Shown: piece by piece, positions 1 to 64,000 of the stretch
How positions within the stretch are numbered: position 1 is the stretch's first letter
Layout of the letters: every line of letters starts with the position of its first letter
The notes under the pieces: generated by a model
What the model saw: only the letters and a program-made list of their open reading frames with translations
The model's database searches: none
Told to the model about the DNA's origin: nothing
Program-made: the position numbers and the translations under genes
Origin: a virus
Length of the DNA: 64,000 bases
Strand: one strand, 5' to 3'
Virus record (IMG/VR): IMGVR_UViG_3300027861_000017
Coordinates: 27,136-91,135 of that record

Positions 1-138
1 AGCCCATATAACTGTATTAGTAATACCAAGAAAAATACCTGTTACTACAAATATATCCATTACAAAAAAAGCAATACTTAAATATAAATCATTCATCTCT
101 TTACCCCTCCTTATCTAATATACAACTTTCAAACATAT

Positions 139-852
139 TTATTCACCCTTATCTAATATGTATCGTTTGTGTAACATCTCTGCTATTTGAAAGTCTACCT
201 CGCTATCTATATCGAAAGCTTGCCAGTCTTCCATGTATAAAGGATAGTTCTTACTATTTAGCACATTGTTTATACCTTTGTCAAGCCATTTCTTATTGTA
301 TACGTATATACTTGCATTCATTTCATGTATTGCAGGAGCGTCCTGTCTCCTGAGATAATCACCTTCACACGCAGTCTTAGATTGACCAAATCTGTCAGTT
401 GTTACCATGTTGAAGTAGGGGTTTTTCCTGGCAGGGGATACAGAGAATACCACATCGAGTGTGGATCTATTGTTCATCATCTCGTGCATACCAACCGCCT
501 CATGGATGTTGATCATAGTTCTTAGTGGTGCTGATACATCTAGGTCTATTACGGTGTCGTATTCCCCCCCATACTCGGCTTCAGCAGCAGACACAGCCTC
601 ACGTATAGCTTCTATCTTAGGAGTGTCGTCTTGGGCTAGTTTAGGGTCTCTATCGTGGTGATATACTCCGTAGGCGTTGCAGAAATGTTTCATACCATCG
701 TAATCAGTTGATACCACTATATCAGCATCCCCATAGATGATAGCTTGAAGGAATGTCCAGTTTATTAAAGGTTGGCCATTCATGTCTTTCATGTTTTTGT
801 CAGGGAGTCCTTTAGACCCCTTACGTGCTAGTATTGTTATCAACTTATTCAC
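139..852 (-). CDS. neuA: Acylneuraminate cytidylyltransferase family (CMP-Neu5Ac/CMP-legionaminate synthetase-like)
   Basis: ILARKGSKGLPDKN N-terminal motif, VSTD, LRRQDAP, NASIYV and DIDSEVDF motifs. Confidence 0.9.
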   Translation of the reverse strand: MNKLITILARKGSKGLPDKNMKDMNGQPLINWTFLQAIIYGDADIVVSTDYDGMKHFCNAYGVYHHDRDPKLAQDDTPKIEAIREAVSAAEAEYGGEYDTVIDLDVSAPLRTMINIHEAVGMHEMMNNRSTLDVVFSVSPARKNPYFNMVTTDRFGQSKTACEGDYLRRQDAPAIHEMNASIYVYNKKWLDKGINNVLNSKNYPLYMEDWQAFDIDSEVDFQIAEMLHKRYILDKGE

Positions 853-1463
853 TATATTACTCCTCCCAAAATCTACTAAATTTCATTACTGATTTGTCAC
901 AGTCAGGGTACGTATCTAATATATATTTCTTCCAAGCTTCAAAGATTCTATCTCTATATTTATCTCCAGATAAATTCTTGATTATATGATAACATTCTTC
1001 AAGAGCTTCATGAGCGTCACCTAAATTATCTATTAAATCTATACCGATAAAATTATTATTGTGATCGGTTATATGTCTATAAGATCCTGCCATTATGCGT
1101 CCTCGTTTTCTGGTAGGTTGGCTATCTGTAGTGCTATTTCGGATCTAAGTTTCATATCTCCCTCTGCGCCAGCTATCATGTATAAATCGTATAAGCCGGT
1201 ATCATCTTGATGGTCACAACGTCCTCCTGGCCATATTACTGGGCATGCGCTACATCCACCATAAATACCTGATGCGTATTGGCAACAGAAACAATCAGCA
1301 TTAACTTCGTCTATAGTTCCACCGTGGAACTTCCACCTAAGCCAATTCCATTTATGTTTCTCTGGGTTCTTTGCAAGCCATGTCCATAGCTCTCTGTGCA
1401 TTTTTATTGCGTATTGTTTATTCATTATTCTTCTCCCAGTCTATATTATATATTCAACATGTA

Positions 1464-1724
1464 TCACTTTAAAATATCTAGTATTTTATTAAGAAACGAT
1501 TTCCTTTCAGGTGCTTTCTTATTGTGTGTACGCTTTCTCAACATTGTAAAATCTTCACATTGCCCTGATTTATTTTTATCTCCAGGGTTTAAACAACATC
1601 TTGAGATGATACCAAGATGTGTCACTGTCTCATATATATTATCGGGATGCAGACAATGTTCTGAGTCTCTTCCGCCATATCCATAATCTTTATAATATTC
1701 ACAATCTGGACAAAAATTAGCCAC
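1464..1724 (-). CDS. Cys-rich small protein, paralog of the N-terminal domain of 2100/3009/3557
   Basis: FCPDCEYY...CLHPDN...NKSGQCEDF pattern shared with neighbours. Confidence 0.6.
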   Translation of the reverse strand: MANFCPDCEYYKDYGYGGRDSEHCLHPDNIYETVTHLGIISRCCLNPGDKNKSGQCEDFTMLRKRTHNKKAPERKSFLNKILDILK

Positions 1725-2099
1725 CTATATTTCCTCCCACTCTATATCTATTATATTCTCTAATAGTTTCTGTTTTATAACCCAGTCCAATGATACTGGG
1801 ATCTTGTAACTACCAAAATCTTCATGTAATTCATTATCATATATTACAAGATGTTTGTCGAATGTTATGTTGTTTATCTTTATAGATTTCTTATTCATCT
1901 TCATCAAGCTTGTACCCCTCCTGTTTTATATAAAAACCACCGGTGCCATTTGATTTTTCTAACCATTCATCGAGGCATTTATGTAGAAACTTTTTATATT
2001 CTAAGTCATTCATATGTTTGGAATCACAATCAGGTGGGCATATGTCGGAGTGTATACCTATTTTACCATCTCTATCATACATAGATTCAGCGTGGACTT

Positions 2100-2609
2100 T
2101 CATTTTTTATCTCTCTCCTCTACCGCTTCATCTAGCTCTTCTAGAATTTCGGGGATGGGTCTGGTTGTTGTTTTAGGCGTATTTTCTTGTATTGGTTCAC
2201 CATTTAATGTGGTTCTAGCTAGATTGTTTTTTATATATAGTTTATCTTTTATATATCCGAACACACTGAAACCTAAAATACCTACACATGTAATTAGATA
2301 ATAAGGTGATAAAATGGTGCAACATAATACATATACAAACAAACACAATAAAGCAATTAAACACCACCTGATATCCCAATGTACCGAGTATCCTAAAAAT
2401 AAACTTAATATCCTAGGCATATATTTATAATTTTTACAATTATTATTATGATTAATATGATCACAAGTTGAAATGGAATATAAATTCCATTTAGAATAAT
2501 TACTGGCTGACCTTCTCATTTTGTTTTCTAGATTGGAAGGATGATAGCAATGACCCCAACCAGAAAGAAGTTCTTTATATTGACATGTGTCGCAATATAC
2601 TTTAGTCAT
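2100..2609 (-). CDS. Cys-rich domain + 2 TM + C-terminal helix tag protein
   Basis: MTKVYCDTC start after RBS; hydrophobic hairpin; ends PIPEILEELDEAVEER. Confidence 0.7.
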   Translation of the reverse strand: MTKVYCDTCQYKELLSGWGHCYHPSNLENKMRRSASNYSKWNLYSISTCDHINHNNNCKNYKYMPRILSLFLGYSVHWDIRWCLIALLCLFVYVLCCTILSPYYLITCVGILGFSVFGYIKDKLYIKNNLARTTLNGEPIQENTPKTTTRPIPEILEELDEAVEERDKK

Positions 2610-3009
2610 TGTTACCCCTCTCTTCCACAGCCTCATCTAGCTCTTCCAAGATCTCAGGGATGGGGCGTTTGGTTTTATGTATACCCCTTAATCTATCATA
2701 TATGTCATCGTTTGTCTCAGGCATACTATCATATAATTCCTTAAGATTATTGCTAAATGTATTTGTGGTTTTCTTTGGTGGAAAACTATTTTTGTGGACT
2801 TGGATTGTGAATTTATATATTTTTAGCATTAACCTAGGTGTTTTACGTAAACATGAATATGTAAATACAAATGGCAGAAAGATCCAAAATAAAATATAAC
2901 AATATGTTATTGGGCCTTCTGGATAGAAATCATCAGCATCCATTACCTCAACAGAAACCAAAGCCCATGCAAATAAATATAACACCAATGAAAATGCTAA
3001 AGTCTCCAT
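2602..3009 (-). CDS. Membrane protein with C-terminal helix tag
   Basis: Two hydrophobic segments; ends PIPEILEELDEAVEER. Confidence 0.7.
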   Translation of the reverse strand: METLAFSLVLYLFAWALVSVEVMDADDFYPEGPITYCYILFWIFLPFVFTYSCLRKTPRLMLKIYKFTIQVHKNSFPPKKTTNTFSNNLKELYDSMPETNDDIYDRLRGIHKTKRPIPEILEELDEAVEERGNND

Positions 3010-3557
3010 TACAGCTCCCTCCTATCTACTATACTCTCTACCCTATCTAGAAGAATAGGTAGTTCCTCTTCGGCCTTCGGGGAGGAGGGTGGGTTCATGT
3101 GAGAGGCTATCTCATCCCATATCGGGTCTTCGGTGGTAAACGGAGTGTTGTAGAGGTTGATCTTATTGCAATATTTTTTGTAATTATTAAGATAATATTT
3201 AATAGTGAATATTATTCCTACCACCCAAATTATAAATGGTATAGGGGAAGAAGATTCGCAGGATATTGCAACCATAGCTGCAAATGTTATCATAAAAGCA
3301 AGGATATTAAATACAACAAATGTATTGTCAACAATGTATGAACAACCATCACCCAATAATGAAGATAATATATTATACCCCTTGTAATTAGGGCAATCGT
3401 TATTGCAGTTTAATTTAGTTCCATGGATACTAACCTTATTATATTGCACCCCAACTGAAGTTTTTCGTATCTTTACATTGCTATAATGACAGCATAGGCT
3501 ACCACTGTATTCAGATTCATCGTAGTAGTAGCATTTATTGCAATATACGTCAGTCAT
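3009..3557 (-). CDS. Cys-rich domain + 2 TM + TTEDPIWD motif + tag
   Basis: Paralogous to 3557..4090. Confidence 0.7.
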   Translation of the reverse strand: MTDVYCNKCYYYDESEYSGSLCCHYSNVKIRKTSVGVQYNKVSIHGTKLNCNNDCPNYKGYNILSSLLGDGCSYIVDNTFVVFNILAFMITFAAMVAISCESSSPIPFIIWVVGIIFTIKYYLNNYKKYCNKINLYNTPFTTEDPIWDEIASHMNPPSSPKAEEELPILLDRVESIVDRREL

Positions 3558-4090
3558 TACTCTTGTCTCCTATCTATCTCAATGTCTAGATCATCTAACA
3601 TTTGAGGTATTTTATCTTTTTTGGGTTGCGGGTCGCTCATGTGTTGGGCTATATCATCCCAGATTGGGTCTTCAGTGGTGAAAAATTCAGTACTGTGTTG
3701 TCTTATTTTTTTATGATATTTAGCCTCAGAATTCATTAGACTAAAGAAAACAGATACTACAATTCCTATCCAAGTTAGGAGGGGTATAAAAGAGCCCAAT
3801 CCACAAGTCATAGAAACAAAAAGAATTGATCCTGCAACCAGTAGAACGCTAAGAACCCCTATCATGAAGTCTTGAGCTATAAAAGCTGCACCATCACCAA
3901 AAAAGGCTGAAAATATTGTACCCTTCTTATAGAGATCGCAACTATTATATCTATTTAATCCCTCATATTCAATATCCAATGGCGTATATTCTATATCGAT
4001 AGGTGTTTCTGTGATAACCACGTTTTTAAAATGTCTACACTCAGAATTATCACTTGAGTAATGACAATCTTTACAATATACCTTAGTCAT
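3557..4090 (-). CDS. Cys-rich domain + 2 TM + TTEDPIWD motif + tag
   Basis: Paralogous to 3009..3557. Confidence 0.7.
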   Translation of the reverse strand: MTKVYCKDCHYSSDNSECRHFKNVVITETPIDIEYTPLDIEYEGLNRYNSCDLYKKGTIFSAFFGDGAAFIAQDFMIGVLSVLLVAGSILFVSMTCGLGSFIPLLTWIGIVVSVFFSLMNSEAKYHKKIRQHSTEFFTTEDPIWDDIAQHMSDPQPKKDKIPQMLDDLDIEIDRRQE

Positions 4091-4535
4091 TGTTATCTCT
4101 CCTATCTATCTCTGTATCTATCTTATCTAATAGATCAGGTATGATGTTTTTGGGTTGTTGCGGGTCGCTCATGTGTTGGGCTATTTCATCCCATATTGAG
4201 TCTTTGGTGGTCCAAAGTTTTGTCTTATCATCATGCATACTCCTTAGTTTAAATGCTATTGCTATCCATATAGCAGCAAAAACTAGAATAGGCCATACAA
4301 CTGAAATTACTGCTAGCAATATTAAATATATTAATGGTATTACACCTATAAAAAAGGCACAACAATCACTGTCATTCTTATATCTAGCAAAACCCAAAGC
4401 TGTTAGGTAGTAAAGATCTTCTCTCTTAACCCACTTATTGGTCATGTAAATTGAATTCAATATCCAATGCGATAATAAAACTAATGGGATTGACCATAAT
4501 ATAAGTTTCATAATACTACAATATATGTCTAACAT
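4083..4535 (-). CDS. Membrane protein with IWDEIAQHMSDP motif + tag
   Basis: 3' end near-identical at DNA level to 3557..4090. Confidence 0.7.
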   Translation of the reverse strand: MLDIYCSIMKLILWSIPLVLLSHWILNSIYMTNKWVKREDLYYLTALGFARYKNDSDCCAFFIGVIPLIYLILLAVISVVWPILVFAAIWIAIAFKLRSMHDDKTKLWTTKDSIWDEIAQHMSDPQQPKNIIPDLLDKIDTEIDRRDNND

Positions 4536-4923
4536 TATTCATCCCTCTCTTCTATAGCTTCATCTAACTCTGTTAGTTTAATACTGACTTTATCTTGTAG
4601 CTTAGTTAGTTTCTTTTTGTTGTTCTTAATCTTATTCCAGAATGATTCTTCGTCTGTGTCTATGGGAGTTCCATAGTCTATTGGTTCGGGTGGTTCGGGG
4701 TTCATTCTTTTAATTAATATATCAATATCATATGTAGTACAATGATTAAACCAAGCATCTTCTATACAAACCCAACGCTCATACCCATCAAAAGACTTCA
4801 AATTAAAATACAAATATCCTAAAAACCATTTCCTAATAGCATATTTCCCATCATTAAATCTAACAATCTTCATCATCATCTCCATATTGGGCCTGCCCCA
4901 CACAGACCCAACACAATTAAGTA

Positions 4924-5088
4924 TCAATCCCTGGCTGCTATTATCTTCTCCAATTCTTCAAACAAATCCTTTGACTTTCTTCTAAGTGGACTCTTAGCAT
5001 TCCTTACACTCTTAAAGAAAGAAGATATAACCCCTGTACGTTTATTAACATAATAAAGTATCCCACCTATTACAATAAGATAGAACAT
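4924..5088 (-). CDS. 54-aa single-TM protein with tag (below ORF-track cutoff)
   Basis: MFYLIVIGGILYY...KSKDLFEELEKIIAARD; fills gap between coupled ORFs. Confidence 0.6.
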   Translation of the reverse strand: MFYLIVIGGILYYVNKRTGVISSFFKSVRNAKSPLRRKSKDLFEELEKIIAARD

Positions 5089-5659
5089 GTTACACCTCTA
5101 CGTCTAGGATATTAGTATCAAGAAGCTTCTCATAATTAGCTACGAACTTGTCATAGATAGACTTAGCTTTGTTGATCTCAACTATCCTTGATTGGAGTAG
5201 AGCTATGACCTTCTCTTTTTTCTCACCAACCAGCTTTGTTCTGGCTTCTGCTTCGAGTGATCTTACTGTTGCTGCCATTTCATCGAAACTACCTACTGTA
5301 TCCCTTACTGTTCCTTCTGTCATGTTAATTCTCCCTTCCTTCTAGTTTAAGGTTAATGTTATCCAAATCATCCTCTATGGAGTTATTGGGGTTATCTTTG
5401 TTGTCGTTCTTAACTCTCTCATCTATTATTTCATGCATGGCATATTCTATTCCATTGCACAAATGCAATTCTGCGTATTTATAATCAGTTTCAGGATGAG
5501 TATGAAAATAAGGGCATTCATCATTGCAATAGCCACCCCAGTCAGGATTAAGGCAAGCTTGCCTCTTGAAATAACTGCCCCTTTTAAAATATAACCAGCC
5601 TCCTTCATCTATCTTACATCTATGTGGCATTCTATCCCCTCCCTTCTACCTTCTTATCT

Positions 5660-5695
5660 ACTATATCTAAAGCTTCTTGTATTGTCAAGTTGTCT
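5660..5695 (-). promoter_or_regulatory. Sigma70-type promoter within a 34-bp repeat, copy 1
   Basis: TTGACA-17-TATAGT inside the 3' end of ORF 5632..5868; identical 34 bp at 6890..6923. Confidence 0.6.
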
Positions 5696-6066
5696 ATGTG
5701 GTTTTTTATAGCTTGTTTATTGGTTATGGATTTATATGGTGGACGTTTAGACATTTCACATTCTTTAATGTAAATATCTTCATTAATACAAATGTAAATT
5801 GTATGCATTATTGCATAACCAATCAATAAACCTTCTGCAAATATCAATAACATGTCTAACTTTGTCATTCCCCCACCTTCTTCCACACAGTACAAAGAGG
5901 GAAGATCTTACCATCGCCACCGAACCCAGAACGCTCAAGCATCATACATACTATCCTGGCTTCATGGAGTGTATCATGGTAATCCCTGGTTTCTGAGAAT
6001 CCATATTCATCTTTAACATTTGAGTCTTCTGGCCATAATGCTATTGATATATATTCCTTAGTCATA

Positions 6067-6849
6067 TTATTCCCCCACCTTCTCTACTATCTTTCTAAAT
6101 AAAGGCTCTGCCTCAAAGATGTTATTCATCATACTAGGGTTGTCTATGTTTGTAAAGAAGTATTTTAATTGGTCTATGTATATTTGGTCTATCACTTTTA
6201 TATGGGTGGTGATTCCGGCTACCCTCAATAATCTAAGCTCTTGTGAGGAGGCTAAATCTAGCTCTACATGAGTTGAAGTAGAATCTTCATGGGTCAGTGT
6301 GTATTTGCCGTGTTTGTCGAAGGTGGAGCCATCTATGGATTGTATGGGGCCAAATAGGTATTGAGTGTAATCCAATTCGTGGGATAATTCAAAAAGGACG
6401 TGATCTAGTTCTCTTTGGGAGGGCCAATTGTTAGAATTGGTTTTACAGACAATTTCTCTGCGTGATGTTTCTTTTCCTGTTAGATGGGATTTGAGGTGGG
6501 TTATTACGTGGTTAAATCTAAGACAATATCCTATGTAGGTGATAACGCCTTCATCTTTAACTAATTTCAATAATATATCTAAGTTTTTATCACTGACATC
6601 AACCGGCTTCTCTATAAAAAGCCTCTTTATACCTCTTTCGATACAGTATATGGCTGCCTCGATGTGTTTGTCTGAGGGGTAGCATATAAATGCGGCATCG
6701 AAGTGGGATAAGTCCACATTACTGTTGCCTTTTATATCTAGCTCCTTGACATCGTATAAACGGTGGTCATAGTTCTTCTGGATTAAACTCCAGTGTTTAT
6801 TACCTATGCTGCCAAGACCGAAAAACAATATTTGCAAACTGTCATCCAT
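6067..6849 (-). CDS. Gfo/Idh/MocA family oxidoreductase
   Basis: GLGSIG Rossmann motif, FIEKP, GYCLRF, ELSHELDY. Confidence 0.85.
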   Translation of the reverse strand: MDDSLQILFFGLGSIGNKHWSLIQKNYDHRLYDVKELDIKGNSNVDLSHFDAAFICYPSDKHIEAAIYCIERGIKRLFIEKPVDVSDKNLDILLKLVKDEGVITYIGYCLRFNHVITHLKSHLTGKETSRREIVCKTNSNNWPSQRELDHVLFELSHELDYTQYLFGPIQSIDGSTFDKHGKYTLTHEDSTSTHVELDLASSQELRLLRVAGITTHIKVIDQIYIDQLKYFFTNIDNPSMMNNIFEAEPLFRKIVEKVGE

Positions 6850-6887
6850 TGGTTGTTATGTCCTCCCTTTGTTTTACCTTATTGTCT

Positions 6888-6923
6888 AATATATCTAAAG
6901 CTTCTTGTATTGTCAAGTTGTCT
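6888..6923 (-). promoter_or_regulatory. Sigma70-type promoter within a 34-bp repeat, copy 2
   Basis: TTGACA-17-TATATT inside the 3' end of ORF 6842..7198. Confidence 0.6.
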
Positions 6924-7393
6924 TTGTAGTTTTGGATTGTTTGTTTTTGGGAGGGTGGTTGTGTTGCTGGATTGATGTAATAATTAACCCTTCCGGTTGG
7001 GTGTCTTGGTGGTGGGTTGTTAGTTCTACCACTAATGAAAAAACACCCACATAACATTGAGAGTGGGGCTGAAGACAAAGATAGGGAAGTTATCAAAGCA
7101 TACCAAGCAGGCTCCCATATATTACAAAGCGCAGTATAAGAAAATACAAATGTGAAAAGAGAAATAGAACAAAGTACAATTACATCTTCTTTATTCATCT
7201 TTTATAATCTCCCATCCTATATATGGTCCTACCGTGATTGGGGTTTCTGCTTCCATATCATTATCCCATTCGGCGAAATAGTCTAACTCAAAATCATTAA
7301 ACGCTTCGTTAGCTATATCTACTAATGAATCATCTGGGTATTTGTAGCTTTCGTTTAAGATGTATTGGATAGCTCTTCTGGTGTTATTATCCA

Positions 7394-7591
7394 TTAGCAA
7401 CCTCCACTACCACAAGATCTTGCAGGTGATCCATGACCACATCCACCACTACCACAACCCACTGTAGATGATTCAGTGTCTCTCTTTATGACATACTTCT
7501 CTTTCTTAGTCTTTTTAGCGTTTCCCTCTAGAGCATCCAACCTCTCCGTAATCCTTTGCAATGCCTCTGCTATTTCTTCTAATACTCCCAT
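7394..7591 (-). CDS. Small protein with helical N-terminus and Cys/Gly/Ser-rich tail (candidate rSAM substrate)
   Basis: CGSGGC twice in the C-terminal 22 aa; starts 2 nt after the rSAM stop. Confidence 0.65.
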   Translation of the reverse strand: MGVLEEIAEALQRITERLDALEGNAKKTKKEKYVIKRDTESSTVGCGSGGCGHGSPARSCGSGGC

Positions 7592-7593
7592 CT

Positions 7594-8424
7594 TTACCCC
7601 TCCGTATGTAATATTATATTTTTACCCCAATCGGCAGACAATGTTCCATCAGGATGAAATACACATTCATAAACTAAATCTAATCCTTCTGAAGGTTCTG
7701 GTATAGATGCCTTCCATGTAACTGGCATGCCATCTATTATCATCGTAGATGACCTACAAACTGGGCATCTATTCTCAGAAATAACCTTATAGTCCTTGAA
7801 CCAAAGCTCCTCATCTTGAGGCTCCAATGAGCAATCATCGTAATGCTGATGCCTAAAACATACACTTGATATGCTAGTATATTTACAAGACTCAATATGG
7901 TCTTCTATATCAGATTTATCTTGGAATTGTCCAACTAAAACACAATTAGCATTAACCTTTATCCCATTTTTATTGAAAAAGGTTGTAATATCCATTAAAT
8001 CTTCTGTATTTAATATAGGAGACATAATATCAAAACATTTTGCATCTTCATAGCTAATGAATGAATGTTTACTGATATTGATATAATCTATAACAATAAG
8101 ATCTGGCCTCATTAAGCCATCTATGAAATTCTGTAAATGATATCCATTTGTAGTTAAAACAATTTTTCGGAACTTGTCTCTATATTTCAGTAGCATCTTT
8201 AAAACATATGATAGATATGTCGAAGCAGTAGGCTCTCCACCAGTTAAGCTTATCTGATAAAATTGGTCCGGCAATGATGATAATACCTCCTCCAATCTAG
8301 ACATGTATGCTTCAAATGGCAATTCATAGGATCTCTCCCAGAAACAAAATCCACAATTGGCGTTGCAGGGTCCAGGGAGGATAATACTGAAGTTGGGATC
8401 TTCTATTGTTAGAATTTCGTCCAC
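7594..8424 (-). CDS. Radical SAM protein
   Basis: CNANCGFC (CxxxCxxC), LTGGEPT, LTTNG; probable GTG start after GAGGAGG. Confidence 0.9.
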   Translation of the reverse strand: MDEILTIEDPNFSIILPGPCNANCGFCFWERSYELPFEAYMSRLEEVLSSLPDQFYQISLTGGEPTASTYLSYVLKMLLKYRDKFRKIVLTTNGYHLQNFIDGLMRPDLIVIDYINISKHSFISYEDAKCFDIMSPILNTEDLMDITTFFNKNGIKVNANCVLVGQFQDKSDIEDHIESCKYTSISSVCFRHQHYDDCSLEPQDEELWFKDYKVISENRCPVCRSSTMIIDGMPVTWKASIPEPSEGLDLVYECVFHPDGTLSADWGKNIILHTEG

Positions 8425-8951
8425 AAAACCTCCTCGACTGCATCGCATATTTGGCCCATGCAATTCCTCACAATAGCTTCCTCAAGTGCCCTTCTACCTT
8501 CAGGAGTTAATCTGTATATAACATCATCACCCATCCAGGATGGTGGAGTCTCTTTTGAAGCGTATCCAGCTAAGACTAATTTCTCGAATCCAACTGAGTC
8601 TTCACAATCAAAGCTAGTACCAAACCAATTTCTGTCTGGACCGCTTATAGTGTGTTCCATTAAGCTTCTTTGGAAATTAGTGATTTTCATTAATCATCCT
8701 CCCACCATTTACTATTGGGTAAACCTTTAATGCGATGCTCGACTTCTCCCCAACCTATACACCCATCCATGCCATCACCTATACCCTCACCGTAAATTTC
8801 TATTCCACCAACTGCATTCATAATATCAGCATCTGGATCACCTATACGAACCGATAAATAACCCCAACGATATCTAACATAAACAGGTCTATTCTCAAAT
8901 GTTCTAAATTCCCATTGAGTGGGACAAGCACCACAAGTTTGTATTAATTCA

Positions 8952-9347
8952 TCAATTTTCATATATATGCCCCACTACCTCTAAATCGTTAGTTTGATTA
9001 CCAAAATATTCTATTTGGTTATGACCTGAGAATGGTACAAATATCCTCCATTCCTTATCTTTATTGACCCAATAGCCAAAAGCTCCTAGATGTTTTTCTA
9101 CTTCGATTATCCAGTGGCTAAATCTTAGCTTATCACCTTGATATATTTTGTTACCGTTTTTATCAATGATATCAATGAATTGCATAATTTCAGCTACGGC
9201 GGGGTAATAACCACCGTATTCATCTAGGCTTTCCTCTAATACAATAACTTTACCGTCCTCGATAGTTAATATAAAGTGGTCGTCATTGTAATCCCCATCT
9301 ATCATCTCTTCGCCAGCCCACGCTCTAAATTCATTATCATCCATCAT
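8952..9347 (-). CDS. YopX family phage protein
   Basis: EFRAW, MQF..IIDKNGNKIYQGD, LEVVGHIYEN. Confidence 0.85.
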   Translation of the reverse strand: MMDDNEFRAWAGEEMIDGDYNDDHFILTIEDGKVIVLEESLDEYGGYYPAVAEIMQFIDIIDKNGNKIYQGDKLRFSHWIIEVEKHLGAFGYWVNKDKEWRIFVPFSGHNQIEYFGNQTNDLEVVGHIYEN

Positions 9348-10629
9348 CCCCTCCACTACGCTATGTCATCATCGTTGTCCAATTCCAACAGATTTTCAAA
9401 AAACGGAGTTAATTTTTTAAAAAGTTTATATATTGCCTCAGATTTATTCATAGCACTGATTATACATTCGTGGCCAGCTTGACCTTCTGACAGTCTTTCC
9501 ATTTCATAAAATATGTCATCAGTTAATTCATCTAGATCTATTTTGTATTTAGTATAACTCATTGATCTCCTCCCTTAACTATGGTCCTATATTGTATATG
9601 GCATCTAAGTAGTCTATCTATGTGCATCCTATCTGAACAATAATGAACATCATCATAGAAGTCCTCCACAGATGTTTCTATATGAAGAAGCTTGTAATTA
9701 AAGCCCCCTTCCCCCATATTAACAAAGTCTGCTATAGCTGCACTGTCCCATCCCATATCAATAAGATACCTTCTTAAATACAACTCCCATAATCTTATAA
9801 AGTCAGGATCTGCTTTAGAAGCCCATGAAATAACCTCATCTATGAAATCAGATCTACTTTTCTCTTCGGCTCTTCTTTGATAGTAATATTCTATCGTTTC
9901 ATAGTTTTCTGGCTTATCACCTTCTATAGCTTCTATCATGCATTCTTCACATACTTCCTCATCACCCTTACGAATGAACTCAGCTTCATCTTCACCGCAC
10001 CATTCACACTTACTCATCACTATTCCCCTTAGTTAAAAACCTTTCACCCCATACACCAGCAAATATACCCCATGTGAAATAGAAAGCTGGCCATAACTCT
10101 ACCTCAGTTCCTCTATCTATAAACCATGCTAGAAACAAAGATCCGAAAATTATTGATAGTCCTATGATACTATTCTTCATCATGTTTTCCCCTAAAAGCC
10201 CCAATAATCAGATTCTAAAACTATATCCTTGGGACCAAGCGGTTGTGTTGTTTTATATGAATTAGTGTTAACTATAATTCTATCCCATTTATTACATTCC
10301 ATATTGGAAATTAATATTCTGTCATCTGGATCATTTTTAGCTTTTACTTCTTCAAGTGTTAAGACTTCACCACCTAAATAATACATACCACTCCTTTCTG
10401 TCTCCTTGCTATCAAGCTCGTAATCCTCTCTGGCCCTAGTAGAAAAACGAAAACCATAAGGTAAGGCTCCGTATCTCTCTTTAATGTTTTTAGACATCTC
10501 AATAGCGGTGTCGATGTTCCAAGACTCGATTGGTTTCGTGGTTTCTTCGGATACAAAAGAACCTGGGCTTAAAAATGTTACAAAATGTTTTTCCATGTTA
10601 ATCTCCTAAAGTATAATATTATCAATAAG

Positions 10630-10711
10630 TTGGAGCGGAGGGATTTGAACCCTCAATCCTTTCGGCGCAGAGGCTTAAACCCTGCGTGTATACCAGTTCC
10701 ACCACGCTCCA
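10630..10711 (-). tRNA. tRNA-Leu(TAA), CCA not encoded
   Basis: Cloverleaf TGGAGCG/CGCTCCA, anticodon loop TT-TAA-GC, variable arm, TTCAAAT T-loop. Confidence 0.9.
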
Positions 10712-11694
10712 TTATTTATTTCCAGTTATCTAGTTTAGAAATTACCGTGCTTATAAACCAAGGTACTTGAGTTAAGACTAGAAGAAAACCCATTAAAAAA
10801 TCCACCTCTACCATTAGTATGCCATTCAAAGGCATAACCACAAAAACTACAAGAGCTGCATAATAGGGGCTTTTCATAAAATTAAACATAGTATCCTCCT
10901 AAAGTGTTATCAAATTTCATCTATATTTTTTAAGCTCTCCATTGAAATATTCAGCCATTTCTTTAGTAAATCTTTCATTAGATGTATATAAATCAATCAT
11001 TTTAATTAATTTAATACGATCATCATAATCTAATACTCTAGCTATAGCATCTAAATCTATATCAATCTCTATTTTCATTATTCAACTCCCCTCTACGACA
11101 GAATCGTAGAACTCTAACATATCTCTAACCAAAACTTTTTTCCAATTATTGAAGATCTTACTAGTACCATCACCCATATTGAACATCTTCCTAAGAGGCA
11201 ATACCACGGAGTCGTCTTCTCTGAATTCTGGTCTACAAGGCCTGTCAATATAAGCATTACGCTTTTTATAACAAGCTCGAAACCACCTATCCTTGAACTC
11301 GTATTGCTTATCCATCCAACGCCATTCTGGATGTTCAGCCACAACATCTCTATTTAACACACAGAAAGAGACATTAGACCAATTACACAGCTCTCCAGTA
11401 TCTATACTTTCTAACACATGGATAGTATCGAAACTATCATTCCTGGGTATCTTTTCTATGTACCATGATAAATACCATTCTGAAGCGGGTGCAGATTGTA
11501 ATGATACTAGATCTCCTACCTTCGGATCTTCTAAGGGCAAGAAAGCATTTTCGCCTAACCCACCTTGATTGTTTCCAATGCCATAATTACGAGATAAGCA
11601 AAATCTAGTTATGTAAGATAATATATCTATTTTAGCTCTGGTTTTAATCATCTCCATACTCCTAAAGTGTTATAAAGTCTCATTATTAAACTAT

Positions 11695-11744
11695 CTCCTC
11701 CAATACAATAAAAACATTCTCCCATATGATCATATCATTGTCAA
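11695..11744 (-). promoter_or_regulatory. Repeated promoter/leader cassette
   Basis: TTGACA-17-GAGAAT then GTTTTTATTGTATTGGAGGAG; near-identical copies at about 60.0, 61.5 and 62.2 kb. Confidence 0.75.
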
Positions 11745-11960
11745 GCTAATAACAATCACAAATCATTTTCATGTACAAGTCTCCTGGTGTAGACAAATCT
11801 ATCTTCAAAGCCATTGGCATAAACTACTATAATACCGGTTGAATCTTCCTTAAAGGTAGCATCATCTAACATTTCTATTATCTCTTCTAGGGTGTAATCT
11901 TCCATTAGAGATCTAGTTATATCCAATCTATCATCTTCACTTATTTCATACATTGTTATC

Positions 11961-12008
11961 CTCCTTGAGTTTTCATCTTAATTTATCACGACAAATAATT
12001 GCTGTCAA
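11961..12008 (-). promoter_or_regulatory. Sigma70-type promoter/leader, second class
   Basis: TTGACA-17-TAAATT with TG extension; leader nearly identical to 12812..12860. Confidence 0.65.
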
Positions 12009-12811
12009 GCTAACATTAACTGCTAACCCATATTCCACCTACTTAACTCCATAGCTTGTCTTTTTGTTTTACGATGTGGCTCTCCATATCCAGATAATTG
12101 TTCTTCAAAATATTGTATATCTTCTTCACATCTATCAACAGCATTAAGATAATACTCTTCAATCCAACCATGATCAAGTATAGTTCTACCTTGGCTTGTT
12201 CCTCTATAAAACAACCCATGTGGGTCATTAGCTAAAACCACAACACATTCCACCTTAACGCCTCTCTCTAAACATAGCCTATTAACCCTATCTGCCTCTT
12301 TTAAATTCGCAAAAACTATTCTATCACCATCTTTAACGCTCTCAACAAGTGATGTGGTTCTATGGGTTGCCCTAGAAGCTTGAAAATAAACAAACAATGC
12401 AGCTTTTACAGCTTGACCTATTCCGAAAAAATCCATGTTATAATATCTCCCAATCATCGTCATTATTAAAATACTCACCTTCAACTCCCCAACCCTGATC
12501 AGGATCATCATCTGATTTGGTTTTGGGAACCTCACCTGTATAACATCTAGTGTGTATAGCTGCTATACCACTTGACTCATCTCCATCAAACATAAGACCT
12601 ACAACATCATCCCAATCCATATCCCATTCTATAGAATCATCTGAATCTTTAGTGAATACCCTCCCATAAGAATCATATTCACCACTCATATGTTGGACAA
12701 CATCTCCATTCTTTAACAAAAACAACTCCACTTTCTGACCTCTAAAACTATTAGATAAAATAGCTTTACCACACTCTTTACACATGAAACTAAAATAACC
12801 CATATTGTGAT

Positions 12812-12860
12812 CTCCTTAAGTTTTTATCTTAATTTATCATGATTGTTAGATGATTGTCAA
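12812..12860 (-). promoter_or_regulatory. Sigma70-type promoter/leader overlapping the terL 3' end
   Basis: TTGACA-18-TAAATT, leader AAGATAAAAACTTAAGGAG. Confidence 0.65.
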
Positions 12861-14522
12861 TCCTTTTTTTGCGTATTTGGTACCAGTTTTTTGAGTTCTT
12901 AATATTCTACACATAGCGTTTAAAGTAGCGGAGACACCATCGTATTTATTTGCGTCAATCTCTTTATAAGGGAATACGTTATCATTTTTGTCATGCCTTC
13001 CACAGGTATTGCCAATCATCCATTTGAAAACCGGATCACCATTATGATGAATCTTATTCTCGAACATAACGGCATCTAGCTCTTTCATAGGTTCAGATAG
13101 AAACTTAACAACCTGTGGTATTTCTACTACAGTTATTTTTAATTTCTGTAAAGTTTGAACTAATTGAGCGGCATTCCATGGATCGGTACAAACTTCTTGT
13201 ATTTGATATTCCTTACCTAATTCTAATAAATCTTCCAATAACACTTCATAGTCTACCATACTACCCATTGTGGTTGTGAGCCAACCTTCCTTAACCCACG
13301 TTTGATAATGAGTCTTATCTTCTCCTTCTGTGGCATCTTCTGGTAAATAGTTCTTAAGAAATGCATAGTAGTCATCATCACGCTTAAATAGTATAGCCAT
13401 TGATGTTATATCTAGCTTGCTAGATAAATCCAAACCTACCCAACAATCTTCGCCTTTAAAATCTTCCATTTTCAAATCTTTATCACCACACTTATCCCAT
13501 GCAACAATATTGAAATACCCTTTTCCAGAATTCATCCATTGATTCAGATGCTTACACCTATTTATATTCTGTTTTGAAGCTCTCTGCATCGCTTCGGTAT
13601 AGCGTGGTTTTAGCTTATCTTCCAATATGGAAATGCCGAAATTAGGGTTAGCCTTTTTCCACATTTCAAAATCAGTCCAATCATCTTCCTTATCCAGTGT
13701 GTAAATGATGCCATATATGTTTTCGTTATCTATACTGCCATCTAATATTTTACAAATCTGATTTCTCTTATCATAACAAGGAGAGCTAGTATCAACTCCT
13801 GCTGTCGTGATAACTAACATTAATGGTGACTCCCTAGATAGCATCCCAGTGATCATAGAATCATAAAGTACCGGTTTCTTGTGCTCATGAAATTCATCGC
13901 AGATCGCAAGGCTTGCTGAAGCACCGTCACCTGGGTCACCAATTAAAGGCTCGAATTTACTACCATTTTCGATACAACACAGATTTGATGCATTGGATAA
14001 TATGTCATAATGCTCCAAGAACCCTTCGGCTCTTTCTGCCATCCACTTGGCTGGCTGGAATACACACCAGCTCTGTTTTTCGCTTGTCGCGCCGGAGTAA
14101 ATCTCAGCACCTATCTCACCATCCTCTACAAACATATATAAACCAATAGCAGCGGCTAATATTGATTTACCGTTTTTTCTAGGTATTTCTAAATACGCTT
14201 CACCAAATCTTCTAGAACCATTACTTGTTTTAATCCAACCAAACATAGTTGTTACATTAAATATTTGCCATGGCTCTAATTTAAGTAATAATTTTTGTTT
14301 TGCCCATAACCCCTTTACATGGGGTAACCTCTCAATAAAAGCGCATATCTTGTCTGCTAAATAGGGTACAAAATAATAAGGAGCGTCTTCGTCGTTCCAA
14401 CGCTCCAAATCATCTTTCTGTCTTTGGCATGCTTGTTTAACCTGTTCGCATGCTGGTATTTTTTCGCTCAATATGTCTTCTATATATTGATTCGCAATAG
14501 CAACATAATCTTTATCAGCCAT
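12846..14522 (-). CDS. terL: Terminase large subunit (Terminase_1 / HK97-like cos type)
   Basis: LEPWQ, Walker A IPRKNGKS, Walker B ICDEFHEH, ITTAG, nuclease VGLDLSS, DPWNA, KYDGVSA. Confidence 0.95.
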   Translation of the reverse strand: MADKDYVAIANQYIEDILSEKIPACEQVKQACQRQKDDLERWNDEDAPYYFVPYLADKICAFIERLPHVKGLWAKQKLLLKLEPWQIFNVTTMFGWIKTSNGSRRFGEAYLEIPRKNGKSILAAAIGLYMFVEDGEIGAEIYSGATSEKQSWCVFQPAKWMAERAEGFLEHYDILSNASNLCCIENGSKFEPLIGDPGDGASASLAICDEFHEHKKPVLYDSMITGMLSRESPLMLVITTAGVDTSSPCYDKRNQICKILDGSIDNENIYGIIYTLDKEDDWTDFEMWKKANPNFGISILEDKLKPRYTEAMQRASKQNINRCKHLNQWMNSGKGYFNIVAWDKCGDKDLKMEDFKGEDCWVGLDLSSKLDITSMAILFKRDDDYYAFLKNYLPEDATEGEDKTHYQTWVKEGWLTTTMGSMVDYEVLLEDLLELGKEYQIQEVCTDPWNAAQLVQTLQKLKITVVEIPQVVKFLSEPMKELDAVMFENKIHHNGDPVFKWMIGNTCGRHDKNDNVFPYKEIDANKYDGVSATLNAMCRILRTQKTGTKYAKKGLTII

Positions 14523-15034
14523 TATAAGTCCCCCCAACCCTTATCTTTCTTTTTAGGGTTGTTGACTTTAATACGTGACCTAGCTGATGGACTGAGGCCC
14601 AACTCAGCACCAATCTTTCTCATCTGTTCGAAGGCTTTGTTGGAAACCCACAAATATGGTGAAGTTATGACATTGCCACCTGATTTTGTCTCCTCTATAG
14701 TTCCATCTCTTTTAGTTTTAGTGGTAACTTTTTGACCAGTTATAGATAGGGTTCCCTTCTCCAGAACTTTTTTTTCTGCTGCCACCCATCTGCTATAAGC
14801 TATACAGTACGCTTCTAGTAATGCGTGGTCCATCTCACACAAAATATCCACATTTAATAGCTCTACAGTTATTCTATCCCACTCTTCCTTAGCCAACTTA
14901 TCATTGGCTATCCATTCTGGACAGTCAGGGGCCTTGATCTCTGGCTTTGGCTCGTTTTCATTAAGGGGTCTGCCCCCTGGATTGTTCATTAATTTTTTTA
15001 TAGCCGTTGGTAATGGCTTTCGTCCTTTTGTCAT
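14522..15034 (-). CDS. terS: Terminase small subunit, P27 family
   Basis: GRKPLPTAIKKL..NPGGRPLN, LEAYCIAYSRW, ELGLSPSARSRI; abuts terL. Confidence 0.92.
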   Translation of the reverse strand: MTKGRKPLPTAIKKLMNNPGGRPLNENEPKPEIKAPDCPEWIANDKLAKEEWDRITVELLNVDILCEMDHALLEAYCIAYSRWVAAEKKVLEKGTLSITGQKVTTKTKRDGTIEETKSGGNVITSPYLWVSNKAFEQMRKIGAELGLSPSARSRIKVNNPKKKDKGWGDL

Positions 15035-15102
15035 TATTCATATCCTTTCCCCTCCATTTCTTGTTAATATTATACCATCCCCATGGTAATGAATTATTAA
15101 AT

Positions 15103-16281
15103 TTAAAATTTAAAGCCAAGTTGAAATTCGCCGTCCATCTTATTGTTTTTACGATTATTATCTATACCCCACAAAGGTTGTAAATTAGATAACATCCAAC
15201 ATCTTTTAAAATTTAAATGTTCTGGTTTTGTGAAATCAAAAAAACTTTGAGGTGTTATATGGTCAATTTCCCAACCATTTTTGCCATAATTATCCCAGTT
15301 CATGCCATCTGTAAACTGTTTTTCTAGATGGTTCCTTAGTTCATCTAAAGTATAACCAACTAAATCTTCCCAATGTCTTCCGGCTTTATTGCCATGTAAA
15401 GAGGCTCTAATAGCGTTAGAAATATTGGCATTCAACCTATTGGATGGGATTAACCTTGCTTTCTTGTTATATTCACTCTTATATTTTCTCTGACTTGGGG
15501 TTTTTCTATATTCTTTTTGATATGCACGTCTACGCTCTATAACATCTTGCCTAGAATTGTATTCTTTTCTAAAATTCTTTTTGTGTTCTATAACTTCAGG
15601 CCTTTGATAATATGCCTCAATGCGCTTTATAGTATCTGGCATTCTACGATATTCTCTTTTATGTAATTTCTTTTTCTCTTTTATGTCATCTCTAGAATTA
15701 TGTTTCTTATCATATTCTCTCTCTAATTTTTTAGTTTCCGGTCTACTCCTATATTCTTTTCTATATTCACTTCTTCGCTTTTTAACTTCTGGGTCATTAT
15801 GATACTTATCACGACAGTCAATGCACCTCGAACTTAGTCCATATTTTTTTGTTTTATCTTTATTGAACGCTCTAGCGGGTTTATTTTCTTCGCATCCAGT
15901 ACATTTCTTATAATCACATTTAATGTCACCACGTTTTTCCTTTTTATATTTCTCCCTATATTCTTTACATGATTCCCTTGAACAATCCTTACATTTATTA
16001 TCAAGCCCGTCTTTCGTGCTTCTATTATTATAAAACTCTTTTAATGATTTTTCATTATCACATCTACTGCATATTTTATGTCCATCTCTTGGTTTTATTT
16101 TCTTCTTTACTGTACGTGTTCCATTCTTGAGTTCTTTTTGATATCGTTCATAATATTCCCTCTTACATTCCTTGCAGGTGGTACTTAATTTATCCTTTTT
16201 ATTTATATCTTTATTAAATTCTACTAAATCCTTAACCTCTTTACAATTGCCACACTTTTTACCCATATACCCTCCACTCAA
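15103..16281 (-). CDS. HNH endonuclease with three Cys4 repeats (homing-endonuclease-like)
   Basis: Three KxCxxC...FxKD...CxxC repeats, a basic helical linker, and C-terminal WEIDHITP...NLQPLW..DN..K. Confidence 0.8.
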   Translation of the reverse strand: MSGGYMGKKCGNCKEVKDLVEFNKDINKKDKLSTTCKECKREYYERYQKELKNGTRTVKKKIKPRDGHKICSRCDNEKSLKEFYNNRSTKDGLDNKCKDCSRESCKEYREKYKKEKRGDIKCDYKKCTGCEENKPARAFNKDKTKKYGLSSRCIDCRDKYHNDPEVKKRRSEYRKEYRSRPETKKLEREYDKKHNSRDDIKEKKKLHKREYRRMPDTIKRIEAYYQRPEVIEHKKNFRKEYNSRQDVIERRRAYQKEYRKTPSQRKYKSEYNKKARLIPSNRLNANISNAIRASLHGNKAGRHWEDLVGYTLDELRNHLEKQFTDGMNWDNYGKNGWEIDHITPQSFFDFTKPEHLNFKRCWMLSNLQPLWGIDNNRKNNKMDGEFQLGFKF

Positions 16282-16751
16282 ACATACTTACTATACATTC
16301 TCATGCCTCTAATAACTCCATGACCACCATTAAATTTAAAATAATACTGCTCATTATCATCCCTCCGTGAAAATAACTTAACATCTGGCAAATCTTTAAT
16401 CATTTCCAACAAAAATGCGTTAAGACCATGACCATCAAATTCAAGATATCCTTCTTTATCGCACTTATGACAAATCTTAACACTGAACTCTCCATGACAA
16501 ACTGGGCATGATCTTGAATCATATAGTAATTCGTAGGGAGGTAAATCAACCCATTCCCCATCCTGATCAGGCTGCCATTGAAGCGTATTTTTGATTGGAG
16601 CTTCACGGGTAACGCCCTCAACAGTATCAAGTGGGACCCTTATTATGATACACCCATTCGTAGCACAAGCCCATCCATCCATAACAAACGGGTAGTTAAA
16701 TTTAAAATCCTCATGCTTGTTGCAAAAGCTTTGTAATAAATCCTTATCCAT
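16278..16751 (-). CDS. Phage protein, paralog of 18795..19391
   Basis: Shared LLQSFC, CATxG and EFDGHGLNA.LLE.IKDLP.VKLFSRRD motifs. Confidence 0.65.
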   Translation of the reverse strand: MDKDLLQSFCNKHEDFKFNYPFVMDGWACATNGCIIIRVPLDTVEGVTREAPIKNTLQWQPDQDGEWVDLPPYELLYDSRSCPVCHGEFSVKICHKCDKEGYLEFDGHGLNAFLLEMIKDLPDVKLFSRRDDNEQYYFKFNGGHGVIRGMRMYSKYV

Positions 16752-17642
16752 TATTCATCTCCTTATTGTTTATTTTATCTCCCAATCCCCACACCCCTCC
16801 TGCCCAGCTCCAAAATACCCACCATCCTTCCCAGCTATAGAGCATGTTCCATGGCTCCATTGTATTTTGTAGAAGTTTTTGCAACTATCGCATCTTTTAA
16901 TCTCTTCACTCATATTGATTTTATCCTTTTTACTTGAGATTCCAACAACCATCTTTCACCATCGAAAACATATCTAAATAAATATGTTGGCATAAATGGT
17001 AATTTTATTTTTTTGGATATCTCAAAATACACATCTCCTATATTAGCTTCTTTATTTTCGAATCTAAATTTATTACTAGGATATTGTTTTTGAATAAAAA
17101 ATATCTCCTTTAACCTCTTTATCATTCTTCTACCTCCTTAAAACATCCATAATGAGAATTATAATCAGTATCTCTTTTTATCCACCATCCCCATTTGTCA
17201 CATGTGGTACCTACTATGCTGTCCATTATATCGGAATAATATTTACAGTTACTGCACTTCTTTTTATTGGAGGTTACAGCACTCTCTTTATTCATCTCTT
17301 ATCTCACTCTCATAAAGAGCTTGTTCTAGCTCCTCAACTCTATCTTCTAATTCCCTCACTCGTACAAATGCAACATCTGGTCGATGTCCAAACATCTTAG
17401 CTATATCAGCAAGCCTTTGATCTCCACCACAATATTTACAATTCTTACTGATCATATCCTCTGGATCGTCTAGGTATTCTTTGTGGGTCTTATTTAACTC
17501 GATGTATCTCCTCTCTAGACTGAGACAAGATACTACGGCTTGACGTTTACTCTCAAATAATTCTTCAAATTCTATATCGTACATATTATTTCCTTTTTTT
17601 ATTGGAGGAGGTAAGCTTTCTTTTTAATTGATACTCTCCTCC

Positions 17643-18044
17643 TTAACGGTTGGATTTTAAAACACTCAATATCCCATCAAGATCTAACCCAACATGAGCC
17701 CATCCACCTCTTTTATTTATAAGTTCAGCTACAGCCAATAAAGATTTATATTGTCCTTTGTCGAATCCATCAGGCACCACCTGGAATAGACAGAACTTAT
17801 CTTTAGTAAAAACGCTATCCACAGCCTCTGCTATGCTAAAAACTCCAGTCATCTCTTTTGTTATTACATATAAATGGAAATAACATTCCTCTTTCTGCCT
17901 GTATTCCTCTTCCTGACATTCTGGAGTCCAATCATCAACAACGGGATTAAAAAAATCTATCTTGTTGGCCTCTAAAAATGGTATTAGCTCATCTCTCCAA
18001 GTACTATTATTATATGTCCCACCTAAAAATACTTTCTTATCCAT
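17643..18044 (-). CDS. Nucleoside 2-deoxyribosyltransferase-like protein
   Basis: KVFLGGT.N.STWR, FFNPVVDDW, GVFSIAEAV. Confidence 0.8.
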   Translation of the reverse strand: MDKKVFLGGTYNNSTWRDELIPFLEANKIDFFNPVVDDWTPECQEEEYRQKEECYFHLYVITKEMTGVFSIAEAVDSVFTKDKFCLFQVVPDGFDKGQYKSLLAVAELINKRGGWAHVGLDLDGILSVLKSNR

Positions 18045-18794
18045 GTATCTTCTCCTCTATGAGTGTTTATTAAACTTCCTTTTTATAGTTAAACCCGTAG
18101 TCTTTCCAATGTTCACCATCCACAACATCTTCCCAGTCTTTCACCTTCTTGACATGCCATTTTTCATCATTATTTACATCAACTGATGCAATCCCCATTA
18201 CGAAAGGATCGTTTTTTATGGTTGCGCCAACTAAATCTGGTCGGTCATCCACTACAACAGAAAGACCACAAAAATCCATAATCCCCAATTTATCTCTTGT
18301 AGCCAAGGAAACTATATCTCCAACCTCTAGCTTGTCTCCATAAGCATCAACTATGGTTGTTTTTATACCACACTCACCATGCTCACATTCCCCTGAATAT
18401 ACTCTCATCTTCTCCATACCTTCCCCCTCATCAATAAATAAACCTATTCTTCCACCACATTATAACCGCCCACCAATATTGAATCTTCCCACATATCGTT
18501 GCAGTCCAGCTATACCTATGCTCGTGATGTACAAAGTCGGAGCATGTCCAATAACCTATGCGCTTTCTTTTCTTCATTCCCTCATCCCCATTATAATTCT
18601 AACAATATCTTTACCAAAATGATCTTCTAAATCTTCTATTCCTTCTTTTAATTTATTTAATTCATACTCTATCTTCCATAAATCTTCGGCTATTGTTTTC
18701 GAAAACTCTACATCTAACTTGAAAAGTATATGGTCCTTCCATGCTTCACCATATCTATCTACTAAATAATCTTCAGCTTCTATGGAGTTCATCT

Positions 18795-19391
18795 TTATCC
18801 CCTCATCCCCATTATAATCCCATGCCCACCATCAAACCTGAAATAAAAATGCTGTTTCTCATCCCTACGTGAAAATAGTTTAACTCCTGGCAGGTCTTTA
18901 ATCTTTTCTAGTAGGAGTGCATTAAGCCCATGACCATCAAATTCTATCCTTGAATAATCCACAGGGTACATATCTCCATCACCATCACACCTTCCACAAA
19001 TATCACCATCACCAGGGATAATGCCTTCACAATCACAATATTTACAATCGCATTCATAGCTGTTGAACTCTGAATCCAACTCAACATACCCGTCTCCGTC
19101 ACATTCAGGACAGATATTTATCTTACCCACACCTTGACAAGCATAGCATACCTCTTTATTGGGTAATTTGTAGGGAGGTAGATCAACCCACTCCCCTTCG
19201 ATACTTGGTTCCCATTGTAATGTTATAATGCTTCCTACTATATGAGCATAGTGCCAATCATATTGCCTTGGTATTCTTATTGCTATTTGTCCATCTGTAG
19301 CGCATATAAAATCGTCAATAATAAATAGTTCTTGAAATGGACTTGAAGCCGACTTACTGCAAAAGCTTTGTAATAGGTATTTATTCATCAC
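18795..19391 (-). CDS. Phage protein with DnaJ-type CxxCxGxG zinc-finger insert
   Basis: Four CxxCxGxG-like repeats. Confidence 0.65.
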   Translation of the reverse strand: MMNKYLLQSFCSKSASSPFQELFIIDDFICATDGQIAIRIPRQYDWHYAHIVGSIITLQWEPSIEGEWVDLPPYKLPNKEVCYACQGVGKINICPECDGDGYVELDSEFNSYECDCKYCDCEGIIPGDGDICGRCDGDGDMYPVDYSRIEFDGHGLNALLLEKIKDLPGVKLFSRRDEKQHFYFRFDGGHGIIMGMRG

Positions 19392-22300
19392 TCCTCCTCT
19401 TGATCAATAATAATTACTGTCTCAAACGGTGGCATCGGTCCCATATAGTAATGCTGTCCTAGAGTAGACATTAAATCCCACATTTGCCAAGTTGACCATC
19501 CTTCCTCATCTTCTTTTTTTGGTTTATAAGTTTTCATATCCCCTAAAATACCAAGGGAACCACTAACAAATTCTTCATGCTGTTCCTTAAGTATCTTACG
19601 TCCTCTTTCTGTAAGCTTAACTTTAACGTAATGATTTATATTAAATTCCATCACTCCTCCCTCTCCTCAGCTTCAATTAGTCTTTTAGCCCATGCAAGAT
19701 ACTCGTCAATGTGTAGACGTGGATCGGCTTTTATGTCAGGTAGTCCTGGTTTATCGTCCATAATCTGCTCGATAGTTTCAGGCTTAATGGGTGGATCTAT
19801 GATCAAAACATCTTTATTCTGATCAAATGCCTTACATGCCTCTGTAAACCCATCTACGAATGAATTGAAATACAAATCCCCCTTATTAGGTATACCATAC
19901 CTAAGCCTGTCAGGGTCAATAACTCGCACTAACCTGTCTAAACCATCAGCTGTATAATCGTTATAGCTCTCCCCTAAGTCTAGATACACATTATCAATAT
20001 CTTCTGGTACCTCCCCAAACCATATAATAGCCACTCTTTTTGTTTTAGGCTCTTCTTTTACCTCTTTAAAGATATGATCTTTTTTACAATCAGCTTCTTC
20101 ACATAGCCTTGCTGCTGCTGCATCGCAATGATTACACGGTAAATCACCAACATAATACTCATGCTCAAAAACCTTCCCACCTATCTCTACTCTATCTGAT
20201 TCTTTCATATCTCCCTCTTATTCCTTACTTAGTATATATTTACAAAGTGATATTATAGTTTCTTCAGTATCAGATAGAGGATCATCGGCTGATCCTAATA
20301 CACGCTTTCTTTGTCTGTATAAAACATAGCAATCCTTAAATAAAATGTTATAATGTGAATCGCTTTCATGTACTTTGTCTATTTCCATGTATACCTCTTA
20401 TCTTTTTTTATTGGAGGAGAAGTTGTTCTCTATGTAGCTTTTGTCTATTACTGTTTAACTACGGCAACAAAAAACCATGCTATAGCCCACACTACACCAA
20501 TAATGCATACACATTCTGGCCAACCCATATTGTTTCTCCTATTGCGCAACCTGCCGTTGCATAAACTTCCTATACTCTTCCTGAAAGACTTCCACATCAT
20601 ACACCCCGCCATCTAACTCATACAAGGCACTCATAACATCTTCTGCCTTCTCAGATGTAGAGCTAACTTCACCCTCTATGCCCATCTCCATCATTAGTTC
20701 GTTTATTGCCATGTATAGATATATTAGTTTTTCTCTGCTTATTTTACTATCTGGTAATCTTGGATGCATATTTTACCCTCCTAACTATTATCAACCAACA
20801 TTTTCAATACCTTCTTCATCTTGTCATCTTGTAGCGCATTTTTTATTAAAGATATTGTTTCCAATAACCCTTCCATTCTATAGGTATTAATACCTTCTAG
20901 GGCTTTATTTATTTCCTGTATATCTCTTTTAAGAGGTTCTAGGCTCTCTCTAACTTTATCCACCCTTTTATACATAGATGGCATTTGGCTGTCCATCTCT
21001 TCAAACATAGCATAAGAAGACTCTAATTGCTCATCCAAGGCTTCCCTATATGCCTTTTTGATCCTTGCAGACCACCCTTTAAATATAACAACATCCTCAT
21101 CTAACGCTTCGAGGCCTGTTTCTATATCTCGTTTTGATTTTGCTATATACTGTATAACTATCTCGCCAGCTTCTACATCATCCTCAAACGATTTGAATTT
21201 ATCAGCTATTTCCTTTGGTACGTATATGTGTTCTTTTTCACCCATTATTCTTCCCCCTCTTCATCTATTAATTCTATGCCTACTAGGGATCTATTTCTAT
21301 ATGTTCCTTTCTCCCTCAACCACATCTCCATAAAATGAACCTCGGTAAAAGTTACATGCTCTTCTCCCATGCCAAACCCATCTGGAGTGCAACACCTTTC
21401 TACACATATAAATTTAATCATTATTCTTCCCCTTAATACAATAATAAAAACGACCTAACTCCCATTACGACCATAAGAACGCCAACACCACAAAAGGTTA
21501 TTGAAAATACAATATCCCAGAACATCATTCCTCCTCCCCATAGTAACAATCTAGTAAGTCTTTTATATCCTCTTCATCCCATCCATCATACTCTAAAGCT
21601 AATTGAGTTTCCTGACGATCACCCTCTTCAGATTCCCACTCACAACCACCGTCCAAAAATTGAGGGCAATAGATACCACAATCTCCATTAATGCCCACTA
21701 CTTCGCATACTGACATTCCAGCCGGATAATTACCATCTATAAAAGCCATAGCGTTACCACAATTATCTACGTCTTCCATAGTACGTATAGGTTTATACCC
21801 GCCATTAGCAGCAGCTTCCCCATAACCATCATACACTTCCTTCCTAGACTCTATGGCAGTTTCTTTCAACTCTCTTATGGAAGCCTTTTCTGGGAGTTTA
21901 TCTAGGGCTATTTCCTTAGCTCTTTTATCTAATTCATTTCTAGGACTAAATGTCATTATTCTTCCCCAATCTTCATAATAAGTTCTTTAAAAGTTGGTGC
22001 TGTGGTAACACTCCATGGGAAGCCACTGACAAGTGTTACGTCACCATCATCATTCATTTCTATTTCATAGCCATCCCTTATTAGAATACCCATCTTCTTA
22101 ATCCCAGCCTCCATAATGTCAGACTCACTGCGTAACTTACTATAACCTTTCACACAATCCTTAAGACAACTATTACATATTTCAAGTTCTTCTATTTCTT
22201 CACTCATTATTCTTTCTCCCCTACCATTTCAATCAAACTTAATAATGTTGATGCAGATTCTAATTTTGTTCCAACTTCGTCTATTAAATATACATACCGT

Positions 22301-23178
22301 TTATTAACGAAATAATTCATCTCACACTCTATGGTTCTGTCATCAAACCCAGTCATGAATTTATTTAATTTCTCAATTCCAGCCTTTATAATATTAAGCT
22401 CGGAGCGCAACCTGTCATTCTCTTTTATGGACTCAACATTACATATCTCACATATACCGCTTAGATCTCTTTCTTCACTCATTATTATCCTCCTTCTCAA
22501 ATCTTTCAAGATCATCTTCCCATGCACAATATTTATCGTAGAAATCTTCTACTGAGTTAAACCATTCTGTTCTTGGTCTCCTAGCTATTAGCTCTTCATG
22601 AGATTCTTTTTTTATTATTGGAGGGGACACATACACACATCTTAATCCGTCATCTGGATGAACATCTATGGTAACTCGATCTGGATGTATAAGATCTACA
22701 TATCCATCAATATAATATGGGTTTAATTTAACATCATCTAATGGTTTCAGTATCTTTAAATTCTTTGATAATTTAACCTTCTGGATAATCCAGTAAGCAT
22801 TTTCTAATTTCGGTTCTTCCCTATCCTCTTTCTGTTTCATTGTTGCTAATTGATCTATGCATTTCTCACACCTTCCACATGAAAAATTCCCGACACAGAT
22901 ATCCCCACTGTATTGATTTTCATCTTTCATAATTTATCCCTCCCTACTATCTAGAGCTTCATCTAATTCTTCCAAGATCTCAAATATTGAACGCCTAACT
23001 CTTGGTTTATATAGTTGCTCTTTTCCCTCCATATCCGGTATAAACTGAACTATGGGTTTCCCCGCCCTCAACTGACAATCAAAAGGTTCACCATCATGGT
23101 AGGGAGTTGGCTCCGACCTATGGCCCCTACAGCCACCTCTCTCACAAAAATCTTTTTTATTACAAACATACCTCATAA

Positions 23179-23652
23179 TCAACTCTCCTCCGCATGATGA
23201 TCTACATCGCCATCGTTTAATCTCTTAGCTGTGTTTAAAAATATTGCCGCTAATTCATCCGAATATCCGAATCTCTTTTGATTCATTAATATGCTCTTCA
23301 TTATATTGCCATCCTTGTATCTAAAACTAGCTGACTTCCAATCACATATCATTTCTATTAGATCAATTAGGTCCATGTCTTTTATACCGTTAGGGTGATA
23401 TTCTGGATGGTGGCTGTTATGTTTGTTATGATGATTAGCTCCAACTCTTGTCTTCTCTATGTATTGTTCATGTTCATCAGATCCGTAAGCGTAGGGTTTA
23501 TGAGTGTGTTTTTCGTATTCTTCTTTTTCGGGAGATTGTAGTTTAGTCTGATCGTGCTCCTCACCCCTAGTCATCAACTTTCTTATCACAAAATTAAGGT
23601 AGTTCCTAACTGTTTCCATGTGTCTTAAAGTCCTGAATTTAGATTCTGTCAT
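23179..23652 (-). CDS. HD-fold phosphohydrolase (DUF5662-like)
   Basis: HDQTKL, HHNKHNSHHPEY, MDLIDLIEMICDW. Confidence 0.75.
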   Translation of the reverse strand: MTESKFRTLRHMETVRNYLNFVIRKLMTRGEEHDQTKLQSPEKEEYEKHTHKPYAYGSDEHEQYIEKTRVGANHHNKHNSHHPEYHPNGIKDMDLIDLIEMICDWKSASFRYKDGNIMKSILMNQKRFGYSDELAAIFLNTAKRLNDGDVDHHAEES

Positions 23653-25487
23653 ATTATCTCCTCAAGATAAATTCCACAAATGTTTTTCGACCATTTGTTT
23701 AAACCCGTTATCATCTTTTATGTTTTTTGATAGATATTTTAAAGTATCATTTCTCCAGTAAATGTAATCTCCCTTAAATTCATACTCACCAATCAAGCAT
23801 CCCTTGATCATTAAAGTTTTCTCATATTCAAATGGAGATAAGGTATCGTACATTTCAAACTGACACTTTCTACATCGGCACAATACCCTCCATCTACCTC
23901 TCCTAATACGCTGTACTTGGGAAGTGTTGCAATATACGCATCTATTCATCTTCCGTTTCACCCCAAACTGTTACGGATGCATGCTTCATAGCATCTATTA
24001 ATAATAATATTAGTTCTGGATCGTCTAATTCTATAGTACCGGTGACAGCCCCACCTAAATCTTTCTGTTTAATCAATATATAATCATCGCCGTCTTCTAT
24101 ATCAAATGATCCATAACAATCGTTGTAGATTGTCCATTTAGTACCCACTGTATATTCTCTCATATCCCCATCCTTAAAAATAAGTTTCTATCCAACAAAC
24201 TTTCTTACCGGCCCAATTGCTATCTAATGGGGTGTCTGCCCAATCATACAAGTCTTCCATCGCATAATTAAAGTCAACTTGTTCAGCTTCCTCATCTTCG
24301 GCCATCCTCTCAAACTCATCTACTAAATTATCTCTCAACCATATTAGATCTTCGTCTAACCCTTTGTTAATATTAGACAATCTCTTAGCAATTGTACCAG
24401 CTAACTCCTGTACTGATATCTCGTAATCGTTTGCCTTATCCCATACGTCTGATAGGTCTAATTTGTTTATCCAGTTAGCCATTACATATCACCCCTCGTA
24501 CCTTATTTCTCCGTTATTATCTTCCCATTCTAATATGTGTTCATATCTTGAATTATCAGCACCACCAACCCACGCATCACATCTTAAGCAACGATCTTCT
24601 ATCCATATTTCTGGATATGGAACACCATGGTTAATATGGTAAGTAGTACTGCAACCACATTGAGGACAAAATACATAAGGCTTTATATCTACTATTTCAG
24701 ATCTATCTTCCTCATCTCTTATAATACGGACTGATTTAATTAATTCTTTTAGTTTTCTTTTATTTAGTTTTTTACCGAGTATCCTTTTCTTCAATTTTCT
24801 TGGTAATTTTTGCCCATAATGTGAATTATAATAATATTTATATTTAGCCATTTTATATTATTCCTCATAATAATCGTAACTAATCATTACTGCTTCCATC
24901 ATATTCCAAACCTGCTCGCCTTCACGTATTACTTTACTCATATCGCCAAGGCTAGTGATTACATTGTTCATTGCATGATTTAGTACATGTTGTTGTATAA
25001 ATTCTTTTTTAGTCATTATTTTCTCCTTTTTTGTTTTTAATATTATATTCCCATCTGGATGCCTAGCAATATCTATTTTTATATGATTGCATTCAGGGCA
25101 ACTAGCCACTAATGGGTACCCTTCATATGTACCAAACTCTTTTACATATTTACATTCATTCCCATCACCAACCCAATCGCAAGTTAAGCAATGCAATTTC
25201 ATATGTTTTATTCTTTGCGACATTCTATTACCTCCTTTCCAGTTACCACCACTGATCTTTCTTTTTAATTTGGGTTGAATAGTTTCTAGTATCTGGGCCA
25301 ACAGAAGTTGAATATGGCCATATATTAAAAAATTTACCAGCTTGTTTATGTGAATCTTCTATTGTCTCTGTAGCTTTAATTATTTTATCGTATAAAACCA
25401 AATCTTCTTCTGTCAAAAAATCTGGGTTTACATCTAATATAGAATTATACCATTGTCGCATTAAATCTAGTTCATGCTTCTGAAATT

Positions 25488-26081
25488 TTACCCCTTTCGA
25501 CATTCTATCCCATCCTTTTTAAATTTCTTCATAAGCTTCTTTTGTTCTGCTTCGCTATTGCATTCTACGATGATATCAAAGCATACCTCCTCGCCTTCTC
25601 CAGAACCCTCACTCCCACTATTGTCTTCTTCGTCCTTTGGTATCCAACACATTATATCTTCTATCTCATCATCATGAAATCCAGTAATACCTAAATTAAC
25701 ATTTTTACTATCTAAATCATTGAAAATATCTGCAAGTTTAGGATAGTCCCATTTGCCATCAATCTTATTTAGGGCTGCATTAAGTAACCTCTCATCATCA
25801 TCATCTAAATCTACAACTTTACAATCAACCTTAGTAAAGCCCAATTCAATCAACACCTTGAACGTTTGGTGCCCGCCTACTATATTACCAGATCTATCAT
25901 TAAAGCAAAGAACACCAACATGACCATATCTTTCTATGGAATTCTTTAGATCAATATAATCTTGATCGTCTGGCTGTAAATCCACACGGGGATTGTATGG
26001 ACTTGGGTTTATTTTATTAATGGATAATTTCTTAACCTTAGCTTTATCCATTATCTCTTTTAATTTCTCTTTAGTCTTCAT
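25488..26081 (-). CDS. ParB/Srx N-terminal domain protein
   Basis: INPSPYNPR, LKNSIERYG, IVGGHQ, LNAALNKIDGKWD; type usually found next to terS. Confidence 0.85.
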   Translation of the reverse strand: MKTKEKLKEIMDKAKVKKLSINKINPSPYNPRVDLQPDDQDYIDLKNSIERYGHVGVLCFNDRSGNIVGGHQTFKVLIELGFTKVDCKVVDLDDDDERLLNAALNKIDGKWDYPKLADIFNDLDSKNVNLGITGFHDDEIEDIMCWIPKDEEDNSGSEGSGEGEEVCFDIIVECNSEAEQKKLMKKFKKDGIECRKG

Positions 26082-28096
26082 ATTCCCACCTCTCGCAATT
26101 AATAACGGTACATTTAAGTTTTACTTCATCCACTATATTTGGTGGATTAGAGCACATGTCATTAAACCAATAACTCAATCCACTAAACTCTAGAGAATGA
26201 AACTTACAAGAACTACATGCTCTATTTTTAGGATCACTAACACATTCTCTTTCATGTTCCAATATTGCATCTTCAGACCCAGTACGATCACAAAAACCAC
26301 ATTTATACAAAATATGCATATTACTCCTCCAATATACATCTACATGGTTCTATTGCTATATGCATGTCTAAAAACTCATCCACATTAACGTTATACTCCA
26401 AAGTGTCTCCACACTCAGAACAGGTCATTGTTTCTATACTAAGACTTAAAGAACTCTTAAAATACTCTGCAATATCATTGTCAACTAAGTTATCTATATT
26501 ACTAAATAATACCTCTCTTAATCCCTCTATCATTTATTCCTTCCTCCAAACAGTAACTATTGTTTTGTATTTTCTATCATATACTACTACTAATTCTACA
26601 TCCCTAAACATTAATAAGTGTTGACATCTATTTGGGGATGTTCTTTTTATTGGAGTAGATATGCCCTCCTGTATTATATTAATTATCTCGTTGTATTCTT
26701 TATTGGTTATTATCCAACCTAATCTTTTAGAGAATCTTTTTTGAGCATGTAGTTTTTGACATTTAACATAAGACCTGCATTCGCCTCTAGGGATGCTATG
26801 GTTTTTATTTCTTTTTAATCTTTTCTTTACAATACCCATCACATTACCATCCCATCTGAATACTTAGTGGCTATAGGCTTATAATCTTTCGAGGCTGTCT
26901 TATCACACTTCTTGCATCTTATCTTGAGGATGATCTCGCTATGGAAAAATCTATCATCATACCCATCAGATTCTTGTTCGTTGTCACAATGTTCACACTT
27001 ATAGATAGCTGTAAAGTCTCTTCTATGTTGCCGTATAATCTCTTTTATATACATCTTGTATTATTCCTCCCTTTCGTCATCTATTATTTCTAAATCCCAT
27101 TGTGGTATATTTACATTATACTCTTCTTTATCTTTATGGCAATACACTATAATTTCTCCAGTATATGCATTGAATATTACAATATGACCCATGCTATACT
27201 ACACTCCTCCTAAATATAAACTTAACCCTCTCCCACCAGCTCATTCTCTCATAAGATACTAGAGTTTTAAAGGCTTCTCTGTATAACTCATCTAGTTGTT
27301 CTATTGTGTCTTTGTTATCGTCTATTGTAGTAGTCATATTATCGAATGTTTCGAAGGGTAGACCAACCGCTTTTTGTGCGTCATCATTCATACTAATGAC
27401 TATCTCTTCACCATCTGCGTTAGTAAATACCCTACCCTTTACCATGTCAGGAGTCATAAATACATCTTCATATAGTATAGGATCAAAGATGTATCTGTTA
27501 GCCATGTCTCTTATTTCTTTGGAGTCTTTATCGACCTTTATGACTTGTATTTTTCGTATGAGTATCATGATCTTAATCTGTTTATAGCATCTTCCATAGT
27601 TGGATGTTTCTCATACATTCTTCCCTCTCTTGAACTTCTCTTATGCAATAAAAGTTTCAACATGCCTGGACCACTAGGCTTTATCTCAAACCGGATCATT
27701 CTGTCATGAGCCATAATGACAGCATTAGTAAGAAGGTTAAAATCATATGTTGACCAACCATTATTGGTGCAATTAACCTCTATTCCATTAGGTCCACATT
27801 CTTTCACCTTACCGCATAGATGATGTTCTCCACCCACCAGATCGCAGATCATACCAAAACATTTAAATTGATTATCGCTCATCCAGGGATAATAATTATT
27901 TCTAATACTAACCATCCACTCATCTTTTGTTGTCATAATAAAGACCCCTTATCCACCATCTCTGTTATTGTTTGTCGCACCATATCTTCATAAAACAACC
28001 AATAGCTAACATTCTTTGCTACCCAATAAGACCCAAATATAAAAGATACTGCCAATAACAAAACCAATATAACTATTAATATCCCACCTAAATCTT

Positions 28097-28783
28097 TCAT
28101 AAATAATCCTCCACGTTTACTATTGTTAAAATACCATCCTCGAACACTCCACCAGTGTCTATATAAAGCTGATTCTCGAACAATAACGGCTCGTTAGACT
28201 TTATGGGTGTATGTCCAAATATGAATAAATCTGCACCCTCTATTCGTTTAGTTTTACCCCTTATAGATGAGTGTATTCTATTCCTATCCCACATAGCGTA
28301 ATGGGCATCACTGTAATCATCCTTACCCTTATCAAACTCGTATTCGTTGTATGGGTAATCTGAATGACATACTATAATCTTCTTACCTTTGAAATGAGCC
28401 TCTATAACAACTGGATAATTAACCGCATTCTCTATCAATTCCCTGGCGTGATCTTTCTTATCTTCTGGGAGTTGATCATACCATCCACCGCCATTCCCTT
28501 CCATTATCCATGTCTGTTTAGAGAACCAATCATCCCAAAATGATCTCATAGCCAAATCTTCGTGATTCCCTAATACAGGATGGAACCATTTCTTCTGGGC
28601 AAGTTCCATGCATTTTATGTTATCCTTGCCTCTATCAGCTAGATCACCAACAGATAACATAGTATCTTCTGATTTCTTAAATCCGACTTCTTTTAGTTTT
28701 TCTTGGAATTCGTCGTAGCATCCGTGGAGATCGCCAACAGCAAACAATCTGCCTTTTTTACGTCTTAGTCTTTTATATATCAT
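28097..28783 (-). CDS. Ser/Thr protein phosphatase (lambda NinI/PphA-like metallophosphoesterase)
   Basis: GDLHG, VGDLADRG, LGNHE, FGHTP, IDTGG. Confidence 0.92.
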   Translation of the reverse strand: MIYKRLRRKKGRLFAVGDLHGCYDEFQEKLKEVGFKKSEDTMLSVGDLADRGKDNIKCMELAQKKWFHPVLGNHEDLAMRSFWDDWFSKQTWIMEGNGGGWYDQLPEDKKDHARELIENAVNYPVVIEAHFKGKKIIVCHSDYPYNEYEFDKGKDDYSDAHYAMWDRNRIHSSIRGKTKRIEGADLFIFGHTPIKSNEPLLFENQLYIDTGGVFEDGILTIVNVEDYL

Positions 28784-29675
28784 CTTATCTCATCCAGTAT
28801 TTTATCAACAATTTCTCTAGCCTTATTATTATCATATTCATACAAAGCTTGTTTTAATTTATACATATCTCTAATTAAAAAACCAAAGATTTCTTCATTC
28901 AATCTTTTAGAAACTATTTTTTTCATATGCGGGAGATCTTCGTCAGTACATTTTACTTCTTGGCCCCATTTAGCACCAATATAATATTCATATAATCTCT
29001 TGTCTTCATCATGATAGGGTTGATAATCTTTGCTTTCTTCAGTAAATGGTTCTACTAATTCTGTAAGTTTTGGCAATAAATGTGTGTACAAATCTGATAT
29101 CAAATGAGCTTCTATATTTTTTATTAATTTATTCATGTGCTACCACTCCTCGAAATCAGTTAAATTTATCTTCTCACCACATAAACATTCTACTACAGCA
29201 CATACACCAAGACTTGTAGGTATAAACTTAAAGGCGTGTCTACCTCCTATAGCACCACCATCAGTATCGCAATGATCTTTCCATTCTAGGTATTTATCGT
29301 ATTGTTCCTTGGTTAATTCAAATATCATTGTATCACCATGTGTCACTCACGTTATGCCCACGTATTATTTGAGGTTCCCATTCGCCATACGTCATCTCAA
29401 CCCAACGCCAAGACGTTTCACCATTCTCATCATCCCCTATTCTATCTATAAAGCTATTCCTTAGCTCATCGTATTCGTCATCTGGGTATTGGCCGTAATT
29501 AGATCCATCCGGTAACATTACCACTGTAACATGCCCGTTCATTACTTCTGGAGCCACATAGAATAATTCTGGACAATCAGTCGATTTTATAAATTTTTTT
29601 ATACTTTCGACTTCTTTTTTATCACATGTAGTTGCTAATACGGCGTTGTGTTGTATAATCCCCATACCATCCCCC

Positions 29676-30215
29676 TTAAAGTTTCACAATCCTCAATGGC
29701 TTAGTAACACCACCGTTAAACTTACACGCTGCCTTTAACGCTGTCTTAACCCTGGCTTCTGGAGAATCCCAATCCTCAGATGTATACATGGACCCTAAAG
29801 CATATTCATTGCCCACACCTATGGATTCATACTTCAATACACCTTCTCCTACCTGATAATCGGAATCTATCTCAAACAACCTACTCTTATAGCCCACTAA
29901 CCATCTACCACCTTCCTCTCTCCCCTTAGAATCACTACCTGCATATCCACCTTCAGTAAAACATTCCCTAACTGAATCGACAAAATCAGTTACCATATAC
30001 CTCATAATACCCTTTTTACTTGATCTTTTGGGTGGTTTAAACTTATACCTTAATAATTGCCCCATTCTAAAAGAAGATGTAAATCCCATTATAAACTCGC
30101 CATTAGTGAATACCTTACTATCCTTCCTCTCTGTTATATTATAACCTTCTACCCCTGCTGAATCACCACCCATATACACTGTACCATTATCAACCAACCC
30201 AACTATGCAAGTCAT
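29676..30215 (-). CDS. HslV/proteasome-beta-like Ntn-hydrolase peptidase
   Basis: N-terminal MTCIVG (Thr nucleophile), MGGDSAG, SKVF, SIGVG. Confidence 0.8.
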   Translation of the reverse strand: MTCIVGLVDNGTVYMGGDSAGVEGYNITERKDSKVFTNGEFIMGFTSSFRMGQLLRYKFKPPKRSSKKGIMRYMVTDFVDSVRECFTEGGYAGSDSKGREEGGRWLVGYKSRLFEIDSDYQVGEGVLKYESIGVGNEYALGSMYTSEDWDSPEARVKTALKAACKFNGGVTKPLRIVKL

Positions 30216-30768
30216 ATTTATCCCTCATAATCTGGAAGATTGTCGAATTCCTCTTCTGTCATATATTCCATCGTGACCCTATAGTACTCATCTAGGGTGG
30301 ACCATGCATCTAACATTAATTCATATTCTGTTGGTTGGTAAAATGATTTGAGATTACTGCCACCTAAATCTAAACAATCTACTCTGTAATATGGTTTCTT
30401 CTCTTGTTTTGGAGGCTTGGAAGGCAGCATTGACCGGGCATACTCACCTTTTGGTAGCCATACATCTTCATTTAAAATTTTTTTAGGAGGTAAATCTGGA
30501 GGATCTGGCCACGGCCCTGGTGCTTCCATTTTATCCTTAGTAGTCTCACCCCATGTGACGGGGTCATTGAATATCCTAGATGTAGGTGGATCTCCCAATG
30601 TGCTAGTCCTGGGTTGATAGCCATCATGATTATCCCTATGCGGTATCTTAAATAAACCTTTAAACCATTTTAAATCAAACATATTTTACCCCAATTTAGA
30701 TGTTAGTATTTGATGATATACAAGAAGTATAGTTGCCCAGAATATTATGTACCCAGCTATTATATATT

Positions 30769-31425
30769 TCATAATCCAACCCTCATTTTAGCTATTTCTT
30801 CTACATATCCATATAAATGCAAACCATCACTAGCTGCAATCATAGGACCACATTTAACCCCTATCTCATCTGCCATATATTTCTGGAGAACAGCTATTGC
30901 TGCTAAATTTGCACTAAATGCCGTCCAAAGCTCCCAGGACCGCCATGCTAAATTGAACCGTAATTCATTGTCTATAATTTTAACAGTGATCATTCTAAGA
31001 CAGGGTGGATCTTTAAGCTTAAAGTCGTTTGGTTGTGCTACTTGCAATACTGCCTGATTAGTGTTGGGGGTTTTCTTTAAAATATCAATCCAATAGTTGA
31101 TCTGCTCATAAATCCTATTACCGTAGGAATAATCCTCCCCTGGCTCTACATTGTCTGTCATTATATAGGGTAGGTATTGTTCTATATATCCACCAGCTAC
31201 TGGATTTGGGATATTAAGATGAGCTGGTATTTGAGGCAGCATAGAGTCATATGGCTCCGAGTATGGCTTGTTTATTCTGATAACAATATACGGGTATTGC
31301 AACCTTGTTTCTCCTTCGTATGAACCGTGTTCTACAATATATTTTTCTCCGTTATCCCATATATTAAAGAGACATTGGAACCAAGCATCACTGATTGTTG
31401 TAGCCTCTATTGTAACCACCTTCAT
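30769..31425 (-). CDS. thyA: Thymidylate synthase family protein
   Basis: YSYGNRI, DPPCLR catalytic Cys, WRSWE, AN, GLHLY. Confidence 0.8.
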   Translation of the reverse strand: MKVVTIEATTISDAWFQCLFNIWDNGEKYIVEHGSYEGETRLQYPYIVIRINKPYSEPYDSMLPQIPAHLNIPNPVAGGYIEQYLPYIMTDNVEPGEDYSYGNRIYEQINYWIDILKKTPNTNQAVLQVAQPNDFKLKDPPCLRMITVKIIDNELRFNLAWRSWELWTAFSANLAAIAVLQKYMADEIGVKCGPMIAASDGLHLYGYVEEIAKMRVGL

Positions 31426-34400
31426 ATCACTCCCCCTTCTCTTCAAAGCATTCTTGTTTATCTGTGAATTTACTGATCAAGGCACCCTCTACGCCAAACC
31501 CTTTAGACCATTTGGTAGCCTTTTTAATAACTTCAGGTGTTAAAGCTCTATGGCAATCATCACCATGCTTGCATTCTTTGTAGAATTGGCAGAACCATTG
31601 GTCTCCATAAGATATGCACATTTATTTCATCCCCCTTAAGTATTTGATTAAGTCTATGTGTTCTTTTTGTAGCTCTATGTATTTATAGTATATGTCTATG
31701 TATTCTTTTTGTATTTTATTGGAGTAGTAGCAGAACCCTATGGGTATACAAGCTAATATGAGGAGAATTATTAATGCTCCCATATATTACTCCTCATCAT
31801 CTTCAAGTCTATGTACACCGAAAAGATCATAACGAGGTGGCACAATCCTACATTCCAACCACTCTTTACGACATTTATCACATAAAACCTTCACCCACGC
31901 AGATTTATCAGTCTTGCCAGCTTCCCCACACACCTCGCAAACTTTGTAGGATTTAGTACCGTATTCAATCACTAAATTTTGTATTACATTATAAAGCTCA
32001 CCTTTACTGGCCCACCTCCATATCCTATATTTCTTAAATAGCTTGCGCTCTATCTCCATTGGAAAATGTAGAATGGCGTAGAATATTTTCCTCCAAATAC
32101 CTATATCGTAAGTGTCATCTAAGTGGTAATAGATGGTCATCATACCAAACTTCTCTTTAACTTGATCCAACACAACACAATCATACTTATCAAGCTTACC
32201 TAATAGCTCATCAAATAAATCGTACCAGCCATCATCAAAGCATATTCCCCAATACATACATGTTTCTTGTGGTGACCCATCCGCATCCCGAAATAATTTA
32301 GGATATTTTTTAATTAATTTATCTTCTAATTCTGGATTCATTTATACCTCTATCGCACCATCATTAATTGTAACCACTCGTAAACTCCAGTCTTAGTCAA
32401 AGCCCAGTATATACAATATATCCAACTAAAAAAGAAATGTAATATACACCAAAGAACAGACTTATTAGCTATCCAAGATAGCACTACTGCTGATATGCTT
32501 CCTATCAACCCTATGTTATACCCATTATTATCACTCATCTCGTACCCTCTCCTTCCATCTCATCTAACTCTCTTTTTATTTTAGAATTAAGCCAAAATTC
32601 ATCAATACATATTTGTATATCACCTAATTGTCTAGCATAGCAATTGGCTCTGGCAGCTTCCCTGTATCCTTTTTCGACTAATTCAATCAATAATAAATTC
32701 TCAGCCTTAAGAGCTATATTGGATGCGTGTAGACCATTAATTACTTCCTTTTTCGTTGGGATCATACTCATTTTATTATACCTCATCTTCCGGCTCTAGC
32801 ACATACCCAAACTGTTCCTGCTCTTCTTTTGAAAGGTGGTCGAAAAGATCATACATAGCTGCGAATGGATCATCTCCTGTACCCATAGCATGGTGATATG
32901 AAGCTTTGAATGCATGGTCATTGTCGTTTGTAGCTCTTCTTGGTCTTATCTTTATCTCATTCATATTTTTCTCCTTTGAATATATTGTCATATTTCACCT
33001 TGGTCCAAAAATATGTCTTATAAATAGTTGACACGCCAGGGGAATCGCAAGAATCTAATTCCTTTGCAGGAAATTCACTGGGACCATAGTAATAACATCC
33101 ATCTATATCGTCTATAAAAATCTTTTTTTCGGCTCCTGAAAGAGTAATAAGTTCTTCAATTACATCCATCATATTTCCTCCATATCAATGCAACTTGCTC
33201 TTATCTGGTTTAGTACCACCACCCATAGCTTCTGACATCTTAACCAACATCTCTAGCATCCTTCCAAACCCTCCCGATAGAAGGGTTACGCCTGGGAGTC
33301 CTATGGTTCTAGCCAACATAACAGCATTATATACTGTATTAAACAGATCATTGCAATATCCATCCTTAGTATACAGAGCTATTATAGCACTTAAGTTACT
33401 GGTATCTAATTTATTATCCTTATTCAATTTTCTTCTCCTTTTCTGTATCTTCTTTTATCACGAATCCTATTTGCTTTTTGGGGCCATCAGCGTTTATCAT
33501 AATAGCCATATCTTCCATCTGAGCTAGTGTTAATTGTTTGTCCTTGTAATAATTAGTACAATCTTCTATTGGATCTTGAGCACTTAATCGCATCTCAAAG
33601 TCATAGCATCTAGCTCCCATATTACCCCATATGGTTTTATAACATTGAAGCTTTTGACAATCGTAGCATATGCCCAACACATCCTTATCGAATGCCGGTT
33701 TAACTTTATCTTCACCCCATGAGCTAAAGCCTAAGCGATTAGCACCTTGCCTTATCTCTTTTCTTTCTTTTTTTATAGGGTCTTCGGAATCACTATCAAA
33801 AAAATCATCAAAAAAGCTTTCTGTTCTTTTTACCATACACCCCTCACATTATTCCAATAACTTTCAAACGCATTATATACAGCATCAATTAATTCTCTAC
33901 CCCTCTCTTCTGACATAACCCAATTAGACCCATCCCATTTTATATTCGGCTCCTCTCCAGTTTCATCATATTTAATAGTGGCATCACATAGCTCTATGTG
34001 GTGTTTCTCGCAAAGAGAAAAAGTGTGTTCATCTTCGTTGTAAAACGAATCGTCAATTTTACCTCTAAAAAGTGGTATATATACCTTTATCTTCAATAGG
34101 TTTATGGAATTTACATGGAGCATCTAGGTCATCTATCTTGCGATCTTCTATATCAGCCCAACTGTTTATATTATTATTATCTGACTTACAATAAAACAAT
34201 TGATCTGTTTCACCAGTAGTAAGATCGGGTATCCATCTATAGCGCAATTTTCCACATGTATAGCAATTATTATCTGTCATTACGCAACCCTCTTACATTG
34301 TGTCCAATGAATGTTATCATTTGATTCCACAACTGTTTGCAACCATCTATCATATTTATAATCAGATTTTGTACTCCCATATGTAGCACAATTATATATC

Positions 34401-34962
34401 AATAATACTGGACTATTATCAGATAACTCAAAAAAATGATCTTCTTGATGTATTGATTTTAATTGTTTTATAAGATATTTAGCTTCACCATATGTACAAC
34501 CCCAATTCTGGAGGAACCCGCACAGGTTGTCATAATAATCCCACGGGTCGGGGGAATGGGCGGGGGTGGCAGCGGCGGCATGCTTGGAGATGGACTCAGC
34601 GTAATCCTTGCAGGGAAGATCGGGCTTTGTTATCTCGTGGTCTTCATACCATTTAAGAAGAAGGTTAGCATCGTTTGGCTTCTTACCTCTTATATTGCAA
34701 TAGTACCTTTTCTGGTTCTCTGTATACAATCCCTTGCATGTGTGGCAATTCTTTTTAGTCATCATTCCCCTCTAGTGTGTATATGGTCTCAAATTGGCTT
34801 ACCCTCATACTTGATCTAGTCCCAGTCTTCAGGTATTCATATTGTACATATCCATCTAGGATTTGGATTGTTCTGACTTTTTTTACATCAGTATTGAATG
34901 GGTCTCTATTGTTTAATATGTAAATCTTTTCAGCCTTTATCATAGTTACACCTCTAATATTT

Positions 34963-34992
34963 AATTTACCACAATACGGTTTAATAAGTCAA
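34963..34992 (-). promoter_or_regulatory. Sigma70-type promoter
   Basis: TTGACT-18-TAAATT with TG extension, directly after a terminator. Confidence 0.55.
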
Positions 34993-35013
34993 TATATTTC
35001 TTATATGTAGTAT

Positions 35014-35040
35014 AAATAAAATAGGGGGCGTTTAGCCCCC
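35014..35040 (-). terminator. Rho-independent terminator
   Basis: G/C-rich hairpin followed by TATTTTATTT. Confidence 0.7.
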
Positions 35041-37567
35041 ACACATCAAAAATATTTTCCCCACTCTCTCACACTCTCATTAGCCGTCTCTCCATCGCAT
35101 TTAAGCCACTCAGGTCATCACTATATACACTCTTATATGCCGGAACTTCGACGAAGTTATCACTAAACATCTTCAAAGGCTTTGGATGAACTATATCCAT
35201 CGTTGATTCCATTCTCTTTATAGCCTTCGCAGCTCTTCCCTTTGCTATGGTTCTACCCTCTTTCTTATTGGGCATGTCTAGATCACTTGCTACTGCTATC
35301 CCCCTGAAATACTCATTAGACTCATAGTTTACTATCAAGCATACCGTTATTGCCGGTCTGTTCTGTTCGTCTCTTAGATAGTAATAGTATTCCTTTATTT
35401 TTACTGACTCACTCATTGTTCTTCTCCTTCTTTATTGGTTAATGTAGTTACTCTTGCCTGTTATTGATCATCTTCATCAAAATCGTCAAAGACCCATGGC
35501 TCGTGCCCCCTATCCTTCTTTGTTATTATAGGCTTCAATACATCAGTATATCTTCCTAACCATGATAAATAAGCAGGGAATGCTAACTCCTCTTCTCTGT
35601 CATCCATTACATTGTCACACTCTTCTGGATCAATATAGGATAAGCCTATTAACATATCTCTTAGGTGTCCTATATCACTAGAGGGTATTGTAACATCCTC
35701 TCCGTTAATGTCAAGTTTTATTTCTTTTAGTTTGATCATATCTAGGGCCATCTTCTGTGAGCTTCGTGTATCTCTTCATAACCATCGTATTCATCTATTA
35801 CCCATTCAACGCCATCTGGGATATTAATTATTCTTACTTCAGCGTATTTACCATTAGATTGTTCTTCCCCAACTTTCTCTATTGCTGCTATAAGTTTTGG
35901 ATAAGCACGATATCTATAATTATAATCATCCTCAATGGCAAATGATTCATTTCTTAATTTACCATAACCGTCCCAAGGTATCCCCAACTCATTAAACAAA
36001 GCCTCACTTAAACCAAACCCACCGTAACATCTATTTATAGCTATCTTCATATCTACTCCCCCTGTGGATATTCCCCTAATCACATTCCGGCACATATAAT
36101 CCACATCATCCATACGTACCAAAAAACAATGAAATTAGCCAAAGCCAATCCGCATAACCCAATAAAAATGCCTATAGCTCTTACATATTTATTCATCCCT
36201 ATATTCCTCTTCAACGTCAACTCGTAGTGTGCTCCAGAATGTATATCATACACTATTTATCCATCTACTGTAGCTCATTAGACTCTTCCTTTAATAGCTT
36301 ATTAACAACCCTAGTTGCCCTTAGCTTTAAAATATAATTATCTTCATTGACTTTATTTTCCAATAAAGCTTTCTTAAACCAACCGCTATAATATACTTCC
36401 CTGCTATTATATGTAAGCATTACGCTTAAACGTATCCAATCACCATCAGTCTTTATTTCTCTATATGTGAGGTTTTCGATATCATCAGTTGTTATTGATT
36501 TTATCCTCATTCCTCCAACTCCTCAGCATCATAAAGCACGTCTGGTTCTGCGCTTATTCTGAACTTCTTACCATTAACTGTGATTACAACACTATCGTCC
36601 ATAAGATAATAGTCATTCTCACAATTAGAGCGTTCTGCATACTCCAAGGCAGCATCTTCCTCATCCATTGCGTACCTCTCATATTCATCGCCATCCTCAT
36701 TTATGATTGCGAATAATTTGCAATGACATTTAGTTACACGATCAAGTCTATATTTTCCACATTTATCACATCTCCACATATTAATGATACCCCCCTTTGT
36801 AACCCAAAGCTAATGGTCCCCTATAGATTTCCTTCCCAGTGCCACCACAAGCACCACATGGCGGTGATCCGTTGTTATCATAATAGCCAGACCCGTTACA
36901 TGCTGTGCAAGCTCGTAGCCTCCACCCATATACAAACCTATCAAAATATTCTTTTCTTTCTGCTTTACGCTCTTTCCAGGTCAAACTGTGCCTCTTATAT
37001 ATCATATATCGTAATAGAAGTCTAGACGTTTCTGTAAGCTATTAAACCTCTTGAATAGTCTAGCCCTTGTTAGGGGTTTGTCTCTAGCCTCTTCGTATGC
37101 ATCTTCTATCTTCTCTAGGATCTTTAGTTTCCAATTATCATGAGGTCTTATTCCTGACTGAACATACCAATGTCCTCTTCTCCAGGCTGTGCCGAGCTTA
37201 CTACTGTTCCATATTCTTATGGGAGTAGGTAGTGACTCTATGTAGTGATTATCACATAACTTGAGGTTGGGTTTCTTTTTAAGTATGTCTGGGTCTTTAA
37301 GTCTTCTTTTCATCTATCCCTCCATTATAATTATCACATATCCCATATTCATCTATAGGACAAGGGTGTTTTGGGTCTATATTGCAATAATAATCCATTA
37401 CTTGGCACCCTGGATTGTAGCTTTCGATTACATATATACAACTAAAACACTGTGGTGCTTCTCTTTTGTAATTGGGTCGTTTATCTGCCATCCAATCTAC
37501 CACTCCTCCTTTATCGTGCAATATACGCAATATATTATGCAATTATTGCATATTGGTGGTATATTAG

Positions 37568-45846: not shown

Positions 45847-46221
45847 TTAGTTGGCTCTAAAGCTGACTGATTCATTGTAATATCCGTTACTCTCTCCATA
45901 CCAGCTTATTGTGACAGATCCCTTAATAGTTGATAGCTTGTAAAATGTCCAAGTAAAACAATCTTGATACTCTGGTATATTTACACCTTCTGGATTCACA
46001 TCCGGTTCATTATCAATCTCCTCTGCTATTAATAGGGGAGAATCTATTAAATCTTCTAAATCTCCTACGATATCAACTATATCGCATGATTCACATCAAT
46101 CTTGTTCGTGATATAAATAATATTTCTTGCCAGTGTTAGTAATAAAAAGCATTAGATCATCACCTACGCCACCCTCAATTTTAGCTATCGACCTACCTTT
46201 CAAATCTTCGAATTTATCCAT
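45847..46221 (-). CDS. Candidate selenoprotein: 124-aa phage protein (DUF7448-like) with in-frame TGA at codon 42; alternatively a pseudogene
   Basis: Strong RBS (AAGGAGG); YHEQD-TGA-CESC; frame stays open for 82 more codons with [33 protein letters not shown]. Confidence 0.75.
46058..46092 (-). promoter_or_regulatory. Bacterial SECIS-like hairpin
   Basis: TGCGATAT-AGTTG-ATATCGTA stem-loop with the loop 17 nt after TGA; lower GAATC/GATTT stem. Confidence 0.6.
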
Positions 46222-46914
46222 CCTCATCCTCCTTGTTGTATATTTTCTCACAAAGTAACTCCATCATTTCATGGAAGCCTTTCGATACATCATAATCCTC
46301 AAATGTTATATGCATTACTGGGCCAACTACCGGACCATCTTGTTTACCATCTCTATGAAGCCAAACGCTTATACAATTATCATCATAACTATATGTGAAT
46401 ATTGCGTTTTCTGGTATCATTATATCTAATGTTTTCATCATTACTTTATCTCTTTGTAGTTTAATATTGTTAACATTTTAACATCACGATAACCAACTTC
46501 TTCCTTAAGGTATTCACATTCTATTTGAGTTTCTAGTCTTTTTAAATCCCCATTATTTGATATACTGCCACCATCAAAATAAATTATAGTACTGCCAAAA
46601 TCACTACGCCATGTATCGGAAGAGTAAAAATTAAACGATACGAAGTATTTCATCATTCCCTTTATAATTTCGATAAATTAATTATATCTATATTAGGATA
46701 TCTACTACTAATCTTGTAATAATTATTTCTTAAAAATTCTATTAAATCATCCATATCTTCATTACTTGATATTTCTTTAAAATTAATGACCTCACTCACG
46801 TAGTCCTTTTCTGGGTGCGGCGGCCCTATTGTTCCAGATTTTAAAAGTAATATTCTATAATGCACAAAGTATTTTTTATATTGCATCAATTAACATCTCC
46901 TATTATTTATAAAT

Positions 46915-47433
46915 TTAAATATTTGTACGCACACAACGCACATTAAATCTACTAGTTCTAAAGGTAGAATCCACACTCCCACAATTTAAATTAACCCACC
47001 AAGCTTCATACGTACTAGCTACACACGGATAAAGCGTCCAATAACAGCCATCTAGATACCCTGGCCTCAAAGTAGTGAACCCAGGGAAATTGGTAGCCGG
47101 TTCATAACTTTCATAACTAATTAAGTCAACTAATTCTTTTACAGTGGGCAATCTCCAATCACAATAACCATCATCTCTTAAATTTTTAGCATATTCCATC
47201 GCTTCATCCCATTCCATTTTACCTGCTACCCTTGCTTGCCATATTATATTATTCGAAGAATGACTACTGGGCTTGGCTTCAGACTTGCTTGGTAATAATT
47301 TATATTCTTTGGAAATATGTGCATCTACCATCATACTAATTATATTAAATAATAATTCCAATTTAGTTTCAGATAGAGGCATTTTATTATAATCCATACA
47401 ATCTAAATGTAAATCTTTGCTTAACCGTTCCAT
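46915..47433 (-). CDS. DUF1566 (Lcl C-terminal, C-type-lectin fold) protein
   Basis: W..A..YAK.L..GY.DWRLPTVKEL, YWT, AW.VN...G, VRCVR. Confidence 0.8.
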   Translation of the reverse strand: MERLSKDLHLDCMDYNKMPLSETKLELLFNIISMMVDAHISKEYKLLPSKSEAKPSSHSSNNIIWQARVAGKMEWDEAMEYAKNLRDDGYCDWRLPTVKELVDLISYESYEPATNFPGFTTLRPGYLDGCYWTLYPCVASTYEAWWVNLNCGSVDSTFRTSRFNVRCVRTNI

Positions 47434-47517
47434 TAATTCCGATATTGATCTGACATTTTTATACTACACTCCTGTTTGTATATTTTTATAATCTACTAGA
47501 CCACATCATTATTTTTA

Positions 47518-47603
47518 TGGCGGCAAAGCCCAGAATCGAACTGGGACAAGTTTTACCTTGGACGGTTTAGCAAACCGCTGGATTACCATTCTCCCACTTT
47601 GCC
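47518..47603 (-). tRNA. tRNA-Ser(GCT), CCA encoded
   Basis: GGCAAAG/CTTTGCC-G-CCA; loop TT-GCT-AA; long variable arm. Confidence 0.92.
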
Positions 47604-48333
47604 TTATTTCCTCAACTCTATTAATGCCTGAGACAGATCCATACTAGCTCTCTTAAGAGAAGCGGTTTCCTTGCAACCCCATTTTAATGCTGATTTGTCA
47701 CTTTCTATTCTCTTTTTTAATATATTAAGCTTATCCATAAATCTTTCTATCTCATCCTCAACTTCTAATATATTATACTCAGTTATCCCCATTCTTTATC
47801 TCCTCCTGATATTCATAGCAAAGCTCACCCTTCCTCACTGAAAACACATCGCTTAACACGCATGCAGTTTCTAAGTGCGGGAATTTCCAATACTTGCAAG
47901 TTTTATTACAATCAACAAGCTCCTTCCCCTCTAGCTTGTTAAGTTTATCATTAATTAAGTGTGCCATCTCTCCCCCTTAATCTCTATCTAATGCTCCTTG
48001 CGCAATTCTTATACACTCCTTGTATATTTCTATCATCTCTTCTATATTATCCTTATTTTTACGGGCGGTGTCAAGTCCTTTTTGAGCTTGCGCCAATAAT
48101 TCTTTTATTGCCATTGTCTTACTATCACATTCACAGTTAGAACATCCACTCATATTAGTCTCCCTTATTGAAATTCATCATCAATGTAATTTTGAAATAG
48201 TTTCATATTCATAGGTTCCCACTTAGTGTCAATTAATGATACTCCAGGGACATAACATTGACATGGACAGGATGTTGGATTGTCCTCTTCATCCTCTACG
48301 ACCAAAACACATAAATTTTCACAGTAATCACAT

Positions 48334-48654
48334 CTATAAATTGTTTTCACTTATGTACTCCGTTTGATAATCTATGATTTTCATTTTGATATCTATATTA
48401 TGTTTATCCCAAAAACTAAATCCAGTGTCGTGTCTTTCTCTGTGATGTTTATTGCACATTGGAACAGATCTAGTGTCGTCGCATTTAATGCTAGTTCCAC
48501 CACCTTTAAATTTCTCATGATGGGCATTGGACTGTGGCGATCTTTTACATATTAAACATGGCTTACCCCTTATAAAGTCAAGATAATCCTCAGATCTAAA
48601 TATCTTTACTTTTGGTTGGGGGTTGAAATGTAAGTCTCTAATCCATCTATCCAT
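48334..48654 (-). CDS. DUF968-like / HNHc-type nuclease
   Basis: RSEDYLDFIR.KPCLIC, AHH, VPMCNKHHRERH. Confidence 0.75.
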   Translation of the reverse strand: MDRWIRDLHFNPQPKVKIFRSEDYLDFIRGKPCLICKRSPQSNAHHEKFKGGGTSIKCDDTRSVPMCNKHHRERHDTGFSFWDKHNIDIKMKIIDYQTEYISENNL

Positions 48655-48895
48655 TTAGCACCATATACTTGATATAATTCAAAACGTATCTAAATATGTT
48701 TCTGTCATTCCATTCACGTACAGCTCGTGTGCTATAATCATACCACTTAGAGGCGAATCCGCACCCATCGTTATTCATATCACACATAACTATGAACTGA
48801 TAAGATATGTGTTTTCTGTCTTTACATTCCGTTGAATCGAAAAGAGCTGGTGATTTAATTGTCCCACATTTGGGACATGGTTTTAAATTATTCAC
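48647..48895 (-). CDS. Lar-family restriction alleviation protein
   Basis: LKPCPKCG...MC....GCG...AVREWNDR. Confidence 0.7.
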   Translation of the reverse strand: MNNLKPCPKCGTIKSPALFDSTECKDRKHISYQFIVMCDMNNDGCGFASKWYDYSTRAVREWNDRNIFRYVLNYIKYMVLNG

Positions 48896-49169
48896 CTTTA
48901 ACTGTTTTCTCGTTATTCCTAGTATTCCATTTTTTTATAACGCCTTCTTTGGTTCCAGCTCCAATCTGAGCATCGCACCCTCCAAACCTAGAATTACATA
49001 AAACATAAAACCTTATTTCATCATTATTATCGTAAGAACCTCCTCGTGACATATAAACAGGAGCCTCGCAAGATCCACAAAAAGGACATTTATTTATACC
49101 TAAATATTCATTTTCTATTCCGTTTTGTTCTCTTCTCAATCCTTGCCCACTATTAAAATAACTCATCAT
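48888..49169 (-). CDS. Lar-family restriction alleviation protein
   Basis: KCPFCGS...VLC....GGC...IKKWNTR. Confidence 0.7.
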   Translation of the reverse strand: MMSYFNSGQGLRREQNGIENEYLGINKCPFCGSCEAPVYMSRGGSYDNNDEIRFYVLCNSRFGGCDAQIGAGTKEGVIKKWNTRNNEKTVKGE

Positions 49170-49510
49170 TCCCCCTTAGCTGTTTTCTCGTTATGACATG
49201 CTCTACACAATGATTCTAGATTATTCCAATCATATAGTAAGTCTACATCTCCATTATGTTTAATCTTATGGTGAACGTCTTTTACTGGAGTTACATGGCC
49301 ATTTCTGAGGCATTCCTCACAAAGAGGGTGTGCTTCGACATATCTATTCCGTAGCTTCTGCCATCTAGTTCCATACCCTCTATCCGTAGCTGTTCCTCTT
49401 TGTTTCTCATATCTACCGTTGATAATCTTATCGTGTTCTTCGCAATATCCATTATCTACTAGTTCGGGGCAGCCTGGGTATCTGCATGGTTTCTGGGGTT
49501 TGGTTGGCAT
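49166..49510 (-). CDS. Terminase-associated HNH endonuclease (HK97 gp74-like)
   Basis: MPTKPQKPC..PGC, RGY..RW, HPLCEEC, DVHH, NLESLCRACHNEKT. Confidence 0.9.
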   Translation of the reverse strand: MPTKPQKPCRYPGCPELVDNGYCEEHDKIINGRYEKQRGTATDRGYGTRWQKLRNRYVEAHPLCEECLRNGHVTPVKDVHHKIKHNGDVDLLYDWNNLESLCRACHNEKTAKGE

Positions 49511-49513
49511 ATG

Positions 49514-49981
49514 TTACTCCTCTAAATCAATATGTATATATTGTATATTACACTCATCTAGAACTTCTTTAGATTCAGGGTATATGGCGGGAGAAACACC
49601 CCCATAGTAGACTGTTGTTATTCCGGCGTTCACTATAGCTCTAGCACACATAACACAAGGGAATCCTGTACAATATAAGACTGAATCTTTAATCGAGGTT
49701 CCACTATATGCAGCAGATATTATCGCATTCACTTCACTATGAATACTCTCACAGGCCTCATACCTCTCACCAGACGGTATGTTTAGTTTTTCCCTGATGC
49801 ATCCAGTTTCAGTGCAATGTTTATATCCAGACGCAGACCCATTATATCCTGTCGTCAAGATTCTATTATCTTTAACGATGATAGATCCATGCTGCCGTCT
49901 AATACATGTTGATCTCTTGGAGACTAGATAAGCCATCTCCATAAAATATTTATTCCAACTTATCCTGCTTTGAATAGTCAC
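49514..49981 (-). CDS. dCMP deaminase (ComEB-like)
   Basis: RSTCIRR, TGYNG, HSEVNAI, FPCVMCAR. Confidence 0.92.
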   Translation of the reverse strand: MTIQSRISWNKYFMEMAYLVSKRSTCIRRQHGSIIVKDNRILTTGYNGSASGYKHCTETGCIREKLNIPSGERYEACESIHSEVNAIISAAYSGTSIKDSVLYCTGFPCVMCARAIVNAGITTVYYGGVSPAIYPESKEVLDECNIQYIHIDLEE

Positions 49982-50284
49982 CTGATTTTAAAAACCTCTT
50001 TACGTATCTCTTAAAACATGTTTGTAATTTGACACATGTTTGTGTGTACATCTTCTCTGTTCTGTAGAATTCCCTAAGCGTATCTTCTACATCGTATAAA
50101 CATAAATACATGTCTGCTAATTCTATAAACCCATCTTCGCTAATAGAATATTTGTAAGGCTCACAAGATAACCATAACCCTACATTGTGATAAAATTTCT
50201 CGTTCTTTAATGGGCATGGTCTTACGTTACAATCCATACTCCCGTTATACAAACACTTCCTTTTCCTCTTTGTCATACGTACCC

Positions 50285-50318
50285 CCCCCTATGTAATTTC
50301 GCTCTTTACATTAGGGGG
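50285..50318 (-). promoter_or_regulatory. Hairpin occluding the RBS of ORF 49950..50276
   Basis: CCCCCTAATGTAA/TTACATAGGGGG stem ending about 8 nt before the ATG. Confidence 0.4.
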
Positions 50319-50326
50319 AATATAAC

Positions 50327-50656
50327 CTAATTTTGTAGGTTTTTTCTTAATGTTTCTCTATATTTTTTTATTATCTTATTAATGTAGGGTTGAGAAAGTC
50401 CAAGTATATCAGCTATTTGCTGTTGAGTTTTTCTAAATTTGCCACCCTTTAAAAAATATTCAAAAATAATAATTTCTTCCTTATTAGTTATATTTTTAGG
50501 GTCGTCTATGTCGGAAAAAACGGCATCGTAGTCATTACTGTCATTGTATTTTACGACGCTTTCCATGGGTGGAATATAATCTTGATCAGCATACTTTTCG
50601 GCTTTCTTACACAATTCAGTGCATTTATCTCTTTTATTACATTCGTTACATAACAT
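50327..50656 (-). CDS. HTH transcription regulator (sigma region-4-like)
   Basis: TQQQIADILGLSQPYINKI; Cys-rich N-terminus. Confidence 0.7.
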   Translation of the reverse strand: MLCNECNKRDKCTELCKKAEKYADQDYIPPMESVVKYNDSNDYDAVFSDIDDPKNITNKEEIIIFEYFLKGGKFRKTQQQIADILGLSQPYINKIIKKYRETLRKNLQN

Positions 50657-51158
50657 GAAATCACCTACCTTTTATCGGCATATAACATATTTTTAGAACA
50701 ATGTCAATTTTTATTTATCATTTCTATTGCAATTTTATTATATTTATTTCTTAAACCCTCTGTATTAAAATTATAATTAACTTCTTCTAATATAAAAATC
50801 ATAAATTTTAAAACGGAAATAGAAGCCCTCATTGGGAATATACTAACAACTTTATCTATAATTATTAAAATATAATAATCTAATATATTATCCCAGTTTT
50901 TTTTCTTTTTACATTTATTAACATACAGTTTGTTATAATTCTTAATTGTTATCCACTCATCTTTAGCGTCTAGAATTACCTTATATGGATTATTGTCAAT
51001 ATTTACCATTCCGAATAAATCGTTAACTATTATTAACCCAAGCTTATGTAATATATTGTTGATTTTTATCACGCCATGACATTGATAGAATATATCTTCA
51101 CTAATATATTCATTGGTATTTAATAACTCATCTAAGATATTACTTCCGTCACTAATGA

Positions 51159-51653
51159 TCATTTTTCATATATCTCAAAATAAGCTACAGCTAATGCGAA
51201 GGCTTGCCAAATATCAGCTCGGAATCCATAAAAAAATCCAGGAGCTTTCTTCGTGCCTTTACCATAATTCTTTTGTCCATATGCAAATCTATCTATCAGG
51301 GCTTGTTTTATGACTTTATCATTTATCTTGGGGCCACCAGCACCGGTTAAAGCTATCCTTACATCATTTCTGGATATATATACCACCTTACCACCTTGAC
51401 CCTCCCATGATTCCTGGAACCTACCAGACCATAAGAGTGTATCTCTGGTGGTTTTACCCATAGTATAAGGATTAATTTTCTCTATAACTAATACGGTTTT
51501 AAAATCTTTGAGTGTGGCATTCTTCAACTTATTCCTAAGACATCTTATAATTATCTCATTAGATTCTTTGTTCTTGTTTATAATATGTTTATTATCCCAC
51601 GTAACATATCCAGATTCGGTAGTGCCTGGGTCTATTGCTATTATCTCTGTCAT
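51159..51653 (-). CDS. RuvC-like Holliday junction resolvase
   Basis: IIAIDPGTTESG, LVIE, ADIWQAFALA. Confidence 0.75.
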   Translation of the reverse strand: MTEIIAIDPGTTESGYVTWDNKHIINKNKESNEIIIRCLRNKLKNATLKDFKTVLVIEKINPYTMGKTTRDTLLWSGRFQESWEGQGGKVVYISRNDVRIALTGAGGPKINDKVIKQALIDRFAYGQKNYGKGTKKAPGFFYGFRADIWQAFALAVAYFEIYEK

Positions 51654-52329
51654 ATTGATTCTGCCTCCTTCCAATAAGTGCAATTGTAACACATTGGATC
51701 ATAAGGTGATGAGTCACCTTGTTGTTCTGTGTAACTGAACCCCCATGGGGATTTGGCGTTTATTATTTTTAATTTAGCCCTTTTCTCACACGAACTTCTT
51801 TGTATTATAGCGTTACCAAATCTTTTAGTGCATTTAATGTAATCGTGTTTCTTTACAAATTCGTCTATCTGTTCTTGTGTTATTGTCATAAAATCTCCAT
51901 CATATTAATTTTAAATCCAATATCTCCCTTCAAGGAGAGATCGCAATTCTTCCAAGGTGTGTGAATCCTAATTCATTTCTATACACATGAAACATTGCGT
52001 CGGTTATTCTAAATCTACCCATTATGTGTTGCTTAGTCATTTCTACAAATCCGTTCTCATCCATAACATTTATAATCTTACGCTTACTATCTTCTTTTCT
52101 TTGAGTCGCTGCCTTATTTGTCTTAGTGTCTCTCGGAATTCCTATTTCATTCATTTTTTCCCGAAGTGTGTATGAGCTTATTCCTAAATAATCCGCATAT
52201 ACTTCCATATCACCAAATATGCTGTAATCAGTTCTTAACATTTCCTCAACGGAGTCGAATTTTAAAAAAACAGCCCACTCCTCCCATTCCTCGTTATGTA
52301 TCGTCATATTTATCTACCTCCTTGAATTA

Positions 52330-53352
52330 TTAATGTGCCATCCTATCATATTCCCTTAATTCAGAATGGACACTCAGGTGTTCGGTTACTAGCGTCTTAA
52401 CCGCTTCTCTTCGTTTATTAGACCATTTGAAGTGCCTAGCTATACGCTCCACCATATCCCCACCAAGATAGTCGTGATAATAAAAATGAGAATAACCCTT
52501 TTTCTCAAATGCAACAAACGGCTTGGCTATATCGTGCAATAAAGCAGCCCACCTCATATTAATATCCAGAGGAGTGGCATCTACTGTTAACTTAGTATGT
52601 GTCCATAGGTCATATTGGTGATGTTCGTTATTTTGATCATAACCATCTTGGATGGACAGTTCAGGTAGTATAAATTTAAACAATCCAGTATCCATTAGGA
52701 TATCTAATCCAGCAATAGGGTTATTCGACATTAATATCTTATCTAACTCCTGCATCCAGCGTTCTTTGGATATATGTAGGATTTTATAGGCGCACTTTTT
52801 AATATACCCATAAAGGTATTGGTCAACCTCAAACCCTAATTGCGAGCCAAATCTGGCACACCTGAGCATCCTTAAGGAGTCTTCCTTGATCCTCTTCTTG
52901 GGTTCACCAACAGCTTTAATGTTACCAGTCATAATATCTATTCTACCGTGATGTGGATCTATAAATCTACCATCTCTATACGCTATAGCATTCATAGTAA
53001 AATCACGTCTAGATAGATCTGCCGTTATATCCTGTACAAACTCAACTTCCGGTTTTCTGTTATTGTGAGAATAGGTCTCGGTTCTAAAGGTGGTAATCTC
53101 TACATCATGTCCAAACACTTTACAACCTAAAGTACCAAACCTTTTCCCTATATCGTAAGCCTTCCTGTTGTCGCCATGCTCATTTTTAGATTGCCTAATG
53201 AGGCTTTCTATTTCGTTTGGAGTGTGTGGGCAGCAGAAATCATAATCCTTAGGTTCCCTGTCCAGTAATATATCTCTTACAGAACCACCAACAAGATAAA
53301 CTGGGGATAATATGCTTTTAACTTCTTTATATATCTCCTCGTATTCCTTCAC
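52330..53352 (-). CDS. cca: CCA-adding tRNA nucleotidyltransferase with HD domain
   Basis: YLVGGSVRD, KDYDF, EITTFR, DLSRRDFTMNA, EDSLRMLR, ISKER, LLHDIAKP. Confidence 0.9.
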   Translation of the reverse strand: MKEYEEIYKEVKSILSPVYLVGGSVRDILLDREPKDYDFCCPHTPNEIESLIRQSKNEHGDNRKAYDIGKRFGTLGCKVFGHDVEITTFRTETYSHNNRKPEVEFVQDITADLSRRDFTMNAIAYRDGRFIDPHHGRIDIMTGNIKAVGEPKKRIKEDSLRMLRCARFGSQLGFEVDQYLYGYIKKCAYKILHISKERWMQELDKILMSNNPIAGLDILMDTGLFKFILPELSIQDGYDQNNEHHQYDLWTHTKLTVDATPLDINMRWAALLHDIAKPFVAFEKKGYSHFYYHDYLGGDMVERIARHFKWSNKRREAVKTLVTEHLSVHSELREYDRMAH

Positions 53353-54014
53353 AGATTCATCCTCCTTATCTTAATCAGCACATCGTTTATTCTTTTGTAA
53401 TCTGGCTCATCTGGTAACGAGGTTTTAATCTCCTTAAACTCCTCATATGTAGTTGAGAATAATCTCATCATATCATTGATTTCCATGTCGCTAATATTAA
53501 ACAATATTTCTAGGTCTTCTACTTTGACATTTAATACACTATTCTCTAACAATTCCCTACCTTGTTGTAATAATCTAAAACAATGCCTAGCGTGTTGTTT
53601 GTGTCTAGTGTGTGTCTCGCCTATTTCATGTTTATTATATAACTCTTTAGCCTCATTTAGTGCATATTTCCCATATGAAAGATATATACTAGTGTGTAAA
53701 AAAGAGTCCCTAATATCAATAAGCATTTGACCTTCTCTTGTCAATGCAGTGTATTCATTTAAATACATAAGTTCTAATATTGTTGGATTACATTTAAGTG
53801 CCAATGTGAAATATTTCTCTACCTCGTGATATTTAATATCGTGAGAGTTTAAATTAGGGTTTGTCTTAAATATTGTCTTTTCACCTTTGTGTAAAGATAG
53901 AGTTTTAACAGTAGGATGAAGAAATATCCCCATCATGTCAGTATCGCTTTCTGGAGTGTCAATCCCGTAGGCCTTAGATCCTACTACTCCCTCTAAAATA
54001 ATCTTTTCATCCAT
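53349..54014 (-). CDS. Pol-beta-superfamily nucleotidyltransferase (YcgL/RlaP-like)
   Basis: VVGSKAYG..TPESDTDMMGI, NPTILE, HCFRLL, LPDEPD. Confidence 0.85.
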   Translation of the reverse strand: MDEKIILEGVVGSKAYGIDTPESDTDMMGIFLHPTVKTLSLHKGEKTIFKTNPNLNSHDIKYHEVEKYFTLALKCNPTILELMYLNEYTALTREGQMLIDIRDSFLHTSIYLSYGKYALNEAKELYNKHEIGETHTRHKQHARHCFRLLQQGRELLENSVLNVKVEDLEILFNISDMEINDMMRLFSTTYEEFKEIKTSLPDEPDYKRINDVLIKIRRMNL

Positions 54015-54345
54015 TATATTTATACCTCGTATTAGCAATCATGTATATTAAATTATAACCATCTCCAGGACATAACCTTAAAAACTGGATCATATAATCA
54101 CCTACACAGGTTTTATGTACTAGCGTAGCTAACATATTTTCACCATCTTCACTTCCATCTATCGGCAAAAGGAAACATTCCCCATTTTCGTTAGTGCCGC
54201 AAATCGGACAAATATCCCCTTCTGGGAACTTTTCAAAATAATCCATATACACCCCCTTCTTGACGTTGTTTTTAAAAACCTATACTCTGGTACCCTTTTT
54301 ATTTTTTGTGGCAGCCTCGTGGCTCCTGATAGCCTTAAATTAAAC

Positions 54346-54939
54346 TTAAAGGGCATATCTAACACCCCACATTAACCCATCTCGATTAAACCCAGTGGAA
54401 ACGTAAGAACTTAGGTTGGACTTGACTGAGATCCTATTTTGGTTTATCCAAGTCTTTAGTAAAACGAGTGACAATAACTCCAACTTACTAATATCTGAGT
54501 ACTTTTCCATCCTGACAGGATCATGGCTTAGGTTATTATCATCGAAACTGAATGAATATATCGTGTACAATAAAAAATAGTAATTAGTTATATATATCAG
54601 TGATTTATTATAAGTTGTCGGTTTAATGTGATATGAATCTAGTGCTATTTCAAACAACACACTACTGGCCATGTCGCCAGATGCACCAAAACCGAATTGT
54701 CTTTCTTTTGGGATATTATCAACCGATACATACCCTACATGTAAGTTATTGTTTTCTTTATGGAAAAATTTAATATCTGGATTCATATCGTAATATTCTG
54801 CGTAGGCATAGTGGCCTAATTCGTGGGTTAGAATGTGTGTGCCGTAAGCTAAGCCGATAGATCCTAGATCCTCCAGGAGAGCTGCATTGGATGTAGTAGA
54901 GAATAATAAAAAAAGTAATATAATTAAGAGTCTAGACAA
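54346..54939 (-). CDS. Exported/membrane protein with HExxH motif
   Basis: Signal-peptide-like N-terminus; THELGH. Confidence 0.55.
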   Translation of the reverse strand: MSRLLIILLFLLFSTTSNAALLEDLGSIGLAYGTHILTHELGHYAYAEYYDMNPDIKFFHKENNNLHVGYVSVDNIPKERQFGFGASGDMASSVLFEIALDSYHIKPTTYNKSLIYITNYYFLLYTIYSFSFDDNNLSHDPVRMEKYSDISKLELLSLVLLKTWINQNRISVKSNLSSYVSTGFNRDGLMWGVRYAL

Positions 54940-55712
54940 AATTTACATACTCCTTTTCCTGGTATAAGTGTTATGTTGGTACCACCGCATCCTGGGCATG
55001 TACCGGTACCATCGTTATTTGATTCTGCTTTAAGCTCTTGCTTTAAAAAATTATTTTTAGGATCTACCTCCTCCAAAAACTTCTCCAGTCCTCTTTTCAG
55101 GAAATCCTTAAGGTTCCACTTGTAGGAGAAATAATATTTATCAGATTTTAATATTTCACAGTAATTGCATAGTGCTGAATAAATATCTTCTAATTCATAT
55201 AATTTTACCGCCTTCTTGATAGAAGATGCATATTCTGTTAAGAATATATCTTTATGCACAACTATTCCTAACTCATTCCAAAAATCAAAAATATCACTAT
55301 AAATATTCTTTTGTATAGTTTCTTTTGTATAGTTTCTTTTGTGTTCCCCTGTACTGGTTACTCCAAAACCTGAATTGGTTACTCTAGAACCTGAATCGGT
55401 TATAACCTGTTTAGGTAACTCCGTCCATAATTCGTAATCTTTTTGAAATGATGTATAGTGACCATCCCTTATTATTATATTACGTTTTTTTAATTCGTTT
55501 AATGCTCTAGAAACGTGTTGTTTCTGTATTCCGGTTATTTCATTTAACTGACTATTACTTATCCAATCGCTTTTCTTATTCCAACCATAGGTTTTCCTTA
55601 ATATACATAGCATGATTCTAGTTTGATAGGATGATAAGTTGATTTTGCACAATGCTTCCATTATCTCATTGGCTATATTAGTGAAACCATTCTCTTTTTG
55701 TGGATTTGCCAT
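54924..55712 (-). CDS. Phage replication initiator, lambda O-like
   Basis: MANPQKENGFTNIANE, ILRKTYGWNKKSDWIS; central low-complexity iteron-encoded linker. Confidence 0.88.
   Translation of the reverse strand: MANPQKENGFTNIANEIMEALCKINLSSYQTRIMLCILRKTYGWNKKSDWISNSQLNEITGIQKQHVSRALNELKKRNIIIRDGHYTSFQKDYELWTELPKQVITDSGSRVTNSGFGVTSTGEHKRNYTKETIQKNIYSDIFDFWNELGIVVHKDIFLTEYASSIKKAVKLYELEDIYSALCNYCEILKSDKYYFSYKWNLKDFLKRGLEKFLEEVDPKNNFLKQELKAESNNDGTGTCPGCGGTNITLIPGKGVCKFCLDS
55308..55420. repeat. Putative replication origin: iterons + A-rich repeats
   Basis: GGTTACT-n4-AACCTGAAT repeated at 21-bp spacing, plus tandem AAAAGAAACTATAC, inside the O-like gene. Confidence 0.7.
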
Positions 55713-55894
55713 ATTTTTATCCTCTAGAAAATAAAGGTTTTATATCCTCTTCTATTTTAATTTTTTATCAATCAAAAAACTCCACCTGAATCCCACATCC
55801 TGGGCAATGAAAATACACAATATCTAAATAAGAATCCTTGTATTCTAATAAACTCTTCTTATCTCCACACCACTTACATCCAGAACATATTATC

Positions 55895-56245
55895 TTACTC
55901 TCTTTCTTCTTTTTTGACACTTTTACCCTCCCTAAGTGTAAATTCCAGTTCAGCTAAAATATTCCAAGCTTCATGAGCCTTATGTAGTAGTTTCGAATCT
56001 TTGTCATAGTCACACAAATGTCCCTTTAGTAGGTGTCTCCATTTCGCATCCCTATACCGTCTCTTACCATCTTTAACTTCCTCCCACCCATTCCTACTAT
56101 ATTTTTTAGCACCAAATGTACCAACTTCAGCCACAGCCAGCAAAGCTAATCCAAAGCCCTCTAATAGCGAGGCCATAACCTTGCCATTATCTAGTTTAGC
56201 TCCAGGTGTATGGGAATCTATACCGTTAGGGTCTTTCTCTGTCAT
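55895..56245 (-). CDS. dATP/dGTP diphosphohydrolase (DUF5664-like)
   Basis: GAKLDNGK, VAEVGTFGAKKY..NGW, RY.DA..RH, LLHKAH.AWN.LA. Confidence 0.85.
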   Translation of the reverse strand: MTEKDPNGIDSHTPGAKLDNGKVMASLLEGFGLALLAVAEVGTFGAKKYSRNGWEEVKDGKRRYRDAKWRHLLKGHLCDYDKDSKLLHKAHEAWNILAELEFTLREGKSVKKEERE

Positions 56246-57489
56246 CCACTTCCTCCAGCCAGTTGCATTGTTTAGGTTTTCTCCATTTGTACGCATTTAT
56301 AAATAAATCATCTAGACTATATTTATCACATGGATCACTATTATGACTAGGATTATAACCCTTAGATTCTACAGGGCACATTATCTTGGACATATAGTTT
56401 TTACATGTTCCACATATGGGTGGATATTTATTATCTTGTTTCATATTAATGTTTCGTTTTATCTTGGTTATTAATTTCTTCCATATTGTGAGTAACTTCA
56501 CTCATTAGATCTAATAAAGCATCTTGATTCCCTGCTATTAGTGATCTAGATAATAATACCACAAAATCATGCAGAAAGCCATAGAAGGTTTCATTTTTAA
56601 TTAGGTGTGGCAGAGCCTCCATCATTTCTTCTTTTTTTATGGACTCTTCTTGTGGATTATTCATGTTTTTCTCCCATGTTTTTCTTGTTGTTATCGTATT
56701 CTATTTTCATCCTTAAAATCTTTTTATCCCAATATATTCTAAACGCAAAATCCCACCATGGTCTATAATAACAAAATGTAATTGCTGAGAATGAGGCACA
56801 TATTATGTCAATCCAAGACGACACCCAATGGCCAAACCATATTAAAATCCTTATCTTTCTATTCACACCTTCTCCCCCATCTTCTTTGCAGATTTATATT
56901 TTTCCGGTAACTCTTTCTTTTTCTCTCCAGGACCAGTCTCATATCCGATAAATTTTTCAAACATGCATTCTAGATTATCGGTTATATTTTTTTGTTGTTG
57001 AGCGACATTTAATAAAGTCAGTGAGGACGCAGTTATATCACCTAATATAATTTGATATTGCATATTTGTGTCTTTTCTACCTTCCGCATATCCTATAAAA
57101 GCAGCGCAAGCTGTTGATATTAAAGCAAAAAATACAATTACGCCTGATAGTTTACTCATCACACACCCCCCTATACAATTTCGCTGTGTTAGCTAACCTT
57201 TTGATATAATTACGCATCTTCCCTTTAAATCCACAAGCCCAACAATAAGACCCGTCATAATCGTAATAACCACAAGCTGGACATTTATAACCTCCCATAT
57301 TATTCCTCCTTTCTAGGCAACAACACTAACTTGCAATATGGAGGACATCTATACATTGCGCCAGTGCTCTTAGCTTGCCATTCTATATTTATTTTAGTCC
57401 AAATTTCGTCCCCAGTATCTTGTTTTGCCATAGTTCCTATTGGATAACTAGACCAAGATTCCTTTGACATTTTTATCCACTCTCTCATA

Positions 57490-57921
57490 TCACCTTCCCT
57501 TAAATGCTCTATCATACAATACTACATTAACCGTAGCAGCGAGATTCATGCATCTCTCTGTAGGTATATATATCACATCCCTGCAAAATGATAAAGTCTT
57601 TTCTCCTAAAGTGGAATCCTCTGGCCCAAATATATAAAAAGCTCTTTCAGGATGCACATAATCATATAACGGAACAGCTCCTTCTATAATATCTACAGCT
57701 ACCGGTACACAATCGTAAGGTATAACACTTCTTAGATCATCTACCTGGAGGAGAGGACAGTGCCTATACTGTTTCATAGTGTCAGTTGATACCTTCTTAT
57801 ACCTTCCGCCACTTATGGCCAGCATAGCGGCCTTGTAGACCCCCACAGCACGTAATGCAGATCCTATGTTGGAATTATATTTAGGATGGTTAAGCCCTAT
57901 GCAAGCGTATCCCTTACTCAC
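57490..57921 (-). CDS. SpoU/TrmH-family RNA methyltransferase
   Basis: PK..SNIGSALRA, YIFGPED, IYIP..CMNLAATVNVVLYDR. Confidence 0.9.
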   Translation of the reverse strand: MSKGYACIGLNHPKYNSNIGSALRAVGVYKAAMLAISGGRYKKVSTDTMKQYRHCPLLQVDDLRSVIPYDCVPVAVDIIEGAVPLYDYVHPERAFYIFGPEDSTLGEKTLSFCRDVIYIPTERCMNLAATVNVVLYDRAFKGR

Positions 57922-58865
57922 TATTTTTCATCCTTTATTATTAATAGTAAAATCTCTGTAAATATTCTACCAAGAAAACCACCACCTATAATCCACCACC
58001 AGGATTTAGGATCTAATCCCCATCCATGAATAAGAACAACTACACCCAAGATAAAAGATACCACCATTATTGAAAATACTGCTATTAATTTACTCATTTT
58101 ATTCTATAATCCTCCCATCTTTCTTATAAACCTTCTTTTTTTGCCATTTTGCGCCCTTCCAACTCTTCTTTTGAGTCTCATCTACCGGTTCAGGCTCACT
58201 TTCTCCCTCAAAATACCCTTCACTTACGTGATTATAGATGTATTTTCGTTTCCCATTGACTTTTAGTAGTCTAGACCAGCTAGTATAGACTTCAGCATCA
58301 CAGATACACTCTTTTCTGGAGCATTTACGACAATTCCAGCGCATTTTATCGTAAGTGTCTAGAAAATCCTTGTTCATTGTCTTCTGTCCTGGGCTATATA
58401 AGTTTTTAGTCACCGATCAAACCCTCCGAGTCAACATCAATCTTTACTAAATTAATATTTTCGTCATATACACTTATATCCCAAAAATAATTAACATTAA
58501 TATATTTGCCGTTTAAATTTTTATCTAATAATATAAACTCATCGTAATCTATAGCGTAAATATCGCAATCAGGATATGTTGTTTTAAAATGGACAATAGC
58601 ATCAGATTGATTACCACACCCACAAAATACACCTAATAAAATAAATATTAATATTATATTTTTAATCATCATTCTCCTCCATATCCTTAAATTCTGCGTC
58701 ATAAGGCACATATTTTTCACTTCTTATTACGGTTTTAGTCCCTTCTATACCAAATCTTGTGTATAACCACCCTCTAGGCACTCTAGTAGCAGAAAAATTA
58801 AAACTTATACCTGTGGATTCGTGTAATTTTAGATCGTATATGTTTTTAGTCATGTTTTATCTCCT

Positions 58866-59222
58866 TCAATAAAATGAACATGTTTCTTGAGTTGCGCCAG
58901 CACTTATACCCCAATCATTAACATTATTTTCTAGATGCTCTACTAGAACATCCACATCAATAACACCATCCCTAATAAGTGTTATTATGTAATTAAAGAC
59001 AGCTATACTCGATTCTACTAAGTGTTGCTGTTTAGCCATTAAACTACTGGAAGGGCCAGGATGACATAGGAGATAATCTTTATTATTGTGCTTATTAATA
59101 ATAGTGATTCCAATGTCTCTGTCACAACCTACAACTATGCCAATTTTATTGTGCGCTTTGTATTTATTGTTAATATCTACAAATTTAACTTCTCCACCCT
59201 CTAATACTGAATAATCTACCAT
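58866..59222 (-). CDS. Hypothetical protein, tandem paralog 3 of 3
   Basis: VVGCDRDIGITI, DYLLC.PGPS, C-terminal CSF. Confidence 0.7.
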   Translation of the reverse strand: MVDYSVLEGGEVKFVDINNKYKAHNKIGIVVGCDRDIGITIINKHNNKDYLLCHPGPSSSLMAKQQHLVESSIAVFNYIITLIRDGVIDVDVLVEHLENNVNDWGISAGATQETCSFY

Positions 59223-59234
59223 ATCTATCTCCTT

Positions 59235-59576
59235 TTATTTATTAAACGCACATGTGTGAGACCCTACATCTGATCCAGTCTCCTGATTATATTTTCTACA
59301 TATCTCCTCTATTATGCCCATATCGAGAAATCCCTCCTTAAACATAGCTATAATATTCTCGAATTCCTCATTATAATGTTTATAATCTAAATCATTGTCT
59401 TTATAATATTCTGGCATCGCAGACGGACCTCTTAGGCAATATAAATAATCGTCTCTATTTTTATTTTCAACTATAGTAACACCTATGTCGAAATCACAAC
59501 CAACTACATACCCGTCAGTATTTATATTCTGTTCTAGATCTATATACCTAATTACCTTTCCCTCTAACTCTTCCAT
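59235..59576 (-). CDS. Hypothetical protein, tandem paralog 2 of 3
   Basis: VVGCDFDIGVTIV, DDYLYCLRGPSA, CAFNK. Confidence 0.7.
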   Translation of the reverse strand: MEELEGKVIRYIDLEQNINTDGYVVGCDFDIGVTIVENKNRDDYLYCLRGPSAMPEYYKDNDLDYKHYNEEFENIIAMFKEGFLDMGIIEEICRKYNQETGSDVGSHTCAFNK

Positions 59577-59590
59577 AATGATTTCTCCTT

Positions 59591-59926
59591 TTATTTATTA
59601 AATGCGCAACCTTCCGGACTTGCGATACCAGGCTCTTTAGTACCATATTTCATATCTATTTCATGATCTATATTTACATCAATAAAACCTTTTTTAAACA
59701 TCGCTATAAGGTTTTCGAATGTTTCATTATAATACGCACGATCAACATTACTTCTGTAAATCTCAGGATTCGCAGATGGACCGACAAGACAATATAAATA
59801 ATCGTCTTTATCTTCAGTATTAACTATTGTGACACCGATATCATAGTCACACCCTACTACAAGTCCACTAAACATAACTTTACCATCTTTAATAATTTTT
59901 ACTACCTTACCTTCGTATTGTTCCAT
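59591..59926 (-). CDS. Hypothetical protein, tandem paralog 1 of 3
   Basis: VVGCDYDIGVTIV, DDYLYCLVGPSA, CAFNK. Confidence 0.7.
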   Translation of the reverse strand: MEQYEGKVVKIIKDGKVMFSGLVVGCDYDIGVTIVNTEDKDDYLYCLVGPSANPEIYRSNVDRAYYNETFENLIAMFKKGFIDVNIDHEIDMKYGTKEPGIASPEGCAFNK

Positions 59927-59980
59927 TTTTCTCCTCCCATATCTCCTGTTGATGTTATGTCAATTACCATATTATATTCT

Positions 59981-60031
59981 CTCCTCCAATATAATAAAAA
60001 CATTCTCCCATTATACCCTATACACTGTCAA
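59981..60031 (-). promoter_or_regulatory. Repeated promoter/leader cassette
   Basis: TTGACA-18-GAGAAT-GTTTTTATTATATTGGAGGAG. Confidence 0.75.
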
Positions 60032-61502
60032 GAACTATCTCATACTCCTACAATAATAAATTGTTTCACGGTCCAAGGAGTCCGGTTTTAATATTGTGCT
60101 CATTTAAATCTTTTCTTTAAGCGTATATAAAATGGTGGTATATATCCTCCATCATTCTTCCCTCTTATGTGCCAAGCCAACTTGTCATGGTCAAAGAAAT
60201 CTAGAACACCCTCATTACCGGGAAAAATTTCTTTATACTCTAATATATTCATCCCCCAACACATTTTATCTTCTCTGACCACATCGCTGTCAATATATAC
60301 AATATCTCCCCTTCTATATTCTCCATGTCTATATTCTGGGTGATTGTCGTAATCTTCTTCTTCACACTCTATAAAGTGTCCCCTCAAATTCCTCATAGAT
60401 ATCCCAGATTTTTTTAATTCTTCTCCTGTTCTTATAGTCTCCCCAAAAGAATAACCTTCACAGTTAAAAAATATACTGAACGATACACAATTATCTACAC
60501 TATTTAATTTTAATTCGTCATGTAGCCTTTTTATGGCTTCATGTATACTCATATCATTCCTCCAATATTTTAGTCTTACCAAATGATTCCAATAGAGATA
60601 AAGCTCCATTCTTAATATCATAATATGCTATATTATTTATTTCTTGTATAGATAAATATGGTAAACCATCGCCATTGGGTTTATATCTAGCTATATCATA
60701 AACAAAACCCATTAATAATCTATATCTTTCGTTTTTATCCGTTACTTTCATTTATTCCTCCGATATAATATAATCAAAATCATTACCCACTACTTCATAA
60801 AGACACTCAAACGGTATTCTATCAGATAACACTCTTTGAGCCTCATTGAATATAGTGTTACAAGTTAAACACATCTTATAACTACATATATCTCCATCCC
60901 ATTTACCGTCTATACGCCAATATTGCTCCCCTTTATCTATCTGGGAGTTACATTCGCCGCATTTATGCTCCTTTCTGGCTATTGGCATTGATTCCGTGTA
61001 GAATTCTGGCCATGCAGCATTTCCTAGTGTACACATATTATTCCTCCACCAACTGTTCACTATATACCCATTCCCACTCATCTATAGGATACTTTAACAG
61101 AGCTTCCTCAAGAGTTAAAGAAATATCGCAACAATCTTCCTTAAAAACCCAATTTGTGTACCAATATCCTTGATTCTTAAAGGCTCTACATGTGAATTTT
61201 ATTTCTTTTTTGATCATAGTGCTATTCCTCCAATCCTATTATATTATCTACTAAATCACTACAACCACAATCATAAAGCCTAAATATTATATGAGCCTGT
61301 TCTGGGGTTATTTTTCTGCAATGCCTATAATAAGGGTGATGGTTTAGACCGTCTTCAACTCTGTAAAAGTTTCCTATTTTGTCTTCGCCCATTTCTTTTA
61401 GAAATCCAATATACCAAGGATCATTAAGATCTCCGTCTGACCATCTACTAACAAACACGTAATCCCCTAGTTTGATGCCGCTCTCTTCTCGCATAAAATT
61501 AC

Positions 61503-61552
61503 CTCCTCCAATATAATAAAAACATTCTCCCATAAGGAGATAATGATGTCAA
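61503..61552 (-). promoter_or_regulatory. Repeated promoter/leader cassette
   Basis: TTGACA-17-GAGAAT-GTTTTTATTATATTGGAGGAG. Confidence 0.78.
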
Positions 61553-62188
61553 GGACTAATATAGAAATAAGGCACTAACATTATATACCCAAGCATTATC
61601 AATCCAACAATAAGACAATACAGGGACTTTACTGTTAGATCAACAATATAAGGCATTATATAAAGAGAATGTGTGCCCAAGAGCACTATTATAACCCATA
61701 TTACTATTCCTATCTCATCCAAAAGTTTTATTACCTTTTGAATATCTTCTTTTTAATAAATATTTTACTGTTTCCAAATGAAAAGAACTATATATAATGC
61801 CTAAGCTTAAAACACCTATTATACCATCTAATATTTGCATCCACGAACTTAACCAACGATGGAAACTTTTATCTCTTGGTGTTATGGTTATTATTTTATC
61901 CATATTATTCCTCCAATAATTAATCTACCATCTTGCCCTAAACCAATCTAGTATATCCTCTCCATATATAAGCATAAGTGTCGTTTCTAATATATCACCT
62001 TCGCAACCCCTTAGAAAGTCAGACGTGTATTCTTGGGTCAATTTTTCTGCATAATACTCACATACATCTACTAATTTATACATTCTTGGTTCTGAAAAAG
62101 GCAATACTTTGGGCATTTTAATCATCTCATTGCGTCTTTCTAATTCTCTCAGCAAATCTTGTGTCGTTAGGTCTTCTAATTTCATTTT

Positions 62189-62239
62189 CTCCTCCAATAT
62201 AATATAAAACATTATCCCATTAGTGGGAGATAGTGTCAA
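62189..62239 (-). promoter_or_regulatory. Repeated promoter/leader cassette
   Basis: TTGACA-17-GATAAT-GTTTTATATTATATTGGAGGAG. Confidence 0.78.
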
Positions 62240-62431
62240 GGATTATTATAGCATTTCTCTCTCTAACGACTTAGATAATACATGAGAAGACCTAACCAAT
62301 TCTAATACCTCTATCACTTCTGATAATGCCAAGTTTAAGTCTTCGCATGATTCTAAAAAATATACGAATTTATTCAACTCTTCTTTAGGTAATTCGTCTA
62401 TTTGATGCATAATGTTTTTTTTAATTGGTTC

Positions 62432-62470
62432 CATATTAAAATCCTATCCCTATCTCTAATTTAGGCCTAT
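62432..62470. repeat. 39-bp perfect direct repeat, copy 1
   Basis: catattaaaatcctatccctatctctaatttaggcctat, also at 63523..63561. Confidence 0.9.
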
Positions 62471-62471
62471 A

Positions 62472-63233
62472 TCATTCTTCCATCTCATAGACTATTTTAG
62501 CATTAGTTCCAGAATGTAATCTCCATTTTTCACCATCGAAGCTGGGAACTAAATCGCGTTCCCAAAGATTTATACAACACTGGAAGGGATTTTCTCCCTC
62601 TTCATGATCAATGCTTTGCCATTTGTTTAATTGAAAAAATGATGACACATAAGCCCCAACACTATCCCTAACACTATCCCTAACACTATCCCTAACACTA
62701 TCCCTAACACTATCCCCAACACTATCCCCAACACTATACCAAACACTATACCCAACACTATACCTAATACTCTCCCCAACACTATACCCAATACTCTTCT
62801 TAACACTATTCCAAATATTATTCCAAACACTATTCCAAACACTATACCCAACACTATACCTAACACTAGCCCATTGCTTTAGGTTTTTAATATCTTTTTT
62901 AGAAACTTTATATCGTGTTTTATTGAAGGGATTATGGATTTCTTTAATGATTAACTGAGGTACGATCTTAGAAAAATCCAGCTTTTTAACCTTCCTTTCG
63001 ACTCTGATTGAATCATCTTTATTGTTAAGCATATCAACTGCAAACCTTTCTGTGATAGGATTATATTCGTATTTATTGCATTTATCTTCCCTTAATTTAT
63101 AATAATCACAGATACTTGCATGGGAATCATGCTCATAAGATAATTCTCCATCAATTATCCTTTTCCTAATATCCCAATCAAAATACCAAATATTCCCTTT
63201 CCCATTACTCACACAACTAAAAAAATCACACAT
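62472..63233 (-). CDS. Phage protein with SV[GRW][DYN] tetrapeptide repeats
   Basis: 12-bp tandem repeats at 62654..62867 flanked by globular sequence. Confidence 0.75.
   Translation of the reverse strand: MCDFFSCVSNGKGNIWYFDWDIRKRIIDGELSYEHDSHASICDYYKLREDKCNKYEYNPITERFAVDMLNNKDDSIRVERKVKKLDFSKIVPQLIIKEIHNPFNKTRYKVSKKDIKNLKQWASVRYSVGYSVWNSVWNNIWNSVKKSIGYSVGESIRYSVGYSVWYSVGDSVGDSVRDSVRDSVRDSVRDSVGAYVSSFFQLNKWQSIDHEEGENPFQCCINLWERDLVPSFDGEKWRLHSGTNAKIVYEMEE
62654..62867. repeat. 12-bp coding tandem repeat (about 18 units)
   Basis: aacactatccct/aacactataccc units. Confidence 0.9.
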
Positions 63234-63240
63234 TTTGTTT

Positions 63241-63294
63241 CTCCTTCAATAATTAATTTTTACCCATTATCCTATTATAGGTATTAGATGTCAA
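63241..63294 (-). promoter_or_regulatory. Sigma70-type promoter
   Basis: TTGACA-17-GATAAT, leader ending GAAGGAG. Confidence 0.65.
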
Positions 63295-63522
63295 GGACTA
63301 TTCTTTCCCCCACCTAATGTAGTCATCCATCAACTCACTAATAGTTTCCAAACTCAATCTATGGTAGTCGTACATTGTTAAATGATATAAATAAGTATTA
63401 GATGACGGATCAACTCCATTTTGTTTTAATTCATACATTGTGTCCCTATGGTAAATTGTTTCGGCTTTATGCTCCAATCTAATAGCGTCCATTTTATGTT
63501 CAGCAAATTTTCTAATGTCAGT

Positions 63523-63561
63523 CATATTAAAATCCTATCCCTATCTCTAATTTAGGCCTAT
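63523..63561. repeat. 39-bp perfect direct repeat, copy 2
   Basis: Identical to 62432..62470. Confidence 0.9.
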
Positions 63562-63867
63562 GTATCTTGTTGCTAATTTTACGTGCCACTTTATATGTTG
63601 TTTGGCGTTCACCGTAAGGATTCTCTCCAAGGAGTAGGCTGGCGTATGTTTCTTTGATATCGCTTTTGGGGCTTTCGTGGGCTTCTCCTGGTTGCGTTTC
63701 GATATATTTCTCTATCGAGCCTTCAAATGTGAAATCTTTGATGATTTCATCCCAAACTGCTATGTCTCCGTTTTTCCTAAGAATTATTTGTCTTTCCATT
63801 TTGATTCTCCTTTTTGTTATTTCACCTTAAAATTGATTCAAAGCCTATCTCTGCTTTGTTTTAGCGT

Positions 63868-63896
63868 ATTATTACATTTAGACAATAGCGTGTCAA
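63868..63896 (-). promoter_or_regulatory. Sigma70-type promoter
   Basis: TTGACA-17-AATAAT with TGn extension. Confidence 0.55.
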
Positions 63897-64000
63897 GGAT
63901 TATTTTTAAACCACAAATGTATTCTATTTTTCAAATATATATTTTCAATAAAGTGGATTTACCCCAGTATGGTTTATAAACGCCGGAGCGTGAGAAATCC

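Follow-up and report, generated by a model that had tools for sequence, protein, structure and literature searches.

A candidate SECIS-dependent selenoprotein of the DUF7448 family in an uncultured phage

An uncultured phage very probably encodes a selenoprotein. The window that we analyzed, a stretch of 64,000 nucleotides, is taken from an IMG/VR virus record of 91,135 bases (positions 27136-91135), whose GC content is 36% (CheckV estimates the completeness of the 91-kb record at 81%). Its minus strand carries a gene of the DUF7448 family with an in-frame UGA at codon 42, and sequence comparisons make it highly likely that this gene encodes a 124-residue, SECIS-dependent selenoprotein in which this UGA is read as selenocysteine (Sec) with the machinery of the host. 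We propose that an mRNA hairpin starting 10 nt past the UGA functions as a SECIS element of the bacterial type and that it would recruit the host SelB-GTP-Sec-tRNA(Sec) complex to the ribosome while the UGA occupies the A site. Translation would then continue through the remaining two thirds of the DUF7448 protein, its conserved C-terminal part. In this model the phage would provide the codon and the hairpin only, and SelA, SelB, SelC and SelD would all come from the host.

The gene spans positions 45847..46221 of the minus strand and consists of 124 codons followed by a TAA stop (45847..45849), with a candidate Sec at residue 42. The original prediction described a gene with a strong ribosome-binding site that is interrupted by a single TGA. 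Read directly, the sequence contains the motif AAGGAGG (46228..46234, minus strand) 6 nt before an ATG start codon (46221-46219), and translation of the minus strand (46221..45847) shows that the TGA at 46096..46098, codon 42, is the sole lesion in a full-length frame. The read-through product matches the Pfam family DUF7448 (PF24240) with an E-value of 4.3e-24 over positions 1-104 of the 104-position profile, and the match extends across the UGA with a score of 85.4 bits (gathering cut-off: 27). The same product matches phrog_2650 (E-value of 2.3e-41), and a search against NCBIfam profiles returned no family. The gene is surrounded by small ORFs without annotation, and a DnaB-like helicase is encoded just downstream of it. 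The end of an upstream 75-aa gene (46441..46214, minus strand) overlaps the start of the DUF7448 gene, such that its stop codon is intertwined with the start at 46221 (ATGGATAA). This arrangement of stop and start suggests translational coupling within a series of small ORFs of early type that precede DnaB.

Using tblastn, we gathered relatives of the gene from contigs of viral and metagenomic origin and from the genomes of species representatives, and we read the codon aligned to codon 42 in each of them. Across 184 loci, this column contained TGT (92 loci), TGC (56), TGA (33), TCT (2) and GGT (1). Cys codons were found in 148 of the 184 loci and the UGA of the window therefore stands, as predicted, in the place of a conserved Cys. 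The family motif given in support of that prediction, H-x-Q-D-C-C-E, proved correct in the alignment. The window, whose motif around residue 42 is H-E-Q-D-U-C-E-S-C, thus reads U-C-x-x-C, with the UGA aligned to the first Cys of D-C-C-E and an extra Cys at position 46 that is found in its lineage. The pairing of Sec and Cys at this column points to the first Cys in D-C-C-E as the residue that reacts. In two loci from genome contigs of Bacillus subtilis and Siminovitchia (L177:5001-5315 and L178:5001-5315), Ser-Tyr replaces Cys-Cys (H-E-Q-H-S-Y-E), which indicates that the thiol pair is not required by every member of DUF7448.

After removal of duplicates, the 33 TGA loci correspond to 23 distinct sequences that are 51–70% identical to the window protein. 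The prediction called for independent homologs combining a TGA with a hairpin, and all 23 carry TGA at exactly the same column. Each TGA locus presents exactly one stop within a single continuous alignment and no frameshift. The contigs bearing these copies range from 30 to 54% GC and their neighbour genes are almost never common to this phage, the exceptions being DnaB at one locus and RtcB at another. Because TGT or TGC is converted into TGA by a single-base change, a nonsense pseudogene or an error of sequencing or assembly has to be weighed. The existence of 23 distinct TGA copies of varied GC content and with mostly unrelated neighbour genes excludes an assembly error and a recent nonsense mutation. 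With the same TGA recovered from many samples in intact frames, and with the selection on the downstream sequence that is reported below, we regard a pseudogene or an error as extremely improbable. A maximum-likelihood tree of the family requires 10–11 changes between Sec and Cys, but a topology grouping all TGA copies into one clade is not rejected (AU test, p = 0.158). We therefore do not claim that the TGA codon originated repeatedly, and its recurrence across the tree may reflect one old event rather than many.

The sequence downstream of the UGA appears to be translated. When the window is compared with its TGA relatives over the part beyond the hairpin, synonymous sites have reached saturation (pS of 0.7–1.0) and nonsynonymous divergence is much lower (pN of 0.11–0.30). 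Values of dN/dS downstream of the UGA range from 0.07 to 0.23, with a median of 0.125 across the 25 pairs with usable dS, and the corresponding value upstream is 0.29. The invariant block W-Y-G-E-S-N-G-Y-Y-x-E is positioned downstream of the UGA, and the codon immediately following the UGA encodes Cys in all 23 copies (TGT in 15 and TGC in 8). Judging from these substitution patterns, the part of the gene downstream of the UGA is under strong purifying selection. A split gene would offer another reading of the same locus: translation would stop at the UGA and the C-terminal 82 residues would be re-initiated, or only the N-terminal peptide of 41 residues would be functional. An in-frame GTG is indeed present seven codons past the UGA in 13 of the 23 TGA copies, but in ten copies, including that of the window, the first 13 codons past the UGA contain no in-frame start (ATG, GTG or TTG), and re-initiation therefore cannot be the general answer. 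Moreover, the codons between the UGA and this GTG are conserved as protein, with an invariant Cys43, and a stop at the UGA would split a single compact domain within the loop that is best conserved. The chance that the gene is split in either manner is, in our view, very slim.

TGA is used as a normal stop codon elsewhere in this phage, as had been stated in the original prediction: it terminates 40 of the 139 long ORFs. We also inspected the sequence flanking the gene at 14 loci, 13 of them TGA relatives, and there 62 of 126 ORFs terminate in TGA. Stop-codon recoding is known in phages, among them the code 15 crAss-like phages, in which in-frame stops similarly occur within real phage genes (PMC9523058). 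In those phages, recoding is genome-wide and dependent on suppressor tRNAs, whereas a single codon of a single gene is concerned here. Treating TGA as a sense codon barely raises coding coverage in our phage (from 0.78 to 0.82), and no domain spans the TGA in any of eight minus-strand frames with an internal TGA that we scanned. The phage encodes five tRNAs (Leu, Ser, Gln, Tyr and Ser), and neither a tRNA with anticodon UCA nor another suppressor tRNA was found among them. Together with the frequent use of TGA as a stop, these results indicate that a genome-wide reassignment of TGA (code 4 or 25) is almost certainly not the explanation.

The region that follows the UGA forms the structure expected for insertion of Sec. 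In the window, the UGA is followed by 9 nt and then by an 8-bp stem (UGCGAUAU/AUAUCGUA) closed by the 5-nt loop AGUUG, such that 17 nt separate the UGA from the loop. This proposed SECIS core, located at 46066..46086 on the minus strand, corresponds to the hairpin with a GU-containing loop that had been predicted at this distance (46086-46066). It is embedded in an extended minimum free energy (MFE) structure (46055..46095, minus strand), in which the lower helix GUGAAUC/GAUUUAG surrounds the core with bulges. The 49-nt stretch has an MFE of −11.3 kcal/mol (z = −3.1), which only 1 of 200 shuffled sequences equals; the core hairpin taken alone has a modest folding energy of −6.1 kcal/mol. All 23 TGA sequences fold at energies between −8.6 and −20 kcal/mol, and nearly all of them present the helix at a common spot, mostly with a GUG or GUU triloop. 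The copies that fit this common helix poorly are L129, L173 and, in part, L140. In the alignment of the 23 sequences, the G at loop column 22 is invariant, and the lower helix is kept in part, with the pairs between columns 8–11 and 34–37 holding in 5 to 16 of the 23 sequences. A search of Rfam at the hairpin returned no family and only chance-level rows.

The helix is also supported by covariation across the same 23-sequence alignment. Compensatory changes are observed at pair 15-31 (CG in 12 sequences, UA in 5 and AU in 2), pair 18-28 (UA in 17 and CG in 4) and pair 19-27 (AU in 15 and GC in 6), and five pair types occur at pair 14-32. In the true register, 75% of the cells are paired, as compared to 25–50% when the 3' arm is slid by one to three columns. 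The covariation score is 0.291 versus 0.162 for shuffled alignments, with none of 500 column shuffles reaching the observed score, and RNAalifold independently recovers the same helix. Covariation of this kind is hard to explain by selection on the protein alone, since it ties a synonymous position (GAU/GAC, Asp) to a non-synonymous one (AUC/GUC, Ile/Val). The TGA copies encode Asp47 and Val49, whereas the Cys copies encode Thr or Ser and Glu at these sites. Comparison of the two sets thus points to a SECIS helix that shapes the sequence of the protein in which it is embedded.

We compared these hairpins to the published consensus of bacterial SECIS elements (bSECIS). This consensus comprises an apical loop of 3–9 nt, an upper stem of 4–16 bp, a distance of 16–37 nt from the UGA to the loop and an MFE of −7.5 kcal/mol or lower, along with a G as the first or second loop nucleotide, frequently followed by G or U (PMC13188914). 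A check of the window against the bSECIS definition had been proposed along with the prediction: with a 5-nt loop, an 8-bp stem, a spacing of 17 nt and −11.3 kcal/mol, the window falls within all of these ranges, and its helix covaries. The same is true of most TGA relatives, in which the spacing is 17–18 nt. The resemblance extends to the architecture of bacterial genes with an in-ORF SECIS, whose prototype is fdhF of E. coli (PMC13188914): in both cases the UGA occupies a position at which homologs carry Cys, and a stem-loop with similar spacing, a small loop starting with G or GU and an MFE below −7.5 kcal/mol lies inside the coding sequence. The phage genes differ from these bacterial genes in that DUF7448 is absent from the listed selenoprotein families, and in that the helix is short (7–9 bp), mostly capped by a GUG triloop, and forces Asp and Val codons. 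A further difference is that the gene of the window resides on a phage genome in which a search for selB, selD and tRNA-Sec detected none of them.

Cys-type members of DUF7448 (PF24240, phrog_2650) are found in cultured phages, such as the Bacillus phages Bastille and Hoody T, and in giant viruses. They possess the same domain, are 47–55% identical to the window protein and share its W-Y-G-E-S-N-G-Y-Y-x-E block, but they present Cys-Cys (Ser-Tyr in L177 and L178) where the window has Sec-Cys and mostly lack the hairpin. We observed a mean folding energy of −9.4 kcal/mol in the 23 TGA copies versus −4.2 kcal/mol in 118 distinct Cys copies (Mann-Whitney p = 5e-10), and the mean number of pairs formed in the same columns is 7.5 of 9 in the TGA set versus 5.4 of 9 in the Cys copies (p = 4e-8). 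The hairpin is, however, not fully specific to TGA: the Cys copies L026, L100 and L119 form a full hairpin at the SECIS position that is as good as those of the TGA copies. A good hairpin following the Cys-Cys motif is found in these three and in L021, L076 and L017, with energies down to −19 kcal/mol in GC-rich genomes. The hairpins of Cys copies may be relics of a Sec ancestry or, alternatively, a codon-level pre-adaptation that eases the evolution of Sec. Finally, one Cys-type copy (L083, 400-762; TGC) is nested within the main TGA clade; although a ten-residue peptide is still kept in it, its hairpin has lost the compensating bases. From its sequence and position in the tree, this copy looks like a recent reversion from Sec to Cys with a decaying SECIS.

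We then considered how the UGA would be decoded. A search of the 91-kb record for selB, selD and tRNA-Sec detected none of them, which implies that decoding would depend on the host. The only match to the Rfam model of tRNA-Sec, at 43464-43547 of the window (minus strand), scored 32.9 bits against a threshold of 47. We rejected it as a tRNA-Sec, because it is a tRNA-Tyr (GTA) with a long variable arm that scores below this threshold. One TGA relative (L162) is located on a 9.6-kb contig that was binned in a metagenome-assembled genome (MAG) of Desulfobacterales with a full selB (389 bits); this contig carries phage genes only and is linked to the MAG by binning alone. Among 401 genomes from the class of this MAG, the gene was present in that MAG only. 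A host that uses Sec would follow from the selenoprotein model, and there is a weak hint that this host is an anaerobe.

The UGA might also be read through without selenium, either by a near-cognate Trp or Cys tRNA aided by the hairpin or by a SelB-dependent tRNA charged with Cys. Sec-like tRNA(Cys) species have been described in some anaerobes. The comparative data speak to continued translation and to the relevance of the hairpin rather than to the residue that is inserted, and the lack of selB, selD and tRNA-Sec in the phage record is compatible with this scenario. On the other hand, UGA alternates with Cys at a single column, which is the classic signature of Sec/Cys exchange, and the spacing and G/GU loop of the hairpin are those of SelB-type SECIS elements. 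In addition, the phage has no tRNA with anticodon UCA, and a TGT or TGC codon would be a simpler solution if Cys were wanted. We consider read-through without selenium to be improbable, and we favor the insertion of Sec by a SelB-dependent route, which we infer from these comparative signatures.

We modeled the protein with AlphaFold (pLDDT of 87, pTM of 0.79) and obtained an all-beta domain in which U42-C43 lies in a loop between strands 33-37 and 46-52. Matches in the PDB were weak: an uncharacterized Neisseria protein (5v77, Z of 5.2) and the polymorphic-toxin immunity protein PIM7 (8owu_E, Z of 5.1). Foldseek matches of the model had E-values of 0.1 or worse. With PDB matches at Z of about 5, no function could be read from the fold. 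Searched against BFVD, the model retrieved nothing but further DUF7448 proteins and unnamed viral ones, encoded by many phages as well as by giant viruses. The latter are viruses of eukaryotes and include mimivirus, Hokovirus, Tupanvirus and Pithovirus, which indicates that DUF7448 spans viruses of bacteria and viruses of protists. In one record (L195:4001-4795; MN364664.1, labelled Xanthomonas phage Xoo-sp15), DUF7448 constitutes the N-terminal domain of a 264-aa protein whose C-terminal 140 residues match no Pfam family. The taxonomy of this record is that of a Bastille-like herellevirus, and it is flagged UNVERIFIED_ORG.

Adjacent Sec and Cys residues are able to form a selenenylsulfide, as in thioredoxin reductase, and the mammalian enzyme carries a C-terminal Gly-Cys-Sec-Gly redox centre. 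The U42-C43 pair most likely constitutes a redox-active or metal-binding centre in which Sec would be a more reactive substitute for the usual first Cys. A CU dipeptide is also carried by a MerB-like selenoprotein (bioRxiv 10.1101/2022.07.06.499078). The MerB-like protein resembles the phage protein, as does thioredoxin reductase, in that Sec adjoins Cys and that a selenenylsulfide or metal binding is possible. Both differ from it, since the order is U-C in the phage protein and the pair sits in a loop inside an all-beta domain that is unrelated to them.

Genomic context links some DUF7448 genes to the RNA ligase gene family RtcB. In two distinct loci (L018:331-1911 and L134:2718-4286), DUF7448 precedes RtcB as an N-terminal fusion, and it lies directly beside RtcB in three others (L048:1746-3366, L051:2941-4688 and L084:906-3059), the last of which carries a TGA copy. 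Of 40 viral records with a DUF7448 gene, 6 contain an RtcB that scores over the family cut-off, and 11 of the 15 near-complete records lack RtcB. This phage possesses its own RtcB outside the window (G000:C1:23188-24264, equivalent to L196:689-1765). When the flanking ORFs of 148 loci were clustered, no conserved neighbour emerged other than DnaB, at six loci, and RtcB, at a few. The fusions and adjacent genes suggest that DUF7448 is functionally linked to tRNA or RNA repair. The active-site Cys of RtcB is sensitive to oxidation and is guarded in humans by an oxidoreductase (PMC12263435), and it is conceivable that DUF7448 serves as a redox helper of RtcB. A complex prediction for the adjacent RtcB and DUF7448 proteins of L048 gave a score of 0.00; run without controls, this score counts neither for nor against binding. 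In a more specific scenario, RtcB would have DUF7448 as a small partner that is redox-active or handles metals, and phages of Sec-using hosts would have upgraded the reactive Cys of DUF7448 to Sec via a SECIS tuned to the SelB of the host. We put this forward tentatively and regard it as rather unlikely.

Apart from those of cells, selenoproteins have been described in two poxviruses, and a phage family would therefore fill a gap in the known selenoproteome. The viral examples are the glutathione peroxidases of molluscum contagiosum virus and fowlpox virus, both viruses of eukaryotes (PMC8310308). As proposed here for the phage, these viral genes rely on insertion of Sec by the host, and the SECIS of fowlpox virus also lies within the coding region (PMC8310308). 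They differ in being captured cellular genes with a eukaryotic SECIS, whereas DUF7448 is a virus-wide family with a bacterial-type SECIS. In full-text searches of the literature, we encountered neither a selenoprotein encoded by a phage nor a paper that mentions DUF7448 by name, and the motifs of DUF7448 were not found in the supplements that we examined of the GOS selenoproteome study. Some huge phages have been noted in passing to carry predicted tRNA-Sec genes (PMC10747093), and a 2026 review of the prokaryotic selenoproteome leaves phages and viruses unmentioned (PMC13188914). The candidate described here most likely extends a known recoding mechanism to a protein family and to a genomic setting, that of a virus of bacteria, which are both new for it.

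If this interpretation is correct, a UGA codon and its SECIS have been kept in phages over deep divergence, which would mean that phages exploit the SelB pathway of their hosts. Such genes would be systematically lost from phage annotation, because gene callers split or miss them. The Sec/Cys site offers a concrete starting point for the function of the virus-wide DUF7448 family. Should the tentative role as a partner of RtcB also hold, DUF7448 would be the first family of selenoproteins from viruses that infect bacteria, and the presence and shape of its SECIS would be a readable marker of host range. More generally, since a selenoprotein gene of this type implies a host that uses Sec, it would provide a new marker for predicting the hosts of uncultured phages.
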